Assembly: GCF_963921235.1 (NCBI RefSeq)
Contig: NC_086108.1
Location: 81,532,001 to 81,596,000 of the forward strand
DNA from: Mobula hypostoma
Lineage: Eukaryota
Length of the DNA stretch: 64,000 nt
Direction: 5' to 3'
In this document: positions 1 through 64,000 of the stretch, one piece after another
Layout of the letters: every line of letters starts with the position of its first letter
Position numbering within the stretch: the first letter of the stretch is position 1
Program-made: the position numbers and the translations under genes
Notes under the pieces: generated by a model
Told to the model about the DNA's origin: nothing
What the model saw: the letters and a program-made list of their open reading frames with translations, nothing else
Database searches by the model: none

Positions 1-834
1 GTGCTTAGAAGAAAAAGCAACTGCAGGAATGTGGAGTGAGTGTGCTGGTGTAACTGTGTTGCACTTACTTGGAGCCTGTAGGGACCAGAGTAGCCGAATG
101 GCTCCTTCCATGCTGTGAGAATTTCCTGTGATTTTACGTAAAATTCCTCCTGAATTCTAAATATCTATTTTTCTCTATTCTTCCTACAAAATATATTTAC
201 GCTTCCCTTTATTTTGCACTTTCTACCTGCAACCTTTCGGTTCACTTGCTTAACCTTGTCATCTCAGGAGCTACTCTACATACAATCAACAGATCTTTAA
301 TCTCCAGGTGATACTAATTCATTCAGTTCACTCCAAAAAGGCAATACTTTTCTTAGTTTATCATCTGCTGATGATATTTGCTCGTGCTTGCTCTCTCGCT
401 CTCTAGTTTAATATTTGAAGGTATTTTCTTCGACGGGTAGTTTCTCTGAGTTCAGCCTGAACTCCACTAGGTAGGGAAAAACAGTTAAGATTTACATTGA
501 AGTACAGTGTCTCAACTTGCAAGATGACCTATCTCTTCCTCTGAGCCCTCTTTACTTATAGTCCAAAAATCGCACCACTGCCAGTTTGATTGACACAATC
601 CTTCCTTTTGTCTGTACCCTCTCTTTTCTGTTTGCTGGATAAAGTAAAGTTTGATGTTCTTTGACAGAGAAAAGTTTTGAGTGTCTCAGCAGTCTAAAAC
701 ATATTAACGATAATTTCCCCTGATATTCACACCCGTGAATGCCTGTTAGGGACAAAGCGAGACAGAGCTGAAGTTATCTTGATGCATTGGCTTCTTACTT
801 TGTTGACATTATCATATACTGTAGCAGGGGTCCA

Positions 835-1395
835 TGGGGTGTGTGGGGTGTCAGGGAGGAGTAGCACCCCTGGTGGGGGAACATGTCGCGTCCTTTTCAG
901 GGCGGTTAGTCCACCTTTGGTCCCCACCTGGCACTCAGCTCTCACCTGTGTCTCCCCGTAGCTGTTTGCATGTGACAGCGGCCACACTCCGGGCAACGGT
1001 TTCGACAAGCCGGCTAAAGCAGGTGAGGGTAGCCGACGGGTCTCAAACCCTCGGTGTGATAGGGAGTTGTCTATCCCAGCACGTGAAGACAGACTCCGGC
1101 GGATTGAGCGGACGAGACCAATGGAAGGTCCAATGGTCAAGGCGGCGGTCTCTGCAAGTGTCATGGAACATGTAGAGCAGGACAAGACACAGAAGACGTC
1201 TCGGTCATCCACCGCACCCAGCCCCATCTCCAGCCATCTCGACTCTGTCTTGCCACTGGATCCAGATGGGAACTGGGAAGAGAGAGTGAGGCTGATGCTG
1301 TGCAACTCTCCCTCACTTAAATCCAAATCAAGCACTAGTCTCGACACCATCATAATGGTGTGGAGGTCCTCATCGACGTCAACGATGAATGAACA
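835..1395 (+). mobile_element. Non-autonomous non-LTR retroelement (~560 bp) with HDV-like ribozyme at its 5' end
   Basis: Flanked by a degenerate 14-bp TSD (GTAGCAGGGGTCCA 821-834 / GCAGCGGGGGTCCA 1396-1409). GC-rich and structured, with no credible ORF and a short ATGA-like tail. Confidence 0.75.
836..1029 (+). ncRNA. HDV-like (nested double pseudoknot) ribozyme fold; this copy has a P3 mismatch
   Basis: P1 836-842/984-990; P2 939-949/1018-1029; P3 950-952/981-983; L3 starts TCC; GGGCAA 991-996; P4 997-1012; J4/2 GCTAA with putative catalytic C1014. Confidence 0.7.
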
Positions 1396-1679
1396 GCAGC
1401 GGGGGTCCAGAAGAGAAGCTTGTGGTTGCATGAACAAAATATTTCAGGATTCCATCTCCAGTTTACAGTCTGTTTGAAAAGTATTACCACTGATGTAAGA
1501 TTCCACCACAATATCTTAGACCAGAAATTGCAGTCAATTTTCTAAAGGCTAATATTTGGTTCACCATGAGTTCGTCAGCATTCACCACTAAAGTGTCTGG
1601 CTACATTTCCTTTAGCCACATTAATGTTCTTTGAATTTAATTAGTATTAAATGTGCTGTATTCTTGGTATTTATAAGAC

Positions 1680-1960
1680 CTTAAGACACTGGAGCAGAAT
1701 TAGGTCATTTGGCCAAACAAGTCTGCTCTGCCATTCCATCATGGTTGAATTATTATCCCTCTCAACCCCATTGTCCTGCCTTCTCCTCCTAACCTTTGAC
1801 ACCCTGACTAATGGAGAAGCGATCACCCTCTGCTGTAAATATATTCAATGACTTGGCCTCCACAGCTGTCTGTGGCAATGAAGTACACAGATTCACTACC
1901 GACTGGCTAAAATAATTCCTTCTCATCTCTGTTCTAAAGGGACACCTTTCTATTCTGTTG
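1680..1960 (-). mobile_element. CR1 LINE 3' fragment, decayed
   Basis: Resembles the CR1 3' ends at 26227 and 29669. Confidence 0.65.
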
Positions 1961-2477
1961 GTCTTTCTTGCTGCTGTAAATGTTTAAAATGCACTCAGGG
2001 GTCACTTTATTAGGTACAGGAAATGTAAATAAATCAGGTACGTAGTGGTAGACGTGGAGCTACCATTTGTTTTCCATTATTGATTCAATTCAAAATTACT
2101 CAAAACCAGTGGTCTCACTGGATAAGAATAGTGGATCACCTAATATAAAAGATGCCTGCTATGGTCTTGCAATGAAAGCTTCATGGCCACCATTTTACTC
2201 ATGACTACTTCAAATTCTGAAGCCTACTTTCTCAGGATTAATAGCCCATACTTCTGGATTACATGGTCGACACTCCATTGTTGAATTATCATTTCTGTGA
2301 AGAACACATAATATGATACTCTAGTCAGCTATTATTAAGTGAATATTCTAGCCCCTTTACAGTACAGTACAGCTTTCTTTTTGCACTGCATGTTTATTTC
2401 TTATTGTAATACATTTCTTATTCTATTTTAGGTATTGAACTGTATTGTTGTCACAAAACTACAAATTTCATGATATA

Positions 2478-3014
2478 CATAGTGGCCTCTTTATTAGGTA
2501 CACCAGTACACCTGCTCACTAATGCATAAATCTAATCATGCGGCAGAAACTCATTGCATAAAAGCATGCAGACATGGTCAAGAAGTCCAGTTGCGGTTCA
2601 GACCAAACATCAGAATGGGGAAGAAGTGTGATCTAAGTGACTTTGAATGTGGGATGATTATTGGCGCCAGTCAGGGTGGTTTGAGTATCTTAGAAACTGC
2701 TGATCTTCTGGGATTTTCACATACAGTCTCTAGAGTTCACAGAAAATTCTGGGGAAAACTAAAAATAAACATCCTGTGACCAGCACTTACGTAGGAAAAA
2801 ACAAATTGTTCATGAGACAGGTCGGCAGAGAATAGCCAGAATGGTTCAAGCTGACAGGAAGGTGACAGTGACTCAGATAACAATGTGATACAGCAGTGTT
2901 GTGTAGAAGAACATCTCTAAATGCACAACACGTTGAAGCTTGAAAGGGATGGGCTACAGCAGCAGAAGACCACCAACATACTGAAATACACTCAGTAGCC
3001 ACTTTATTAGGTAC
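2478..3014 (+). mobile_element. Tc1-family transposon derivative (N-terminal transposase HTH fragment)
   Basis: TA followed by TIR-like CATAGTGGCCTCTTTATTAGGTAC. Encodes MGKKCDLSDFECGMIIGA...ETADLLGFSHTVSRV, typical of fish Tc1 transposase N-termini. Homologous copy at 40920. Confidence 0.85.
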
Positions 3015-3904
3015 CTCTAAGTGATAACAAACCTGATTCTGATTCATCCACACCACAACCACAAAGCATCTTGATCATTACCTCTCCCATTGTGGGAGGG
3101 CGTTCAGATACTATCCTGCCAGTGATCTACACAAACCTGCCCTCTCAATAGACATCTTAGAATTCAGTTCATCCAGATCATTTCCTGAAAACGAAAGCCA
3201 AAAAGCAAGCAAAGCATGAAGGACAATAAAGTAAGTGCTCACTTTGAACCCTAAGCCATAGAAAGGCAGGAGTAGGCCTCCATTCAAAAACCTCCCTATG
3301 AGAGTGTGGAAACGTTATGAACATGTACCTCCTCTTCTAACAACCTGCTTACAAAAGTAGATGTTTCTAGTATGCAAACACAAGAACACCGTCATTACTA
3401 AGCCCTAGAATATATGTTTACAGCGGCAAATCTGCTGCAATTAGTGACCAGTATGAGTGTGTAGCAAGCCAACAGTCGGCACAGAATCTGCTGTTGCAGA
3501 TGTGGTTAAGTATCATTCAAATCTGATGAGACAACAAGCCCTCTGAGTGGAAACAGGTTTTTACTCGCTGATCTGTTTACGTTATTTTAAACAACAGCAA
3601 AAGTCAAAATTCCATTATGATGTAGCTAATGTAATCTTGCAGGGCTTTATCATGAGGACTGGAATTAGGTTTCCATAAACATATGAACTCTACAGCCACT
3701 ATTGAACAGACTTCATGAAAACTGCCGTTCAGCTGTTGCTGTAAGGTAGCATAGTGAGGAAAGTGTGTACCTTGATACACGTGGGCCTTTAGCTTCTGGA
3801 CGGGTAATGACAATTAAGTTTAAAGTTCAAAGTAAATTTATTATCAAAGTACATATATGTCACCTTATAAAACCCTGATGTTTGTTTCCTTGAGGGCATA
3901 CTCA

Positions 3905-4660
3905 ATTTGGTCACCTACCTACAGAAAAGATGTAAATAAGGTTGAAAGAGTACAGGGAAAATTTACAGGGACATTGTCAGGTGTGCAGGACCTGGAGGAC
4001 CTGGGTTACATGGAAAGACTGAATAAGTTCCGACTTTATTCCTTGAAACATGGACGATCGAAATGAGGCTTGAGAGGGGTGTACAAAATTATGAGGGTCT
4101 TTTAGGCATCCGTTAGTCTCATGAGACCATGGATTTGCGCCTTGGAAGGCTTCCAGGGCGCAGCGCTGGACAAGGTTGTATGGAAGACTGGCAGTTTCCC
4201 ATGCTGCAAGTCTGTCCTCTCCACGCCACCGATGTTGTCCAAGGGAAGGGCACTAGGGCTGATACAGCTTGGCACGGGAGCAATGTGTGGTTAAGTGCCT
4301 TGCTCAAGGACACAACACACTGTCTCAGCTGAGGCTCAAAGTAGTGACCTTCAGATCACTAGACTGATGCCTTAACCACTTGGCCACGCGCCAACATGAC
4401 AAAATTATGAGGGTATAGACAGGGTAAATGTAAGCAGGAGGGGAAATGTGTTCACTCGGGCGGGTGGTGGGAGTGTGGAACAAGTTGCCAGTGCAAGAGG
4501 AGCACGCGAGCTCGATTTCAACATCTAATGGAAGTTTGGATCGACACATGGGTTGTAGGGGAATGCAGGGCGGTGCTCCCTCTGCAGGTCGATGGGAGTA
4601 GGCGCATTAAATGGTTCAGCACAGACTGCATGGGCCGAAGGGCCTGTTTTGCGCTGTAGT
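3905..4660 (+). mobile_element. CR1 LINE 3' fragment interrupted by a SINE
   Basis: WSPTYRKDVNKVERVQGKFT...ERLNKFRLYSL (CR1 ORF2 C-terminus) followed by a CR1 3' UTR. Confidence 0.8.
4099..4398 (-). mobile_element. tRNA-derived SINE with RTE-type tail
   Basis: tRNA-like head on the minus strand (TGGCCAAGTGGTTAAGG). Exact 16-bp TSD ACAAAATTATGAGGGT at 4083-4098 and 4399-4414. Confidence 0.85.
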
Positions 4661-4689
4661 TTTCTCTCTCTCTCTCTCTCTCTCTCTGA

Positions 4690-5085
4690 CTCTAAATCCA
4701 ATAACCACAATACTATCAATGAAAGACCACACCCAACAGGGCAGACAACCAGTGTGCAAAAGACAACAAACTGTGCAAATGCAAAAAAAAGAAGAATGAT
4801 AACAAATAAATAAATAATTGATAAATACCTAGAACATCTTTGAAAGTGAGTTCATAGGTTGTGCAAACGGTTCAGTAATGGGTCAAGTGAAGTTAGCCCC
4901 ACTGGTTCAAGAGCCTGATGATTGAGGGGTAATAACTGTTCCTGAACCTGGTGGTGTGAGTCCTGAGGCTCCTGTACCTGGGTGGTGGGGTCTCTGATGA
5001 TAGATGCTGCTTTCCTTTGACAACACTCCCTGTAGATGTGTTCAATGGTGAGGAGGGCTTTACCCATGATGGACTGGGCCATATC
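4690..5085 (-). mobile_element. Rex1/Babar LINE 3' fragment
   Basis: Peptide remnants RKAASIIRDP and RYRSLRTHTTRFRNSYYPSIIRLLN match the Rex1/Babar ORF C-terminus. Confidence 0.75.
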
Positions 5086-5261
5086 CTGTGGATGAGTTTG
5101 TACATTCTCCCCGTGACCACATGAGTTTCCTCTGGGGCTTCATTTTCGTCCCACATTCCAAAGACGTATGGATTAGTAGGTTAATTGGTCACGTGGGTGT
5201 AATTGAGCAGCATGGAGTCATTAGTTTAGGAGGGCCTGTTACTATGCAGTCTCTCTAAACA

Positions 5262-6260
5262 GAGTCAAAGAGTCATAGAGAAGTACAGCACAGAAACAGG
5301 CCCTTCAGCCCATCTAGTTCATGTCAAAACCATTAAACTGCCTACTCCAGTCGACCTGCACCAGGATTCATACTATCCATGCACCTATCCAAGCTTTTCT
5401 TAGACGTTGAAATCAAGCTCATGTGCTGGCAGCTCATTCCACACCCTCATAACCCTCTGAGTGAAGAAGTTTTCCCTCATGTTCCCCCTTAAACTTCTCA
5501 CCTTTCACCCTTAATCCATGACCTCTGGTTATAGTCCCACCCAACCTCAATGGAAAAACCCTGCTTGCATTTACCCCATCTAAACCCCTCATAATTTTGT
5601 ATACCTCCAACAAATCTCCTCTCAATCTTCTACATTCTAAAGAATATAGTCCTAACCTATTCAATCTTTCCATATAACTTAGATCCTCCAGACCCAGCAG
5701 CATCTTTGTAAATTTTCCTTGCACCCTTTCAGCCTGTTTAAAATCTTTCTTATAGGTAGGTGACCAAAACTGCATGCAATACTCCAAATTATGTCTCACC
5801 ATTATATTATACAACTTCAATATAACATCCCATCTTTGGTACAATACATTGATTTATGAAGGCCAATATGCCAAAATATTTCTTTGTGATCCAATCTACC
5901 TATGACGCCACTTTCAATGAATTATAGACCTGTATTCCAAGCTCCCTTTGTTCTATCACACTCCTCAGTGCCCTACCGTTCACTGTTTAAGACCTACCCT
6001 TGTTGGTCCTACTGAAGTGCAAACCTAGCACTTGTCTGTATTCAATTCCATTTGCCATTTTTAGCCTATTTTTCCAGCTGATGCAGATCCCTCTGCAAGC
6101 TATGATAGCCTTCCTCACTATCCACTGCACCCCCAATGTTGGTGTCATCTGCAAATTTGCTGATCTAGCTAACCACATCCAGATCATTGATACAGATGAC
6201 AAACAACAAAGGAACCAGCACCGATTCCTGCAGCATACCACTAATCACAAGCCTCTAGCC
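5262..6260 (-). mobile_element. CR1 LINE, 5'-truncated and decayed
   Basis: RT remnant KFADDT and C-terminal LEYCMQFWSP...RLRGDLLEVYKIM...TRGHGLRV. Confidence 0.9.
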
Positions 6261-6432
6261 AGAGAATCAAGCCTCAACTACTAAATGTTAATTAGCTATT
6301 GTAAATTGTCCAGTGACTGGGGCAAGATTAAATTGTGGGATTACTGGGCGGCGTGACCCAAAGGGCCGGAAATGGCTGCTCCACGCTGTATCTCAATAAA
6401 TTAATAAATAAAATGCTGTAAGAGCTCAACAG

Positions 6433-7073
6433 ATGCCAATGATAGAACAACATCATTTGACTCCCTCAACTTGTCGGATGATTGCTTTTGTTACATTAAT
6501 GGCTAGAAGATCCATACTATTGAATTGGAAAAGATTAATCCTCCTACTACATTTCAATGGTTTTCGCAAACTATGTCTTGTTTAAATTTAGAAAAAATTA
6601 GAAGCGTCATTTATGACCTTTCTATTAAATTTGAAGAGATTTGGAGACCATTTATTCAATACTTTCATGTGATGTAATTTGACCCTTTCCAATTCTACTC
6701 TGTTATTCTATATATGGAGAGAGGAGCGGAGTTAATGACACTAATGGTCTTATCTGAGGTATCATAATAGCCCATACTTTTTCTTTTTGTTAGTTTAGTT
6801 TTTCTTTAGTTGGTTTAGATTTGTTTTTCTGTTTTGGGGGAAATTTTTTTTTCTTTTTTTTTCTCTTTTTTCATGATATTTTTTCCATTATTATCTTATA
6901 TAGCCCTATATTAGAGCTATACTTTTTGAGATTTTGGGAGGCTCATGAATTATGTGTCAATTGAGGTTATATTTGTTTAAACTATTTCAATAATGTAATC
7001 CCAATTTCTCTGTCTCTATTTTTCTGCGATGTATATGATGCTGAAACTAATAAAAAGATTGAAAAAGAAAGAG
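6433..7073 (+). mobile_element. L1-clade LINE 3' end (ORF2 C-terminus, T-rich 3' UTR, A-rich tail)
   Basis: IAFVTLMARRSILLNWK...FQWFSQTMSCLNLEKIR...FEEIWRPFIQYF. AATAAA then A-rich end. 13-bp TSD AAGAGCTCAACAG at 6420-6432 and 7074-7086. Inserted in a Penelope-derived repeat. Confidence 0.85.
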
Positions 7074-7361
7074 AAGAGCTCAACAGGTCAGGCAGCATCC
7101 AAGGGGAGAAATGAACAGTCGCTGTTTTGGGCTGAGACCCTTCATCAGTATTTCATTAGCTCACCCAGCATTTGCATGTGCTACTTAACAACTGGTCTAG
7201 CATCTTGTGCTAGTGATACAGAGTCCCAACAAATGGATTATGTTGCCTCCCTCTCAAATGCATAGAAATTCTGTACCATTCACAAAATAATACCAAAGGT
7301 GATAACTGAATACCATAATTGGATCTTACGCACATAGTCTTATGTAATTCAATATACTCAC

Positions 7362-7525
7362 CTCTAACGTCACTCCTGTGGAGCTCAGTGATGAGGTAGC
7401 GGTGGTGGATGACTGTGGAAAAATGATTTTAACACTTTCATGCTGATGGACAGAAGATGAGCACACAGTTAAAAATTTGAGCAGCCTCAAACCACTCTCC
7501 CACTTCCTACTTAATAGAAACAGGT
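7362..7525 (-). other. Candidate exon of an unidentified transcript
   Basis: Strong donor GAG|GTGAGTA at 7362/7361, several polypyrimidine-AG acceptors upstream (7412, 7442, 7525) and one open frame. Peptide not recognised. Confidence 0.3.
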
Positions 7526-8439
7526 CTGAGGTGAAGGAATCAAAGTGCTTTCAGTTGATGATCATTCACTGAAATGGCTGCTTGTCTTCATATTGCCAGA
7601 TTTTTTACATTTAATTCACAAAGCCTAGAAATAGGATTGAGGAGTAGAGGTGAAGCAGATCTATGAGGTAAGGAATTTTATCAGAATCAGATTTATTATC
7701 ACTCACATTAGAGTTGAAATTTATTGTTTTGTGGTAGCAGTTACTATAAGTTACAATAATAAATAGATAAATACACAAATATATACATAAATAGATGGAT
7801 AGATAGTGAGAAAGAGGATGGATAGATAGTGAGAAAGAGGAATAGTGAGGCAGTGTTAATGGGTTCAAGGACAATTCAGAAACTTAATGGCAGAGGGGAA
7901 AAAGCTTTTCCTAAAACCACTGCTTCCTCTAAGCTCTGTGGGTCTGTGGCTGTGTAGTAACTGAAATCCTCCCGCTCACATAGCCTTTGATGCTGCACAG
8001 CTGGAATTTTCTTTTATGTAATGTGCCACGCAGGATTTAGGCCATGTAAAAATTTCATCCTCAGAGCAATGGTTGGTCCATGCAGCTGTAAAAATTTGAG
8101 GGAAAGTCGCCTGAAGCATTCGAATGTGGGTCTTCAGGCTCCTGTACCTCCTCCCTGATGGTAATCATGAGAAGAGGGCATTTCCTGGATGGCGAGCATG
8201 CTAAATGTTGTCCTTACTTTGCAATGATTCTGACACTGAAGTCAATCTAGAGTAGCCATGTTATGCCTTTGCATGTTTAGAGATTAACAGACTAGTGTTG
8301 CATCCTGAACAATTATTCAAATACTTCTTATTTTAATTCAGTCATTACTTATGTGAAGTAAAAAAGTAATAACACTCCACATTTCCCACACTTCAGAAAT
8401 GCTGCACTACAAAAATATTTGATGCATCATTTGGGCTTC

Positions 8440-8705
8440 TGAAAGCTTTTAGAGTGGTGATGAGGAGGGATTTCTTTAGCCAGAGTGTGGTGAATCTATG
8501 GAATTCGTTGTGGAGACCAAGTCATTGGGTGTCTTCAAGGCAGAGGTTGATAGATTCTTGATTGGTCTGGGCATGAAGGGAAAGGGGGAGAAGGCGGGAA
8601 ATTGGGGCTGAGAGGGAAAATGGACCGGCCATGATGAAATAGCGGAACAGACTCGATGGGCCAAATGACCTAATCTGCTGCCATATCTTCTGGTCCTATG
8701 GTCCT
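8440..8705 (+). mobile_element. CR1 LINE 3' end
   Basis: NFFSQSVVNLWNSL-type C-terminus and CR1 3' UTR ending TATCTTCTGGTCCTATGGTC. Confidence 0.75.
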
Positions 8706-9204
8706 TTTTTTGAAGTGACATTCTTTCTCCCTTTTACATCCTTACTTCCATCAGTTTACACTTCAGAAATAAATTAGCTACTTTGGTTCTTTGGAGTGTG
8801 GAAGATATAGTAGAAAGAAAGGACTGGTATTTATATAGCACCTCACACAATTTCCATAAAGCTTCATCATTACTAAAGTAACATTTAGAGTTTGGTCTCT
8901 ACCAAAGCGTTGAAAACACAGTAGCAAAATTATATCGAATGAGATCCCACATGAAGTACATAATTGACATAATAAAATTTTCTTTAAAAAATCAAGATGT
9001 TGAAAATACTAAACAGGTCTAACATTTTGACAAACAGTTCTGAAAAATGATCACACATATGAAACTTGTTTTACTCTTCATAGGTGCACCCTGACTTTAT
9101 GTATATTTCCACTGCTTTCAAGGTTTCTTTCAAATTTCTATCACTAGATTTGTTTTTGAATTTTTTTTTTAAGTCTCATTGATTGGGAGGAATCTGGTTT
9201 TGGT

Positions 9205-9577
9205 CCGTGGCATCAAGGACACGACCCACCCAGCCAACACACTTTTCGTCCCTCCTCCTCCTGGGAGAAGGCTCAGGAGCTTGAAAACTCGTACGGCCAG
9301 ATTTGGGAACAGCTTCTTTCCAACTGTGATAAGACTGCTGAACGGATCCTGACCCGGATCTGGGCCGTACCCTCCAAATATCCGGACCTGCCCCTCGGTT
9401 TTTTTGCACTACCTTACTTTCCCTTTTCTATTTTCTATTTATGATTTATAATTTAAATTTTTAATATTTAATATCAATTTGTAATCCAGGGAGCGGGAAG
9501 CACAGAATCAAATATCACTGTGATGATTGTACATTCTAGTATCAATCGGTTGGTGACAATAAAGTATAAAGTATAAA
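9205..9577 (+). mobile_element. Rex1/Babar LINE 3' end
   Basis: GIKDTTHPANTLF...GRRLRSLKTRTARFGNSFFPTVIRLLN, ending CAATAAAGTATAAAGTATAAA. Confidence 0.8.
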
Positions 9578-9599
9578 AAGGTTGAGAACTGCTGATTTA

Positions 9600-9859
9600 G
9601 ACTGCCACAAGCCACACCACCCAGCACCCCACCTATTAGACCCTAGCCTAATCAGAGGACAAGTTAGAATGATCAACTAACCTACAAACTGCTACCTTTT
9701 TGGGCTGTGGGAGGAAACTGGAGCTCCCAGAGCAAATTCACGTGGTCACGGGGAGAACGTACAAATTCCATACAGTTGGCACCGGAATTGAACTCCGTAC
9801 TCCAACACTCCGAACTATGATAGCGTCATGCTAACTGCTGCACTAACATAGCGCCCCAC
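9600..9859 (-). mobile_element. tRNA-derived SINE (V-SINE/HE1-like)
   Basis: tRNA-like head with B-box GAGTTCAATTCC and central GTACGTTCTCCCCGTGACC...GTTTCCTCCCAC domain, shared with the SINEs at 12365, 31180 and 56025. Confidence 0.75.
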
Positions 9860-10023
9860 AAAATATGGAGCACTTCACGAATCTGTGTGTCGTCCTTGCG
9901 CAGGGGCCATGCTAATCTTCTCTGTATTGTTCCAGTTTTAGTATACGTGCTGTCAAATTTCCCTCGGGATCAATAAAGTATATCTATCTACCTATCTATC
10001 TATCTATCTGTCAAATTGAGCAC
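9860..10023 (-). pseudogene. RNU6: Full-length U6 snRNA retropseudogene, interrupted near its 5' end
   Basis: Reverse complement matches U6 from GTGCTC through ACAGAGAAGATTAGCATGGCCCCTGCGCAAGGA to CCATATTTT, with scattered transitions. A short LINE-tail insert (AATAAAG + (TATC)n) has TSD CTGTCAAATT at 9950-9959 and 10008-10017. Confidence 0.95.
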
Positions 10024-10774
10024 AAAGTTTCTAAATATTATTTTTTAAGACTGTACTGTGTAAACAATCAATTTAACACATTGGATGGTGCAGTGATTTC
10101 ATATAAATACTATTGGAAAAAATAGAAGTGTTCTTATTTGGCAAATTGTATCTAATCTACCTGCTTGATCTCAGTTCTAGTATTAATGCATATTTCTGCA
10201 TTTAATGTGTATGAATAATTTTAGTTGCATTCAAATCTGATTTTATACTAAATATTGGACATGTTTCCAAAGTCATGGAAAGTTTGACTCCAATGTTATG
10301 AATGCTTGTGGATCAGGGAAATACCCATCTAAGGTTATTGTTGAAAGTGTTATTGGAACAGTTTAGAGAGAGACCTGATACCATTATAGCTGTTACATGT
10401 AGCCATTATGTATCTAAAATATTGTTGGCTCTGTTAAGAGGAAAATGTTGAAACCAGTTGCTTTCCATTCTTCAGCCTTTTAAATAAAACACAATAAACA
10501 TCAAATTCCTTCCTATTTACCCATTTCTTAGTTGCCAACACTAGCTCTTTTACAACTTTGGTGCTCTTCAAGATCCTTCCACTGATACAACACCATCTCC
10601 TCAATCCCCTCCACGTTTTCATGCCCTCTTAGAATCCGCATGGTCTAGTTTGCTGCCCCCCCCCGAACTTTCATCCCAAACGCTAGTCATTTCAATTCCG
10701 ACCTTTTAGAATTGTTTTTATCCTTCCATCTTTCTACAATATCATACTTCCATATTTCAATACCTTAAAATTAA

Positions 10775-11149
10775 ATGGGTGGTGGGGTGGAGATATGTCT
10801 CTACCAAAGGAAGAGTAAGGTACTCCTTCACTTCCTTAGCCTGCATGTCACCCTTGGGCAAGGTGTAGCACCTGCTTAGTCCCTGATCAGGGTCACGTGA
10901 AGCCATGGAGAAGATGGTGGATGGTCATATGGGCATATCACAAGATCTGGTTATGCAACCACTGACACCAGGCAGACAGTCTATGAAGAGTATTGTTAAT
11001 GGCTATGGAGACCCCTGCCTTGTAAAGACACTGCCCAGAAGAAGGTAATGGCAAACCACTTCTGTAGAACAATTTGCCAAGAACATTCATGGTCAGGGAA
11101 AGACCATGATCGCCTACATCATATGACATGACACATAATGATGATGATG
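10775..11149 (+). mobile_element. RTE-related non-autonomous element
   Basis: GAAGAAGGTAATGGCAAACCACTTCTGTA motif (RTE/BovB 5'-UTR-like), (ATG)n tail, TSD AAAATTAA at 10767-10774 and 11150-11157. Confidence 0.75.
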
Positions 11150-12364
11150 AAAATTAAGTACTCTTCCTGAAGTTTTGATTACCAAAAATTCCTAGCATGT
11201 GTTCCTATCCATCATTTTCACCTCTAAAACAAATTGAGACATTTTACTCCTTTAGCAAAGCACACCATTGTTGTAAACTATCACCTCTTTCAGATTATCA
11301 TTCTGTTTTATAAATGTATGCTAATAAAGAGAAAGACTTTCAGCTGAAATATAATGAGTTTCTTAGTTTTGAAAGGCAATGTCTAAATACAGCCAAGGTC
11401 AATTCAAAATGGACTTATCTTCCTATTGTATCCTCTGTTTCAAATTGTTGTACTTTATCATTATGCATCACCTTAAACATGAAATATTGTATGCCAAGTT
11501 ATTTCAGAAAGCCAATCACATACAATCACTCGACAATGGGATGATACACACTTGCTGGGAAATGCCAATGCTAATGTGCTGAACTGTTGGCATTCACCTC
11601 TTCACCTCCCTCCCAACCCCTGGAAGATCAGTGAGGTCGGGACACCTGCATGTACAGCAAGTCCTACACTTGTTGGCTGACCTCAGCCAGCAACTTCCCA
11701 AATATCCTGCAACCTTGTCCTCCTGGTAGCATCCAGTGGATGAAGATAAACTTTGCGAATTTATTAGCATTTGCACAGAGGAATCTATTTGCCAAACCTG
11801 CAGCAGTGGTGTGGCTCGAAAGTAAGCTCAGTTGTTTTAATGCTGAGGAACAGCCACAAGGGTAATTTACATTTATTTAATTGCTTAAATTTCCTTTGTT
11901 GACAAGTGGTTAGGTGATTTATTTTCCTTAATTTTTTATTATTCTTAATTTCTTATTTTTTTATTTATCTTAAGAAGTTTTAAATGTTTTGACTATCACC
12001 TAAATCAAGAAGTATTCAGCTGGCTCTGCAAGCTGCCAAAGTGTTTCTCGGGCGTTTCCGGACAGGGTCTGCCTGTATTATGCCGTAACGTCACAAAGAA
12101 CTCTGGCACTACCTGAGCCTTTCGGATTGGATCGGTCAATGTCTTACTAACGATACTGGGAAACTACACGGGAAATCCCTTGTTTCTTCCAGGGGTAGGT
12201 GGGGGAAGTTCACACTTGCAGCAAGTTCTGGCTCTGCAATAACAATAAACAGATTTTTCAGCATTAATACATTTCAAGGTATTCCACAAGTTGGGCAACA
12301 AATAAAGAAGTTTTATTTTTAAACCTCTGATCTAAATTCAGGGAGTTTCTCCGGTGCACCAAAG

Positions 12365-12636
12365 GCACAGGACCACAGCGATTAGCGCAATGCTGTTACA
12401 GCTCAGAAAGTCCTTGAAATCTGCAGTTCATTCCCAGTGCCGTTCTGTAAGGAATCTCTGTACGTGTGGGTTTTCTCCAGGTCCTCAGGTTTCCTCTCAC
12501 AGACCAAAGACATAATGGGCAGAATAACTGATCATTGTAAATCTTCCCATGATTAGCTGAGGGTGACCAGGTTTGGCGGGGGTTGCTGGGGCTGTGTGGC
12601 TCGAAGGGCCAATTTCCAGCGGTATCACTAAATAAA
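12365..12636 (+). mobile_element. tRNA-derived SINE with CR1-like tail
   Basis: Same central domain as the SINE at 9600-9859; ends GAAGGGCC...TAAATAAA. Confidence 0.7.
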
Positions 12637-13374
12637 GAAAATTCCTTATTATTCTGAACTAAAACGTGTTTTAAGCATCACTATAGCAGATACCAATCCA
12701 TCAGAAGATATTTCAACAACATGCATGAAACTGCTGGATATAACTCAGCTTTCCTTGACTTTACATGCCTTGAGACATGGAGCAATGTCCTTTAGACAAT
12801 GGGATGAAAATTCAGCTGTTTATTTCTCTTAGAATTTCAATATCAGCAACAGAATTTTAACCCTGTACAGTTGAGCTAAACTCAAATTCAGTAACCAAAA
12901 ATTTCTGTAAAGCCATCAGTTCTGTATTGTTAGTATTAGTGCTTCTTAAATGTGAAAGACAATATTGTCTCTTCATTTCAATATAGCTCCCATTCTCCCA
13001 CTTCGTTTGAATACAGTTCTGCCATTTACCATTGACAGAACGGCCAAATACCAAGAACTTCAATAGAGACAAACTCTCCTATGCCAAAGTGCCAGAAAAT
13101 TAACAGTTCAGCTACAAAACAACTGAAATTATGCAACCCTTTCTGAAACCTTCCTGTATCCACCCACAACTTCTCTATTACATCGTTCTGTGAAAGAAGC
13201 TGGAATGAAATGAATATTCACTTGAATACGCCATTCAGAAGTCCAACAATTGGTTGAATCTACATCGGAAGGAATGATTATTGCTCAATTGAAGCAGAAC
13301 AGTACAAGAAAGATACACCCATCATATTCACATAAAATTGTAAAACTGTATTTTTTGTTCAAGTAGTTCCCCTT

Positions 13375-14235
13375 AATATCAAAGAATGTGTACAATATGC
13401 ATCCTAAGATTCTTGTTCTTCACAGACGTCCATGAAAACAGAAGAGTACTTCAAAGAATAAGTGACAATAAAAAAGTTAGAACCGGAAATCCTCCTCATC
13501 CCCCTCCTCCCCCTCCAACGCACAAGCACCAGCAAAGCATCAGCCCCTGCCCTCCCTCTCCCCACTTATTCCAGCAATAAGCATCAGCACCCACCACTCA
13601 CCAAGCAAAACCCCAAGGAAAGACCATGATCTGCAGTACAACAAAAACTAATCATTCACCCTAGCGATACTACATGCCACAGGCTCTCTCTCTCCCTAAT
13701 AAAGGGGCAGAAAGGTGTCTCACTGTGAGAGGGGAGACTAACAAAACAAAAAAAAAACAACTCACTGATTGCGCTGTTATAGCCTGTCACGTCACTTTTT
13801 TCCCCCCAAATTCTCCAACTCAAGAATCGGTAGCAAACTCTTCCCCCATCAGCGAGAGAGAGAGAAAGAGCGATCCAGGTACAGAGGCTTCCGACTGCTG
13901 ATCCTGCCATCTGCGACGTCCTGTTTTCTCTGAGACATTTCATTAGGTGACACTGGCTTGGAATTGGCTCGTCCACAGGGCCGCAGAGCTTCTAAACCCC
14001 AAAGACAGGCACGTCCTCTAGGCTGCATCCTTGGGAAACTGAAAAACAGCCAGTCGGTGAGATGGGAGCAGGAGCCATTATAGAAAAGAACCACAGTTTG
14101 AGTACATCTGTAGATCAAGGACTCTGACAGGACTCCATCCACCTTGAAATGTGAAAAAGGGACATTAGAGGAAGAAATTAAACTGCTTTCGCAGATAAGC
14201 TCAGAGAAGCTTCCCTCTGGCACCTTCTTAACTCC
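13375..14235 (-). mobile_element. Non-coding non-autonomous LINE-dependent element
   Basis: Minus-strand start GGAGTTAAGAAGGTGCC (AAGATGGCG-like) and a 3' end similar to other dispersed repeats in the window. No credible ORF. Confidence 0.5.
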
Positions 14236-16409
14236 ACTTAACTGACCACCTTAACCTGGTAAAGTTCAAAGAGTTTCACAGGTCTCTTCAGAATGCCAAG
14301 AATACTATTTGGAATGAGATCTAATGAACGTCATCCGGTTTCTATAAAAATTATTGCATGGCTACATAGTAACCTATGTTTTAATATTTTGGACTTTACT
14401 TGTGAGACAGCCTTATCGTCTTACTTCAGTACCACATGACAAGTTAGGATACAGCAACATAATGGTAAAGTTACTGGATCAGGAATCAGAGACCTGAAGC
14501 ACTAATGCAGGGACCTAAGCTTGAACTGCTCCCTGGTAGCTGAAGAACTTCTATTCAGATGATTGTACTTTCTCCTTGCTCCCATCCTCTCTCGACATTC
14601 AACCTCACAAACAAAATTAGTTTAATTAGCTAAATAGGAATGATGTCATTTCATAGAATCTTTTTATATAAATTTCATCATTTTCCCACAATTCTTAACA
14701 AAGAATGACTGTGTGTCATGGCAACCCAGGGTTAAAAACAAATAAGCATAAGATTATGAGAAAATAGTCCATAACATTACAAATTGCTATTGTTAGAGCA
14801 GTTAAAAGATCATCCATCTGAAATGCTAGTTCTATTTCTTTCTTCGTAGGTGCTGCGTAACTTGCACAGGATTCCCAAAATTAATTTTATTACACATTCC
14901 AGCACTGTGGCATTTGTTTTTTTTTTTGCTTAGAGGGGATCCTTCAACATAACATTTGTCCAGAAGTTGAAACTTGAAGGACTTAATTATCCTGATCTAT
15001 CTATTCTGTACATTATAATTACTTGACGTGATTTAAATCAAGATGAATCAAGTAACATTGCCACAGCATGATAGCTTCAAACCAAGATCTGACATATACT
15101 GTGAAGCTTAACAAACCATGCTTTCATTTAACGTTTCAAGTCTTCGTCTACTATGTCATCTCAGAGCTGCGATGATATATAGCATTTTTCACAAACATTT
15201 CTCATTGGAAATTGAATGAAATTTTGTTAAAAAACAAGTGACCATCTTTCAGAATGACATGTCATTTCTGTAATCCATGAGTATTTCCTCTTATGGGTAT
15301 TATGGGCCGAAATAAAAAGACTCAAGAAACATTTGGAAAAGGTCATCTTCAAAACCACAGTCCTCAAGATATTCTTCCTCAGTGTCATATGTGTGGTCTT
15401 CAGTGGCCATCTCTTACCCTTTACAGCTCTATCCTTTCATCTTCTTTCAGCGACTGAAATACCAACACCCACAATACCTTAATTGTGATATTGTGGACAA
15501 GAATTTTGGCTCTCTCTTCCATTTCTAACCAAGTCATGTCTATGCATAAAATGAGCATTTCTTTCAAATGTGTGAAGTCCTTTTACGACACCATCTCAAA
15601 TTTTTACTACACCGTCTGCAGATTTTGCCCCTGAAGTTTAGTATTGAAGCCAATGTGGCAAATCACCTTAGAGTTGTCCAACCTAGTATTTGCTCTGATT
15701 TTGTTTTGGTGATCTACTCCTCCAGTCTAATAACTCACTGTTACATGCTCCATGTACTTGAAAACAAGACATTTAGTTGGGCTGGGCTCTGTTGTATTGG
15801 CATCCTTGCGCTATTTGTCCATAGGTAGAGAACTTCAAGATCCAAGATTATTTATTGTCATCCTTTAGTACCTGAGTCTAAAGGAGGATGAAACGATTGT
15901 TACTCCTGATCTGATGCAGCATATAAAAATGCAATAAGCATGAAGAACACAATAAAAACAAAAGAAAAACACAATAAATATATATGAAGGCAATCCTATA
16001 AAACACACTGTTTGAGTGTGGCCATATATACATAAGATAACTTATACTATATACATAGACTGAACGGGCTGACTGTATGTACATGAAGTGACACTCGGTG
16101 CAGGAGTATCTGCACATAAGGTGACTTTGACACTAAATGATTGAGTGACAAAGTGACTCTTGAAAAGAGGAATTCTTCACTGTTCTTGGCCATGAACACG
16201 TCTTCTGCCTGCCTGCATGTCCTTGTGCTGTGAAACTGACACAAGAGCTACACTGGGATGTTGCTCAGCACTGCACCCTAGCTGGCATGGAGGCTGGGAC
16301 ATTGTTGCTGTCCAGCTGTACCTGCACCATGAGCTGATGGACCACTTCTTATGGGAAGCAACTGCCTCCCCATTCCCTTTGTCTGCACAGCTGTCCCTGT
16401 GGTTTGGTA

Positions 16410-17140
16410 ACATAGAACTGTTTACTAGCTACAGCACAGTACCAGCTCTATAGCCATGATGTTTTGCCAAACTTTTAACTTGCTCCACGATCAATCTAAC
16501 CTTTCCCTCCCACGCTGCATTTTGCTTTCATCCATGTGTCTATCTAACAGTCTCTTAAATGTTCCTAATATATCATCCTCTAACACCACCCCAACTGTGC
16601 ATTCCAGGCAATTACCACACTCTTGTGTAAAAACCCTACCTCTGACATCTCCTCGAAACTTTCCTCCATTCACCTTAAAAAGATGTCCTCTAGTATTAGC
16701 CATTGCCATCCCAGCAAGAAGGTGCAGACTATAATCTCATCCTAATTCGCTCAACCTTTCCTCATAAGACATGTTTTCTAATCCAGGCAATATTCTGGTA
16801 AATCCTCTCTAAAGCTTCCACATCCTTCCTCTGATGAATCGACCAGAACTGAACAAAACACTCCAAGTCTGGTTTAACCAGAGTTTCATATAGCTGCAAC
16901 ATAACTTCATGGCTCTTTAATTCAATCACCCAACTAATGAAGGTCAATGCACAATATGCCTTCTTAACCACCCTATCAACTTGCACAGCAAGTTTAAATG
17001 ACCTAAGGACTTGGATCCCAAAATCCGTCTGTTCCTCCACACTGCCAAGAATCCCACCATTAACCTTTTACTCTGCCTTCAGCTTTGAGCTTCTAAAGTG
17101 CATCACTTCACACTTTTCCTGATTGATTTCCACCTGTCAC
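16410..17140 (-). mobile_element. CR1 LINE 3' fragment
   Basis: QVDRVVKKAY...MLQLYETLVKPDLECFVQFWS and TRGHLFKVNGGKFRGDVRGRVFTQ. Confidence 0.9.
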
Positions 17141-19147
17141 TCAGCCTGGTGGATATATAGCAAGATGAAAAGTGATCTGCAGAGAGACCAGGTGTGGCCA
17201 GCCCCCTGCACTGCTCCACACTCATAGACCTGGCCAGGGTGCAGACCTGAGCCTCACATCTCAGCACCAAACTTCAGCTCTGCACACCCCAGCCCGCCCA
17301 ATCTCAGCCCTCACAAATAATCTCTCGGCCATGAGCCATTGCTGCAGGAAGACCAGCAGAGGGAAGGAAGCAATGCCAGTTGCTAAGCCCAACTCTGGGC
17401 AGGACAGGAGTTCTGTCCTGACACCCAACACAACGGTGGGGAGAAAAGAAGAGAGAGCACCAGGTACACAGCACAGAAGCAAGGAGTGAAGGGGAGGTCT
17501 GCAGCCCAACAACAGGGGCGAGCACTGTGTACTCTGTGTGTCAACGGGAAGAATAGCGGGTCATACCTGCTACCTGGCAGGACAATGCAGCACATCATAA
17601 ACAAAGCTGTAATTACCTCTTTAATTATTCCATTAGAATTCTAGTTTCTGGGAACACATCATGAGTGTTAAGCAAGGTAGTATTCAATTGCAAGGTTCCC
17701 AAAACAGAGCTGTCGGGCTTGACTGAGCATTGCCACACTTTGTCAATGTCAGCTCAGCTCTTCTATTGACCCTTTGCAAGATTTTCCACTTGTAGGCATT
17801 TAGCTCTGTAACTGCAGCCTCAATACGGAGCGCGCGAAGCTTCAAGCACAGACTTAAAGCAGTACTCTTCTAGACAGTGCTTCAAGAATGGATGGTGCAG
17901 TCATAGGAGGAGGGAAAGAGGGTCTCCTGCGTGTCAGAAGTACCTGGACAAGTCAGTGAAGAACAATACCCACACAAGAGAGCTACAGAGTTATGGCCAG
18001 GTGCTCCCAGTGGAGTTTTAGACAAAATGCCTGCACCTTGTGTAAGTGCAATGCAAAGAACCCTAGTACTTACCCTGCCTTCTCCCAAGGGATGAAGATA
18101 AAATAAGTGGGGTCTGCTCCCCATCAATGTGGAGTGTAGGTGACTACCTTAGTACAGTAATGAGCAGCAGACTCTGAAATGTCTCAAAGATTATTAGTCA
18201 GCTTCGAGGGACTATGAACCTGACTTCCAGAGACAGATGTAACCCTGTATTTGAGGTTGTACATGTTCCAGCTAACACTGAGGACAGAGAATGTAGGTGG
18301 ACTGTCAGTCTTCTAAACTGTGGGGTTTCAGGAGAAACAGTTGGTGAATACTGAGAATTCTGTGAGCAGAGAACTACAGTACATTACTATGATTCCTCAA
18401 ACTGCAGTCTCTCAGACCAGTACAGTTGAAAATCACCCTTGTTGTTAATTTTGTACATTGCGCTGTCAATGACATCATTTGGACATGTACAGCAGAAAAA
18501 GTTTGAGTGCAATCTGGAACGCTGCCCAAAAGTCTGGAGTTGAATTTCCCACTACACACTAAGCAACCCAGAAATGGGTGCAATGTGGCTTAACTCTATT
18601 CAATTATATTCAATGAAAGCCTACATTCAATTATGCAGCACTGCTTTTCTAGATTTGTGTGAGAGAATTTCTCAGCCTCCTTCTCCAGTGTTCCTTCTCC
18701 CACAGTATTAAAATGCAAAACTCTATTTTTCATCATTTATTTTCTCTTCCAGATCTAGGATAGTAACACCCAACATCGTCAAGATAGTACAATAATTTTT
18801 TTCACTTTCTCCCTTACTCCTTTAAATCTTTCTCATACGCTGTGTGATTGGCTTCTCCAATAAGAAAATAAAAGGTTTTCAATCTTTTGTCTCCAATGTG
18901 CAAACGTTTAATGGGGGTGAGCCAAACACTGTGAATTTATTTTTTTCTGTTTTGGGCAGAAAAATCTGCATTTATGGATTACTTGAGTGTAGACATCTAC
19001 ATTACTTTTTAAAGAATAACTGTTTGTTCATACTTAAGAAGTAATTTATTACCGCAAGTTAAATTTGAGATTCATCAGTTATATTGGATTGAACAATTCC
19101 TGACATAAGCAAGTTTTTCAGTAAATGAAAGCTGGCTCTAATATCAA

Positions 19148-19435
19148 TGTCAGCTGTGGCTGAGTTGATTGCATGCCTTCCTGTGAGTCAGATGCCCATA
19201 GTTTCCACTCCAGTACCAAAATGTAGATTAATATTTTAGTATAATACTCTACTTTCAAAGAGGTACCTTTGCTAAACTGATGCTCTGTCTACTTTTCTCA
19301 GGCAAACGTAAAACAATAATGTCTACTTCCAGCAGATTATTGAGGCTAATGGCAAATATTTGTTCCACCATCAGTTTATGTTTTATTTGTGAAGTTTGCT
19401 GAGTATAAGTTGCTGATATGTTCCCGTGTTACATG
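19148..19435 (+). mobile_element. Ancient SacSINE1/DeuSINE-like copy, strongly decayed
   Basis: Collinear with the copy at 40480-40870 (GTGAGTCAGA...CACTCCAG...AAACTGATGCTCTGTCT...CAGGCAAACGTAAAA). Confidence 0.55.
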
Positions 19436-20185
19436 TTCAGTACCTGGGGATAACCTGTTAGAAATCACTATTATTTAAAAATAACTTTTATAAGATTTGT
19501 ATTTTTAACAAACTCAAGTATTTTTCACACTCACTGGCAGAAAGCAGTACTGTATAGCAGCTAAACTAACGGTTTATCGCCTTTCTCATTTTTTTATTGG
19601 CTTGGTATTAGCACGTTACCCACGTGATATAATTATTTTAATTATGTAGCCTATTAACTGATTCAATCCTATCTAAGAAATTTCCCTTAACTTATCCATA
19701 AAAGTGATAGATTTTTCAGAAGCACCATCATTTTTTTTTGTCTTAGTATTACTTCCCCTCTTGGCATTGTTTCTTAGCTCTTTATTTAGTTTGCTTAGTG
19801 TTTGTATGTTTGTTAGTACTCTAAAATCAACTAAAATCTTGGAATTAACAGTGCTTGCCATTTTTGACTCCTGTAAGAACTGTCAGGATAAGAAAATAAA
19901 CAGGGATCCAAGAATTTGGTGCCCAATGTGGGGCCAGAAAAAGTATCTCTTTCTTTAATAGTAATCAACACAATAATTTTACTATGACCTGATTTTTTTA
20001 TGGTCAGCAATAGATGAATGGCACTCCTTTTCTGTTCTACTTAGACCTGCTGTCAGCTTTCATTCTTTTTGCAGTTATTTAAGGTGTTTTAGAAATTCAT
20101 TTCACAATATAGCCAGGAGTTATGTGAATAATGAAAAAGCACTAGAATATCTTCATTCAAAGACTGAAGAGCTCCTTACTTAGAG

Positions 20186-22119
20186 TGTTGTGTTTGGCCT
20201 TAATAAAGACAAACAGTGGAGGTAAAACTAGCACATTTTTATTTACAGGACACTCCAGGAATGATGGCTTCAGCTCGACCTAAGCGCATGCACCCAACTC
20301 CCCCAACGTCACTTCCAGTTCTGGGTGAACTGTCCACATCGCACATTGGGAACTGAAATTCTTTATTATGTATATACATAATAACACATCTTCCCCCTTT
20401 AAAGTTAAAAAAAAGCTATGTCCACGTAAATCTGCAGGGAACAATAATGCTTTCCAACAAAGATATTTACATTAACTTCAATTGTAATGAGCAAATACAG
20501 TTCCTTATTCACTCAGCAACTCTCGGACTCTGAGGTGGTTTGATGATCTTCTTTGGTCTACTATTGTGCTTGAGTTTGTGTTGTCTCGCAGCTCTACACA
20601 TATCCATAGCCTTTTCCAGCGTTAAATCTTTTTCACAGAGCAATCTTTCTCTGAGCCCATTATTTGAAGTCCTGCAACCTATTTTGTCTCTTCTAGTGAG
20701 ACTCTCAAATCTCCAATCTCACAGGACTTGCTCAGTGTGTGAAGCTCAGCTAAGTATTGGTAAAGCTAACACCTTGTTCCTGGTCACAGGAAAACAACTT
20801 ATATCTTTCAAACATGATGTGTTTACTTGCAACAAAATAACCTTAATTTTTTAAAATCAGAATGTCCAGTGTAAAAACAGTCTCATCAATTTGAAAGCTG
20901 TTGTAGATGTGCAAAGCAACTTCACCAATTATGTTTACAATGATAGATGCCTTCAATTTTCTATTTCCCCTCTGGCTCTACTCATTGCTAAATATATATT
21001 GGAGGCGGGAGGAGAATGTAGGAGGCTGGAGGAGAAGACAGCGGCGCAACGCAGCGCACGCAGCTCTCCGGTGAAATGATATCGTATTTGTAAGTGGGAT
21101 GCCGTGCACAATTCTGTTTTGATGGAGACAGACATGAGAAGGCACAGAGGAACATCTGGAGAAATTTCTGAAATGCCCGGCTCGCTGCCGCTGCTACTGT
21201 GCGATCAAGAATCTCCGGAAGGAAGGCCGCAAAATCTCCGGTTTTGCCTGCTGCTGGCAACCGAGGCTGGGGTTGAAGCGTTTGGCAGAGATGGTGCTCG
21301 GTACTCAGTGTCAGAGGGCTGATCAGAGCTCCAAGTTTTCAGATGTCTCAGAGTCGGACTGTGGTCGGGCATGGCAGGGAAGTTTCTCGTCCTTCTCCCG
21401 TCTGCGTGAGATGCGGGACTTTCGAGAGACTTTGAACTTTTTTACTATGCCATGGCCTGTTCTTCATCAAGTTATGGTATTGTTGCAGTGTTGTAACTAT
21501 ATGTTATAATCATGTGGGTTTTGTTAGTTTTTCAGTCTTGGTCTGTCCTGTGTTTCTGTGATATCACACCGGAGTAATATTGTATCATTTCTTAATGCAT
21601 GCATTACTCAATGACAATAAAAGAGGATTGCGTGTCCTCATAGTCTAATCTATTCTAATCTGATCTAATTAAATTGTCGTTTGAAGTGTTTCCAGTTATC
21701 AGCTGGATTTCCAGTCAACTGCATCAGTGTGGGAGAATTTAACTCATCCATTATGGAACTTCTCAGGCTCTCGCACCAAGAGACTTGGATGAACAATGGC
21801 AGCTGCAGGACACAACCTGCGCTCTGGCTAGCAGTTTCTCTCCATCGCTTTCTTAATCACTCGTGGTACATTTACTCTCCATGCTTAGTCCTTATGGCAA
21901 CTTCTGATGTTATGTTTGTTCTTAATAAAAGACAAACTTAGCGAGAGTAAAACTAACACATTATTTATTTACAGCAATGGCTCTAGCTTCACATGACCGC
22001 GTGCGGACTGCTCATGGCTTCAGCTCGACCTGAGCGCATGCAACCAGCTCACCGAACGTCACTCCCGTATTGCAGACTAGGAGCTGAAGTTCCATATTAT
22101 GTACACACATAATAACACA
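20186..22119 (-). mobile_element. Internally deleted Gypsy (Mag-like) LTR element with partial gag only
   Basis: LTRs at 20186-20388 and 21908-22119; TSD TAGAG/TAGAC; PPT AAAGGGGGAAGA; partial PBS TCAGAAGT. Gag from ATG 21751 (MDELNSPTLMQLTGNPADNWKHFKRQF...GLRERLLCEKDLTLEKAMDMCRAA), then an integrase-tail-like SRPKKIIKPPQ. Confidence 0.85.
21000..21668 (+). mobile_element. ~650-bp non-autonomous retroelement inserted in the Gypsy gag
   Basis: Homologous over its length to 43806-44462 (opposite strand). Ends CAATAAAAGAGGA...(TCTAA)n. Splits the gag codons QF|NIYLA. Confidence 0.8.
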
Positions 22120-22722
22120 TAGACCAGCAGAGCTTAAATCAAGATGAACTAAAATATTTAATATGATGCAAAATAAGACTTATGAAATAAAACAACGTTC
22201 AGGAAACAAAGCAAAAAGATAGAATGTAGAACATTGAAGAGTCTAGCACAGAAAGAGTTCCTTATATTATATTTCTTCTATTTAAATGTTCCGTGGGTTA
22301 ACAGTAAAGGATCATATTCTGGAAGAACTGGAGAACTTTTATTTACAATAATAAACAAATGTGTCTCAACCCCGCCATGTGCTGAAACATTCTGGCAAAC
22401 CCCGCACATGCTCAGTGCTGTCCAATCAGATACTGGCACGTCTTTGCACGTGATATCACCACACCTTCCCTTCCTTAAAAAGAAAAAATAAATAACAACA
22501 TTAATCAAAGCAAAGACATAATTCAACAAGTCTCAATCAGTCTCTCAGTGGGTTTACGAACATGAGTAGACCTTCTAAGTGGTACACACAGGTCTTGCGT
22601 TTCCTTGTTATTATTTACATGTTTTGTCCCGTCTGCACCAGTTAACTGAATCTCTGAAGAATCACATCTTCTTTTCCTTAAAAAGAAAAACAAATAACAA
22701 CATTAACCAATAAACAAATCAG

Positions 22723-24325
22723 CTAACGGAAACTCTGAAGTTGGCTCTTCACTATCTGAGCCATGACCCTTTTCTTTTTCTTCTTCTTTTCTGCTTTAAG
22801 CTTTTCTTTATGTATCTCAACTAAACTTTTTGGTATACTCTCACATGCCTCTTGGTTAGAATCTGGAATTTCAGGTAAGCAGTTCACACTATCCTCCTCA
22901 GCAATCTGCTTCCCTGCTTCTGTTTGGACTGTATCTTTCCTAATACCTTCCACTTCCATTTGTAATGAAATATGAATCATCTTTTCTTCATCTCATTCAT
23001 TCATTAACTGTGAAATCTCTTTTTTATGCTGTGACTTCATCATTTCAATAAAACTTCTCAATTCCTTTACTTGTGCTTTCACTTCTTCCTTATACTTTGC
23101 CCACTGTGAACGTTCTTGCTCTAGATGGTGATTATACTGTATCTCATATTCTCTCAGTCTCTCTTTCATTATCGCTTGCATTGAAGCAACCTCTTCCTGC
23201 TGTTGCTTTTTCATATCACCAATTGCCTCCTGTTTGGTCGTCTCAGACACTGCAGCTACTGCTTTTATATTCTTCATGTCAGCACTTTCATAAAGCACAT
23301 CTATATAAAATTCCTCACGTTCATCTTCAATCACTGCATTTACTTGTTTCATTTCATTTTCCTTCTTTCTACTTCTACAACAGCATGAAAAACGATTAAT
23401 CTTACCGCAGCTGTAGCAAAGTTTGCCATATGCGAAACACTGACTTAGATGGTGTTCCCGCGCACAGCGATCACGACTTTTCTTTTCAAATGCCGTCTTG
23501 CTCTCCATCGATTTTGTCAACGTATTATTATACTTCTTGATATAAAGAAGAGGAAAAATAGCCCTTAACTCGGCAGTGGAGTTATTGGGGCACCGTCTTT
23601 TGACAGTGTTTCCGTAGCAAGCTATTCTTGTTTTTATTAGGCCGAGTTGCTAGCTCGACGCTCAACTCGACTTGGATTTGAACTCTGGAACCTTCGCTCC
23701 GGAGTCCGGCGCTGATATTATTGTGCCACCAAGCGGGACATTTCTTGCTATATTCGCGCTTTTTATCAGCATTTACATTAAAGTTTTCAACAAAAACCTC
23801 TTCAGCCTGTGACATTACGGTCTCAGAATCTTTGCAGAGCACAAAAGCTTTTTCGAAATTTAAATCTTGCTCTCTCAACAGCCTTTCTCTCAGTGCATTA
23901 TCTCAAATGCCTCAAACAAGTCTATCTTTAATAAGAGAGTCTGTGAGCAATCCAAACTCGCACGTTCTACTACACTTTCTTAACTCCATAACATACTGAT
24001 CAATCGTTTCAGCAATCCTTTGCACACATGTGAAGAATTTATATCGGTCATATGTTAAGTTCTGCTTAGGTAAACAAAATACTTCAAATCTGTCCATTAT
24101 GGACTTTAAATTGAAATTATCTCCATCTTCAAAGACAAAATTATTATATACCTCTACTGCGTCATTCCTGATTACATGGAGCAGAAGCGCAGCTTTGGTT
24201 TTTTCTGATTTCTCTTCATAATCGATCACTGATAAGTACAGTTCAAACTGTTGCTTGAAGATCCTTCAATTCTCTGCTACATTCCCAGTCAGCTGAAGTT
24301 TTGGTAGGAGTTGTAAACCTTCCAT
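22723..24325 (-). pseudogene. Disrupted chimeric ORF: Gag + rabaptin (RABEP1/2)-like + SH3KBP1-like + SLU7-like segments
   Basis: ATG 24325 and ORFs 24229 and 23878 share one frame. After removing the SINE plus one TSD, ORFs 23520 and 22980 continue it. Only four point stops (24268, 23914, 23905, 22995). Gag motifs LTGNVAEN.RIFKQQF, LRERLLRE.DL and a degenerate double Zn-knuckle. Confidence 0.85.
23545..23737 (-). mobile_element. Short tRNA-like SINE inserted in the gag
   Basis: A-box-like TGGCACAAT and B-box GAGTTCAAATCC. Degenerate 15-bp TSD at 23530-23544 and 23738-23752 (12/15 match). Confidence 0.75.
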
Positions 24326-24603
24326 ATTACTGTTTGCAGTTCGAACTTATTTCCTTCTCTTTTTTTTTCGATTATCTTCGATTCTTGATTCTCAATTCTC
24401 CCGTATCATTCTTCCAGAAGCACTTCTGACGCCATGTTATATTTCTTCTATTTAAACGTTCCGTGGGTTAACAGTAAAGAATCGTATTCTGGAAGAATTA
24501 GAGAACTTTTATTTACAGTAATAAATAAATATGTCTTAACCCCGTGCATGCTCAGTGCTGTCCAATCATGTACTGGCACATCATTGCACGTGATATCACC
24601 ACA

Positions 24604-25120
24604 CCTTCAGCTCATCATGTCTATGCCAAGCATTGATGTCAATGTAAACTAATTCCTTCTGCTGCACATGAACGTAACTCTCTTTTGCCTGTTTAAATGC
24701 CACTGTCTGTGCTTCTATCATCTCACCTGGCAACTATTCCCTGCACTTGTGTAAAACGTTTACCTTTGTAAATCTCCTTTAAACTTTCCCCCCTTACATT
24801 AAAACTCTAGTATATGACATTTCCACACTGGAAATACAACACTGACTATCTACCCATATCTATACCACTCCGAATTTTATATCTTTCTACCAAGTTGCCC
24901 CTCAGCCTTTGATACTCCAATGAAAACAATCCAACTCTCCTTCTATCCAATGCACTCCAACCCAGGAACATGCTGGTGAACATCTTCTGACCCCTCTCCA
25001 AAGCCTTCACATTCTTACTATGGTGTGGTGACAGAAATGCGCAGATCTGTGCGAAGGTCCCAGCAATCTCCTCGTTTGCTTCCTTTAGTATTCCAGGATA
25101 GATCCCATCAAGCCCTGGGG
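24604..25120 (-). mobile_element. CR1 LINE fragments
   Basis: SPGLDGIYPGILKE and GLFSLEYQRLRGNLVERYKI remnants. Confidence 0.75.
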
Positions 25121-25289
25121 AATCACAAACATGAGAAAATCTGCAGATGCTGGAAATCCAAAGCCACATACACAAAATGCTGGAGGAACTCCCAAGAGGA
25201 GCTTAGAAAGTTAAACATGTTAATTAATGAATTTCAGGGAATAGATGACAATGCTGCATTCTAATTGAAAGGTCCTATTGTTTACAAGA

Positions 25290-25700
25290 AGCATAGAACT
25301 CCTCAGGATAGCTACAACACTTCCAGACTGTCTGTCTCAGGAAGGCGACATTCATCATTAAGGATATCATCTTCCAGGTCATGCCCTCTTCTTGTTGCTG
25401 CCACCAGGCAGGAGATACAGGAACCAGAAGACCCACTTCCTCAGAGGTCAACAACTGCTCCTTCTCCTCTGCCATCAGGTTCTTGAACAAGCCTGAGAAT
25501 CTCTCATTCTACCTCAGACTATATTTCTCCCAGCTTGTCATTTCATTTTTGTTTATGTGTCATGTATGGTATCGCTAATTTATGTCAGTCTGTCTACATA
25601 ATTTATGTTTGTCATGCACTGTGCTGCTGCAAAAATACACTAATGTTCATGGCATTTACAGCCTGTTTATGTACGCCCATGGCAATAAACTTGAAAGTGA
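25290..25700 (+). mobile_element. Rex1/Babar 3' fragment, decayed
   Basis: CLRKATFIIKDIIFQ.HALF..LPPGRRYRN...SAIRFLN; ends GGCAATAAACTTGAA. Confidence 0.65.
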
Positions 25701-26226
25701 GAATTTAGATGGCTTGGGCAAGGAACCACTATGGTGGCCACAATTTGTTTTTGTTTCTCTCTCTGCACATTAGGCATTTGACGGTCTTCTTTTTATATAG
25801 GTTCTTTTGGGTTTATTTGTTTTGTGCCTGCCTATAAGGAGACGAATCGCAAGGTTGCATAATATATACATACTTTTATAATAAATCAACTTTGAATTTC
25901 CAATCTAGGAAGCAGTTTGGTTGCTTATATGACAGAATAATGAAGCCTGGAAGTGACTATCTAACTAGGTGGATGCCTATCAAACTCTGAAATGTACTCA
26001 AGTAATCCAACCAGTTGTTTTTCCTGTGTTTTCTTCCTTGCTGCCAATCAGCGGGTGAACGACATGTTACATTTTTTGGGTGAGGGAGGGGTTGGGGTTC
26101 TGCAGTCTGATGTTCTGGATGGTGTTTTTCTGTGTGAGTGATCTGTTAGATTTTTGTCTGCGAGAGGTTGGGGGTTTGATGTTATTGTCGGTGCTTTTTT
26201 TTACATGGGAGGGGCTTGGGGGTTAC

Positions 26227-28478
26227 ATAGAAACATAGAAACATAGAAAATAGGTGCAGGAGTAGGCCATTCGGCCCTTCGAGCCTGCACCACCATTTAT
26301 TATGATCATGGCTGATCATCCAACTCAGAACCCCGCCCCAGCCTTCCCTCCATACCCCCTGACCCCTGTAGCCACAAAGGCCATATCTAACTCCCTCTTA
26401 AATATAGCCAATGAACTGGCCTCAACAGTTTCCTGTGGCAGAGAATTCCACAGATTCACCACTCTCTGTGTGAAGTTGTTTTTCCTAATCTCGGTCCTAA
26501 AAGGCTTCCCCTCTATCCTCAAACTGTGACCCCTCGTTCTGGACTTCCCCAACATCGGGAACAATCTTCCTGCATCTAGCCTGTCCAATCCCTTTAGGAT
26601 CTTATACGTTTCAATCAGATCCCCCCTCAATCTTCTAAATTCCAACGAGTACAAGCCCAGTTCATCCAGTCTTTCTTCATATGAAAGTCCTGCCATCCCA
26701 GGAATCAATCTGGTGAACCTTCTTTGTACTCCCTCTATGGCAAAGATGTCTTTCCTCAGATTAAGGGACCAAAACTGCACACAATACTTCAGGTATGGTC
26801 TCACCAAGGCCTTGTACAACTGCAGTAGTGCCTCCCGGCTCCTGTACTCGAATCCTCTCGCTATAAATGCCAGCATACCATTCACCTTTTTCACCGCCTG
26901 CTGTACCTGCATGCCCACTTTCAATGACTGGTGTATAATGACACCCAGGTCTCGTTGCACCTCCCCTTTTCCTAATCGGCCACCATTCAGATAATAATCT
27001 GTTTTCCTATTTTTGCCACCAAAGTGGATAACTTCACATTTATCCACACTAAATTGCATCTGCCATGAATTTGCCCACTCGCCCAACCTATCCAAGTCAC
27101 CTTGCATCCTCTTAGCATCCTCCTCACTGCTAACACTGCCACCCAGCTTCGTGTCATCCGCAAACTTGGAGATGCTGCATTTAATTCCCTCATCCAAGTC
27201 ATTAATATATATTGTAAACAACTGGGGTCCCAGCACTGGGCCTTGCGGTACCCCACTAGTCACCGCCTGCCATTCTGAAAAGGTCCCGTTTATTCCCACT
27301 CTTTGCTTCCTGTCTGCTAACCAATTCTCCACCCACACCAATACCTTACCCCCAATACCGTGTGCTTTAAGTTTGCACACTAATCTCCTGTGTGGGACCT
27401 TGTCAAAAGCCTTTTGAAAATCCAAATATACCACATCCACTGGTTCTCCCCTATCCACTCTACTAGTTACATCCACAAAAAATTCTATGAGATTCGTCAG
27501 ACATGATTTTCCTTTCACAAATCCATGCTGACTTTGTCCGATCATTTCTCCGCTTTCCAAATGTGCTGTTATCACATCCTTGATAACTGACTCCAGTAGT
27601 TTCCCCACCACCGACGTTAGGCTAACCGGTCTATAATTCCCCGGTTTCTCTCTCCCTCCTTTTTTAAAAAGTGGAGTTACATTAGTCACTCTCCAATCCT
27701 CAGGAATTAGTCCAGAATCTAACGAGTTTTGAAAAATTATCACTAATGCATCCACTATTTCTTGGGCTACTTCCTTAAGCACTCTAGGATGCAGACCATC
27801 TGGCCCTGGGGATTTATCTGCCTTCAATCCCTTCAATTTACCTAACACCACTTCCCTACTAACATGTATTTTGCTCAGTTCCTCCATCTCACTGGACCCT
27901 CTGTCCCCTACTATTTCTGGAAGATTATTTATGTCCTCCTTAGTGAAGACAGAACCAAAGTAATTATTCAATTGGTCTGCCATGTCCTTGCTCCCCATAA
28001 TCAATTCACCTGTTTTTGTCTGCAGGGGACCTACATTTGTCTTTATCAGTCTTTTCCTTTTTACATATCTATAAAAGCTTTTACAGTCCGTTTTTATGTT
28101 CCCTGCCAGTTTTCTCTCATAATCTTTTTTCCCCTTCCTAATTAAGCCCTTTGTCCTCCTCTGCTGAACTCTGAATTTCTCCCAGTCCTCAGGTGAGCCA
28201 CTTTCTCTGGCTAATTTGTATGCTTCTTCTTTGGAATTGATACTATCCCTAATTTCTCTTGTCAGCCACGGGTGCACTACCTTCCTTGATTTATTCTTTT
28301 GCCAAACTGGGATGAACAATTGTTGCAGTTCATCCATGCAACCTTTAAATGCTTGCCATTGCATATCCACCGTCAATCCTTGAAGTGTCATTTGCCAGTC
28401 TATCTTAGCTAATTCACGTCTCATACCTTCAAAGTTACCCCTCTTTAAGTTCAGAACTTTTGTTTCTGAATTAACTAT
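26227..28478 (-). mobile_element. Young 5'-truncated CR1 LINE
   Basis: (CATAGAAA)n tail, TSD GGGTTAC at 26220-26226 and 28479-28485, uninterrupted ORF2 segment. Confidence 0.97.
26325..28424 (-). CDS. CR1 ORF2 reverse transcriptase (N-truncated, no endonuclease)
   Basis: 699-aa open frame with KSPGPDG, NYRPVSLTS, QHGF, YLDFQKAFDKV, GVPQGPVLGP and KFADDTKL. Confidence 0.95.
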   Translation of the reverse strand: MRRELAKIDWQMTLQGLTVDMQWQAFKGCMDELQQLFIPVWQKNKSRKVVHPWLTREIRDSINSKEEAYKLARESGSPEDWEKFRVQQRRTKGLIRKGKKDYERKLAGNIKTDCKSFYRYVKRKRLIKTNVGPLQTKTGELIMGSKDMADQLNNYFGSVFTKEDINNLPEIVGDRGSSEMEELSKIHVSREVVLGKLKGLKADKSPGPDGLHPRVLKEVAQEIVDALVIIFQNSLDSGLIPEDWRVTNVTPLFKKGGREKPGNYRPVSLTSVVGKLLESVIKDVITAHLESGEMIGQSQHGFVKGKSCLTNLIEFFVDVTSRVDRGEPVDVVYLDFQKAFDKVPHRRLVCKLKAHGIGGKVLVWVENWLADRKQRVGINGTFSEWQAVTSGVPQGPVLGPQLFTIYINDLDEGIKCSISKFADDTKLGGSVSSEEDAKRMQGDLDRLGEWANSWQMQFSVDKCEVIHFGGKNRKTDYYLNGGRLGKGEVQRDLGVIIHQSLKVGMQVQQAVKKVNGMLAFIARGFEYRSREALLQLYKALVRPYLKYCVQFWSLNLRKDIFAIEGVQRRFTRLIPGMAGLSYEERLDELGLYSLEFRRLRGDLIETYKILKGLDRLDAGRLFPMLGKSRTRGHSLRIEGKPFRTEIRKNNFTQRVVNLWNSLPQETVEASSLAIFKRELDMAFVATGVRGYGGKAGAGF

Positions 28479-29668
28479 GGGTTACGGGTTTGATGTTTTC
28501 ACTGCCGTATCAGGGTGAGTGACCTGTTAGTTTCCATGCGAGGAAGAGGTTGGTTTTGCAGTTTGTGAGTTTTGTTTCTTTTTCTTTTGCGTGCAGGGGG
28601 GTGGGTGTGGTGGTTGATGTCTCTTCTTTTAACGACTTTCATGACTTTTCTGTATTTTATGTCTCTCTGAAGAAGACCAACCTCAGGGGTGTATTCTGCG
28701 TGCATGCTTTGATAACAAAATGAACCTTTGAACCTTTGACTTGTGATGGAATAGTTCCAAATCACTGGGTATATTGAAGGCAGGAACGGGTAGACTTTTG
28801 ATTACAAAAGGAATCAGGGAATATGTGCTTAATTCAGGAAAGTGGTGTTGAGGTAAAATATCACTGAGTTGGCAAGGCACCGGGTAAGGCTGAATGGTCT
28901 ACACTTCCTTCTGTTTCTTAACTCATGTAATGATATTAACTTAAGCCATCAAATTTCAACCAAGTTATAACTGCCTGCAATCTAATTCTCTCTCTCACTA
29001 CATAGTTCATCCTTCATCATGCTGTTTTTGTGTAGCTTCTTTTTTTGTCATTAACTGCAATTCTCAGTCAAGATTGGGGTATGATGTAATCAAGTGACTA
29101 ATCTAATAACTAGTTGATGATTAACTGTTTAATAGCAACATATATTACAAACTAGAAAAAAGAGCCGTCAATTCCAATAAATGTTTAGCCAGTATGTAAA
29201 TTAAGTTACCAGAAAGTTAGAAAATGATTCTTCGTTTTCTTGGAAAAACTGCAGTAAATCATACAAGTTGAAGTTAATAGATAACATTTTGCTAATGGCT
29301 GCTATTTCAATTGCGAAAGTCGCATTCATTAAAGATTGTTTAATATTTTTGCAAAATAATTCATCTTATTAGGAGCCAATGATCCGGAGGGAGGTTTCTG
29401 TTTTGTTTCAACAGGCTGGTGTAATAGGTAGAGTAGCAGCTCTAACAACCCAGGGTCCATCCTCACTTCCAAAGCTCCCTTTGTGGAATTTGTTTGTTTC
29501 CTCTTTAACTGGATGGTCTTTCCTCCGGGGCATCTGCTTTCCTCCCACATGCAAAAATGTGCCGGCTGGTTGGTTAAGTGGCAATTGTAATTGTGCTTTG
29601 TGTAGGAAGGCAGTTGGAGAATTGGTGTGGGGTGAAGGGTATCACAGAGTAGATCACTGGTAAGGGAG

Positions 29669-30655
29669 GACAATAGACAATAGGTGCAGGAGTAGGCCAT
29701 TCAGCCCTTTGAGCCAGCACCACCATTCACTGTGATCATGGCTGATCAACCACAATCAGTATCCAGTTCCTGCCTTATCCCCATAACCTTTGATTCCACT
29801 ATCTTTAAGAGCTCTATCCATCTCTTTCTTGAAAGCATTCAGAGACTTGGCCTCCACAGCCTTCTGGGACAGAGCATTCCATATATCCACCACTCTCTGG
29901 GTGAAAAAGTTTTTCCTCAACTCCATTCTAAATGGCCTACCCCTTATTCTTAAACTGTGGCCTCTGGTTCTGGACTCACCCATCAGCAGGAGCATGCTTC
30001 CTGCCTCCAGCGTGTCCAATCCCTTAATAATCTTATATGTTTCAATAAGATCCCCTCTCAGCCTTCTAAATTCCAGAGTATACAAGCCCAGTCACTCCAA
30101 TCTTTCGACATATGACAGTCCCACCATCCCAGGAATTAACCTTGTGAACCTACGCTGCACTCCCTCAATAGCAAGAATGTCCTTCCTCAAATTTGGAGAC
30201 CAAAACTGCACACAGTACTCCAGGTGTGGTCTCACCAGGGCCCTGTACAGCTGCCGAAGGACCTCTTTGCTCTTATACTCAATTCCCCTTGTTATGAAAG
30301 CCAGCATGCCATTAGCTTTCTGCACTGCCTGCTGTACTTGCATGCTTGCTTTCAGTGACTGATGTACAAGAACACCTAGATCTCGTTGTACTTCCCCTTT
30401 TCCTAACTTGACTCCATTTAAATAATAATCTGCCTTCCTGTTCTTACCACCAAAGTGGATAACCTCACATTTATCCACATTAAACTGCATCTGCCATGCA
30501 TCTGCCCACTCACCCACCCTGTCCAAGTCACCCTGCATTCTCATGACATCCTCCTCACATTTCACACTGTCACTCAGCTTTGTGTCATTGGCAAATTTGC
30601 TAATGTTACTTTTAATTTTTTTAATTCCCTCATCTAAATCATTAGTATATATTGT
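29669..30655 (-). mobile_element. CR1 LINE, 5'-truncated
   Basis: (CAATAGA)n tail; ORFs 30092-30670 and 29756-30085 give the RT C-terminal part with FANDTKL and one stop. Confidence 0.93.
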
Positions 30656-31179
30656 AGAATGGGATTGCACTGAAAGTCAACACAGATTTCAACTTATATA
30701 AAGGAAAATATGAGACATCACTTTAAAAGACCATTGACAAAAAAAATTGAGTTCCTTACAAATCCAACACAAATTGGTCATGTAAAAGGGAATAGGCCGA
30801 GATTCTGATGTTGAAGCCATCTCAAATGTTGTTCAATTAGCTGCAACTAAGATTGTGAAATCTCCCGAATTGATTCAGACTAAACTCCTTTATATCACTT
30901 CATTCATGAGTTTGAAAGTTATCTATCAGTGCAACAGGGAAGTGACCTTTATTAACCATAATACTGAAGATAATGTGGCTTTTACAGTCTGAACACAAAG
31001 TTCACTGCACTCTGGGTGAAGAAACTTCTACCCATCTCAGTTCTGAATGGCAGACACAGTATATGTCACCACAGACTGTGATCTTTCGTTCGAGATACTG
31101 CTGCTTCAAATCCACTGTCATCTTCTGATCGCAAGAGATTTAAGGCCAGTCCATTTATTCTCTGCACATGTGACAAGTC

Positions 31180-31495
31180 CATAGCATAGTGGCTAACGTA
31201 GTGCTTTACAGAGCCAGCTGTAAAATCGGGTACAATTCCCATCACTGTCTGTAAGGAGTTTATACTTTCTCCCCATGACTGCATAGGTTTCCTCCGAGTG
31301 ATCTGGTTTCCTCCCACATTCCAAGGATGTACGGTTAGGGTTAGTGAGTTGTGAGCATGCTCTGTTGGCACCAGAAGCATGGAGACGCTTGCCAGCTGTC
31401 CCAGCACATATCTGACTGTGTTGGTCATTGGCACAAACAACACATGTCACCGTACGTTTTGACAAACATGAGACAAATAAAGCTAATCTTTAATC
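31180..31495 (+). mobile_element. tRNA-derived SINE
   Basis: GCATAGTGGCTAACG head, conserved central domain, tail ACAAATAAAGCTAATCTTT shared with 56025-56300. Confidence 0.75.
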
Positions 31496-34400
31496 CTAGG
31501 AATCAGTCTGGTGAACACTCACTGCACCTCAACCCTCACAAATGTGAACCCCTTCTTGAACAGGGAGACCAGACCTGTACACAACAGTCCAAGTTCAGAG
31601 TCACCATGGCCTTTAACAGTTTCAGTAAAACTATTTTTATTTTTGTACATAAATTCTCTTGCAATAAAAGGCCATCACACCACTTGTTTTCCTAATGGCC
31701 TACATGTTAACATTCATCTCCAGGTGCCCCTGAACACCAGCATTTCAGTCACTCCTTTTAACAAACACTCCACCTTTCCGATCTGTCTACAAAGTGGATA
31801 TCACATTTTCCATAGTTTACTCTACCATGTCCTTGCCCATTCAGTTAACACATTTGTGTCTCTCTGAAGCCCCTCTGCATCATCCTCGCAACCCACACTT
31901 ATATTACCGAGATCAGCACATACTTCCTAATCATTTCTAGAAACAGTCAATCACTTAGACTTGAATCAATCCACACATGCAAAGCATTAATTTTAAACAA
32001 AGGCTTTCAATACTTCCTGTTCTTACAAGACAAGAGTTGCACTACTCACAAAAATTAAACCCATTAAATTGATATGAATTACCAAAACTGAAGCAAACAA
32101 AATAATGAAAAGGTCCAAGACAGGTTTGTGGGCTAATTTTTTTAAAATAAAAATAAAAATGCTGTGATCGAATGACAAAGCAGACTTTATTCTGCTCCTA
32201 TATCTTCATGGTGTCTTAAAAGCCCCCATGGCAAAAGCAAACCAACATATTTTAAATAGGATTTCTAAATTTCTGAGGAAACAAAGCAACTGATCAGACA
32301 GTCCTCAGCATCATTGTTGTAATAAATGGAATCAAAAGAAAGGGTTCTCACTTCAAAATTTATCTTACAAGTCACAGGTGGGATTAGTTTTATGATGCTC
32401 CAATCTACCACTCCTATAATTTAAACCTTACCCTCACTTTCATTTGATTACTTAACAATTATATGTACATAAAGGAGATTGCAGCTATTGAGAATGACTC
32501 ACTAATTGCAAAACCCACCTCTATAAACTACCTTGCTCCAGAACCATTAAACCTATTTCAAAATATGAATAATCCATTTAACCCTTTCCCAGCAGCAACA
32601 ATGTGAATTGCAATGTCTTTCCCACAGAATGAAGATTGCCCTGCAGATCAAGAAGTTAACCTGCGATCAGTTCTAAATAAAAATGCTAGAATACATTATT
32701 AAGATCATGGTAACAGAGCATTTTTAGCACAAGGTAACATGATTAAGCAGAGATATGGCAGATATCTTGTAGCATTTTAAAGAATCCAAGTAGCCTAGAT
32801 AAGGAAAACACAGTATATTGGATGAGGTGTAATGGGCTATGAGGTAGGACAGGACTCATGGGAAGGACTAGCATATGGAGAGAAATAGAACCAACTCATC
32901 TTAATCATGAAGACTCCCTTGAGAGAAATTCACTTCCCTGCACCATGCTTCTCTTCCTGTATAAACATGGAAGGACAGAGATGCCTGGGGTGGCAGGATT
33001 TTCATAAGGAAAGAAATTTGAGTTAATTCTGCCTATATTTGCCGACGTTTAGATGAATGAGATCATAAAAGCCTAGTTCAAACAGACCTGTAAAATTCAA
33101 ACAGACCTGTACAAACTCAATACCAGGATGGTGACCTGATGTCTTAGAAATCCAGAATTTCAAAATACACAGAATGCCACGAGGAGCTGAACCCTGGAGA
33201 AAATTCTTCACCAAGAGAATAGGGAAGCTGTGGATTTCTCAAGAAGAAGGTAAATGTATCTCTCATTGCCAAAGAATTCAAGGGATATGGGGAGAAAGAA
33301 CAAGTTATTGAAATGGATGATTATTGAATGATAGAACAGGGTCAAAGAGTCTAATTGCCTCTACTTGCTGCTATTTTCTCTATTTTCATTCCCATTGTGT
33401 ATCAAAGATCTTGTTCAAAAGCAGGGCTGTCAATCATTTTCCAACAGCAAATGTTCAGGGGAAGATCAGAGTCTCGCAATATCCGCTTAATAATGTTACT
33501 AACAATAGGAAGAGGGATTTCTAATCTGTATGGATTGTATTGCATTTTGGAAAGTTTACTTGCTTGGTAATCAAAGCAGAATTTTAGTTATCAGATTACA
33601 CTTTAATTCAGTTTTATCACCAACGTGATTGCAGAATTAACATGATGATTTACAACTCAAGTTGGAGATCGATACTGTAGAGTCTCCAGTCACTGTTATT
33701 ACTCATACAACCTGGACATAAAATCACAGATTAATAGCACTGTCACAATAGTGTTGATTTTCACTAGAGACCTAAAGCAATGGTGATGCCACAGTGATTG
33801 TTTACTCAACATAGAGGGAAAGAGAAAAAGTCAGCCCACATTAAGAGCAGAATAGTCTCCTGCCTAAAATAATGGACAGGACATCAAGTATATGAAGTAT
33901 GGATCTTCTGTTCTTTTTGCCACTTTGTGTGGATTCATATTGTGATCCAGATTAAAGAAGAGGATAATGAAGTTACCTGCTATGAAACGTCATCATTACC
34001 ACTCTGCCAGTCATTTTAAAGTCTCAATATCTAAACAGTAGAAATGTTTTACTATTATGTGTCTGGTGGGGCAAGAGCCGGGTCAGGAGACGGAGGGTGC
34101 GAGTGTAAATCTAGCCCTGGGCTAGGGGCTTTGATGTTGTGGGGAAGAGGATAAGTGGTGCCTAGGAGATCCTTCGCAGCTCCTGGCGCAGCACTCCTGT
34201 TCCTGCTGGACAACAAGGAAGCTGCAGAAAACTTCCATTTTTATGCTTCCTTTGGCCTCTTCCCGCCCTCTAGCAGACCTCCAAAATGTGGAAATTGTGA
34301 GGCCATTGAGATATGGGAGAGCTGTTGAATTCTGGGCAGTTCTGTAGAAACGTAGTGGTTTTTCCTCGGCCTCCATTTTAGCTGAGCCCCTGTATCACTT

Positions 34401-35794
34401 CTGCAGGCCAGTCAGGGTTAAAATCAGTCCCTGGTGCCTACAGTCCCTTTGTACTCAATGATTCCAAATTGTTTCAATATACTCACAAGTTTTTAAATAT
34501 AGCACCAACGTGAACAAATTACCAGGAAAATATACATTTCTAAAAGTAAACTCTGACAATTTGAAGTGCAATATTATCTTCAATATTTTGAAAACTTCCA
34601 CAGATCACTTCAGTGGTTTATTTATACCCAGATTTAACTTCCCTGACTTTTCTTCATAAATTCCTGACATGTACAGCTAAGTGAAGACATGTGGCTCGAT
34701 CCTCCTTGTTTGCTGTTTTGGCACATTGGACTCAATTGGTTTATCCCACCATTTTGAGCATTAATACTGTGTATGAAGCCATGCCCTGATTATTCATAGA
34801 TTTACAACCAAGCAAAAGGGACACGTAAAGTGTTTCACAAATTGCAAAGGGATTTGATTTCCCCTTCATACACAACCTTCAGGTTGTGGTGCACAATCTG
34901 CCAAATATTAAGTATGTACATAACAGGATATAGAATTCTAACAATTAGGGAAATGTTATAAATAAGAGTTTTACACACTTAGCCTAAAGCTAAGAGCCTC
35001 CACTAATGTCTGTATTCACGTATTTACAACATATTCCCTCAAATACAAGCTGTAAGTTCCAAAGCCAGGCTTGTTAAAATTTAAGGTTAATTGAGCAGTC
35101 TGTCTTGCATCAAGTCTGCAATCAGACAAGAAACCTTAACGTTGGGACACCTTATAAAAATGTAAAATGAAGTACAAACGTATTATTAGTTTTAATTTTT
35201 GTTTTTTTTTGGTCACTTTGGGTAATACTACATCTTACCAACAGCAGTTATTGAAGTTGGCCTTCCTCGAACGGGAAATGTATTAGCATACAAGCTAGAC
35301 CAGTGTGCTGCAATTGTTATGTTAGCAATCATAGCTTACATGCTGGAGTATGGCTCTGTAAGCAAAGAGACGAATGGCCATATAATCCTGGTATTAACCG
35401 TGGGAGAAATGCTGCTGTGTAAGCAAGCGAGATGCTCCTCACTGGTTTCTTTCTATAGGATGGGAACAAGAGTCCAGAGGAACACTGAGAAAAGTGAGAA
35501 CAAGCCTTGCTCAGAGGAGGCTAGGCACGCAACTTCATGGGGGTGGAGCTAAATGTTTTGCAATGGAAAATTGTAAGTTTTAGAAATATATTGGGACAAG
35601 CTACAGATGAATTTTCTGCTTGGAAGAGTGGGAAATAGATTATTTCACAGAGCTGCTGCATGCATCAACTGATGGACCCTTCGGATAACAACTATCATGG
35701 ATTGAATTTTGTAATATGCTGTTAGTAGTATTATGAAGGGGTAATAGTTAATAGCTATTATTTCTTTAAGTTGACTGCTCTCTTGGTTGCAATG

Positions 35795-36270
35795 TAACAT
35801 AGAGCATTGTACCAGCCCCACAGCTCATGATGTTGTGCCAACTACTTAAGGTACTCTAAGATCAATCTAACACTTCCCTTCTACATAACCTTTGATTTTC
35901 CTGTAATCCATGCGCCTTTCTAAGAGCTTCTTAAATGCCCCTAATGTGTCTTTCCCTACCACCACACCTGGCAGGGTGTTCCATGCACCCCAAGTCTCTT
36001 TGTAAACAACTTACCTCTGACATCCCCTCATACTTTCCTCCAATCACCTTAAAATTATGTTCCCTTGTATTAGCCATTTATGCCTTAGGAGAAACTCTCT
36101 GACTATCCACTTAATCAATGCCTCTTATTGTCTTGTACACCTCTATCAAGTCACTTCTCATCCTCCTTCACTCCGAACAGAAAAGCCCTAAATCTCTCAA
36201 CCTATCCTCATATATGACGTACCCTCTAATCCAGGCAGCATGCTGGTAAACCTCCTCTGCACTTTCTTGC
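35795..36270 (-). mobile_element. CR1 LINE 3' fragment
   Basis: YEDRLRDLGLFCSE and a CR1 3' UTR like 16410-17140. Confidence 0.8.
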
Positions 36271-36971
36271 CATCTGGATCCCAGTGAACTTCTTGGCATA
36301 CTCATTATGTTTTGCTTTCCATTGTTAATGCTTAAGAATCCCACTTTTTTTTTACAATTACCTCTCAGGCTCTTGACCACAATTGTAGTTTCCGAAAATG
36401 TCTGTGGAAGCTAGTTTAATGTGGTTGCTCAGTATTACTTCACTGATTGACCCTCCAATGATAATCTCATTGAATGAAACACTGACTGCCCTGTAAGGTA
36501 CTAATAAATCAACAAGCACTGTGTAGGCATCCAAAAATATTTTGACTGAATGAGTAACTTTCCTCTATTCACAGGTAGTTGTTCAGTTCACTATCACCTC
36601 CTCATGATGCTTCTTTAATGTTGTTAGTGTACAGTTTTTGTTTAACTCATGTTCATGATCTGGGTGACAACAGCACTTACTGTCCACTTATAATAGCACT
36701 AGGAGAGTGATGGTGAGCTGTCACCACTGCAGCCCTGGTGAAGGTACGGAACACTTGCATTGAGAAGGAAATTTCAGGATTTAGACCCAGAAGAACTAGT
36801 GATATATTTGTGAATCTAATAGTGTATGACGTGCTAGTGTCCCATTACTCCTGCTGCCTTTAGCATTCTAGGTGGGAAGTGTTTTTACAGTAACACTTCG
36901 GCCACTGTGCATTGGTGAAGAGAAGGTGCCAATCAATTGTCACCTAAACAATGTTGAACACTAGACACTGT

Positions 36972-37180
36972 TGTTGTTCAGTCGTTACGTCGAGTCTAAT
37001 TCTTTGTGACTTCGTGGACCATAGGATCCATGGGTTTTTGTGGCAGGATACGGAAGTAGATTGCCAGACCTTCCTTCCGCCCAGCTACTGCTGCTGCCCA
37101 GGTTGGGACCTGGCTGGGTTTGAACTCAGGACCATCTGCTTGAAGTCCAGTGCTGATGCCACTACACCACCAGCCGGCCT
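36972..37180 (-). mobile_element. tRNA-headed SINE with Bov-A-like RTE-derived body
   Basis: Head GGTGGTGTAGTGGCATCAGC...GAGTTCAAACCC, GAAGGTCTGGCAATCTACTTCCGTATCCTGCC motif, (CAA)n tail, TSD GACACTGT at 36964-36971 and 37181-37188. Confidence 0.8.
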
Positions 37181-37259
37181 GACACTGTACTTACCCGGGC
37201 AAGCAAAGAATATTTTACCACACTACTAGCTTTTGTCTTGTGGATGGTGGAAATGACTT

Positions 37260-38422
37260 GAATCAGAATCAGAATCAGGTTTATTATCACCGGCATGTGA
37301 CGTGAAATCTGTTGACTTAGCAGCAGCAGTTCAATACAATACATAATCTAGCAGAGAAAAATAAATAATAAATAAAATTTTAAAAATAATAATAATAAAT
37401 AAACAAGTAAATCAATTACAGTATATGTATATTGAATAGATTAAAGACATGCAAAAACAGAAATACTGTATATTAAAAAGAAGTGAGGTACTGTACAAAG
37501 ACTCAATGCCCATTCAGGAATCGGATGGCAGAGAATCTCTGAGTGTGTGCCTTCAGGCTTCTGTACCTCCTACCTGATGGTAACAGTGAGAATAGGGCAT
37601 GCCCTGGGTGTTGGAGTTCCTTAATAATGGACGCTGTCTTTCTGAGACACCGCTCACTGAAGATGTCCTGGATACTTTGCAGGCTCGTACCCAAGATGGA
37701 GCTGACTAGATTTACAACTCTCTGCAGCTTCTTTCAGTCCTGCGCAGTAGCCCCTCCATACCAGACAGTGATGCAGCCTGTCAGAATGCTCTCCATGGTA
37801 CAACTATAGAAGTTTTTTGAGTATATTTGTTGACATGCCAAATCTCTTCAAACTCCTAGTAAAGTATAGCAACTGTCTTGCCTTCTTTATAACTTTTGTA
37901 CATCGATATGTTGGGACCAAGTTAGATCCTCAGAGATCTTGACACCCAGGAACTTGAAATTGTTCACTCTCTCCATTTCTGATCTCTCTGTGAGGATTGG
38001 TATGTGTTCCTTCGTCTTACGTTTTCTGAAGTCCACAATCAGCTTTTTCATCTTACCACATTGAGTGCCAGGTTGTTGCTGCAGCACCATTCCACTAGTT
38101 GGCATATCTCACTCCTATACGCCCTCTCATCAGCACCTGAAATTCTGCCAACAATGGTTGTATTGTCAGCAAATTTATAGATGGTATTTGAGCTATACCT
38201 AGCCACACAGTCATGTGTATACGGAGAATAGAGCAATGGGCTAAGCACACACCCCTGAGGTCCGCCAGTGTTGATCGTCAGTGAGGAGGAGATGTTATCA
38301 CCAATCTGCACAGATTGTGATCTTCCAGTTAGGAAGTCAAGGATCGAATTACAGAGGGAGGTACAGAGGCCCAGGTTCTGCAACTTCTCAGTCAGGATTG
38401 TGGGAATGATGGTATTAAATGA
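37260..38422 (-). mobile_element. Rex1/Babar LINE, 5'-truncated
   Basis: [16 protein letters not shown]...[28 protein letters not shown]; (GAATCA)n tail. Confidence 0.92.
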
Positions 38423-38814
38423 ACTGCCTCTGACCCACGCTTGCAACCACAATATTTATGATCAATGGTGACTTCTGGAATATTGGAGGGAACTTTGCAA
38501 TGATAATGTCATTGAATCCCATGGGAGGCAGCAAAGCTTGTTCTTGTGGTAAGTGTTACTTATCGCTTATCAGTCTATGCATAAATTTTGTTCTTGCATG
38601 TAAGAGTGGTCTGTTTCATTGGCTAATTTGCAAATGGAATTGAATACTGTAAAATGATCAGTGAATCTCCCCACTTCTGGCCTTGTAGTGGAAGGAAGGT
38701 TGTTGATGAAACAGTTGACATGTTTAGGCCTAGGAACCTGGCTTGAGAAATCCATCGAGTGATTTCCTGAGGGCAGGATAATTGATCTCAAACAACAATA
38801 ACCACCTAGAATAA

Positions 38815-39265
38815 ACACGAGAAAGTCTGCAGCTGATAAAATCCAAAGCCACACACACAAAATGCTGGAGGAACTCAGTAGGCTAGGCAGCATCTATGGA
38901 AAAGAATGAACAGTTGATGTTTCGGGCTGAGAAGGAAGGTGGAAGAAGCCAGAATAAAAAAGTGGGAGGAGGGGAAAGAGGCCAGCTGGAAGGTGATAGT
39001 TGAAACCAGATGGGTGGGGAAGGTCAAGGGCTGGAGAAAAAAGAATCTAATAAGAGAGGAGAGTGAACCATAGGCTAAGGGGAAGGAGGAAGGGACCCGG
39101 GGGATTACCGGGAAGTAATAGGCAGGTGAGAAGAAGTAAAAGTTCAGAGTGGGAAATAGAGGAGGGGGGAGTGGGGAATTTGTTTACCCTCAATCCATCA
39201 GGTTGGAAAGTACCCAGATGGAATATAAGGCATTGCTCCTCCACCCTGAGGGCGGCCTCATCTCA
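38815..39265 (-). mobile_element. Penelope-like element 3' remnant
   Basis: EEQCLIFHLGTFQPDGL (Penelope GIY-YIG C-terminal motif), followed by the CTGAGTTCCTCCAGCATTTTGTGTG terminal repeat. Confidence 0.75.
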
Positions 39266-40479
39266 GCACAGAGGAAGCATTGAACTGGCATGTTGGAACA
39301 GGCCTTTACATAAAATATAACTCCTATTACTCTAGTATGATGCTCATTGACTTCAGTTTCACTAGAGCTCTTGTCCAATGCTGCCTTACTATCATGGGGA
39401 GTCACACTTTCTTACCTCCAGAGCCTAGCTCTTCATTCTATGTTTGGCCCAAGGCTGTGACGAAGCCTGGAGCAGAGTGGTCAGCAATACACAAACTGGG
39501 CATTGATGAGAAGGTTGTTAGTGCCACTTGATAGCACGATCAATGATACCTCCCACCATTTTGTTGATGATTTAGAACAGATATATTGGATAATAATTAA
39601 CCTTACTGGATTTTTCCAGCTCTTTTTGTTGCCAGGCAATTTTCCACATTGTTAGGAGTTGCCAGCCTTGCAAATGAACTAGAACAGCTTGCCTGAGTCT
39701 CAGCTAGTTCTGGGATGCTCTGCCAGTAAGACAGCTGGGTTATTGTCTGTTCTGATTGTCCGGTGCTCTCAGTCAGTTCTTTATATCACATATATAATTG
39801 TATTATTGAACAGAGTGAGTTGGGGACTGGTTTCTGTGACGTTGAGGTGGATCATATACTGGACACCGCTGGATGAACTTGCTTGCAAATGTTTCAGCCT
39901 TTTCCTCCTGGGCCCCATGGTTGTTGTGGATAGAGGTGGTCTTGGAACTTACTCTTCTTAACGGTTTATCTTTCTATCTGTCTACTTCTACTCCATAATT
40001 AAGACATTTTTCATCATTTATAAAGAAACACTGCTCTTATAACAAGATTCTTTTATGAAGCCAAACATGTTTTTCTGCCCTGTATTGCAGAATCCTCATG
40101 ATATGTTTTCTTAAGTCAATGTGTGAACCAGTGACCCATCAAATAGCAGTGATTAGTCACAAGGATTACTTCTGACATTTACAGATTTAATTATGTTTAA
40201 TGATTCATATGTCTGGTATGAGAGTCACCATACCCATGCCTGACAAATCAAACAGTTACTGTCAACTCTGGCTCCACCTGCAGGTCAAACACAGAAATGC
40301 ATTGCTTTGTTTATTGAAAGATATATGAGGATATGAGCTTACTTTATTGCTGCTTCCTCCATAAAACTGTTTACATATAGTTAAAATCGTTAATGAAAGG
40401 ATGTATGATTATAAACTACAGATATATAGCACCTTACAGTTTAATGAATAGCTCTCGTTCGACCATCTTCAAGGCGCCT

Positions 40480-40870
40480 TACTGTTTAGTGAATAGTGCC
40501 CTTACCTCTGAGTTAGACAGTTATGCTTTCAAGTCGTGCTCCAAAGCCGGGAACATAAAAATCTGTAAGAGTGCTGCACAGAGTTTCAGGTGAGGACCTT
40601 AAACCAAGATCTTGTACCTCTATTAAGTGGAAGTAAAAGAAATGGTGTCAGTGTATAGAAGAGAACGTGAGCTATGACCATACCCTGTCCGATACTTACC
40701 TCTCAATCACTGTTACTAAATGCAGTCACCACGTTTATGCTATTCATAGGAATTTTCCATGTGTAAATGGGCTGCTGAAATTCTTCTATCAGAACAGTGA
40801 TTATACTTCAAAAAAAGATACCTAATTACTTCTAAAACCTTTTGGAGCATCTGGAAACAGAGATCAAAGC
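40480..40870 (+). mobile_element. SacSINE1/DeuSINE-like ancient SINE
   Basis: CCTCTGAGTTAGA head, GAGTGCTGCAC, TTAAACC...GTGGAAGTAAAAGA Deu-domain-like core and ACAGTGATTATACTTCAAAA tail (recalled consensus). Confidence 0.7.
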
Positions 40871-40919
40871 TATCATGGTCAAATTTCAAAGTTCAAAGTA
40901 AATTTATTATCAAAGTATA

Positions 40920-41453
40920 CATTAGTGGCCACTATATTATGTACAACTACTTGTAAATGCAAAAATTTAATCAGCCAATCATGCAGCAATAAGTCAATGC
41001 ATAAAAGCATGCAGACATGGTCTAGAGGTCCACTTGTTGCTCAGACCAAACATCAGAATGTGAAAGAAATGTGATCTAAGTGACTTTGACCGTGGGATGA
41101 TTGTTGGTGCCAGACAGGGTAGTTTGAGTATCTCAGAAGCTGCTGATCTCCAGGGATTTTGATGCACAACTGTCTCTACAGTTTACAGAGAATGGTGTGG
41201 GGAAAAAAATCCAGTGAATGGCAGTTCTGTGAACAAAAACATCTTGTTAATGAAAGAGGTCAGAGGAAAATGGCCATTCTGGTTTAAGCTGACAGGAAGG
41301 TGACAGTAACTCAAATAACCACATGTTACAACAGTGGTGTGCAGAGGAGCATCCTTGAAGGCACAAGACGTTGAACCTTGAAGTGGATAGGCTACAGCAG
41401 AAAAAGATCAGACCAGATTCCACCCCTATACTTAGTAAAGTGACTACTGAGTG
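40920..41453 (+). mobile_element. Tc1-family internally deleted transposon
   Basis: TA-flanked, with inverted termini CATTAGTGGCCACTATATTA / TAGTAAAGTGACTACTGAGTG and the transposase N-terminus as at 2478. Confidence 0.88.
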
Positions 41454-41614
41454 TATCTTGCCATATAATTCCTTGAGATTCATTTTCTGGCAGGCATTAA
41501 CAGTAAAACAAAGAAATACAATGCAGATTAATTTCTTTTTGGCTAAGTTCTGGTTTGTTACGTATGCCAACCAGCCAGTGATGTAGTGGCATCAGCACTG
41601 GACTTCAAGGCAAG

Positions 41615-42737
41615 TCCCTGGAGAAAATGTTTTGACTTCAAATGACAAGGTTCTTGGATTTAAACAGAAACTGAATCTTTGGAAAAATCATGTTGCAAAA
41701 GGAAATCTCGAAATGTTTCCACCGCTGCTTGGGTTTGAAAGTGAGGAAGGGTATCAGAAAGTCTCGAGTCTTATTGAAAACCACCTGGAAGAACTGCAGA
41801 ACAAAATTGAATGGTATTTTTCCTCCCCTTCAACACAAGTGTACGACTGAGTGAGGGACCCTTTCTCTGAATCTTCAGCTCAGCCTGAGAACTTGACTTA
41901 TAGAGAAGAGAAATAACTTTGTGAGATGCTGTCTGATCGGGCACTCAATGAGATTTACTTATCTGCCCCAGAAAAGTTCTGGATTTCTGTGGAAGAAGAG
42001 TACCTGCCATTCATAGGAAAGCAATGACCATTTTGCAGCAGTTTTCAACTTCTTACATGTGTGAGCAAGCATATTCTTGTTTAACAAGCTTCAAGAGCAA
42101 GGACAGAAATCATTTCATTTCAGTTGAAGGCGAAATTTGTGTGTGCTTATCTTAAGTTCAACCCAGAATTGAGTAATTGCACAGCAAAAAACCAGCACAG
42201 GTTTCACATGCTGGGCCTATATTTGAGCCTGATCATGACACATAGTAAGAAAATGTTATTTCAAAGTTTTGTATAAAATTGTGTCTTAGGCCATATTTTT
42301 ATTCATATTGCTTTGGTTTATGGTTTTTAGTAACTTTACCATTCAACATTGTCAATAAATTTTCATGTTGTAAATAGCATTAATTAAAATCAATTTACAA
42401 CCTTTATTTGAATTAAATCTACCAAGCCCACATTTAGAAAAATTAAATCCCATTTTGGCTTAAGCCAGATATTTAACAGAAATTTATTATGCTTGCCTTA
42501 TGTTTTTAAAATTTATGAAAGGGAAAGAAAGAGGTTAATTTCAAGAAAGGTTGGCTAAAAATTTATTCTATACCCAAAAGAGTACTGACAATTATTTTTG
42601 GATTATTATATCTACAACTTACTGATCACGCTAACATACTGTGAGCTGTAGATATGATAATTTTTACACAGAGGTTCTCCGAGACCTGAAAATTATTTCA
42701 AAGGTTCTTCCAGGGCAGAACGGTTGGGAAAGGCGTG
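41615..42737 (+). mobile_element. hAT (Buster/Charlie-type) transposon, 3' half
   Basis: DKVLGFKQKLNLWK...EMFP...VRDPF...KFWIS...FSTSYMCEQAYS...AQVSH (catalytic and dimerisation region) with stops and frameshifts. Terminal GGTTGGGAAAGGCG. Confidence 0.88.
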
Positions 42738-43805
42738 TCTACATGTAATCACTTTGCTGCTAACTGGCACGATTTTACTGTTCATGTACAATGTAACAAA
42801 GGATCAGGTTACACCTATCCTAGGGGCTGCTTTGAAGAAGAGATCAACCTGTCAAAAGAGCAGCCAATATTTCCAAGATGCACACCTGCTTTGGCAACAG
42901 CCCAGAGCCATCTATTCAAGAAGGACACCAAAAGGTACTCACAAGATCAGGTACTGAGTACTTGGGGAAGTGAAATGAGGGGAGTTCAGGTGTGTAAGGA
43001 CCTAAATCTCCAGCCCTAAAAGCAAGAATTCACATATTTTATGCATAGCCTTTCAAGACAGCGTCCACACAGCTTTGGTGCAATCAGACTCATAACACTG
43101 CTTGAGCCAATGAGTTGAAATGGGACTCAGCAAACAATCAAGTGTACAGCAGACAAAACCAATTTGTTCAGAAAACAGAAATTTGACCTCATAATGTTTC
43201 TTTCTTTTTCAAAACCATGTAACTGGAAGTTGCCTAACTCAGGATTAATGACATGTTCAGGTCAAGTCATAGAAATTCTATGGGGCATTTTTTATTCGGA
43301 GTCCCCTGTGTGAACTGCAAGTGATCTCCACTTGAGGACTGCAAGAATAATTTTGTTCCCTACACAAATCTTCTTTTGGAGCACTCTAAAAGAACATGAA
43401 CCACGTTGTCCTGTTTTTCTCATCAAGGGGTAGCAGCAGAGCAGAAACGAGAAATCTTTGGGCTCCACTACTTTTCCTGACACCTTCTGACAACCCTTTC
43501 TCACCAGTCTCCTGATCCCTCATCAACATCAAATATCCCAACCTCTGTCCATCCTCACAACGTACAGACCTGCTCTGCAGTGCCCCACCACTCCATGCAG
43601 GTGCTACTAGCCTCACACTCCAACCATGTGCCGTCCCACTCCCTGACAACCCCTGCCTCCTGCTTAACAATCACCGCTCCAACCACAGCATCCTCCAAGC
43701 TCCTCTTCTCCACTCCAGCCATATCACATACCATCCCACCCAACAACATGTGGCACCACTCCCCAGCTTTCCCCCCTGACCATGCACAGTACTGCTCCCC
43801 AATTG

Positions 43806-44462
43806 TTTTTTTAGATTATGAGGATGCGCAGTCCTCTTTTATTGTCCTTTAGTAATGCATGCATTAAGAAACAATACAATGTTCCTGCAGAATGATATCA
43901 CAGAAACACAAGACAAACCAAGACTAAAAAAACTGACAAAAACCACATAATTATAACATACAGTTACAACAAAAGCAATACTATAATTTGATAAAGAACA
44001 GGTAAAAAAAAGTCTCAAAGTCTCTCGAAAGTCCCATCATCTCACGCAGACGGTAGAAGGAAGAAAAATTCTCCGTCATGAGCTTCCAGCGCCGCGAACT
44101 TGCCGATGCAGCACACTGGAAGCACCCGACCACAGCCGACTCCGAGTCCATCCGAAAACTTCGAGCCTCCAACCAGCCCTCCGACACTGCACACCGAGCA
44201 CCATCTCTGCCGAGCGCTTCAACCCCAGCCCCGGCAACAGGCAATAGGCAAAGCCGAGGATTTGGGGCCTTCCCCTCCGGAGATTCTGGATCGCACAGTA
44301 GCAGTGGCGGCGAAGCGGGCACTTCAGAAGTTTCTCCAGGTGTTCCTCCATGCTTTTCACAGCTGTCTCCATCAAATCAGGATTGTGCACGGTACCTACT
44401 TACAAATACGATATCATTTCGGAGCGGCCGCGCGCGCTGCGTCACGCTGCCATCTTCTCCTC
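43806..44462 (-). mobile_element. Second copy of the ~650-bp non-autonomous retroelement
   Basis: Starts GGAGAAGATGGCAGCG on the minus strand; collinear with 21000-21668. Confidence 0.8.
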
Positions 44463-46167
44463 CCCTATCAATTTCCCTCCTTCATCATGTACTATCCTGT
44501 CTCCCAATTCTCTCCTCCACAACAATTGCCATCCCTCACGCCTGTTACCTGCAGAATCAAATTCCCTGACTCAAGTGCCATCTGCTTCTTTGATTCTGCC
44601 ATCTTCTTCTTTTTCCCATTGCAAGTGCTGTATCTCCCAAAGTCCTTGAGTGTCTCCTATAAAGCTAGGAACATTGCTGACCCAAGACCTCTCCCCCCAC
44701 CCCCATCTCTCTCTCTCTCCCTCTCTCTCTCTCTTTCTCTCCCCCCTCTCTCTTTCTCCTTCCAACTTGACCCAGGAAATTCTTTAATATTTTGAAATGA
44801 GCAAAGCTTGGATTTTCTTGTGTTAAAGAACAACCAGAGGAATTTTTGTTCCACTGTCATTCCTACACACCCTTTAGAGTGCCCCAGAACTTCTCAGGAA
44901 ATCTGAGGAAAGAACTGCGGAAATGGAAACCACAGCAATTTCTTCCAATAAAAGCTGAATTATTTCTCCAGAAATATGTAGTGAGTGGAAGATAGAGAAT
45001 TGTGCTTGTAATCTGGTGCAGTTTCTGATGGGGGCATTGACCAATGCTTCCATTGTAGTCATTATATTTGCAATGAATTAAGGTATGTTTTCCTTGCCAG
45101 GCAGAGCACATTGAAGAGTGTACAGGAGATACCTGCTCCCTGATCAAACATTCCCAGCACGAGTGTAGGTATAGCATTATTCTGCAGGGATATTATGGCC
45201 AATAAGGTTTATTTTGAAGTATTGTCACAGAAACTGCGAAAACTAATTCACAAATATCAACATGACTGCAGTCCTGATTATCTGACATAGACAGTTACTA
45301 CCGTGACTATTGCTACTTACTCTGGTTTCAGGGATATGAATCTGTAATTCATCCTGTTGTATTTTTTAAATCATGAGGACTGCTCTAATGGATTGTCACA
45401 TTCCATAACCATAAAGATGGTTTCATTAATAACATAAGTGCAATAGCTGGTTAAAACTACACTCACTTCTTTTAAAAGGATGCAACTTCTACATGTGAAA
45501 TCTGTTTGTTGTGCATCAAAACAAAACTAATCCAGTGTGACAGAACCAGCTCTCTCCATGTCGTTTTAATCACAGCTTTTTTCTTGGAAACTGTGCATCC
45601 TGCAGCATAAGCGGAAAGAAAATTCTGAAAATAAGAGGAGCATGGAAAAAAGCCTTCAACCCATTTTATTTGGCCTGGCCCTTGAAAGAGTGGACTATTT
45701 TGTGGCAGTTGCTTACTATTTTTCCATAGCAAAATTCTCCCCTACAGATTTTCCCAATCAAATCCTCCATTTCATGCCATTGATATCAATAGGAGGGGTA
45801 ATTTTATACTCTGGTGTGCGTGACAGTGCCATTAGGCCTATGCTTTTGTAGACCTGGCTTTAACCGACATTACTAACGAAAAACGCTCAGCAGTGACAAT
45901 GGGATCACAGGGTTCAAGACGTACAACAAAGCTGGAAAATTAGCATTCCTCGTTAAACTCACTTTACTGGAAAGTATTCTTAGACCTGACATCTTATTTG
46001 AAGTCCTTGTGATTCCTGATTATAGTCATGTGTTAATTGTAGAAAGCCCAAAGCAATTTCCAGACAATAAGGTTTATTTTGAAGTGTTGTCACATAGAAA
46101 CCGTGAAAGGCAATTCTCAACATGACTGCAGACATAATTATCCAACAGGTATGTGGATAGTCACTAC

Positions 46168-46334
46168 AACGCACACAAAATGCTGGAGGAACTCAGCAGG
46201 CCAAGCAGCACCAATTGAAAAGGGTACAGTCGACTGTACTCTTTTCCATAGATGCTGTCTGGCCTGCTGAGTTCCTCCAGCATTTTGTGTGTGTTGAGTG
46301 GATTTGCAGCATCTGCAGATTTTCTCTTTGTGAT
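46168..46334. mobile_element. Penelope-derived fold-back mini-element
   Basis: Inverted repeat 46167-46296 centred on GTC|GAC. Exact 14-bp TSD TGGATAGTCACTAC at 46154-46167 and 46335-46348. Confidence 0.85.
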
Positions 46335-46459
46335 TGGATAGTCACTACTGCGACTATTGGTACTTAGTCTGGTTTCAGCCCAGTGGTTTGGTGGTATCCA
46401 GTGACAGCCAAATACTAACTTCCATTTTCACCATCCTGCCCAATGCAGCTGGGAATGTT

Positions 46460-46748
46460 ATAGACAATAGACAATAGGTGCAGGAGTAGGCCATTCTGCC
46501 CTTCGAGCCAGTACCACCATTCACTGTGATCATGGCTGATCATCCACAATCAGTATCCTTTTCCTGCCTTCTCCCCATATCCCTTCACTCCACTATCTTT
46601 AAGAGCTCTATCTCTTTCTTGAAAGAATCCAGAGAATTGGCCTCCGCTGCCTTCTGAGGCAGAGCATTCCACAGAACCTCAACCCTCTGTGTGAAAAAGT
46701 TTTTCCTCAACTCCGTTCTAAATTGTCTACCCCTTATTCTTAAACTGT
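46460..46748 (-). mobile_element. CR1 3' end (same subfamily as 29669)
   Basis: (CAATAGA)n tail; LRIRGRQFRTELRKNFFTQRV. Confidence 0.88.
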
Positions 46749-47105
46749 TATCTCCCAGCCTATGCTCCAGAGGCCAGCCCTTCTTCCAGGGATCTAGGCT
46801 GGTTCCTGAATGGAGTCCTCCAGTCATAGGAGTTCCCAGGAAGCTTCAGAATCTCTGGTTCAACCTGGAACTCACTGGGGAGGCTGATGGATAATATGAT
46901 TGGGAAGTGGTGAGGCATGTAGGGGGGATTAGGTCTGGGTGGGAGACTTGATGTTCAGAATCATACCGTAAAGCCTGGTTGTAAGTTTCACATAATTTTT
47001 GCCATTCACAATTCTTTAGCGAAACTAAAAATATTCATTAATTTCAATCAAACAGATCAAAAATGGAGGACATATCACACTTAAATTTCATTTTATTGTA
47101 ATGTA

Positions 47106-47753
47106 TGTAATGCCCTGTGTAAGATTTCTATTACTGTGCTGTGAGGTATTTTTATTCTCTCAGTTTTCTGTAAAAGCAGTGTGTCCTGCTAGTAAGAGTT
47201 TTTTGGCTTCTGCTAAGGGTGAGGAGCCATGTTGGCCAACTTAAGAATGTTTCTAGCAGAGTCAATTTATTCAGGGTTGTCTTTGAGGGAAGTCAGATCT
47301 GCGGTTAGTGTCCCTCATGCAGAACGTGGGTTCAGCGCATGAGTGAAGTGATACACCCAACTACTCCAGAAAGGAGCTCCAATGTTTATGTGCACATTGG
47401 AGTGGTTTAATGTAATGGGCCCTTCTATCTTTCTTTTCTTTTTCTGTAGCTGTTTGTTGAAATTGAAAAATTGGTAAATATATTTCCTTTGTAATTTTAT
47501 GCTGGTGCACAATCTGTTATATTTCTGGTGAATGATAACTCTGCGTGGGGCAGTGCTTAAACAGCATTCGTTACAATCAGTCTTCCTTAATCGGAACATC
47601 CCAACTTTCCTGTTTGGTTGAACCCCAAATCATTCCAACCCTAGACGTGTATTGTTTATGAAAGGTAGCCTTCTCACTGCTGAGTCACGTGGCTGCCAGC
47701 AGAGTTAGCTAACAAGCCAAGTTGGTGTACCAGCCCCAGTGAGAGGGTTACCA
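47106..47753. mobile_element. Probable solo LTR
   Basis: Inverted termini TGTAATGCCCT...GAGGGTTACCA, ~650 bp and non-coding. TSD is not clean. Confidence 0.5.
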
Positions 47754-48427
47754 GTAAAACAAAATAACTTTGGTCAGCAATGAGATGGCATATAGCAGGA
47801 ATAAACCAAAATTAACAAAGAACTAAGTGGGTGATATTGAAACAAGTAAAGAAAGGCTGTGATCAGAGAACACAACAATTGATTTAATGACACCATTTTA
47901 GAAAGGGATAGTCAAAAGAAACTTCAAGTAAGATTTTGAAACCTATTAAAATGAAGCATGCAGCATCTTCTACAACCAAATGCATCTGTGAATATACAGG
48001 GGTGAATTCACACAGTCTTTCTCACAAGGGAACCAAAAAATAAGAGGGCCTAAGCTTAAAGAAAAGATTTAAAAGGACAACTTCTTCACAAAGAAGTGGA
48101 GCGTATATCTAGTAAGCTACCAGGGAGAAGCTGAGGCAGGTACAACAATGATATTTAAAAGACATTTGGTTAAGTACGTGTTTCAAAGGGATATAGGTCA
48201 AACATTAGCAAATAGAACTAACTTAGGTGGGCACGTTGGTCAGCAGGTACAATTTGGGCTGGGGGGCCTACTCCCATGTTGTTACTCAATGACTTTATTA
48301 GGTGAGGTACTGAGTTCAAGGGTCGGGAAGTTATATTCCCTACCCTGGCTATAAAACTCTAGTTAGGCTGCACCTGGAGTATATCATTTATATCTGGTCA
48401 CTCCCTTGTAGGAAATGACTTAGATAC

Positions 48428-48770
48428 ATAGAACATGAATATAGAACATAGAATTGTACAGCACAGTACAGGCCCTTCGGCCCACAATGTTGTGCCGACC
48501 CTCAAACCCTGCCTCCCATATAACCCCCCACCTTAAATTCCTCCATATACCTGTCTAGTAGTCTCTTAAACTTCACTAGTGTATCGGCCTCCACTACTGA
48601 CTCAGGCAGTGCATTGCACGCACCAACCACTCTCTGAGTAAAAAACCTTCCTGTAATATCCCCCTTGAACTTCCCACCCCTTACCTTAAAGCCATGTCCT
48701 CTTGTATTGAGCAGTGGTTCCCTGGGGAAGAGGCACTGACTATCCACTCTATCTATTCCTCTTAATATCT
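48428..48770 (-). mobile_element. CR1 3' end, near-identical to the 3' end of 58587-60423
   Basis: LLNTRGHGFKVRGGKFKGDI.GRFFTQRVVGA is shared; (ATAGAAC)n tail. Confidence 0.9.
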
Positions 48771-49827
48771 TAATACTGTTACGTACCCCGTAACTGGGTT
48801 GCCAAACCAGCAGAAATGGATCACTCAGTTGGAGTCTGGAGTACTAGAACTAAGAAAGTTTTATTAAAGAAACAAGCAACACAGTAATCGAAAGGATAAT
48901 AAATGCAACAATTCAACAATGATAACCACACATGTGCACAGAATTAAGATAACAGCATCAATCAAGCTCTATCGTTGTCTAGGGGTAAATGACCAATTTC
49001 AAAATGACTCAAAGTTCAGTCCAGTTTGTAGTTCAGTTCGCAGTAATCGTTGCCATGGCGATGGACAAGGTGGGGGAAGAGAGACAGAATAGGAACAACT
49101 GATCATTCAGAACACTGCTTCACTCACAGACCAGCGGGATGGCTCACAGACCAGCGAGATGGCTCACAAACAGCTTTTGGGCAGGTCCTTGGTGATGTCA
49201 CCTGAGGTCACCGACTGTGACCCCTCCTCCAGATGCGGTCGATCCTCTGCAGTGAACCCGGCACCCAGGCAAGGGCGGACACACACCGGGTTCCCGCTGA
49301 TCGTACCTTTCCACCCTTGTCGTTGTCCGATACTTCTCACCCACTCGTGAGAAGCGCACCGCTTCCAGGGTCTCGTTACCTCGGGTGGCGTGTGTCCCTG
49401 TCTTAGCGAACCTGTCCCTTTTTATCCCCCTGCTGGGGTATCGCCTGTCCATCACTTCAAACAGTTCAGGGTTCAAAGGGGGGAGCCGCTCCAGACAGCT
49501 CTCTCTCCCACATCCCTTCATTACACATCTCCAGACGCTGCTCCATTGTTCCTTATCTCTCCTTCCCCTGAGGGCAGGTGGCAGACCAACTGCTGATGCC
49601 ACTGATGCTAGCCCAGGCCAGCAAACATCTTAATTTTATGTGTATTCTTGTAACACTTCCCCCCTTTAAGGATTTTTACCGGGAGGTAAAAATTACAAAC
49701 ATGACTACATTATCTGATACATACACAATATACATCTTTAACAGTTATTTAGCTAATACAGAGAATTTGAAGCTGTCAACACCTTGACAGACAGTCATCA
49801 CATTTTCTGTTCCTTTTACACGTGTTA

Positions 49828-50376
49828 TTAATAATCCCTTAGACCAGGCTCCAACTCAGCAAACTTCATAGTGGCCAAAAACACTGATGAATTGCGACCA
49901 ATGTAACCTCTCATTTGGTTTTGTCCCGGACCACAACAACAAGGGTCGTCCCATTCCGACTCAATTTTCTCTCGCAAGGGCTTAGTAGGAGGGGGACGGG
50001 TATTGACCGCAGAGTTATTGCAAAACTTCCTGCAGTACCCCACCATCTCCAAGAGCCTTCTGAGGGCCCTCTTGTCTATCGGGGTTGGGAGGTCAGCGAT
50101 AGCCTGCACTGTAGCTTGCATCACTGCCAGCTGCCCCTGTGTCACCACAATTCCCAGGTAAGTGACCCTTGTGTGGCCGAATTCATTTTTTTCAAGGTTC
50201 ACTATCAAGCTGGCTTCAGACAGCCGTATTAAATTGCCAATACACACCTCTGTGTTCATCAGCCCTTTAGTCACTGAATTACTCAAAAAATATGGGTGTT
50301 GTTTACTTGGCTGCCCTATTGTAACCACAATCACCCAAGTCCCAGTTCTTTGCATTTCCTCGGGACAATCAAACAC
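49828..50376 (-). pseudogene. Degenerate RT remnant (no YxDD)
   Basis: KQHPY and LSEASLIVNLEKNEFGHTRVTYLG...LRRLLEMVGYCRKFC match the RT N-flank and thumb; the catalytic core is absent. Confidence 0.85.
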
Positions 50377-52748
50377 ATGGGTGCGAGTCGTTTAATTACT
50401 CCTTCGGGGATTAAGGGAGAGACCTTATCAGTAGACCTGGCCAAAACAATAGCCTTCTCCCATCTGACCGATCCCATCCTAATCTTTTCAAAATGGTTCT
50501 TTTCTCTTATCAGGGGGCCCCTAGCTTCATTGATTTCCACGCTAACACCGACTAGGTTTGTTAGCATATCAAAAGCCGGTGACCGTCTCAGTTCGCGTCG
50601 GTCATGATCAATAACATTTTTCCCCCTGGGCAGCCGGTAAATCTCTTTCATGATTCCACCAACTGTTTCCTCCAGCACCGCAAAATGTCCACCGGGGGGT
50701 ACCTCGTGGGCCATGTTAAAAACCTCATCCCCATAACTCTTTTGCACCACCCCCCACTCCTCATCTGCGGATGCTGTACTTGATTTCCCTTTCTTCCTTA
50801 GCACTTCCTCATCCGCACAATAGCTTGTCAAGGCTGTGTCAGAGAGAGCGGTCTCGGCAAAAACCATCAGCCCCTCGTCTCGCTCCTGCGTCTGCACAAA
50901 TTCTTTCCTGGCTACTGCTACGTCCGTCCCAGCTCCCTCACTACCTCTTATCTCACTACACCCTGTCTCATACAAGGTTGGCAGAAATGTTTCAGCCAAA
51001 TTCACCATCGCGGGCGGGGCCTCCATGCTGGCAGGCTGACCCGTCAATCTCACGACTGGGAACACGATTCCTCCGGCGATGTCATTACCGAGCAAGACTT
51101 CCACGTCTTTCATCGGTAATTCGGACCTCACCCCGATCGTGACTAGTCCAGAGACCAGGTTGCTCTGTAAGTGTATCTGGTGCAAAGGGACTGGCTCTGT
51201 CCCTTCCCCAACACCTTTGACCTCTACCTCCCCAGTCTGGGTCTCTGAGCTAAACTCTAATACACTCTTCAGTATTAGTGACTGACACGCTCCCGTGTCT
51301 CTCCAGATCCGCACTGGAACTGGTTTTAACCTCTTTTTCACTGACACCAGTCCGGCCGAGATAAACCTCTCGCGCCCTTCCTGGACTTTTTCAGACCTGT
51401 CCTTCCCTAGCGGTTCGCTTAACAGCTCAATACAGCCATTCAAAATTTCCGCTTTTCCTTTCCCCGTCTCCTTCCTTGGGGCAAAGCACCTGGACGCAAA
51501 GTGTCCGACTTTCCCACAATTATAACAGACGACCCCAGGAGACTTCCTACCAGACTGCTCCCGGTCTACCTTATCCTTTTCACTAGTCCCCGGCTTACTT
51601 TCTGACTTTTCCAGCGGACTCTCCCCTCCGTCCTGACTACCCTTCTGGTAGCCTTTACTCGGGGCAAACTTCATTTTATGCGTCAACGCATACTCATCCG
51701 CTAACTTAGCAGTTGCGGCTAACGTGGCTGCCTCTTTCTCATCGAGGTAGGGTCTCATACCCTCAGGGACACAACCTTTAAACTGCTCAATCAGAATCAG
51801 CTGCAGCAGTCTGTCATAATCCCCCTCTACCCCTTTCGAGGCGCACCAACGCTCACAATATGTTTGCATCTCGCGAGCAAACTCCAAATACGTGCAGTCC
51901 CACTGTTTCCTCGCATTCCGGAACCTCTGCCGGTATGCCTCCGGGACCAACTCATAAATCCTGAGGATGGCCTCCTTCACCACCTCATACTTCTGGGCAT
52001 CTTCCGCGGATAAAGCGGAGTAAGCTTGTTGGGCCTTCCCTTTCAGTACACTCTGAAGTAAGACAACCCACTTATCCCTCGGCCATTCCTGACTTATGGC
52101 CACTTTTTCGAAATGGAGAAAGTACCGATCCACATCGGTATCGTCAAATGGGGGAACCAGCCTAACCTCCTGGGTCGCCCGGAACCCTCCACCTTGGTTC
52201 GGCACGAGCCCCTGCTCGGCCCTTATCTTTAACTTCTCCAGCTCAAATTCCCTTTCCCTCTGTTTCTCCTCTCTCTCCAACTGTCTGTCCCTCTCTCTCT
52301 CTTCTCTCTCCAACTGTCTTTCTCTCTCTTGCCTTTCTACCTCTTTCTCTCTCTCCCGCCTTTCTAACTCTCTCTCTTTCTCCCGCCTTTCTAACTCTCT
52401 CTCTTTCTCCTGCCTTTCTAACTCTCTCTCTTTCTCCTGCCTTTCTAACTGCTTCTCTTCGTGTTCTAACTGCCGTACCCGGAACTCGTGCTCGAGTCTC
52501 AGTTTTTCAAGCTGTACCTGTACCGCGTCTCCAGCAGGTTTTTCAATAGACACCTCCCCCAGCTCACCTTGGGGAAACACACCTTTAGATACATAGTGCT
52601 CTACAATAGCTCTGTGTATCTCCTCTCTCCTCATTGTCGACTTCACCTTAGCAAGATTCACCCGTTTTGCCACAGCTATCAATTCCGATTTCCTGGCATC
52701 CTCTAATGCCTCCAAGGTCGGTGCCTTTATAAATTCCTCAACCTCCAT
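50331..52748 (-). CDS. Gag (SCAN-like capsid, CCHC knuckle) - aspartic protease - pol remnants
   Basis: 805-aa open frame: E/R/K repeat, VPEAYRQRFR...ILIEQFK, CYNCGKVGHFASRC, RDTGACQSL, LLGND, and integrase Zn-finger remnant AHEVPPGGHF. Confidence 0.92.
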   Translation of the reverse strand: MEVEEFIKAPTLEALEDARKSELIAVAKRVNLAKVKSTMRREEIHRAIVEHYVSKGVFPQGELGEVSIEKPAGDAVQVQLEKLRLEHEFRVRQLEHEEKQLERQEKERELERQEKERELERREKERELERREREKEVERQERERQLEREERERDRQLEREEKQREREFELEKLKIRAEQGLVPNQGGGFRATQEVRLVPPFDDTDVDRYFLHFEKVAISQEWPRDKWVVLLQSVLKGKAQQAYSALSAEDAQKYEVVKEAILRIYELVPEAYRQRFRNARKQWDCTYLEFAREMQTYCERWCASKGVEGDYDRLLQLILIEQFKGCVPEGMRPYLDEKEAATLAATAKLADEYALTHKMKFAPSKGYQKGSQDGGESPLEKSESKPGTSEKDKVDREQSGRKSPGVVCYNCGKVGHFASRCFAPRKETGKGKAEILNGCIELLSEPLGKDRSEKVQEGRERFISAGLVSVKKRLKPVPVRIWRDTGACQSLILKSVLEFSSETQTGEVEVKGVGEGTEPVPLHQIHLQSNLVSGLVTIGVRSELPMKDVEVLLGNDIAGGIVFPVVRLTGQPASMEAPPAMVNLAETFLPTLYETGCSEIRGSEGAGTDVAVARKEFVQTQERDEGLMVFAETALSDTALTSYCADEEVLRKKGKSSTASADEEWGVVQKSYGDEVFNMAHEVPPGGHFAVLEETVGGIMKEIYRLPRGKNVIDHDRRELRRSPAFDMLTNLVGVSVEINEARGPLIREKNHFEKIRMGSVRWEKAIVLARSTDKVSPLIPEGVIKRLAPMCLIVPRKCKELGLG

Positions 52749-53731
52749 TTCTGCTGTTTGTCTTTTCTTTCTTTCGGGAATTTTAACCCAATCAATTTAC
52801 TCCGTCCCAAATTTAGCGTTCAAAATCCCGGACGAGCCCCCACTTATGTTACGTACCCCGTAACTGGGTTGCCAAACCAGCAGAAATGGATCACTCAGTT
52901 GGAGTCTGGAGTACTAGAACTAAGAAAGTTTTATTAAAGAAACAAGCAACACAGTAATCGAAAGGATAATAAATGCAACAATTCAACAATGATAACCACA
53001 CATGTGCACAGAATTAAGATAACAGCATCAATCAAGCTCTATCGTTGTCTAGGGGTAAATGACCAATTTCAAAATGACTCAAAGTTCAGTCCAGTTTGTA
53101 GTTCAGTTCACAGTAATCGTTGCCATGGCGATGGACAAGGTGGGGGAAGAGAGACAGAATAGGAACAACTGATCATTCAGAACACTGCTTCACTCACAGA
53201 CCAGCGGGATGGCTCACAGACCAGCGAGATGGCTCACAAACAGCTTTTGGGCAGGTCCTTGGTGATGTCACCTGAGGTCACCGACTGTGACCCCTCCTCC
53301 AGATGCGGTCGATCCTCTGCAGTGAACCCGGCACCCAGGCAAGGGCGGACACACACCGGGTTCCCGCTGATCGTACCTTTCCACCCTTGTCGTTGTCCGG
53401 TACTTCTCACCCACTCGTGAGAAGCGCACCGCTTCCAGGGTCTCGTTACCTCGGGTGGCGTGTGTCCCTGTCTTAGCGAACCTGTCCCTTTTTATCCCCC
53501 TGCTGGGGTATCGCCTGTCCATCACTTCAAACAGTTCAGGGTTCAAAGGGGGGAGCCGCTCCAGACAGCTCTCTCTCTCCCACATCCCTTCATTACACAT
53601 CTCCAGACGCTGCTCCATTGTTCCTTATCTCTCCTTCCCCTGAGGGCAGGTGGCAGACCAACTGCTGATGCCACTGATGCTAGCCCAGGCCAGCAAACAT
53701 CTTAATTTTATGTGTATTCTCGTAACAATAC

Positions 53732-54600
53732 TTACCACTAATACTACTACTACGTTGACTTAGGCCTAGGGGGCCGGCGTCGGGCACAATGACAGACTCT
53801 CCACTTCTCCCCCTCCCTCATCAGTGCGTTCAGTTCATCTACATTAGCCGCGCCGCTGTCTTCTAGGAGCGTGTTGACCATAGTCTTGGGAGGGTGCCAA
53901 GGGTTCCTCCTCCCACGCTTGGGCTCCCATATGATGACTAGGCTGGCAGGTAGCTCAGAGTGGCGTAGACAGTGCCCCGCTAGTTGCAGTCTTCTCGCCT
54001 CGATTTTAGTGGTGAGCATCGGTAGGTTGTTATAGAGCTCAACGTTCGTCATGTGCTGTTGCCAACTCACATCAAGAGCCATCCAGAGCATTCGTGTATA
54101 GCAACCATCTAGAGACTTTCGCATCGTCTTGGTGAGTGTCCACCTCTCGCATCCGTACGTGAGAATGGATTCTATGACTGCTATGAAAATCCTCTTTTTA
54201 AGCCGCTGGTCAGGTTCAACTTCCAGATTTCCTTCATGTCGTTCATAACCCTCCACGCCAGTGCCTTCCGTATCTTTATGTCCTTCTCTGAACTCATCAT
54301 TCTTGACCCAAGGTACTTGTAGTCAAAGACTTTCTTAATGGCATCATTCTCTACAGTCTTGAGAGTACTTTCTTCACAGTTAAACGCCATGTAGCATTTA
54401 GGTGAAGTCCAACATTATTGCACTCAATTTCCACTTTTGTCAGTAGCTGCTGTGTTTCCTCCATCTGGTCAGAGAGCAGGACTATGTCGTCTGCAAAATC
54501 GAGATCCGTGAGCGTAACTGACTGACCCTTTTGGTTCACCATGGTTTTATGGTAAAACCAAGCTTGTCATGATCTTTGGTAGCTTGACACAGAGCGTCAA
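53732..54600 (-). mobile_element. RTE/RTEX-type LINE, 5'-truncated
   Basis: LTDLDFADDIVLL, DYKYLGS, ESILTYGCERWTL, RRLQLAGHCLRH; (TAG)n tail. Confidence 0.9.
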
Positions 54601-54629
54601 TATTTAATTCTGTATTAATATCTTAATAC

Positions 54630-55680
54630 AGTAAGTGTGAAGTCATTCAAACCAGGTATGACCTATGCAGTGAATGGCAGAGCATTGACAAGTGTTGTGG
54701 AACACGGATCACAACCTTGGGATGATCTGCAACCTGGGAGTACAAGTGCACATTGTCAAACTGGAGATGGTGCAGAGTCAATTTACAAGAATGATGCCTG
54801 GATTTGAGGGCCTGAGTTATAGGGGGAGGATGGCCAGACACACTGAATCTTTGTTCCTTGGAGCACAGATAAATGAAGGGTGACCTTACAGAAATTTATA
54901 AAATCATGAGAGGCATGGATAATATGGACGGTTATAGTCTTTTCTCAAGGGCAAAGGGGAGTGACCAGAAAGATACTTGAGAGGTAACTTCTTTACACAG
55001 AGGATAGTGAGTATCTGGAACAAGTGGCGAGTACAATTACAAAATCTAAGAGGTATTTGGATAGGTACATAGAGGGTTATGCGGGCAACTGGGACGAGCA
55101 GGGAGGATGCTGTGCTCACCATGAACCAGTTGGGCCAAAGGACCTGTTAGCATGCTGTATCATTCTGTGACTCTGTGACTCTGAGAAGGTTCTGGAGGCT
55201 CTGGAGAGAGAGCAGAAGAGGCTTACTAGCATGGATTAGAGGGCACGTACTGTGAGGAGAGGTTAAGCAAACTTGGGAAGTGAATCATTTCACACTTTTC
55301 AGGATTGAACTCCATCTGCCACTTCTCAGCCCAGCTCTGCATCCTATTAATGTCCCATTATAACCTACAAAAAAATTCTACACTATCCACAACATCACCA
55401 ACTGTCATGTCATCTGCAAACTTGCTAATACATTCTTCCACTTCCTCATCCAAGTCATTTATAAAAATTACAATGAGCAAGGATCCTATAACAGGTCCCT
55501 GACCTTCAGGCAGAACGCACTCCATCCACTACTACCCTCTGCCTTCCAAGAGCAAGCCAATTCTGAATCCATGTGGCCAAGTTCCCTGGATTCCATGCTT
55601 CCTGACTTTCTGAATGAGCCTACCATGGAGAATCTCGTCAAATACTTACTAAAATCCATATACACCACATTTACTGCTAT
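54630..55680. mobile_element. Decayed CR1 fragments in both orientations
   Basis: VQSQFTRMMPGFEGLSY on the plus strand; VYMDFSK and KFADD on the minus strand. Confidence 0.75.
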
Positions 55681-56024
55681 GTTCTGTGACTACTTCCATG
55701 TTAGAATGCATAATTGGTGGCCAACAGATAAAAGAATATCATTATGATTTGTCTCCTTCCTGGGGGATGGACTGTGGTTTCTGACACTGATACACACTCA
55801 GATCACTAACTCATCAAAATGGGGAATAGCAACCACTATCCCAGCACGACAAAACTATGTTGCTGTTCTCGTCGGATTCACCCACTTGACCGACTCAAAC
55901 TGTACAATCTGGATTAAACACTGACAAAAGTGCACGTAATTCAAACTTACTAAAGCTCAGATCCCAATAGTGGGAGACTACCAAATGAAAAAATAATACA
56001 GTTGACCATCTAGGTTTGGCTTCA

Positions 56025-56300
56025 CAGCGCAGTGGTTAGCACAATTGCTTTACGGTTCCACGATCACCAGTCGAGTTTCAATCCCTTCTGATGTCTGTAA
56101 GGAAGTTGAACATTCTCCTCACGAGCTCTGGGTGCTCCAGATCCTCCCACATTCCAAAGACATATGGTTTGAGTGAGTGAGTTTGTGGGTTTGCTATGCT
56201 AGCAGTGGAAGTGTGGCCCACAGCATAATCCTCACTGATTTGATCTGACACATATGACACATTTTACTGTATACACGTGACAAATAAAGCTAATCTCTTT
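56025..56300 (+). mobile_element. tRNA-derived SINE
   Basis: GCGCAGTGGTTAGC head; same body and tail as 31180-31495. Confidence 0.72.
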
Positions 56301-58586
56301 CATTGAAAGCAGTGACCATCAGATCCAGTGCAAGGCTGGACATCTGGTGGCATTGCAGCCAAATACCAACAAAGCAAGCTTATTTTCTTATATTAGTCTA
56401 TGACATGTCCTCTTAAGCCCATTCCCAGTCATTTAAGTCTATTGCCATCACTGGCTTGTACTTCAAACCTGCATCAGGATAAATCTTTTATTAATAAATA
56501 GCTGAATATTGCAGCTAAGAAATAATCTCCTTGGGGGTGTGGCTTTAAAGCTGACATCATCAGTGTGAGCGGGTGTAACCTCTCCCCATTTGCTGACAAA
56601 TGCAAGGTGGCAGCTTGTCTGTCATGGGGAATCAGCCTGCTGTACTCTGGTGGGATTTTGCAGACACACATTGTGGCCACAATTAAATACTGTGGAAACT
56701 GCACTGGACAGGACCACAGGGATAACACTTTCACTCTTCTTCAAAATAGCAGTTCAAGAAGATCAAGAAGAGACGATAGTGTCTTATTTCATGACACATC
56801 TTAAGTACAGCTCTCTCTTGGTATGTACAGGAGCATCTTCAGGCTCAAGTTTCTGGAGCAGGACACAGAACTTGAACACACAACTTTCTGCCTCAGAGGC
56901 CCTAGTACTACTCACAGAGCAACAGCTGACACAATAAAGGACAACATTAAAGCCAGTCTGGAACAATGTTTTGTAAAAGCAGATATAACTGAATTATATG
57001 AATTACTGAGCACAAATATAAGGTCATGGATCCAATTCAAACACTGAATCACCAGAGCCCTAAGTGAAATGGTTGATGCTGGAAATGATTTAGACTGAAT
57101 CATGGGTCTGGAAATAAAGACTTCCCTTAAAAAAAACATAATTTGCAGCTGGAAAAATCCAGAGAATAGAGTCGGAATGAATCATTGCCATTTAATGGAA
57201 AAGTTAACAGTCAACAGAAGCTTGATCTTTTTCAACGAAAAATGGCGGTTACCCAGGTGACGGAACACTGCATAAGCAGGGTCTGCTTTAACAGCAAACA
57301 CTAATGTATGAAGGAAAAGATACAGGATAACTCATTTAGCCTGCAACCATAGCCTCTGTTGAGTCAAGGAATGAATTTCAGATAGCAAGTAAAACCTAAT
57401 GCTTAATTCTCTCCCTGCTTTTCCCCTACTTTGAGTTACTGAATCATTCTTGTTATACTTGAATCTTGCCAGCTCATTCATCCGTCTTCACTCGGCTTCC
57501 AATAAATATCTTCATATTCCATCTTGCCCCTAATTTCATTTTAACATTATGATTTTCTATTGCCAGGGGTATTTTTTTCATTCTCATTATGTCGCTTCCA
57601 GATTCTTACTTGTAAAATCAATCAGTCTCTCTGGATTTTCTTTCCATATCTTTGGTACGGTTATATCCCTACCATGTGCTGTATAAATTGATCTAAACCT
57701 TGGTGGCCACCCAGGTTTTGCAGTCATCCTAAGTGAAAGCAGAGAAGTTTTTCAAGCATTTTTGTTCTATACTACATGAGTAGAGAGCAAATGCTTTTGG
57801 GTGAGTGGTATGCACATATTGCCTCTCAATTGTAATAAGTAAACTGCTTCTGTAGCTATCTAAAATTACAGTTATGGTGAAGGTTAACTGAATAAGGTTG
57901 GTTTCAGGGATAAGGCTTCAATAAGCCGTATCATAGTCCAGCCAGCGGTGCGGAGCATCAGCCCAACAAGGTGCACAGATCGACAGGTAAGGGACAGGCA
58001 GCTGCAGAGTGGATTTGGACATGAAGAACCAAACCCCAACAAAAAGCAGGAACACACCAAGTCATGAACGTGCCCCATTAGGACACATTTACAGCAAAGA
58101 GACCACTAAAGAGCTTACACCTGTAACATTAGCCACAGTAAAGGGCGTTTACCTGCAGAATTATCCTCTAGTAAAATGTATATCAACTATAGAATGCTGT
58201 CCCAGCAAGATATATGCACACTAGCTCAGCCAGGTCCATGTACCTATGGACAAAGCCATAGTAGTACATTCTAGTAAATGGCATGAAAGTTTGGAACAAT
58301 ACCTTCAAAAAGGGTTCATTCCTCCCAACACTTATTAGTCACCTCTGTACCCCTTTCCTATTCACATATTTTGTGCATGGTTATAATCCTGTGAAGTGTT
58401 TCCCCATGATAAAAAAACTCTATGTAAATAGTAGATATTGACCCTCAGATTCTTGTACATCACCAATGCTTCCTTCAAAGGCCGAAATCCAAGCTCTAGT
58501 CATTCATCTTTAACTTTTTCTGCCTTTATATTTCTGACTCCTTTGTGACACTTAGTTTTTTAAAAAATCCTTTTATCAAGATTTGG

Positions 58587-60423
58587 GCATGAGAAGTGGG
58601 GTAAAGGAAAACGCCAAGGCATTCTTCAATTATGTGAAGAACAAAAGGATGACAGGAGTGAAGGTGGAACCGATTAGAGATAAAGGTGGAACCGATTAGA
58701 GATAAAGGTGGGAAGATGTTCCTGGAGGCTGTGGAAGTGAGCAAGGTCCTCAATGAATACTTCTCTTCGGTATTCACCAATGAGAGGGAACTTGATGATG
58801 GTGAGGACAATATGAGTGAGGTTGATGTTCTGGAGCATGTTGATATTAAGGGGGAGGAGGTGTTGGAGTTGTTAAAATACATTAGGACGGATAAGTCCCC
58901 AGGGCCTGACGGAATATTCCCCAGGCAGCTCCATGAGGTGAGGGAAGAGATTGCTAAGCCTCCAGCTAGGATCTTTATGTCCTCGTTGTCCATGGGAATG
59001 GTACCGGAGGATTGGAGGGAGGTGAATGTTGTCCCCTTGTTCAAAAAAGGTAGTAGGGATAGTACGGGTAATTATAGACCAGTGAGACTTACTTCTGTGG
59101 TGGGAAAGCTGTTGGAAAAGATTCTTAGAGATCGGATCTATGGGCATTTAGAGAATTATGGTCTGATCAGGGACAGTCAGCATGGCTTTGTGAAGGGCAG
59201 ATCGTGTCTAACAAGCCTGATAGAGTTCTTTGAGGCATATAGATGAGGGTAGTGCAGTGGATGTGATCTATATGGATTTTAGTAAGGCATTTGACAAGGT
59301 TCCACACAGTAGGCTTATTCAGAAAGTCAGAAGGCATGGGATCCAGGGAAGTTTGGCCGGGTGGATTCAGAATTATCTTGCCTGCAGAAGTCAGAGGGTC
59401 GTGGTGGAGGGAGTACATTCAGATTAGAGGATCGTGACTAGTGGTGTCCCACAAGAATCTGTTCTGGGACCTCTACTTTTCGTGATTTTTATTAACAACC
59501 TGGATGTGGGGGTAGAAGGGTGGGTTGGCAAGTTTGCAGACAACACAAAGGTTGGTGGTGTTGTAGATAGTGTAGAGGATTGTCGAAGATTGCAGAGAGA
59601 CATTGATAGGATGCAGAAGTGGGCTGAGAAGAGGCAGATGGAGATTAACCCAGAGAACTGTGAGGCGGTACACTTTGGAAGCACAAACTCCAAGGCAGAG
59701 TACAAAGTAAGTGGCAGAATACTTGGTAGTGTGGAGGAGCAGACGGATCTGGGGGTACATGTCCACAGATCCCTGAAAGTTGCCTCACAGGTAGATAGGG
59801 TAGTTAAGAAAGCTTATGGGGTGTTAGTCTTCATAAGTCGAGGGATAGAGTTTAAGAGTCGCAATGTAATGATGCAGCTCTATAAAACTCTGGTTAGGCC
59901 ACACTTGGAGTACTGTGTCCAGTTCTGGTCGCCTCACTATAGGAAAGGTATGGAAGCATTGGAAAGGGTGCAGAGGAGATTTACCAGGATGCTGCCTGGT
60001 TTAGAAAGTATGCATTATGATCAGAGATTAAAGGAGCTAGGGTTTTACTCTTTGGAGAAAAGGAGGATGGGAGGAGACATGATAGAGGAGTACAAGATAA
60101 TAAGAGGAATAGATAGAGTGGATAGCCAGCGCCTCTTCCCCAGAGCACCGCTGCTCAATACAAGAGGACATGGCTTTAAGGTAAGGGGTGGGAAGTTCAA
60201 GAGGGATATCAGAGGAAGGTTTTTTACTTAGAGAGTGGTTGGTGCGTGGAATGCACTGCCTGAGTCAGTGGTGGAGGCAGATACACTTGTGAAGTTTAAG
60301 AGACTACTGGACAGGTATATGGAGGAATTTAAGGTGGGGGGGTTATATGGGAGGCAGGGTTTGAGGGTCGGCACAACATTGTGGGCCGAAGGGCCTGTAA
60401 AGTACTGTACTATTCTATGTTCT
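58587..60423 (+). mobile_element. CR1 LINE, 5'-truncated, disrupted RT
   Basis: TSD AAGATTTGG at 58578-58586 and 60424-60432. ORFs 58686-59246, 59230-59427 and 59434-60231 are separated by a frameshift and stops. Short tandem duplication near 58661-58706. Confidence 0.96.
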
Positions 60424-62344
60424 AAGATTTGGTTCCTTATCCCAATAAGCCTTTATGTGACTTGGTATTAAACATTAAAGCACTTTGGGACATTTTAGTC
60501 TTCAGCCAGAACGGAAAGCCAAAATAAGTTTCTCACAAGACCAAGGGAGCAAATCAGAGCCAAGCTTGGATAAGATTTCTTTTTATATACATACATCCCT
60601 CATGGGGCCAGAAGCAATAGGCCTTCTCTTCCAAACCATAGGAAATCTCACCCTTTTCCCTTCCCTAGAGCTACTATTCTCACAACATAGACTGTCTTTA
60701 CATGGGATTTGAAGATCCTACAATATTTTGTGCTATATAAACTATTTCAGGATTTATTGACTAGCAGTGGCTGAGGATGACAGATGAGAACTGTCCCAGG
60801 GTTACATCCAACTCTGTAGCCCTGAATGCTAAACCTTCAACATTTCCTCCTGTACATTTGTGGGGAGCAAGAAAGTGCTTTCTGATCCTCACCTCACCGC
60901 TATGGAACCAGGAGCAGTAGAAACTGCTTCCCTGCCCTTATTTCAGGGTTTATTGTGAGTTCTTCCTGCAAGTTACTTCTCCACAAGTAGCTTGCCCACA
61001 CATTCACAGCCACTGGCTTTGCTGAGGTGGATTTGGAACAAATCTTGTTGCTGAAAATAAGAAATACACCAGCGATTGAAGTGGTTTTAGTGTGTGTACT
61101 GAGGTTTGATTTGGATGGAATGTGTACTTACAGAAAGACATTTGCTGACCAAAATCATTATTTGAACAGAACTGACACAGGAAATAACGTGAGAAAATTG
61201 ACAGAGTAAGAATTTCTCATGCCAAAGAAAGGTAGACGTAGCAGCTGCAAGATCAGAGAAATAAACTTGATTTAGATGGTAAGAAACAAATTAAAAGCAA
61301 GATTGATTGTGTTTTTTTCTATTTTATTCCCTGTAGATTGAAGAAGACAGGAAAATACCAAAGTATTACGAGTTATTGGCTTGATCATTTATACAGTAAA
61401 ATTATTTTAACCACAATTTAAAAATATATTTTATAATTGCTATCTCACCACATGCAATGAAATATAACATGCACAATATTTACACTTGAATATAAGTACT
61501 ATTGAATATAATTTACATTTGAAATTACTCCTATGATGTATGGGTGTACCAGAATGGTGCATAATATGGCAGCAGAATTGTCTGTCTACCTGACTGTATA
61601 TTTCCCTTGCCATGTTTCTTTTCACATCAGATAGTACGTCGACTCAGACGTATCAAATCCAAGACAATCAAACTGTTTCCTGGACTCAGCACTACGCCAA
61701 TATACATCTGTCATATTCTATCAACTAACATTTCAAATCTACTGCTGAAGAATGCAAACGGAAAAGGTCAAAGATTGTACTTAATCCAACCTATCGGTAA
61801 TATATCTTTTCAGGATGTACACTGAGCATTTTTTTAACTACCCCAAAACCCATTCAAGACTCATTTCATAAACAACCACTTTTTAATTTTGGATCTATCC
61901 GAATTCACATCATAAGGTTATTCTTAGTATTTTTCAGCTGTGAATTCATTAACTTCTAACAATGGTTGTTGGTTAACTGATTAATGAATTCATATAAATT
62001 ACTTCTCATTCAGTTCGTTAAAGCTCTCATTAACTTAAAAATCACTTTGTTCAACTTGATTCTCTTTCCTTGAATGTGAACTAATTCTTTTTTTTGCAAA
62101 GACCAATCTTCTAAAAATCAAATGTCGTTGATTTTGGTTATGACAGTTCAAAATTCCTTGCCACAAATTTAATGTCTTGACAATATCTGACTGTTAACAA
62201 GTTGTACTGATTTCTTAATTCAAATAAAAATTTACTTAGAATTCATTCAATCTGTCTGATATCCTCTAAGTGTTGTCACTCAGCAATTTAAACCTGCATT
62301 GATCTTATTTATTTCAGTATCACTCAAACTCAAATTCTAAATGC

Positions 62345-62965
62345 ATCTGAGGACACTCTAGGGTTAGAGTAGCAACATCTCACATTCTGTCTGAGTGAAC
62401 ATGAACATGTTGACAACATGAACATTGATTCCTCTAACTTCTGGTAATTTACTCCCCCCTCCCCTCTCTCTTCTTCCATCCCCCAGTCTGGCTTACCCCT
62501 CCTAACCTGCCTATCACCACCCACAGATGCTGAATGACCTGCTGAGTTCCTCCAGCGCATTGTGAGTGTTCATTTGACAACAGCGTCTGCAGATTACTTT
62601 GTGTTTCACCACCCACTGATACCCCTTCCCTTTCTCCCATGGTCTACTCTCCAACCAGAATTCTTCATTTTCCTCTCTTTACCTTTTCCATCTATCACCT
62701 CTCTGCTACTCATGTTGTCCCTAACTCTCCCACCCACCTACCTTGCCCCTCACCTGGCTTCACCTCCTCTCCATGCCCTCCACCCCACCCCACCTTCTTA
62801 TTCTGGTTTCTTCCCTCTTCCTTTCCCATCCTGATGAAGGGTCTCGGCCCAAAACATTCGTTCTTTATTTGTTTCCACAGAGGCTCCCTGACTCACTGAG
62901 CTCCCCTCCAGCATTTTGCATGTATTACTCTGGATTTCCAGCATCTGCAGAACCTCTTCTGTTCT
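62345..62965 (+). mobile_element. Penelope-like element 3' remnant with degenerate hammerhead motif
   Basis: QHLTFCLS...NMNIDSSNFW* endonuclease end, CTGATGAAGGGTCTCGGCCCAAAAC at 62831-62855, and the terminal repeat. Confidence 0.78.
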
Positions 62966-63122
62966 AAATGAATCCGAATAACTCATTAAAATACCCCAAG
63001 ATCCAAATTTACTGTATATCTTCATAAGTGCAGCTGACTATGACAGAACATGAGCAAAATGATTTTGTAGTAATTTAAATTTCCATATATTCCAATTAAA
63101 AATATTTCTAACTAAATCCTTC

Positions 63123-63128
63123 TTTATT
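63123..63128 (-). promoter_or_regulatory. Candidate polyadenylation signal for the kisspeptin receptor mRNA
   Basis: AATAAA on the minus strand ~620 nt downstream of the stop codon, in AT-rich unique sequence. Motif only. Confidence 0.3.
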
Positions 63129-63751
63129 TGTATTAAGTTTATACATGCAATCCATTAAATAAAAATGCAATGGATCACATTTTCCTGTCAATTTCCAATA
63201 GGTTGAACAGATCTCTCTTCAATCACACCTGCAATTTCATTAAACAAGCTACATCTTTCCAGTAATTCAAATTACTGAAAAATTCCAAATGGTACACTCA
63301 TTTCCCATGAATTACCATTATATAATAAATTTGGTCCAAATATAACTCTAAAAGCAAAGCTTGTTCTAAGTCCAAGTTTTAAGCTGTTTTTCTTTTGAAT
63401 TGTTTAAGTGACTCAGTGGGCTGTGGCAAGAAAGGTTTTCACACTGACTGTTTCCATCTAGAGTTTATAGAAATCCAAATCCTAAGGGAATACTTCTTGG
63501 CAACCAATTACAAAGGATTCATTTGTGCTTCTGAAGCTGCTTGAAGGTAAATCATTTTTTTACAGTAAACCGCAATACTTGGCCATATACTTAAGTGCTA
63601 CTCAGCGAAGGCAAGCTCATAAACAAATTAAGAACTTGCATGTCATATTACTGTTAGTACATTTGCCCTCAAGGAATTATCCGGGCCAAACACAATGGCA
63701 ATCTGTGACTATGTATCTTAAACATGTTTATGTACAAAGAATTCATAACTG

Positions 63752-64000
63752 TTAAGATTCTGCAGTGATGAACTTCATTTCTGCATTGCCACTGCCAGAG
63801 GTCACGTTGTTGTCCCTGACCTTATGTCTGAACATAAATGGAAAGGTCTTTTTAAAGGACTTTCTAAAGCTGGCTCCCATAAACCCATAAACAAAGGGAT
63901 TGATGCAGGAGTTGGCGTAAGACATGCAGTTAGCCCAAGTTTTGATCTTGTATGTCTCATAGTTGGCCTGGAATTTTGGGTAAAACGCCTGGAAGAGGAT
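63752..64000 (-). CDS. kiss1ra: Kisspeptin receptor (GPR54 family, Kissr2/kiss1ra-type), 3' part of last coding exon; partial
   Basis: Not in the ORF track because it runs off the edge. Translates to ILFQAFYPKFQANYETYKIKTWANCMSYANSCINPFVYGFMGASFRKSFKKTFPFMFRHKVRDNNVTSGSGNAEMKFITAES*. Shows the class A GPCR TM7 NPxxY, helix 8, and a tail closely matching recalled teleost Kiss1ra. Confidence 0.93.
   Translation of the reverse strand: MLFQAFYPKFQANYETYKIKTWANCMSYANSCINPFVYGFMGASFRKSFKKTFPFMFRHKVRDNNVTSGSGNAEMKFITAES

Follow-up and report, generated by a model that had tools for sequence, protein, structure and literature searches.

Bipartite RTE derivatives, ribozyme-headed SIDEs and RTE ribozymes are already described kinds of element. 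The bipartite RTE elements RTE-N2_Lch, RTESINE1/2, WALLSI3 and Bov-A retain the 5′ end of the LINE, and RTEs are predicted to bear a 5′ ribozyme (Kojima, 2018; PMC5786205). HDV-like ribozymes in RTE and other non-LTR elements were described by Ruminski (2011; as cited in PMC5786205 and PMC6765202), and twister variants of RTE ribozymes (PMC8501958) and duplicated P1 sequences in R2 (PMC3774820) have also been described. In Drosophila, R2 SIDEs and hybrid SIDEs of the R2/R1 type join an HDV-like ribozyme to a LINE 3′ end; R2 SIDEs are released from a co-transcript, their cleavage was shown, and template jumps with non-templated bases were reported (Eickbush and Eickbush, 2012; PMC3414825). In Trypanosoma cruzi, NARTc is a non-autonomous deletion derivative with a 5′ HDV-like ribozyme in common with the LINE L1Tc (Pr77), which belongs to the Ingi clade and whose 77-base minimal ribozyme is also a promoter (PMC3185411; PMC3383444).

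The element studied here lies in a window of 64,000 nucleotides of Mobula hypostoma (contig NC_086108.1, positions 81,532,001 to 81,596,000 of the forward strand); the window is the whole stretch of DNA that was analyzed. Like the bipartite RTEs in the accessible text of PMC5786205, the element retains nothing of an RTE but its 5′ end and the very last stretch of its 3′ end, and has no ORF; like the Drosophila SIDEs it combines a predicted HDV-like ribozyme with a LINE 3′ end, and like NARTc it is a deletion derivative having this 5′ structure in common with its LINE. R2 SIDEs, as far as described in PMC3414825, are rDNA-specific and rare, whereas the present family is dispersed, numbers thousands of copies and has a putatively APE-type parent. 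The short element extends the SIDE/bipartite-RTE scheme to a high-copy family, and it adds an L3-hairpin form of the predicted ribozyme that was missed by Rfam. A putative pairing between the two ends of the parent RTE carries more weight than the ribozyme-headed short element itself.

Boundaries and abundance of the short element

The element occupies 560 bases (window positions 836–1395; Table 1) and is a worn copy of an abundant mobile family. In the genome of 3.48 Gb, the family search gave 5,071 candidates, of which the best 40 were scored. Exact-motif counts genome-wide were 1,693, 1,783 and 2,666, each with no control match, and a fourth motif gave 1,947 exact matches vs. 92 in the control. 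The copies are dispersed and independent, with target-site duplications and a microsatellite tail, and the family numbers several thousand. Because the element exists in thousands of copies, the duplication around the window copy is not a chance repeat. The family may already be catalogued in Repbase or Dfam, and the supplements of PMC5786205 may list it or its relatives; Rfam gave no match for the element (window 600–1700, E 1).

Table 1. Features of the element and its flanks in the window (positions of the 64,000-nucleotide stretch).
Feature	Position	Strand	Remarks
Left target-site duplication	823–834	+	11/12 match with 1398–1409; exact core 827–834
Extra T between duplication and element	835	+	T in 23/30 copies
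P1 5′ strand, start of element	836–842	+	Predicted cleavage 5′ of G836
J1/2 domain	843–938	+	Predicted closing stem 846–855/927–936
Second GGGGTGT	845–851	+	Inside predicted J1/2 closing stem; absent in L190 and L219
P2 and P3 5′ strands	939–952	+	P2 939–948; P3 950–952
L3	953–980	+	Core TCCCCG; U953, P1.1 C954–C955, G958; inserted hairpin 961–965/975–979
P3 and P1 3′ strands, GG	within 981–1029	+	P3 981–983; P1 984–990; GG 991–992
P4, J4/2 and P2 3′ strand	997–1012, 1013–1017, 1020–1029	+	J4/2 GCTAA with predicted catalytic C1014
Rest of retained RTE 5′ UTR	1030–1339	+	
5′-UTR box	1340–1350	+	Complementary to 3′-UTR box; edge of deletion and of head-SINE joints
Deletion joint	1351–1356	+	TAAT 1353–1356 aligns to both 5′ and 3′ parts of parent (BLAST)
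3′-UTR box from parent's 3′ end	1355–1365	+	G1362, private to window copy, breaks one pair
Terminal stem-loop and short AAC-type tail of parent RTE	1366–1397	+	Common to LINE 3′ ends L095, L111, L120, L379–L408
Right target-site duplication	1398–1409	+	Exact core 1402–1409 vs. 827–834

The preliminary description placed the 5′ boundary at the predicted cut site. Since best-match copies are biased towards full length, this was examined on the first 30 copies by genome position, picked with a motif starting at 845, and all 30 were found to extend to 836–839. Among 30 loci picked by the tail, 27 were short elements (18 starting within 14 bases of 836 and nine truncated) and three were LINE ends; 30 loci picked at the 5′-UTR box comprised 27 short elements, two composites and one LINE. 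The extra A/T bases at the 5′ joint differ among copies. The T at 835 is likely a non-templated addition and could also reflect an RNA start one base earlier. Besides, the copies L052, L340 and L404 show either a 5′ inversion or a head duplicated as a fold-back, and L179 has two tandem heads upstream of a single tail.

The parent RTE

Sequence comparison showed the element to consist of the first ~520 and the last ~43 bases of a 4.1-kb RTE, with the interior deleted. Two full-length parent copies, L409 (4,094 bp, 12-bp duplication) and L410 (4,064 bp, 8-bp duplication), begin with the same ribozyme as the short element and match its positions 1–521 at 89–90% (about 90% for full-length copies) and 518–560 at 81–91% identity. 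Among 30 LINE loci found via the parent's 5′-UTR junction, 18 begin no more than 5 bases from 836, and the LINE ends L095, L111 and L120 and locus L128 belong to the same RTE-type parent. All reading frames were broken in the five parent copies examined. The parent protein matched RVT_1 (E 1.6e-24) and, weakly, an endonuclease domain (E 4e-4, below the curated cut-off); its relatives of ~1,060 aa contain both domains, and the nearest full-coverage ones are 72–80% identical. The terminal motifs suggest that the parent belongs to the RTE clade. A Vingi or Ingi origin, considered because of a resemblance, was dropped once the parent was identified.

The element had been characterized beforehand as SINE-like, ribozyme-processed and Pol III-independent. 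Mobilization by an RTE and the lack of a Pol III-type head agree with this (no tRNA, 5S or 7SL head was found, the whole element aligning to LINE ends with no Rfam match), but judged from its sequence the element is better named a bipartite internally deleted LINE (SIDE/RTE-N type).

The part of the leader lost by the short element (L128:1010–1320; L190:620–950) opens with a conserved motif, which was found with up to three mismatches in 33 of 36 RTE leaders, mostly ~310–365 bases before the frame. No Rfam match was obtained for this part; it may be a structured translation-initiation element, since the frame appears without a start ATG.

The element holds both ends of the 4.1-kb RTE, is flanked by duplications, starts at 836 like the other copies, and has a fold that covaries in two distant relatives (see below); this deleted RTE copy probably spreads by predicted ribozyme release and by the parent's protein. 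A host transcript would read through the element, the ribozyme would cut 5′ of G836 and release the element RNA at its 5′ end, and the parent's protein would then bind the terminal stem-loop and prime reverse transcription at a nick, the insertion leaving a target-site duplication and extra 5′ bases.

Complementary boxes at the deletion joint

The deletion joins an 11-base box of the 5′ UTR to its complement in the parent's 3′ UTR. The joint of the short element folds as an 11-pair hairpin (L025, z −2.9), one arm of which comes from the parent's 5′ UTR and the other from its 3′ UTR. The boxes differ in sequence among RTEs and yet stay complementary (family, CTCGACACCAT; L190, CATGACTTCA; L205, TTTGTGCTGCTA). 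In L404, a second, independent deletion shares the 5′ breakpoint and differs in the 3′ one.

Pairing between own 5′ and 3′ ends was analyzed in the family and in 35 of 80 metagenome loci encoding RTE relatives, namely those with a near-complete frame and a leader no shorter than about 500 bases. In many RTEs the best complement initially mapped 340–385 bases before the frame, and an early test (11/31 vs. 12/155), which used a crude 3′ cut and a region picked post hoc, was superseded by tests anchored on the conserved leader motif. After removal of three loci without the anchor, 22 without the hairpin pattern and two duplicates, the own 3′ end ranked first in five of the nine remaining loci (permutation 6/100,000). 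In a more inclusive test, four loci were dropped and seven near-duplicates removed, and across the 25 divergent RTEs left the mean duplex energy was −22.3 kcal/mol for own ends vs. −18.0 kcal/mol when ends of different RTEs were combined (0 of 50,000 permutations), for a region suggested by the first look at the same loci. Two flanking regions taken through the same test gave null results (15,676 and 41,553 of 50,000 permutations). The effect is one of averages: the own 3′ end ranked first in 4/25 and among the top three in 8/25, and it ranked 20–22 in L204, L230 and L258.

The accessible text of PMC5786205 gives no reason for the breakpoints of bipartite RTEs and describes no UTR pairing, and UTR-to-UTR pairing of RTEs was not found in the literature searched (outside most subscription journals and the Repbase reports). 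From these patterns, contact between the ends would likely explain why shortened RTE elements arise. The 11-base 5′-UTR box of the parent RNA is predicted to pair with the complement lying a short way upstream of the terminal stem-loop, which would close the RNA into a loop. If the reverse transcriptase jumped over the loop, precisely this deletion would result, with the 5′–3′ duplex setting the deletion point. A covarying duplex with its edge at the breakpoint makes the question of origin testable by compensatory mutation. In RTE-based gene-insertion systems, according to the accessible part of PMC13708176, the cargo is flanked by cognate 5′ and 3′ UTRs, and a defined pairing rule would bear on their template design.

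Two other schemes were rejected. A cut of the LINE RNA at the 5′ box into head and body was given up since 20 of 20 LINE copies run upstream through the joint, and an obligatory jump to the head since 30 LINE 3′ ends comprised 17 plain truncations, 12 that ran beyond the end of the locus and one joined to a head.

Head-SINE composites

A further group of loci (L269–L358; e.g., L270, L287 and L289) consists of ~700-bp composites, in which the ribozyme head, a tRNA-like SINE and the RTE tail lie within one duplication. The accessible part of PMC5786205 describes tRNA heads upstream of RTE parts; here the ribozyme head lies upstream of the tRNA-like SINE. Likewise, R2 jumps, as far as described in PMC3414825, add small RNAs to the element at its 5′ end, whereas here a LINE head is found on a SINE. 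Visual inspection showed motifs resembling A and B boxes, which suggest a tRNA origin of the SINE; ARAGORN predicted no tRNA for any of 10 composite loci.

A search for the joint pattern detected at least 135 head-SINE composites with no control match, and their joints start at the same point of the 5′ box as the deletion of the short element. Among 30 composites picked by joint pattern, the head was complete in 21, the RTE tail was present in 28, and a duplication of at least 7 bases surrounded the whole unit in 17. The tRNA-like SINE was found between head and tail in 4/30 position-picked loci. When copies were picked by the SINE-tail joint, the head was present in 29/30; with only one copy in 30 headless, a free-standing RTE-tailed SINE hardly exists, and the addition of heads to such a SINE was therefore rejected. 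Picking by the SINE 5′ end (n = 30) gave 13 copies with tail and head, 15 headless copies with other tails, and two rearranged copies with a head, so that the head was carried by all 13 of those with an intact RTE tail. As a separate observation (L330–L358), the head and body of a single tRNA-like SINE occur in the genome with four or more distinct tails, and related tRNA-like SINE copies lie on the minus strand of the window at 37182–37114 and 23731–23631.

The 3′ joint of the composites is fixed and the 5′ side is variable, a combination that would fit a Pol III transcript regaining a head at each insertion. We propose tentatively that RTE RNA loops by pairing of its UTRs, that the reverse transcriptase jumps, and that the tailed SINE regains its head in trans at nearly every insertion. 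RNA looping and a jump to the edge of the 5′ box would, if true, explain why bipartite RTE derivatives are frequent, and pairing in trans would mean that two RNAs are joined for each composite insertion.

It is doubtful, in our opinion, that the inverted boxes are mere coincidence or function in the DNA, and that one or a few recombination events each produced the short element and the composite, which then multiplied as whole units. Of the short copies, 55/70 carry either of two 4-base joints distinguished by a single letter, as such a history would predict; both SINE subfamilies of the composites share the one 3′ joint, L351 has a head without a 3′ box, and the 17 plainly truncated LINE 3′ ends mentioned above are headless. 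One head-SINE site pair was also linked (r2 0.32, p 0.007, one of 84 tests). Mean r2 in composites was 0.037 for head-SINE and 0.079 for head-head pairs, and the linkage test has poor power because head-head linkage is also low. The same history is harder to reconcile with complementarity kept by different sequences across divergent full-length RTEs, and with the 14 spacer sequences of 0–16 bases that were found in 45 composites of two SINE subfamilies. Allele frequencies also speak against it: 1331A was present in 30/40 composites and 18/25 LINE copies vs. 8/70 short copies (about 30 of these 70 being best matches to the window), and composite heads resemble LINE heads and not those of the short element. 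It is possible that a few founder composites were formed instead of repeated joining.

The predicted ribozyme and the 5′ end

All HDV elements named in the preliminary description were present where it had placed them. Most copies contain a complete HDV-like double pseudoknot, with P1, P2, P3, P1.1 and P4 in nested order at the 5′ end, as in known ribozymes of RTE and other non-LTR elements (accessible parts of PMC5786205 and PMC6765202). The majority bases of the family pair in every helix, including P1 and P3, whose pairing in the consensus had been named as a critical check. P1 was fully paired in only 30/60 copies and all helices were intact in 14/60; the L3 hairpin was fully paired in 56/60. 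The core was conserved, with U953 in 60/60, G958 in 59/60 and C1014 in 56/60 copies; by HDV numbering, U953 and G958 would form the L3 reverse wobble and C1014 would be the catalytic C.

The window copy departs from the family majority at T951, T988, T1000 and G1362. It is 92.5% identical to the column majority, while the 30 best copies average 96.5%. The suspicion that this copy is impaired was borne out: its P3 contains a T951–C982 mismatch, T951 is private among 30 copies compared, and other copies have G at 951 (27/29) and C at 988 (28/29). As the family majority differs at 951, the mismatch is decay of this copy, which fails strict P3 in the ribozyme descriptor and passes with one mismatch allowed. 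Given the P3 mismatch and the single pair broken in the 3′ box, this copy is unlikely to be active.

Two features had been called unusual. The J1/2 domain was shown to be structured (z −2.5 in copy L025, −1.7 in the window copy); the lowest-energy J1/2 fold of the window copy differs from the predicted closing-stem fold. Such a domain is no exception among ribozymes of this kind and has a precedent in drz-Agam-2-1 (Webb, 2016; PMC4908430), which in the accessible text has the same long structured J1/2, closing stem, short linkers and extended P2, an arrangement that speeds cleavage. The L3 hairpin is present and conserved, but it was inherited in the parent lineage and is not peculiar to the short element. 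With its 5-bp hairpin, L3 has 28 bases, longer than the short L3 of 7–8 bases expected of HDV-like ribozymes and compared with 7 bases in four other RTE matches; no L3 insertion of this kind was found in the ribozyme literature searched (outside Ruminski, 2011).

A leader of 250 bases or more was available for 71 of the 80 metagenome loci, and the descriptor matched 8/71 of these leaders vs. 2/71 reverse complements and 2/71 shuffles. Four of the eight matches have a 7-base L3 and two are doubtful. Those with a 7-base L3 (L203, L210, L238 and L242) also have a long J1/2. Two distant RTE relatives, L190 and L219, were shown to share the form of the family, with P1 being GTGGTGT/ACACCAC in L190 and AGGGTGT/ACACCCT in L219. 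Double changes occur in P1, P2 and P4, with a rewritten P4 in L219, and G-U pairs preserve the L3 hairpin in both. These changes are compensatory. In an alignment of six rows, four of them from the Mobula genome, 5/33 pairs change on both sides (1/500 shuffles), a count that leaves out the P1 change of L219, which the aligner shifted by two columns, and that is small because only two independent relatives carry this form. Within the genome, covariation was uninformative since the copies share ~96% identity with the column majority. Rfam searches with the leaders L190 and L132 gave only chance-level, unrelated families. The element is predicted to form, at its 5′ end, an HDV-like ribozyme of an L3-hairpin variant.

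It is unlikely that the 5′ end is set instead by an internal Pol II promoter at 835/836, comparable to Pr77, with a protective or translational fold that need not cut. Such a promoter would account for the T at 835 of most copies and for the 13/60 copies that share A841, which makes an A-C mismatch in P1 and has spread nevertheless; moreover, the first 77 bases of L1Tc hold both promoter and ribozyme (accessible parts of PMC3185411 and PMC3383444). It would leave unexplained the covariation of P1 with the seven initial bases in L190 and L219 and the conservation of U953, G958, C1014 and GCTAA, the catalytic core, and the variable extra A/T bases at the 5′ end resemble the non-templated additions of R2 (accessible part of PMC3774820). 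Cleavage through the second GGGGTGT acting as P1, nine bases inside the element, is highly improbable: 845–851 pairs perfectly with 984–990 and is invariant where position 841 varies, but none of the 30 position-picked copies starts at 845, 846–855 should be occupied by pairing in the predicted J1/2 stem, and in L190 and L219 changes in the P1 3′ strand accompany those in the first GGGGTGT, the second not being retained.

The LINE at 53.7 kb and other features of the window

As helper of the element, an RTE-type LINE located 53.7 kb into the window had been tentatively suggested, on the basis of a GTCAACG shared near the 3′ ends, a suggestion that is now practically untenable: another RTE shares both ends of the element, no significant DNA match to the 53.7-kb LINE was detected (best 10 bases, E 0.72), its tail differs in having TAG repeats, its protein is only 26% identical to that of the true parent, and in seven long loci of its family the match to the element was never better than E 0.94. 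This LINE (53730–54600, minus strand) is a 5′-truncated copy, with a TAG-repeat tail, of a second, distant RTE-type family, for which 14,855 candidates were found in the genome and of which seven longer loci share only ~0.9–1.2 kb of 3′ sequence.

An LTR-type retroelement with a gag-pol-like interior was found on the minus strand at about 49500–53730, its repeated terminal sequence lying near 49500–49640 and 53570–53720. Also on the minus strand, 9859–9963 contains a U6 snRNA-like copy with a divergent 5′ end (RF00026, 90.9 bits), which is probably a retrocopy.

What the first reader, a model, noticed from the sequence alone, without database searches (positions are those of the whole stretch)
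22265..24603. Pol-less Gypsy LTR element whose Gag is fused in frame to three captured host-gene fragments (rabaptin + CIN85 + SLU7)
Seen: a complete cis-set (two LTRs, PBS, PPT, TSD). One frame runs from ATG 24325 through Gag and its Zn-knuckles, and removing the SINE at 23545-23737 restores it exactly. Where the protease should start (after ...EEFYIDVL), the frame continues for ~175 codons of non-retroviral sequence, and only the integrase tail of pol remains. From recalled human sequences, that block is a mosaic of rabaptin, SH3KBP1 and SLU7 segments. All three are sense, in frame with Gag, intron-free here, and charged or coiled-coil. Inference: serial mRNA capture by RT template switching. 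Three junctions all in frame would be about 1/27 by chance given sense capture, which hints at selection on the fusion protein in the ancestral family. Two donors are endocytic-trafficking adaptors and the third gives a poly-Lys tract, so the cargo might have altered Gag oligomerisation or targeting. This copy is dead (four stops plus a SINE).
Basis: partly seen in the sequence, partly recalled or inferred. Interest (0 to 1): 0.96.

Follow-up and report, generated by a model that had tools for sequence, protein, structure and literature searches.

The report
Ray retrotransposon carrying three host fragments
This is a dead copy of an abundant, crippled jumping-gene family of stingray-like fishes that carries spliced pieces of three host genes in its coat-protein reading frame, and surviving sister families show that the mosaic was built stepwise, by separate captures that were later recombined.

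Summary
Confirmed and extended. 22265-24603 (minus strand) is a non-autonomous Gypsy-type LTR element. Its Gag frame runs into spliced fragments of RABEP1 (aa 87-152), SH3KBP1/CIN85 (616-666) and SLU7 (430-490); five host introns are precisely missing.

It belongs to a multi-copy family (at least 69 SLU7-bearing copies). The genome also holds the RT-bearing parent, RABEP1-only and SH3KBP1-only sister families, and recombinants of them. So two captures were separate and were joined by element-element recombination; SLU7 sits inside the integrase tail. Like fusions are annotated as genes in Hypanus and Hemitrygon.

All 14 junctions shared by several copies keep the frame.

Against a working cargo protein: no amino-acid constraint was detected (16N:6S shared against 176N:52S private), and one sub-lineage probably spread with Gag frameshifted. 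Best reading: selection for an unbroken frame, with the cargo as stop-free filler.

The mechanism is known (maize Bs1; Tan 2016). The scan noted other capture families in this genome but, by word search, not this one.

The parts
24604..24608 (-). Target-site duplication, 5' copy (GAAGG on minus strand)
   Evidence: 5-bp TSDs in many other copies
24435..24603 (-). 5' LTR, TG...CA, about 30 nt shorter than the 3' LTR
24421..24434 (-). Primer-binding site (likeness to a tRNA-Leu 3' end is recalled, not tested)
23289..24325 (-). gag (capsid, two degenerate Zn knuckles), three stops, interrupted by the SINE; protease absent in this sub-family
23545..23740 (-). SINE-like insertion private to this copy, 12-13 nt target duplication; tRNA-type A/B boxes read by eye; no Rfam hit there
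23089..23288 (-). Captured RABEP1 mRNA, aa ~87-152, sense, Gag frame; host exon join at 23163/23162 (about 9-kb intron absent)
22936..23088 (-). Captured SH3KBP1/CIN85 mRNA, C-terminal coiled coil aa 616-666; host exon joins at 23024/23023 and 22960/22959; one stop at 22995-22993
22921..22935 (-). Five codons of integrase tail left by a 33-nt in-frame deletion
22746..22920 (-). Captured SLU7 mRNA, aa ~430-490 (poly-Lys tract); exon joins at 22900/22899 and 22816/22815; private 10-nt deletion near 22770
22703..22745 (-). Integrase-tail codons and the sub-family's new stop (22705-22703)
22523..22702 (-). First copy of 3' UTR and polypurine tract, then a repeated integrase tail with the native stop (3'-end duplication shared by many, not all, window-type copies)
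22464..22480 (-). Polypurine tract
22265..22463 (-). 3' LTR (terminal CA reads TA here)
22260..22264 (-). Target-site duplication, 3' copy (TAAGG)

Best explanation
A non-autonomous Gypsy-type family, copied in trans by its RT-bearing parent. SHOWN (about 0.93 on its own): the parent's RT-to-integrase core was replaced once by spliced RABEP1 mRNA (type R) and separately by spliced SH3KBP1 mRNA (type S), at 5-8 nt microhomologies. R and S RNAs recombined (type RS). SLU7 mRNA replaced part of the integrase tail. Deletions then removed the protease, giving the window type. INFERRED: copying success depended on one unbroken frame from the Gag ATG to a stop near the 3' LTR. Gag and Pol share one frame in this family, so an out-of-frame junction would leave a long 3' UTR and a less stable, less packaged RNA, and perhaps less Gag made in cis. 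Sense, in-frame host coding sequence is stop-free filler, so only such captures spread; what the cargo protein does is incidental. The constraint may have lapsed late.
For: Types R, S, RS and parent all seen. Intermediates with protease plus all three cargos: L020, L028. Five introns precisely absent in the window cargo. 14 of 14 junctions shared by 3 or more copies keep the frame, against nulls of 0.34-0.45 (exact matches, element x host), up to 0.56 (host x host) and 0.39-0.63 (imperfect matches; one small-count cell at 0.80). At two capture points a longer out-of-frame microhomology lies within 10 nt and was not the one fixed (9 against 6 nt; 10 against 5 nt, read). The SH3KBP1 capture leaves the mRNA five codons before the host stop. 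Private indels keep the frame in only 6 of 17 (cargo) and 8 of 39 (Gag) cases. No stop is shared by 4 or more copies, against 15 private stop alleles (too few for significance). No amino-acid constraint on cargo: 16N:6S against 176N:52S, P = 0.6.
Against: In a cargo-defined sub-lineage 7 of 10 copies (2 of 17 outside it; P = 0.004) share a 2-nt shortfall in an A-run of gag that ends the frame before the cargo. Either that master was copied without the long frame, or the uninterrupted run shrank independently. The 3'-most junctions lie within about 70 codons of the native stop, where RNA decay should hardly matter, yet they are in frame too. No RNA-stability or expression data: no run was on record as RNA. 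The step from long 3' UTR to decay is general knowledge; one search listed nothing direct on it (listing only).
Confidence: 0.5

Rival explanations
1. The cargo protein itself was useful. A hybrid RABEP1-CIN85 coiled coil on the Gag(-protease) C-terminus clustered the defective element's Gag, or tied it to vesicles, so its RNA won more places in helper particles; the SLU7 poly-Lys added RNA binding or nuclear import.
For: Every inner junction keeps the cargo's own frame. Trimming dropped the proline-rich part of SH3KBP1 and the protease but kept the C-terminal coiled coil almost whole, which trimerises in CIN85 (bioRxiv 2023.07.31.551239, passages). Both R/S crossovers fall on a shared valine codon and keep the hydrophobic spacing (read by eye). 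Three copies of the Hemitrygon hybrid segment (P0246, residues 94-250) fold as one continuous bundle: score 0.46, best of 3 controls 0.00, pLDDT at least 76, runs agree in at least 90% of contacts. That mark was reached by 21 of 30 solved homo-pairs and 0 of 23 single chains, but by only 7 of 16 animal pairs.
Against: The fold pass may be memory of the solved CIN85 coiled coil (PDB 5abs, 2n64). No amino-acid constraint on cargo; net dN is about equal to net dS between sub-families, at about 1% divergence and low power. Probable Gag frameshift in one sub-lineage. Retained cargo is 65-69% purine against 53-64% for most non-captured or dropped exon pieces and 52-62% for the element, so charged coiled coils may be captured for their base composition.
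Confidence: 0.22
2. No selection on frame. Only LTRs, PBS, PPT and packaging signals mattered; in-frame junctions reflect the frame bias of microhomology between purine-rich coding RNAs plus luck, and the cargo is pure hitchhiker.
For: The in-frame null is well above 1/3, up to about 0.6 for host x host imperfect matches. The window was picked because it looked in frame. Probable frameshifted sub-lineage. Star-like trees of copies and near-neutral decay among them. An earlier scan note reports an antisense cargo in another family of this genome (e1-7790638; not checked here).
Against: Longer out-of-frame microhomologies were passed over twice. No other or out-of-frame cargo among 20 loci picked by protease/RT start (17 parent, 2 R, 1 S) or 11 previously unidentified loci picked by integrase tail (5 parent, 5 S, 1 R).
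Confidence: 0.22
3. Host conflict through small RNAs: captured pieces make piRNAs against host genes or shelter the element from silencing, as reported for Drosophila TART-type elements.
For: Precedent: captured piwi, aub and nxf2 fragments of 140-235 bp, and higher copy number of capturing families (PMC13534243, passages). SLU7 differs more from its host gene than the other cargos do (stem S 0.135 against 0.02-0.04).
Against: The three donors are not piRNA-pathway genes (own knowledge). This idea does not predict frame keeping. No small-RNA data were examined.
Confidence: 0.06

Closest known systems
LTR-mediated retrocopies of animals (Tan et al. 2016, PMC5131818; passages and section 7 read)
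   Same: Partial intron-less mRNA replaces the internal ORFs between two LTRs; microsimilarity at switch points (median 6 bp there, 4-8 here); several parental genes can be combined (mouse Super retrocopy with four); chimeras are copied again.
   Different: Those are young or low-copy cases. Here there are tens to hundreds of copies per type in several ray genera, the one-, two- and three-cargo stages all survive, two cargos were joined by element-element recombination, and all shared junctions are in the Gag frame.
Maize Bs1 (Elrouby and Bureau 2001, 2010; seen only through PMC5131818 and PMC13317346; the paper itself was not held)
   Same: LTR element with fragments of three unlinked host genes, re-retroposed with shared switch points.
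   Different: Bs1 has 1-5 copies, one of its three fragments is out of frame, and it is reported transcribed and translated. Here copies are many and decayed, all fragments are in frame, and expression is not shown.
Host-gene capture by vertebrate ERVs: crocodilian CrocERV31-nectin3 and CrocERV29-KIT ligand (PMC4299795, passages); bird ERVs with 107 host domains (PMC12287698, abstract and section 11)
   Same: Captured host mRNA carried in a multi-copy LTR lineage shared by related species.
   Different: Those are retroviruses, mostly with whole ORFs or single domains, and purifying selection was reported for the crocodilian cases. Here it is a Gypsy-type element with a fragment mosaic and no detected constraint.
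Gag-onc fusions of acutely transforming retroviruses (recalled, no call)
   Same: Helper-dependent genome in which host coding sequence is fused in frame to Gag in place of pol.
   Different: No env seen, germ-line amplification, and no evidence of a cargo effect on cells.

Membership tests
Ty3/Gypsy LTR retrotransposon, non-autonomous derivative | Paired LTRs with TG...CA ends and a short TSD | tested here: met
   (window 3' LTR ends TA; 5-bp TSDs)
Ty3/Gypsy LTR retrotransposon, non-autonomous derivative | PBS complementary to a host tRNA, and a PPT | tested here: inconclusive
   Both sites present and conserved; the tRNA match is recalled, no tRNA compared (one search found none in the window)
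Ty3/Gypsy LTR retrotransposon, non-autonomous derivative | Gag, then pol in the order protease-RT-(RNase H)-integrase in the parent | tested here: met
   Aspartic protease after Gag in L051 and L038 (below Pfam cut-offs); RT follows in 17 of 20 loci; integrase-type tail last. RNase H and the integrase core were not fetched.
Ty3/Gypsy LTR retrotransposon, non-autonomous derivative | RT phylogeny places the parent in Gypsy/Metaviridae | not tested
   Similarity only: nearest polyproteins include ones named K02A2.6-like or Gypsy integrase-like
LTR-mediated retrocopy (Tan 2016) | Cargo is spliced, partial mRNA | tested here: met
   1 RABEP1, 2 SH3KBP1 and 2 SLU7 introns absent, one of them GC-AG
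LTR-mediated retrocopy (Tan 2016) | Cargo replaces part of the internal ORFs, with microsimilarity at switch points | tested here: met
LTR-mediated retrocopy (Tan 2016) | Chimera re-retroposed as a unit | tested here: met
   Same junctions in 3-36 fetched copies with different flanks and TSDs
LTR-mediated retrocopy (Tan 2016) | Transcribed from the LTR as one RNA | tested here: inconclusive
   Junction-spanning contigs in runs only guessed to be RNA
Bs1-like functional chimeric gene | Fusion is translated and under protein-level constraint | tested here: inconclusive
   No constraint detected, low power; translation not testable here
Domesticated host gene | Single conserved intact locus | tested here: not met
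   Window copy has four stops, a SINE and a frameshift; the family is dispersed and decaying

The most novel reading that the evidence does not exclude
A parasite of a retrotransposon built a new accessory protein out of host parts: a Gag-tethered hybrid coiled coil (rabaptin plus the CIN85 trimerisation domain) with a basic SLU7 tail, assembled by shuffling modules between sister defective elements and selected because it improved their entry into helper particles. This would be accessory-gene origin and exon shuffling for the element's own benefit, with every intermediate preserved as a fossil series.
Probability: 0.22. Interest if true: 0.88.

Novelty: new variant of a known kind. Interest (0 to 1): 0.63.

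Why it matters
It is an unusually complete record of how LTR elements build mosaic ORFs: parent, two single-capture families, recombinants and the three-cargo form coexist, so order and junctions can be read directly. It shows a route not spelled out in the precedents I read: captures made by different elements are later combined. The 14-of-14 frame retention makes a general question testable across the several capture families in ray genomes: do defective LTR elements need an open frame, or the protein it encodes? Practically, these copies are annotated as genes in RefSeq (for example 'rab GTPase-binding effector protein 1-like', XP_072880776.1) and inflate apparent paralogue counts.

Tried and rejected
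Misassembly or single-copy accident: rejected. 39 other full-length cargo matches at 89-92% among 40 scored, and like fusions in two named ray genera.

Low-complexity coiled-coil likeness: rejected by DNA-level exon matches. DNA-level capture or L1-type processed pseudogene: rejected, because introns are gone, cargo has no poly(A), and both LTRs are present. Splicing of the element onto a RABEP1 exon: the R junction lies 1-2 nt inside the exon start, but the element has no GT donor there, so I kept template switching.

SLU7-only family: not found. All 69 non-host SLU7 matches cover about the same stretch, and the 30 window-type loci held as DNA all carry the other two cargos; the rest were not read upstream.

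Expression: no RNA holder listed; 4 of 14 listed runs were laid, all contigs; this is no evidence either way.

Gag and protease dN/dS between backbones is low (net 0.13-0.16 for capsid, 0.02 for protease, RS against S). I set it aside because it may have accrued in autonomous helpers, and some window-type Gag stretches were poorly aligned. The higher Gag than cargo divergence among window-type copies (0.856 against 0.920 identity) was set aside because loci were chosen by cargo score.

Polarising SLU7 with one skate protein gave only 4 sites (2 host changes, 1 element change, 1 unclear). No intact Gag-cargo protein of 337 aa or more appeared among the best 120 of 285 hits. Rfam gave one chance-level hit.

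Literature searches that showed no report of this family in their listings. Subscription papers, Repbase/Dfam entries and supplements (for example Tan 2016 tables, not opened) could hold it. PMC13320880 (passages) filters out repeat-overlapping and multi-copy retrocopies and does not mention it in the passages seen.

Full report
OBSERVATION. The element lies on the minus strand, 24603 to 22265. The LTRs are 169 and 199 nt with 14 mismatches in 169 aligned bases; PBS, PPT and a 5-bp TSD (4 of 5 equal) are present. The frame from ATG 24325 is Gag-like and holds four stops and a private SINE-like insertion. After the Gag end come RABEP1 aa 87-152 (Pfam E 1e-30), SH3KBP1 aa 616-666 (86-90% to ray and skate proteins; also PDB 5abs and 2n64), five codons of integrase tail, and SLU7 aa 430-490 (81-84% to a skate protein). 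The host is a ray by protein likeness: its RABEP1 and SH3KBP1 exons are 93-100% identical to stingray-group proteins in the clean exon matches.

RNA ORIGIN. I located the three host genes in G000 and fetched the exons. The window cargo lacks one RABEP1 intron of about 9 kb, two SLU7 introns (one GC-AG) and two SH3KBP1 introns, each at the exact splice site.

FAMILY. The cargo has 476 first-look candidates; all 40 scored are near full length at 89-100%. SLU7 gives 69 non-host matches among 78 scored. These are lower bounds. LTR pairs of 18 copies differ by 4.5-12.6%, many with clear 5-bp TSDs. Trees of copies are star-like. Like fusions are annotated in Hypanus sabinus (XP_059819315.1, protease-RABEP1-SH3KBP1) and Hemitrygon akajei (XP_072880776.1 and XP_072897951.1), with the same junctions. 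Contigs from coded organisms B and C bridge the window-type junctions, and organism G covers all 30 bins (4 of 14 listed runs laid). The captures therefore probably predate the split of these rays (inference; horizontal spread is not excluded). Expression is not shown.

HOW IT WAS BUILT. Parent: Gag and protease lie in one frame, followed by RT; 17 of 20 loci picked by protease/RT start run on into RT. Type R: RT start, RABEP1 61-172, integrase tail (L032, L033, L066, L073). Type S: RT start or the protease-RT linker, SH3KBP1 540-666 or 526-666, integrase tail (L048-L057, L067; L053 and L054 are duplicates). L051 keeps a 563-codon open frame. Type RS: RABEP1 to 152, SH3KBP1 616-662, back to the RABEP1 tail (L034, L036-L038, L040-L042; L039 is truncated). 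L035 is a separate R-to-S crossover, also in frame, seen once. Window type: RS-like 5' part, the S-type SH3KBP1-integrase junction, and SLU7 inside the integrase tail; L020 and L028 still hold the protease end and RABEP1 61-86. Because the window type carries the S family's own 3' junction, its SH3KBP1 came from an S element, not directly from mRNA. That SLU7 came last is the simplest reading, not proven: no SLU7-only family was seen, but most SLU7 loci were not read upstream, and SLU7 is the most diverged cargo.

FRAME. Fourteen junctions are shared by 3 or more fetched copies: seven capture points, two crossovers, five deletions. All keep the frame. One further shared jump, from the integrase tail into the 3' UTR, makes a new stop five codons on and has no frame to score. 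The null is not 1/3. Exact microhomologies between these coding sequences are in frame in 0.34-0.45 of cases (element x host) and up to 0.56 (host x host); imperfect ones in 0.39-0.63, with one small-count cell at 0.80. Twice a longer out-of-frame microhomology next to the junction was not the one fixed. Private indels keep the frame in 6 of 17 (cargo, 29 copies aligned) and 8 of 39 (Gag, 19 copies aligned) cases. Samples not chosen by cargo showed no other cargo (20 loci; 11 of 40 tail matches plus one control read), but they are small and biased to close relatives of the query.

AGAINST A WORKING CARGO. Among 30 window-type copies, non-CpG changes shared by 4 or more copies are 16 nonsynonymous to 6 synonymous, private ones 176 to 52 (P = 0.6). 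Net distances between sub-families are about 1%, with dN near dS, so power is low. The low dN from host to R, RS and S groups mostly reflects the host gene's own constraint. Of 27 window-type copies scored at an A-run in gag, 13 have an in-frame length and 9 share a 2-nt shortfall that ends the frame before the cargo. Seven of those 9 fall in one sub-lineage of 10 (P = 0.004); in the other types 13 of 15 scorable loci (two of them duplicates) have the full in-frame length. Independent shrinkage of an uninterrupted A-run is possible, but a frameshifted master is the simpler reading. The retained cargo is 65-69% purine, which confounds the charged and coiled-coil pattern.

FOR A WORKING CARGO. 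Trimming kept the CIN85 coiled coil, described as its trimerisation domain. The hybrid segment of P0246 folds as a continuous three-chain bundle (score 0.46, best control 0.00, pLDDT at least 76, at least 90% agreement; 21 of 30 pairs and 0 of 23 single chains reach the mark, 7 of 16 animal pairs). This may be memory of solved coiled coils and shows possibility only.

MECHANISM. Shown: template-switch capture, recombination between sister elements, amplification. Inferred: selection kept the frame (about 0.72 in all), more likely for an unbroken ORF that protects the RNA or supplies Gag in cis (0.50) than for the cargo protein (0.22); chance with frame-biased microhomology 0.22; small-RNA conflict 0.06.

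COMPARISON AND VERDICT. It meets the tested features of LTR-mediated retrocopies (Tan 2016) and parallels maize Bs1, which has three host fragments, one out of frame, in 1-5 copies. ERV captures are known in crocodilians and birds. My searches listed no report of this family. Earlier scan notes describe other capture families in this genome (RBM25, MYH16, SUDS3 with antisense RNF213, USP35; unchecked), while the words rabaptin, SH3KBP1 and SLU7 met no note. Capture itself is therefore common here; what is special is the preserved build series and the frame record. New variant of a known kind; interest 0.63.

Noticed in passing
window 20186-22120 (minus): A second, unrelated small LTR element directly downstream: LTR pair about 20186-20389 and 21908-22120, decayed gag, a repeat inserted inside, no pol seen, and no DNA match to the finding's element.
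   Followed up: partly
L035 (G000:C80:23146668-23150153): Independent RABEP1-to-SH3KBP1 crossover at an 8-nt microhomology, in frame, seen in one copy only.
   Followed up: partly
L058 about 7310 (host SLU7, G000:C21): The host SLU7 intron after the second captured exon has a GC donor.
   Followed up: no
L053 and L054 (G000:C1:168.38 and 168.43 Mb): Two S-type copies with matching coordinates and junction sequences 45 kb apart, and a third, inverted match nearby (C1:168424761): segmental duplication or assembly duplicate.
   Followed up: no
window 22523-22710: Many window-type copies carry a duplicated 3' end (UTR, PPT, first LTR bases, then the integrase tail again); L010, L021, L022 and L028 lack it.
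   Followed up: partly
window 26325-28481 (minus): 718-codon open frame of a LINE-type reverse transcriptase (CR1/L2-like by eye), possibly young.
   Followed up: no
window 49828-52796 (minus): 821-codon Gag-like frame with a long E/R-rich repeat and a Zn knuckle, followed by RT-like pieces: another Gypsy-type element.
   Followed up: no
window 727-1477: Overlapping open frames on both strands without repeat hallmarks; could be a host exon.
   Followed up: no
P0245, P0246, P0138: RefSeq gene models in Hypanus and Hemitrygon that are copies of this element family, one named as a RABEP1-like gene.
   Followed up: yes

Follow-up and report, generated by a model that had tools for sequence, protein, structure and literature searches.

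The window analysed here, 64,000 nucleotides of the Mobula hypostoma genome (NC_086108.1, positions 81,532,001 to 81,596,000), contains a 2.34 kb minus-strand element of the Ty3/Gypsy type in which pieces of three unlinked host genes, rabep1, sh3kbp1 and slu7, replace the protease-RT-RNase H-integrase core. We consider it likely, at a probability of about two in three, that these host exon pieces are the cargo of a non-autonomous Ty3/Gypsy element of which the frame-open, translated hybrids multiplied, with the cargo acting mainly as open-frame filler. The copy in the window is a late, protease-less derivative of a family whose capture is ancestral.

A preliminary description had placed a 66-residue segment of rabaptin at 23086-23283, and the segment is present there, on the minus strand and with the residues as quoted, enclosed in an open reading frame at 22993-23649. 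Its proposed nature, an N-terminal piece of rabaptin captured and fused to Gag, is borne out by a match to Pfam Rabaptin (PF03528, E 7e-27). The paralogue had been left between RABEP1 and RABEP2. Aligned without gaps, the segment is identical at 57/66 residues to ray RABEP1 (P0003), at 51-56/66 to five further ray and shark RABEP1 proteins and at 47/66 to Xenopus RABEP1, compared to 32-33/66 for four amphibian RABEP2 proteins. A protein search with the residues from 22996-23331 (among longer proteins) gave 59 hits from 182 candidates; ray and shark RABEP1 rank first (60-71% identity), ahead of amphibian RABEP2, while the part behind the rabaptin segment matched SH3KBP1. At the level of sequence, the donor is settled as RABEP1 rather than RABEP2. 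No host rabep2 gene surfaced in a strict genome search, the result list of which was filled by element copies, and its absence from the genome is not implied.

The rabep1 gene of the same genome lies on contig C71, where 80 kb around it was examined, and its exons match the Mobula RABEP1 protein P0003 nearly letter for letter, as befits a myliobatiform ray. The segment DNA is 92% identical to these exons, with 93.6% identity over 125 nt to the first exon of a pair and 89.8% over 88 nt to the next. The intron of ∼9 kb between the two is missing from the segment, removed exactly at its GT/AG borders (exon-exon junction 23163|23162). Host-derived rabep1 DNA spans 23077..23287 on the minus strand, slightly more than first described. 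This exact junction, the check suggested in the preliminary description, together with the others that bring the whole cargo to five, indicates that the capture was RNA-mediated.

The element is bounded by a 5-bp target-site duplication, with its 5′ half at 24604..24608 and its 3′ half at 22260..22264 (both on the minus strand, one mismatch between them), and 5-bp duplications are seen in many sister copies. The 5′ LTR (24435..24603, minus strand, TG...CA, 169 nt) is ∼30 nt shorter than the 199-nt 3′ LTR (22265..22463, minus strand), and the pair differs by 8.0%. Next to the 5′ LTR, on the same strand, is a primer-binding site (24421..24434), which may resemble the 3′ end of a tRNA-Leu; no tRNA genes were found in the window by ARAGORN. 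The gag region (23288..24325, minus strand, start at 24325) is of parent lineage B and consists of a capsid, a zinc-knuckle remnant and an acidic linker, and its Pfam PNMA match (E 0.0017) falls below the cut-off. The rabep1 piece directly follows the acidic linker, as first described, because the protease is deleted in the subfamily of the window. Downstream of the cargo, also on the minus strand, are a rearranged pol end and 3′ untranslated part (22477..22745), comprising a short integrase tail, a deletion into the 3′ UTR and a partial duplication, and a polypurine tract (22464..22476).

This copy is dead. Its gag is broken by stops, frame breaks and a high-copy insert of ∼195 nt with an imperfect target duplication (23545..23739), which is absent from the scored sister copies; a premature stop (22993-22995) interrupts the sh3kbp1 piece and a 10-nt deletion the slu7 piece. 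The insert is SINE-like by its look, and an insert similar to it occurs at locus L140. Read depth over it far exceeds that of the element itself in two DNA runs and is highest in organism E. The element is also flanked by repeats, namely an inverted pair of ∼650 nt (21028-21648/43811-44463, 77%) and a direct pair of ∼200 nt (20186-20389/21908-22120, 68%). Elsewhere in the window, the minus strand holds a 718-aa open frame with a reverse transcriptase (26325-28481, E 2e-32), presumably a CR1-like LINE, related pieces of which recur in the window. A second LTR-type element lies on the minus strand at 48500-53800, with an 821-aa ORF (50331-52796) that contains an E/R/K repeat, a SCAN-like capsid (E 9e-13) and a zinc knuckle; its direct repeats (48777-49076/52847-53146, 100%, and 49499-49655/53571-53727, 99%) suggest a young insertion or a recent duplication.

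Behind the rabep1 piece, 154 nt (22935..23088, minus strand) match three sh3kbp1 exons on contig C18 with two exact junctions (23024|23023 and 22960|22959) and encode the C-terminal coiled coil of CIN85. A 14-nt remnant of the element's own integrase end (22921..22934, minus strand) separates this piece from the next 175 nt (22746..22920, minus strand), which are slu7 (E 4.8e-15) and match three slu7 exons on contig C21, with junctions at 22900|22899 and 22816|22815. All three pieces lie in the sense direction. Short shared words mark the switch points, as read by eye from the host, parent and copy sequences: the rabep1 and sh3kbp1 pieces overlap by a 12-nt word, 10 positions of which are common to both host genes, and the joins of element to host share 5-8 nt. 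At the sh3kbp1-integrase join, loci L129, L131, L139, L141, L146, L148 and L149 carry a 14-nt reverse complement of the sequence that the parent has there, a small inversion made during the switch, and the frame is kept. Loci L038, L040-L046 and their kin, of the rabep1-sh3kbp1-rabep1 type, have their sh3kbp1 piece (net 43 codons) inserted at a 7-nt rabep1 word that was used twice; at the first switch of this type, read by eye, the two coils are in register in their hydrophobic spacing.

The homologues of the protease-RT start found in a sister copy are Ty3/Gypsy polyproteins, whose Pfam domains place gag, protease, RT, RNase H and integrase in that order in one ORF without env. The parent, a putative member of the Mag clade to judge by the 'K02A2.6-like' names among the homologues and by the Gag motif, is 4.4 kb long and aligns in a single frame with P0061 over 1-1285; its RT starts after the protease, and its ORF closes with the integrase and a stop shortly before the PPT. 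Full-length parents were recovered for two lineages, at 11 of 12 loci for lineage A, none of the 12 with host stretches, and at 16 of 20 loci for lineage B, picked by the gag motif of the window's type. Locus L124 belongs to a different family and was excluded from the parent set.

Cargo and backbone have different histories. The gag genes of lineages A and B differ by a net dS of 0.43 and dN of 0.09, and yet the hybrids on lineage B carry cargo nearly identical to that of the rabep1-only and sh3kbp1-only elements on lineage A, with a cargo net dS between subfamilies of 0.002-0.022. A gag tree of 77 copies intersperses the one-gene types with lineage-A parents and sets the two- and three-gene types apart in a clade of their own (support 0.93-1.0), and the gag of the rabep1-sh3kbp1-rabep1 type equals that of lineage-B parents (net dS 0.003). 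We propose that rabep1 and sh3kbp1 were first captured separately, on lineage A, that their RNAs then recombined at the 12-nt word, and that the combined cargo was transferred to lineage B, where slu7 was captured at the integrase end and the protease was deleted last to give the type in the window. The simpler layouts lie on A, which suggests that the transfer ran from A to B. Each step would be a template switch of reverse transcriptase between co-packaged RNAs, described as an established mechanism for such chimeras in the sections of Tan et al. 2016 consulted (PMC5131818), and the products would have been copied by the enzymes of full-length parents. The gag of the window's type forms its own branch (dS 0.078, dN 0.025), longer than that of its cargo (dS 0.013-0.022), which points to an unsampled parent as readily as to selection in cis.

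The family is large. The 91 loci with host pieces, which are the best-scoring hits rather than a random sample, reduce to 80 distinct ones: 11 with rabep1 only, 20 with sh3kbp1 only, 25 of the rabep1-sh3kbp1-rabep1 type, 23 of the window's rabep1-sh3kbp1-slu7 type (including one covered only over slu7) and one separate rabep1-sh3kbp1 hybrid. In the family as a whole, cargo layouts number at least five. Copy numbers were estimated with motifs that span a spliced junction, which the host gene cannot match; the rabep1 motif gave 202 hits against 54 for its reversed control, and the sh3kbp1 motif 365 against 35. With 42/59 known rabep1 copies and 59/68 known sh3kbp1 copies detected, the genome holds about 210 rabep1-bearing and about 380 sh3kbp1-bearing copies, overlapping sets for which both figures are likely low. 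The slu7 matches lie outside the host slu7 gene in 69 of 78 cases. First-look candidate numbers of 1054, 7427 and 3520 were rejected as copy numbers.

The dispersed copies have the same joins and their own target duplications, pointing to further copying as a non-autonomous element. The median divergence of LTR pairs is 8% in all four subfamilies (59 pairs), and the average distance of cargo copies from the host exons is 3-6% (9% for slu7). Net divergence of the subfamilies from the host is tiny (dN 0.001-0.009 for rabep1 and sh3kbp1), which suggests amplification soon after capture and makes any test for selection on residues weak. Gene annotations of Hemitrygon and Hypanus include element-type proteins (P0001, P0002, P0047), which suggests that the rabep1-sh3kbp1 hybrids either predate these ray lineages or are common to them. 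As for expression, two runs guessed to be RNA yielded short contigs only, four of them identical to the window copy at depth 3-7, and one contig from another organism, also from a run guessed to be RNA, bridges the sh3kbp1-slu7 join; strand and level are not readable from either. None of the runs listed in the search for expressed element sequence was recorded as RNA.

The frame of the junctions carries the main reading. With one full-length copy and the host stretches as references, we mapped every junction of 131 loci. Of the 21 junction clusters that recur in at least two loci, 20 keep the gag-pol frame, whereas single-copy junctions are in frame in 16 of 31 (Fisher p 0.0007). Curation removed five of the 21 multi-copy clusters that were not single inherited events: an out-of-frame cluster of three copies that belong to different subfamilies and disagree in their shifts, three clusters of two copies whose breakpoints differ, and one duplicate of another event. 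The remaining junctions, each common to three or more copies, are all in frame (16/16; Fisher p 0.0006 versus single-copy junctions). One more shared junction, in lineage-B cargo elements and outside the census, joins the integrase end to the 3′ UTR with a loss of ∼45 integrase codons, which shows that the frame need not reach the native stop and that the integrase tail is dispensable. Judging from these joins, what persists is a frame that stays open until a stop close to the 3′ end.

The reading that best accommodates these observations is that only hybrids with an RNA translated from gag through the cargo to such a stop would have multiplied. Two reasons can be envisaged: translation in cis may have favoured packaging, as reported for the mouse IAP 1-delta-1 element, or a premature stop may have destabilised the RNA. 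The cargo would then be mainly open-frame filler, the exact amino acids of which mattered little. In favour of this, we count the varied borders of the cargo, with rabep1 starting at three places and sh3kbp1 at four, and the fact that three unrelated donor genes could serve. One observation is not explained by filler. Among 32 aligned cargo-free elements (16 + 16, two of the first 16 being 3′ remnants only), none is a plain deletion derivative joining gag-protease to the tail, although a deletion of this kind could leave the frame intact and ought to form more readily than a capture.

The leading alternative, which we regard as doubtful though worth weighing, is that the captured helices themselves helped, such that Gag fused to the rabaptin and CIN85 coils oligomerised, or reached membranes or endosomes, better and favoured its own RNA. 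All three cargoes are charged, helical-type pieces, and two solved coiled coils match the CIN85 piece, 5ABS and the three-chain entry 2N64. Every multi-copy sh3kbp1 variant retains the coiled-coil core, while the proline-rich part upstream was trimmed repeatedly. The 0/32 result also speaks for helpful helices, as does the lineage-A tail motif: 24 of its 41 listed matches on three contigs carry cargo and 17 do not, the known ones having been assigned by hand from coordinates. Absence of plain deletions and retention of the core together make it possible that the cargo helped, as protein or as RNA. Against helper helices stand the three unrelated donors, one of them a splicing factor, and the protease kept by most subfamilies, which would probably cut the cargo off Gag; processing by the Ty3/Gypsy protease is established, and its extension to the cargo here is our inference. 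In addition, the RNA that codes for the E/K-rich cargo is purine-rich like the element (A content is 35-41% in all five stretches compared), which favours switches by itself.

The pattern of substitutions also fails to favour selected helices. Single-copy changes in 60 rabep1 copies number 112 nonsynonymous, 36 synonymous and 12 stops, where 0.69 : 0.25 : 0.06 is expected under neutrality, and the cargo variants present in five or more copies (16 nonsynonymous, 5 synonymous) have no deficit of amino-acid changes. The amino acids of the cargo drift neutrally, a comparison with little power in which constraint could be missed on the short internal branches. Between subfamilies, gag and protease are under purifying selection (net dN/dS 0.04-0.39), which we rejected as a sign of selection on a non-autonomous Gag; the low ratios are not creditable to the cargo elements, because full-length lineage-B parents share this gag. 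Six amino-acid differences fixed relative to host SLU7 are at least partly changes in the host, since the element agrees with the skate protein P0060 at two of the six sites.

A more improbable account dispenses with selection on the frame: switches at imperfect similarities between coding sequences would tend to fall in frame, and a few lucky founders would have been amplified. The words that these sequences share by chance keep the frame 40-46% of the time when exact and 47-58% when imperfect, and part of the sample came from protein searches, which favour long in-frame matches. Even at a rate of 0.6, however, 16 of 16 in frame has a probability of 0.0003, junctions first met in the frame-blind DNA and motif samples are likewise in frame, and lucky founders leave the modest frame rate of the single-copy junctions to be accounted for. 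Two further explanations are very improbable. A rabep1 processed pseudogene made by a LINE and inserted into an existing LTR element would fit the missing introns and the CR1-like LINEs with RT in the window, but the pieces come from inside the coding regions, lack 3′ UTR and poly(A) and are joined at shared words, and the replacement of ∼2.2-2.9 kb of pol at the joins, relative to full-length parents, refutes it. A domesticated gag-rabaptin fusion gene serving the host has the annotated Hemitrygon and Hypanus proteins in its favour, but each of these forms a cluster of one, the copies decay neutrally, and the window copy is broken in the ways described above.

The mechanism of capture was known already. 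According to the portions of Tan et al. 2016 available to us, partial mRNAs in animals replace part of an element ORF between two LTRs with microsimilarity at the joins, several parental genes can contribute to one locus, the longest ORF is often in frame, further non-autonomous copying occurs, and species hold 3-10 retrocopies with secondary copying of a few loci (PMC5131818). The ray family shares the intron-free internal mRNA piece, the ORF replacement, both LTRs, the microsimilarity and the non-autonomous copying, and by these DNA-level features it is classed as an LTR-mediated retrocopy in the sense of that paper. It differs from what those portions describe in its hundreds of copies, its at least five layouts and the exchange of cargo between two parent lineages, and in the comparison of inherited with private junctions, the inherited ones being more often in frame. 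The maize element Bs1, in the accounts partly available to us, likewise unites pieces of three unlinked host genes in the hybrid ORF of one LTR element; its 1-5 copies have identical switch points, and of its three pieces one is out of frame (PMC5131818, PMC13317346). In the ray family, by contrast, all three pieces are in frame, one- and two-donor intermediates survive as subfamilies, and the host is a vertebrate. The mouse IAP 1-delta-1 element, as far as the consulted part of its description goes, is non-autonomous, outbreeds its parent and encodes an in-frame gag-pol fusion reported to act in cis (PMC6466679). An in-frame fusion is also kept in the amplified ray form, but IAP 1-delta-1 is a plain deletion without host sequence, whereas the ray frame runs through host exons, and an effect in cis in the rays is suggested by the junction frames.

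In transducing retroviruses such as E26, with its Gag-Myb-Ets protein, spliced host pieces replace pol in frame with gag and the virus depends on a helper. The ray element differs in being env-less and germ-line, and neither selection on the host-derived protein nor a growth effect is apparent in it. It is a tentative idea that the captured coiled-coil exons function as a component of the parasite, that multiplication was confined to derivatives with them in frame with Gag, and that the cargo was passed as a cassette between lineages, with three genes shuffled into new fusion proteins hundreds of times; were it true, the family would be a retrotransposon counterpart of gene-transducing retroviruses, selected for germ-line copying. 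The freely accessible literature searched contains no published account of the ray rabep1-sh3kbp1-slu7 family, and what is new here are the copy numbers, the cargo exchange between lineages, the frame contrast and the 0/32 plain deletions.

The usual view of gene capture by LTR elements is of a rare accident that leaves a handful of copies; in this ray, the cargo subfamilies match or outnumber their full-length parents. The single segment in the window is one dead copy, and the interest lies in the family, its size, its exchange of cargo and its evidence for selection of an open frame. One-, two- and three-gene stages are all present in the genome, such that the order of exon shuffling can be read directly, and by comparing inherited with private junctions one can ask, in a natural experiment, whether a non-autonomous element spreads only if it is translated. 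For the annotation of ray genomes, gene models named 'RABEP1-like' or 'uncharacterized' (P0001, P0002, P0047) are element copies and not cellular genes, and reads of rabep1, sh3kbp1 and slu7 in rays can be mapped wrongly because of such copies.

Follow-up and report, generated by a model that had tools for sequence, protein, structure and literature searches.

Acutely transforming retroviruses are helper-dependent and carry gag–oncogene fusions in which host cDNA lies in frame with gag and replaces pol, and these fusions are selected for the activity of the host protein in somatic cells. LTR-mediated retroposition in animals, as described by Tan et al. (2016; PMC5131818), puts part of a spliced mRNA between two LTRs in place of the internal open reading frames (ORFs), with microsimilarity at the switch points; the mouse "Super" retrocopy described there is a chimera of four genes, and LTR retrocopies can be re-copied as non-autonomous elements. 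The same source presents maize Bs1 as a non-autonomous LTR element holding exonic pieces of three unlinked host genes, with switch points common to its copies (PMC5131818), and crocodilian endogenous retroviruses (ERVs) are described as having captured KIT-ligand and nectin3 (PMC4299795).

Here we analyze a window of 64,000 nucleotides from the ray Mobula hypostoma (contig NC_086108.1, positions 81,532,001 to 81,596,000), in which the polymerase region of a Gypsy LTR element is replaced by spliced RABEP1, SH3KBP1, and SLU7 sequence. As in the gag–oncogene retroviruses, host cDNA is fused to gag in place of pol, but no such selection is seen on the ray cargo. Like the retrocopies described by Tan et al. 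(PMC5131818), the element lacks introns, keeps both LTRs, has its internal ORFs replaced rather than interrupted, and changes sequence at microsimilar switch points; like the secondary retroposition described there, it occurs as dispersed copies with identical switch points and their own target-site duplications (TSDs). Unlike those cases, which are described from one or a few insertion sites, the ray chimera has at least 88 copies, its intermediates survive as subfamilies, and all of its amplified junctions keep the gag-pol frame. Bs1 is a plant element with 1–5 copies per genome (PMC5131818), whereas the ray element is a vertebrate Gypsy present in tens to hundreds of copies with the cargo fused to gag. 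The crocodilian ERVs are likewise germ-line vertebrate LTR elements that multiply with captured host mRNA and are shared between species, but they are described as retroviruses carrying single, near-whole ORFs in 6–9 copies under purifying selection (PMC4299795), whereas the ray element is a Gypsy carrying short multi-gene fragments with no selection seen on the cargo.

The original prediction had taken window positions 22936–23088 for a captured SH3KBP1/CIN85 C-terminal coiled coil with ∼31/51 identity to the human protein, and both statements held. Read on the minus strand (23088–22936), the segment translates into the CIN85 C-terminal coiled-coil peptide; a plus-strand reading of 22936–23088 was rejected, that frame being closed. 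Searched against 177,635 PDB sequences with X at the stop codon, the peptide gave significant matches to two human CIN85 coiled-coil structures only (5abs, E 3.5e-13; 2n64, E 4.8e-13; third match, 0.068), and 31 of 51 residues were identical to the human coiled coil when counted in the alignment. Fourteen homologs of the peptide were found: 12 full-length cartilaginous-fish SH3KBP1-type proteins (82–90% identity) and two chimeric, element-derived stingray proteins. In Mobula protein P0003, 46/51 residues are identical, and to this protein the exons of the host SH3KBP1 gene in the same genome (G000:C18:~80.65-80.91 Mb) are 91–100% identical; 145 of the 153 nt of the segment match those host exons. 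Parts of three exons are present and both introns are precisely absent, with exact joins at the host GT/AG splice sites, a loss of introns that the original prediction had pointed to. The last-exon piece ends five codons short of the host stop in a 7-nt microhomology with the element's integrase tail, as it does in an SH3KBP1-only subfamily described below, and is followed by element sequence with no poly(A). From the 95% nucleotide identity and the matching exon ends the segment can be assigned to SH3KBP1, and the identity of both the segment and its carrier element is near certain.

The stop codon at 22995–22993, a TGA correctly suspected of being a decayed sense codon, is genuine and is found in 2 of 63 triple-cargo copies. 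A sense codon occupies this position in the host exon, in the other 61 triple-cargo copies, in 10/10 SH3KBP1-only copies, and in 6/7 copies of a RABEP1-SH3KBP1-RABEP1 layout, the seventh having a gap; the stop is decay of single copies. The A-run made by the SH3KBP1 exon join at 23024–23023 forms a hot spot of slippage, seen in many copies (siblings L125–L144), and no sign of a common origin was seen among the A-run slips of SH3KBP1 copies.

Table 1. Features of the captured SH3KBP1 segment and its carrier element, in window coordinates
Feature	Position	Strand	Basis or remark
Whole non-autonomous Gypsy (Metaviridae-type) LTR element, 2339 bp, dead copy	22265..24603	-	
Target-site duplication, upstream copy	24604..24608	-	
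5' LTR	24435..24603	-	
Primer-binding site directly after 5' LTR	24421..24434	-	Same motif there in most siblings
gag	23288..24325	-	Frames; aligns to gag of autonomous parent copies
Secondary insertion in gag, ~195 bp	23545..23739	.	Sibling alignments break here
Captured RABEP1 mRNA piece	23089..23287	-	Pfam Rabaptin, host exon matches
RABEP1/SH3KBP1 switch zone	23077..23088	-	4 exact shared nt in 10/12 similar stretch
SH3KBP1 third-last exon, 3' part	23024..23088	-	63/65 nt to host
SH3KBP1 second-last exon, whole; contains stop codon	22960..23023	-	60/64 nt to host
SH3KBP1 last coding exon, 5' part (24-25 nt)	22935..22959	-	22/24 nt to host
Linker from parent's integrase tail after in-frame 33-nt deletion	22921..22934	-	Parents L067, L073, L079, L083; L014
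Captured SLU7 mRNA piece	22746..22920	-	SLU7 match, host exon matches
Integrase-tail remnant, early stop, duplicated pre-LTR stretch, polypurine tract	22464..22745	-	
3' LTR	22265..22463	-	
Target-site duplication, downstream copy	22260..22264	-	4/5 match

The carrier (Table 1) has LTRs that are 92.0% identical over 175 nt, a 5-bp TSD matching at four positions, and a primer-binding site that we take to be of the tRNA-Leu type. Its gag shows a degenerate CCHC knuckle and a weak PNMA-like match (Pfam PNMA, E 0.0017, below the cut-off) and in this copy stops, frameshifts, and an insertion interrupt it; the protease is deleted. The insertion is absent from the sibling copies compared, occurs as a high-depth repeat in contigs of four sequencing runs, and is likely a SINE. 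The pre-LTR stretch is duplicated, 22663–22710 resembling 22460–22508, and an Rfam search of 22000–25000 gave no match above chance. High identity to host exons is what a domesticated host gene or an ordinary SH3KBP1 processed pseudogene would also show, but LTRs, primer-binding site, polypurine tract, and TSD flank a cargo made of partial exons of three genes, and the locus is one of at least 88 dispersed copies, here with stops, frameshifts, and an insertion. With LTRs present and a 3' poly(A) absent, a domesticated gene and an L1-type processed pseudogene were ruled out for the window copy, and we give such an origin practically no credence.

Elsewhere in the window, positions 48777–53727 hold a much younger LTR element with 880-bp LTRs that are 99.4% identical and a 4-bp TSD. 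Its minus strand carries an 821-codon open frame (50331–52796) with a long Glu/Arg repeat, a SCAN domain, and a CCHC knuckle, followed by protease-like and degraded pol-like sequence; the element is likely non-autonomous, was active recently, and belongs to a different Gypsy clade. A LINE-type reverse transcriptase frame of 718 codons lies at 26325–28481 on the minus strand (RVT_1, E 1.7e-32), and a second fragment related to it, 78% alike, lies at 29673–30656.

Two other host genes flank the SH3KBP1 piece. Upstream is RABEP1 (Pfam Rabaptin, E 1.8e-30), represented by parts of two exons with the intron missing, 93.6% and 89.8% identical to the host exons at G000:C71:53.16-53.17 Mb. Downstream, after the 14-nt linker, is SLU7 (E 4.6e-15), represented by parts of three exons with two introns missing and exon matches of 85–91% to the host gene at G000:C21:67.57-67.59 Mb; in the window copy a 10-nt loss in a lysine run shifts its frame. 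The original prediction had recognized the SH3KBP1 segment and a first segment joined to it but missed SLU7, the third host gene, directly downstream of the linker. In all, five host introns are absent with exact exon joins, one from RABEP1 and two each from SH3KBP1 and SLU7. One host SLU7 intron (G000:C21; L045 ∼8310) has a noncanonical GC donor, and the captured copies are spliced exactly there. A miniature derivative (L111:1990–2110) jumps from just past the primer-binding site into SLU7, with gag and the other cargo lost. A subfamily carrying SLU7 alone was considered and rejected: L111 is a copy with an internal deletion, and every other SLU7 match extends over the same short stretch.

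Of 100 candidates searched with the SLU7-side peptide, 89 matched; the host exon accounts for one of these, so the RABEP1-SH3KBP1-SLU7 triple cargo is present in at least 88 places. With element DNA as query, all 40 scored matches (of 971 candidates) were 88–100% identical over 838–901 nt, one being the window itself. The RABEP1-SH3KBP1-SLU7 order was found at 63 of the loci examined, and each junction of the window element is common to 58–66 loci examined. For the 45 of 63 triple-cargo copies with a detected LTR pair, median LTR identity is 91.7%, and a TSD matching at 4/5 positions or better occurs in 19 of the 24 copies that could be measured; with this LTR divergence and their own TSDs, the triple-cargo copies are thus an old burst of true retrotransposition. 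The cargo is open throughout in 18/63 copies, a count biased upward by the choice of the set by best matches. Contigs of four sequencing runs, of uncertain RNA or DNA origin, bridge cargo junctions.

The parent of the family was found with the integrase stub, for which 150 matches of 899 candidates were scored and 20 loci examined. Most of these loci are decayed copies of a 4.4-kb autonomous Gypsy of the order gag-protease-RT-RNase H-integrase, as read from ORF translations of parent copies L065–L084, and the Pfam families RVT_1, RNase H-like, and integrase-zinc occur in protease relatives. In the derived subfamilies cargo replaces the RT-RNase H-integrase core of the parent and both LTRs are kept. 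One subfamily (L011–L020) carries only SH3KBP1, as a long piece whose search gave 74 matches including one host exon; four copies (L021, L022, L165, and L205) carry only RABEP1; seven (L023–L028 and L030) have a RABEP1-SH3KBP1-RABEP1 layout; and among the triple-cargo copies, L047, L054, and L099 still have the protease. A separate subfamily ending near the second-last SH3KBP1 exon, suggested by protein matches that end at aa ∼580, was rejected, the 20 loci examined being SH3KBP1-only copies with A-run slips or later insertions. At L013:566–1040 an SH3KBP1-only copy is immediately preceded, on its upstream side, by a solo 3' end of the autonomous parent, an arrangement that suggests tandem or nested insertion. 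No further cargo genes were found in 60 loci chosen by element DNA (some of them duplicates), one of which holds a LINE-like insert, nor by protein names among 10 relatives of the protease.

In the triple subfamily SH3KBP1 ends at the same 7-nt switch point as in the SH3KBP1-only subfamily, and a trimmed integrase stub stands before SLU7. This common switch point and the integrase-tail stub mean that the triple subfamily descends from the SH3KBP1-only capture, and the SH3KBP1 segment likely reached the window element by recombination between sibling elements and not directly from the host gene. A one-step capture of the coiled coil beside RABEP1 was rejected on the same two shared features. 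The host origin first proposed for the segment therefore stands, but the route was likely through a sibling already carrying a longer SH3KBP1 stretch. Two stingray proteins, P0001 and P0009, have the SH3KBP1-only and RABEP1-SH3KBP1-RABEP1 layouts, respectively, with the same switch points at the protein level, so both subfamilies are likely older than the split of these rays, as far as protein sequences can tell.

The RABEP1/SH3KBP1 junction (23088–23077) is in frame for both genes, and the microhomology suspected there was borne out, with four exactly shared nucleotides inside a stretch alike at 10 of 12 positions. Twenty junction types were read by eye from the sequence, with microhomologies of 2–8 shared nt. 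The 14 types that recur at four or more loci all keep the gag-pol frame and, where host-derived, the frame of the host protein as well. Between host exons and parent ORFs the chance that a shared 3- to 9-mer is in frame is 0.375–0.444, giving a probability of 0.43^14 = 7e-6 for 14 in-frame junctions by chance, a figure for junction types that are not fully independent and for loci picked mostly through protein searches. Inside the element the in-frame fraction of shared 8- to 9-mers rises to 0.56–0.64, in few cases. At the protease/SH3KBP1 junction two microhomologies adjoin, one of 10 nt that is out of frame and one of 5 nt that is in frame, and the product of the in-frame one alone was seen (nine loci, including duplicates). 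Six junction types occur at single loci: three are cleanly in frame (L029, L048, and L186), L201 is in frame overall, L072 is out of frame at the switch with the ORF kept open by a preceding 1-nt loss, and in L184 the frame is lost 2 nt past the switch. In L072 and L201 the frame is open only through shifted or trimmed cargo codons. An amplified out-of-frame subfamily like L072 was rejected, no other locus spanning the junction at E 1e-30 among the 40 that were scored out of 367 candidates, and no amplified out-of-frame junction type was found among the 60 loci chosen by element DNA (with duplicates).

We consider it fairly probable that spliced SH3KBP1, captured by template switching, is passenger cargo, with selection acting on an open frame and not on the CIN85 protein. 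Host mRNAs would have been copackaged in the parent's particles, and double template switches would have replaced the RT-RNase H-integrase core; SH3KBP1- and RABEP1-carrying siblings would then have recombined at 23088–23077, SLU7 would have been switched into the integrase tail, the protease deleted, and each product copied in trans by the parent's enzymes. Out-of-frame products would fail to amplify, most likely through nonsense-mediated decay (NMD) triggered by a premature stop and a long untranslated tail, or alternatively through translation being uncoupled from packaging. Premature stops in gag are described as triggering NMD of Rous sarcoma virus RNA (PMC2925335). Were a junction of the triple subfamily out of frame, the remaining tail would measure about 1 kb at most, which makes a modest trigger of NMD; at the last junction of this subfamily the frame hardly shifts the position of the stop.

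The frame bias might instead arise without any frame selection, if codon-like microhomologies favored in-frame switches and the rest were chance and ascertainment by protein searches. Shared k-mers are indeed somewhat enriched in frame, the loci come largely from protein searches, and among 17 young Drosophila LTR retrocopies described by Tan et al. the longest ORF is in frame with the parent protein in 14 (PMC5131818). We nonetheless judge this account distinctly improbable: at 0.43 per junction, 14 of 14 greatly exceeds expectation, the DNA-chosen loci gave no amplified out-of-frame type, and the +1 A-run slips of SH3KBP1-only copies do not cluster on the tree (five changes for five rows, on a mostly unresolved tree). 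Very unlikely, in our estimate, is a further reading, by which the element must keep its frame so that the parent's integrase C-terminal tail stays attached to its own Gag, or so that the polyprotein is processed correctly. In the SH3KBP1-only and RABEP1-only subfamilies the frame does run through the cargo into the integrase tail as far as the parent's own stop, but the triple subfamily stops ∼16 codons past SLU7 and lacks the protease, yet reached at least 88 copies.

To separate selection on the frame from selection on its content, variants among the 63 triple-cargo copies were scored column by column against the commonest codon, those in ≥10% of copies counting as shared. Shared cargo variants comprised 5 silent, 17 replacement, and 0 stop changes, against 85, 316, and 19 among rare variants (p 0.79), whereas in gag the silent:replacement counts were 51:61 for shared and 124:423 for rare variants (p 2e-6). 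Set directly against each other, shared cargo and gag variants give p 0.059, and five or fewer silent changes of 22 have P 0.024 at gag's ratio; with 22 shared cargo variants in all, the cargo test is of low power. In the SH3KBP1-only subfamily (36–38 copies) shared variants were 4:11 and rare variants 56:162, and along the element lineage two silent and four replacement changes were fixed in 105 codons. The integrase of the parent set gave no significant contrast (10:15 versus 118:262, p 0.38), a reminder of the test's limited power. Cargo variants thus look neutral and gag looks constrained, and purifying selection on the captured ORF was not seen in shared or fixed cargo variants, in a test of low power. 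Measured from the commonest codon, gag has about double the diversity of the cargo (8.7% versus 4.7%), likely through exchange with autonomous helper lineages; the constraint signal of gag may be imported from these lineages and so is no proof of this gag acting in cis.

These counts bear on the possibility that the fusion is useful as a protein, the RABEP1-CIN85 helix multimerizing Gag or tethering it to endocytic partners or membranes and the lysine-rich tail from the splicing factor SLU7 serving nuclear import or RNA binding. Every amplified 5' junction keeps the cargo in its native frame, two of the three cargos are coiled-coil pieces from endocytic adaptors, all amplified subfamilies with SH3KBP1 retain the CIN85 coiled coil almost entire, and none of the 22 shared cargo variants is a stop. 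The CIN85 coiled coil is described as binding phosphatidic acid and c-Cbl (PMC4096430), and captured host genes under purifying selection are described in the crocodilian ERVs (PMC4299795). The single-sequence model of a natural open copy, moreover, predicts one helix over residues 81–186 with pLDDT 96–98 across the RABEP1/CIN85 junction (pTM 0.34), in line with the continuous fusion that the original prediction had envisaged. However, both genes encode similar residues across the switch zone, so the microhomology accounts for the unbroken helix, which by itself is not proof of function. The purine-rich cargo (66–70% versus 57% for the parent) favors microhomology through composition alone, cargo identity varies freely between successful subfamilies, and most of the shared and fixed changes in the cargo replace residues, at a neutral ratio. 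A useful fusion is accordingly unlikely, and any role implied earlier for CIN85 oligomerization found no support in these neutral-looking variants. Equally doubtful is the view of this Gypsy family as a serial in-frame exon shuffler in which the Gag fusion gave helper-dependent elements a replication advantage and hence left in-frame products only.

The capture mechanism is already known, and what is unusual here is the copy number, the survival of intermediates, and the frame bias. No description of this SH3KBP1/RABEP1/SLU7 element family was found in the literature covered, with Repbase, Dfam, and subscription journals outside its scope, and the available text of the manta and devil ray genome paper (10.64898/2026.10.27.761883) gives repeat totals only. 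The stingray element copies P0009 and P0001 are annotated as "rab GTPase-binding effector protein 1-like" and "uncharacterized protein," respectively, a warning for annotation in that copies of this kind are entered under the gene name rab GTPase-binding effector protein 1-like. A mechanism usually seen as single young retrocopies has left in the ray genome the parent, three captures, recombinants, and a triple chimera in tens of copies, and a stingray shares two of the subfamily types. The family is a natural experiment on what helper-dependent LTR elements must keep, and its 14 of 14 amplified junctions in frame, together with a neutral-looking cargo, lead to a testable rule: the open frame would be needed and its content irrelevant.

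Follow-up and report, generated by a model that had tools for sequence, protein, structure and literature searches.

A slu7 fragment as the third host-gene passenger of a Gypsy-type LTR element in a ray genome

LTR-mediated retroposition, multi-gene chimeras and the secondary spread of such chimeras have already been described in the accessible text of Tan et al. (2016; PMC5131818). The multi-gene chimeras named there include maize Bs1 and a four-gene copy in the mouse (PMC5131818). In Bs1, according to the same text, exonic pieces of three host genes lie between LTRs, the copies have switch points in common, 1–5 copies are present and one of the pieces is out of frame (PMC5131818). In crocodilians, endogenous retroviruses (ERVs) have been shown to capture host mRNA (KIT-ligand or nectin3) and to multiply it to 6–9 copies; the accessible part of that report describes retroviral lineages, each with a single long capture that is under purifying selection (PMC4299795).

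The subject of this analysis is a fragment of slu7 in a 64,000-nucleotide stretch of DNA from Mobula hypostoma, the whole of which is called the window. By most of the features tested, the fragment qualifies as an LTR-mediated multi-gene retrocopy; it is the third passenger carried by a Gypsy-type ray element. It shares with the animal LTR-mediated retrocopies, as far as the accessible text presents them, a partial mRNA copy within an LTR element, several parental genes in one locus, secondary retroposition, sense orientation and possibly short similarity at the junction (PMC5131818). The ray chimera differs from these retrocopies in appearing at tens of copies, under several species labels and with other stages of its formation visible. 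With Bs1 it shares an LTR-bounded set of exonic fragments from three host genes and the common switch points. The ray chimera departs from Bs1 as described in sitting in a vertebrate genome, in having each of its three pieces in the gag frame, and in copies that appear to be at least ten times more numerous. The capture and multiplication of host mRNA are common to the ray element and the crocodilian ERVs; relative to the accessible description of the latter, the ray element would be set apart as Gypsy-type, lacking env and carrying three short fragments. Literature combining RABEP1, SH3KBP1 and SLU7, or an elasmobranch retrotransposon with rabaptin, was not found. A description of the family was likewise not found in the sources searched, and subscription journals and repeat databases, which lay outside the search, may catalogue it. 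None of the three genes is named in the accessible main text of a mobulid genome preprint (10.64898/2026.10.27.761883).

The slu7 piece sits in a 2.3-kb LTR element (Table 1), behind the RABEP1 and SH3KBP1 fragments and at the place where pol would be expected. As in LTR-mediated retrocopies, the LTR pair and the duplication lie on both sides of it. The piece itself is an internal coding piece joined directly to the element, with no poly(A) and no duplication of its own visible by eye.

Table 1. Features of the chimeric LTR element, in window positions, listed from the 5' to the 3' side of the element with the flanking duplication first
Feature	Position	Strand	Basis or remark
Probable target-site duplication, left copy	24604..24608	-	5 bp, 4/5 alike with right copy
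Probable target-site duplication, right copy	22260..22264	-	sequence
5' LTR	24435..24603	-	TG...CA; 30 nt of 3' LTR absent
Primer-binding-site-like stretch	24421..24434	-	begins TGG, directly after 5' LTR
Degenerate gag, N-terminal and capsid part	23753..24436	-	stops, frame breaks
Later SINE-like insertion in gag	23545..23739	-	between 13-bp direct repeats, 11/13 alike
Gag end with zinc knuckle	23286..23531	-	alignment to XP_059819315
Captured RABEP1 (rabaptin-5) N-terminal coiled-coil	23089..23285	-	Pfam Rabaptin E 3.5e-30; Narcine RABEP1 alignment
Captured SH3KBP1 (CIN85) C-terminal coiled-coil	22934..23088	-	lower bound approximate
13-nt spacer	22921..22933	-	aligns to residues after SH3KBP1 in XP_072897951
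Captured slu7 mRNA fragment (apparent exon structure)	22746..22920	-	about 21 nt of one exon, whole 84–86-nt exon, about 70 nt of next
Element-derived 3' remnant	22526..22749	-	overlaps slu7 piece by 4 nt, 22746–22749
Polypurine tract	22464..22476	-	sequence
3' LTR	22265..22463	-	154/167 aligned positions identical to 5' LTR

Judged from its sequence, the element is of Ty3/Gypsy type and non-autonomous. Its LTR anatomy is evident, and the role of the primer-binding-site-like stretch is read from the established anatomy of LTR elements. It has a retrotransposon gag with zinc knuckle, and the aspartic protease that belongs after it is seen in the related proteins XP_059819315 and XP_072897951, in which the protease matches (E 0.0003–0.002) lie below the Pfam cut-offs. 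The degenerate gag part gave a Pfam PNMA match that was also below cut-off (E 0.0018), and its first matches in Atlas were to Retrotrans_gag (score 0.93–0.94). An RT or integrase core is not present inside the element. Relative to XP_059819315, the window copy has lost the protease together with the beginning of the RABEP1 piece at 23286, where 9 contigs of one DNA run (X9) leave into sequence that resembles a protease start when read by eye. The head of the SINE-like insertion may be tRNA-like; ARAGORN returned 0 genes and Rfam one chance-level match, with no tRNA found.

The SH3KBP1 fragment matched PDB entries 5abs (E 1.5e-12) and 2n64 (E 5.1e-12) and is 86–90% identical to batoid SH3KBP1, whose host contig leaves at 23088. 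An in-frame TGA at 22995–22993 interrupts it. The zinc knuckle, RABEP1, SH3KBP1 and SLU7 parts lie in one sense frame in the window. The spacer between SH3KBP1 and SLU7 probably remains from the pol tail of the element or else from the final codons of SH3KBP1. The 3' remnant is probably the end of pol, on the strength of a motif that we take to be characteristic; its 44-residue tail received no name from Atlas. The polypurine-tract region occurs twice, at 22663–22710 (interrupting the 3' remnant) and at 22460–22508 (49 bp, 88%), and several contigs skip about 105 nt at these repeats, so copies differ there.

The window holds several other elements. A young LTR element at 48777–53727 has 881-bp repeats that are 99.4% identical, a minus-strand ORF of 821 residues that encodes SCAN and zinc-knuckle domains, and a short pol-like fragment, and it lacks an intact RT; next to it, at 53750–54322, lies an RT-like fragment that belongs to a different element (by eye). 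Beside the chimeric element lies an older repeat pair (20186–20389 and 21908–22120, 68% alike), which may be the LTRs of a further decayed element; a dispersed repeat lies between them at 21028–21648. Reverse-transcriptase ORFs or fragments at 26325–28481, 30092–30676, 58662–59246 and 59428–60231 are probably LINE remnants.

The first-pass annotation had proposed a captured SLU7 segment at 22745..22920 and had considered the call weaker than its other two because part of it is of low complexity. The peptide that it quoted is present as given on the minus strand, starting at 22920. In a search of 5.8 billion proteins, SLU7 of the skate Amblyraja radiata (XP_032885542.1) was the sole match with E ≤ 0.1 among 14 candidates (E 2.1e-15). 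Outside the lysine run, the identity to skate SLU7 is 30/37 residues (pairwise E 9e-19), and the score of 149 obtained without the run was reached by 0 of 2000 shuffles (mean 28, maximum 50). With the run included, the alignment extends ungapped over 50 residues, and the tail is alike at 7 of 9. The concern that the similarity would disappear outside the poly-Lys run was thus justified against human SLU7 alone, which at residues 458–504 was the best of 3 PDB matches (E 0.012) and was not found when the PDB was searched without the run; it does not hold against the skate protein. The captured piece corresponds to skate SLU7 residues 430–488, a linker and lysine-rich region, and lacks the Slu7 Pfam domain of the host protein (PF11708 family); a Pfam search with the 60-residue SLU7-derived piece gave no match.

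Sequencing reads placed the bounds. Four of the 24 runs listed were aligned to 22140–23420: X1, X5 and X9 (DNA) and X15, which is presumed to be RNA on a tool's guess. A host slu7 contig in X15 (2164 nt, depth 213) aligns to 22746–22920, within one base of the bounds first proposed, matching at 164 of 175 letters, with 11 letters that differ and 10 in gaps. Beyond both bounds this contig continues as slu7 coding sequence, as translated by eye against skate SLU7. On these alignments, the 175-nt minus-strand piece at 22746–22920 is host slu7 coding sequence, and its identity and bounds are firmer than was originally thought.

The lysine tract of the window copy has been damaged. A change of frame to GHGSDSEE had been noticed, and this peptide indeed begins at 22768 in another frame than the quoted peptide. 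The change had been attributed to a one-base slip; relative to the host slu7 contig, however, 10 nt are missing at about 22767–22771. The suggestion that other copies might lack the frameshift proved right: the 10 nt are carried by X9 record 26 (22670–22833, well into element-only sequence) and by an X5 contig of depth 53.7. Since element copies retain the 10 nt, the frameshift is a 10-nt deletion at the level of this copy.

The slu7 piece appears to cross two exon junctions, which points strongly to a spliced mRNA as its source. Each DNA run has one contig with host letters whose alignment is confined to 22815–22900. The positions 22815 and 22900 are given by the end distances of this contig at all listed sites counted (7/7 in X1, 5/5 in X5 and 2/2 in X9), where the counts come from 40 of 177 difference rows and omit sites in X5 and X9 with no host-letter contig or with another contig's distance. 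The exon reading is based on these end distances, not on splice-site letters. A bubble of 31 letters in the assembly would be expected to end 30 letters beyond the outermost difference, but the ends of this contig are only 21 and 10 letters away from it; an exon of 84–86 nt therefore fits better. The borders of the human SLU7 exons, which we take to lie after residues 464 and 488, fall at the matching codons. Both of the exon borders so placed are crossed by the window with no intron. Because the host-letter contig is confined to the stretch between them, the window would join three exons with the introns missing.

The chimeric family is multi-copy. At 7 diagnostic sites, host letters account for 0–7% of the summed depth and element-type letters for 93–100%, under three species labels. 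In X1 and X5 the slu7 piece is covered 60–170 times as deeply as the flank; such summed depths do not count copies, and they appear to correspond to tens of them. Contigs that differ from the window by 7–13% bridge the SH3KBP1–SLU7 junction (X1 record 6, X5 record 22, X9 record 28), and the SLU7–tail junction is bridged by X9 record 26, again a contig unlike the window copy. Secondary retroposition with common junctions was thus seen in all three DNA runs. At the edges of the 3' LTR, each DNA run has 18–35 contigs that depart at 22267 and 15–21 that do so at 22463, and their flanks are unlike (agreement about 0.4). The 3' flank junction of the window itself was found with 0 differences in 181 letters in X1 and with 5 in 208 in X5, which places the window insertion before organisms A and B separated. 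Among the contigs listed, none spans the whole stretch, and full-length copies with three pieces were seen only in the window. In X15, the SLU7 piece is covered at the listed sites by the host contig alone; three low-depth contigs identical to the 3' end of the window may be DNA or pre-mRNA.

Related copies have been annotated as genes in stingrays. XP_072897951.1 contains a protease, a start that we take to be RT-like, a 128-residue SH3KBP1 piece (88%) and a tail that is presumably integrase-like; a PDB search with this protein gave no RT or integrase match. In XP_059819315.1 and XP_072880776.1, the zinc knuckle comes with the complete protease or some of it, and a longer RABEP1 piece meets SH3KBP1 at the same junction as in the window. 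The SLU7 piece is absent from all three models, which are predictions and may be spliced or mis-joined. They would represent other stages of capture. Named 'RABEP1-like' or 'uncharacterized', they look like element copies and not like host paralogues. An annotated protein with all three pieces was not found in the protein searches; among 143 matches in a search of 1.84 billion representatives, none had three pieces and none had its best stretch only in the SLU7 part. Searches for related elements gave 55 pattern matches in metagenome contigs and 10 matches in viral contigs, with 0 confirmed in either. Joints between the SH3KBP1 part and the 3' tail that omit the slu7 piece (22748–22749 to 22995–22998) occur in contigs of X5, X9 and X15, some with a small inverted stretch between; with sides of only 21–26 letters, they give a weak hint of SLU7-free variants.

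With high probability, a spliced slu7 mRNA was captured by a double template switch, the multi-gene chimera spread, and the copy in the window is an old one of the family that is now dead. We infer the template switching, the order of capture and the mobilisation in trans. SH3KBP1 mRNA would have been captured first, and RABEP1 and slu7 later, each by a double template switch. The SH3KBP1 and RABEP1 mRNA fragments would have replaced most of pol, and the slu7 fragment would have entered during reverse transcription in place of a short stretch of the 3' (pol) tail. Such a chimera would have kept its LTRs, primer site and polypurine tract and could have been copied in trans to tens of loci. Later, the window copy would have lost its protease and 10 nt of the lysine tract and gained stops and the SINE-like insertion. 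At the 3' end of the piece, the element contigs depart at 22749 and the alignment of the host contig stops at 22746, an overlap of 4 nt. Short similarity at the switch point is expected by the template-switch model in its accessible description (PMC5131818). At the 5' end, the microsimilarity is read from the XP_072897951 protein alignment only, and the 3' overlap is only 4 nt long. Four X9 contigs leave at 22749 into other sequence; together with the spacer, which aligns past SH3KBP1 in XP_072897951, this suggests that slu7 replaced part of the tail.

The slu7 fragment is most likely a passenger with no function of its own. As its sequence reads, the window copy cannot make the lysine tract as protein, because the upstream in-frame TGA and the broken gag precede it. 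An NLS-like signal had been proposed for the tract, and these lesions, among them the stops and the insertion in gag, speak against one in this copy. The lysine-rich region does help to dictate the nuclear localisation of human SLU7, according to the accessible text of a review (PMC9658179), and by analogy an NLS-like role may be reasonable for the ancestral fusion only. Nor can the piece, as predicted from its content, be a splicing factor, since the Slu7 Pfam domain (residues 135–406 of skate SLU7) and the rest of the protein are missing.

A rather unlikely alternative grants the same origin and holds that the cassette was kept by selection, as a Gag–protease fusion with two coiled coils and the SLU7 lysine tract that would serve oligomerisation, trafficking or nuclear import. 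Four junctions are in frame, for which the expectation is 1 in 81 if they are independent, and copies with a lysine tract of host length continue in the frame of the 3' remnant. Captured host genes are also under purifying selection in the crocodilian ERVs, as the accessible text states (PMC4299795). However, microsimilarity between like codons favours in-frame joins with no selection, and the RT-like and SH3KBP1 parts of XP_072897951 do meet on a common five-residue stretch. In the middle exon, the family-wide differences from the host come to 4 replacement and 3 silent letters, too few to speak for constraint, and no three-part protein is annotated.

Less probable still is entry by another route, in which a LINE-made retrocopy or a cDNA recombined at the DNA level into one copy of the element and was then multiplied. 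The window is rich in LINE reverse-transcriptase remnants, and the SINE-like insertion records non-LTR activity on this very copy. Yet the slu7 piece is internal coding sequence that by eye shows neither a poly(A) tail nor a target-site duplication, and the contigs leaving at 22749 carry other sequence, which indicates replacement and not insertion. Chance likeness due to the lysine run, or an artefact of assembly, can be dismissed with near certainty: the human SLU7 match vanishes without the run, but the skate match outside it, the shuffles, the host contig and the junction-bridging contigs in three runs refute both.

With three mRNAs captured, the chimera multiplied and other stages surviving in stingray genomes, the ray element offers a case in which the serial shuffling of exons by an LTR retrotransposon can be dissected in a vertebrate. 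Transduced host genes help some retroviruses to spread. There is a small chance that a vertebrate Gypsy lineage swapped its pol stepwise for a selected cassette of host modules, the coiled coils of rabaptin-5 and CIN85 and the lysine tract of SLU7, in frame with Gag and protease; if this is true, the fusion would have aided the spread of a non-autonomous element, and the SLU7 tract would be a nuclear-import or RNA-binding tail. The tens of copies of the element allow passenger and selected cassette to be tested against each other, which low-copy cases such as Bs1 hardly do. At least three stingray RefSeq models, one of them named 'RABEP1-like', look like copies of the element, and copies of this kind can bias both the sizing of gene families and the mapping of reads for slu7, rabep1 and sh3kbp1.
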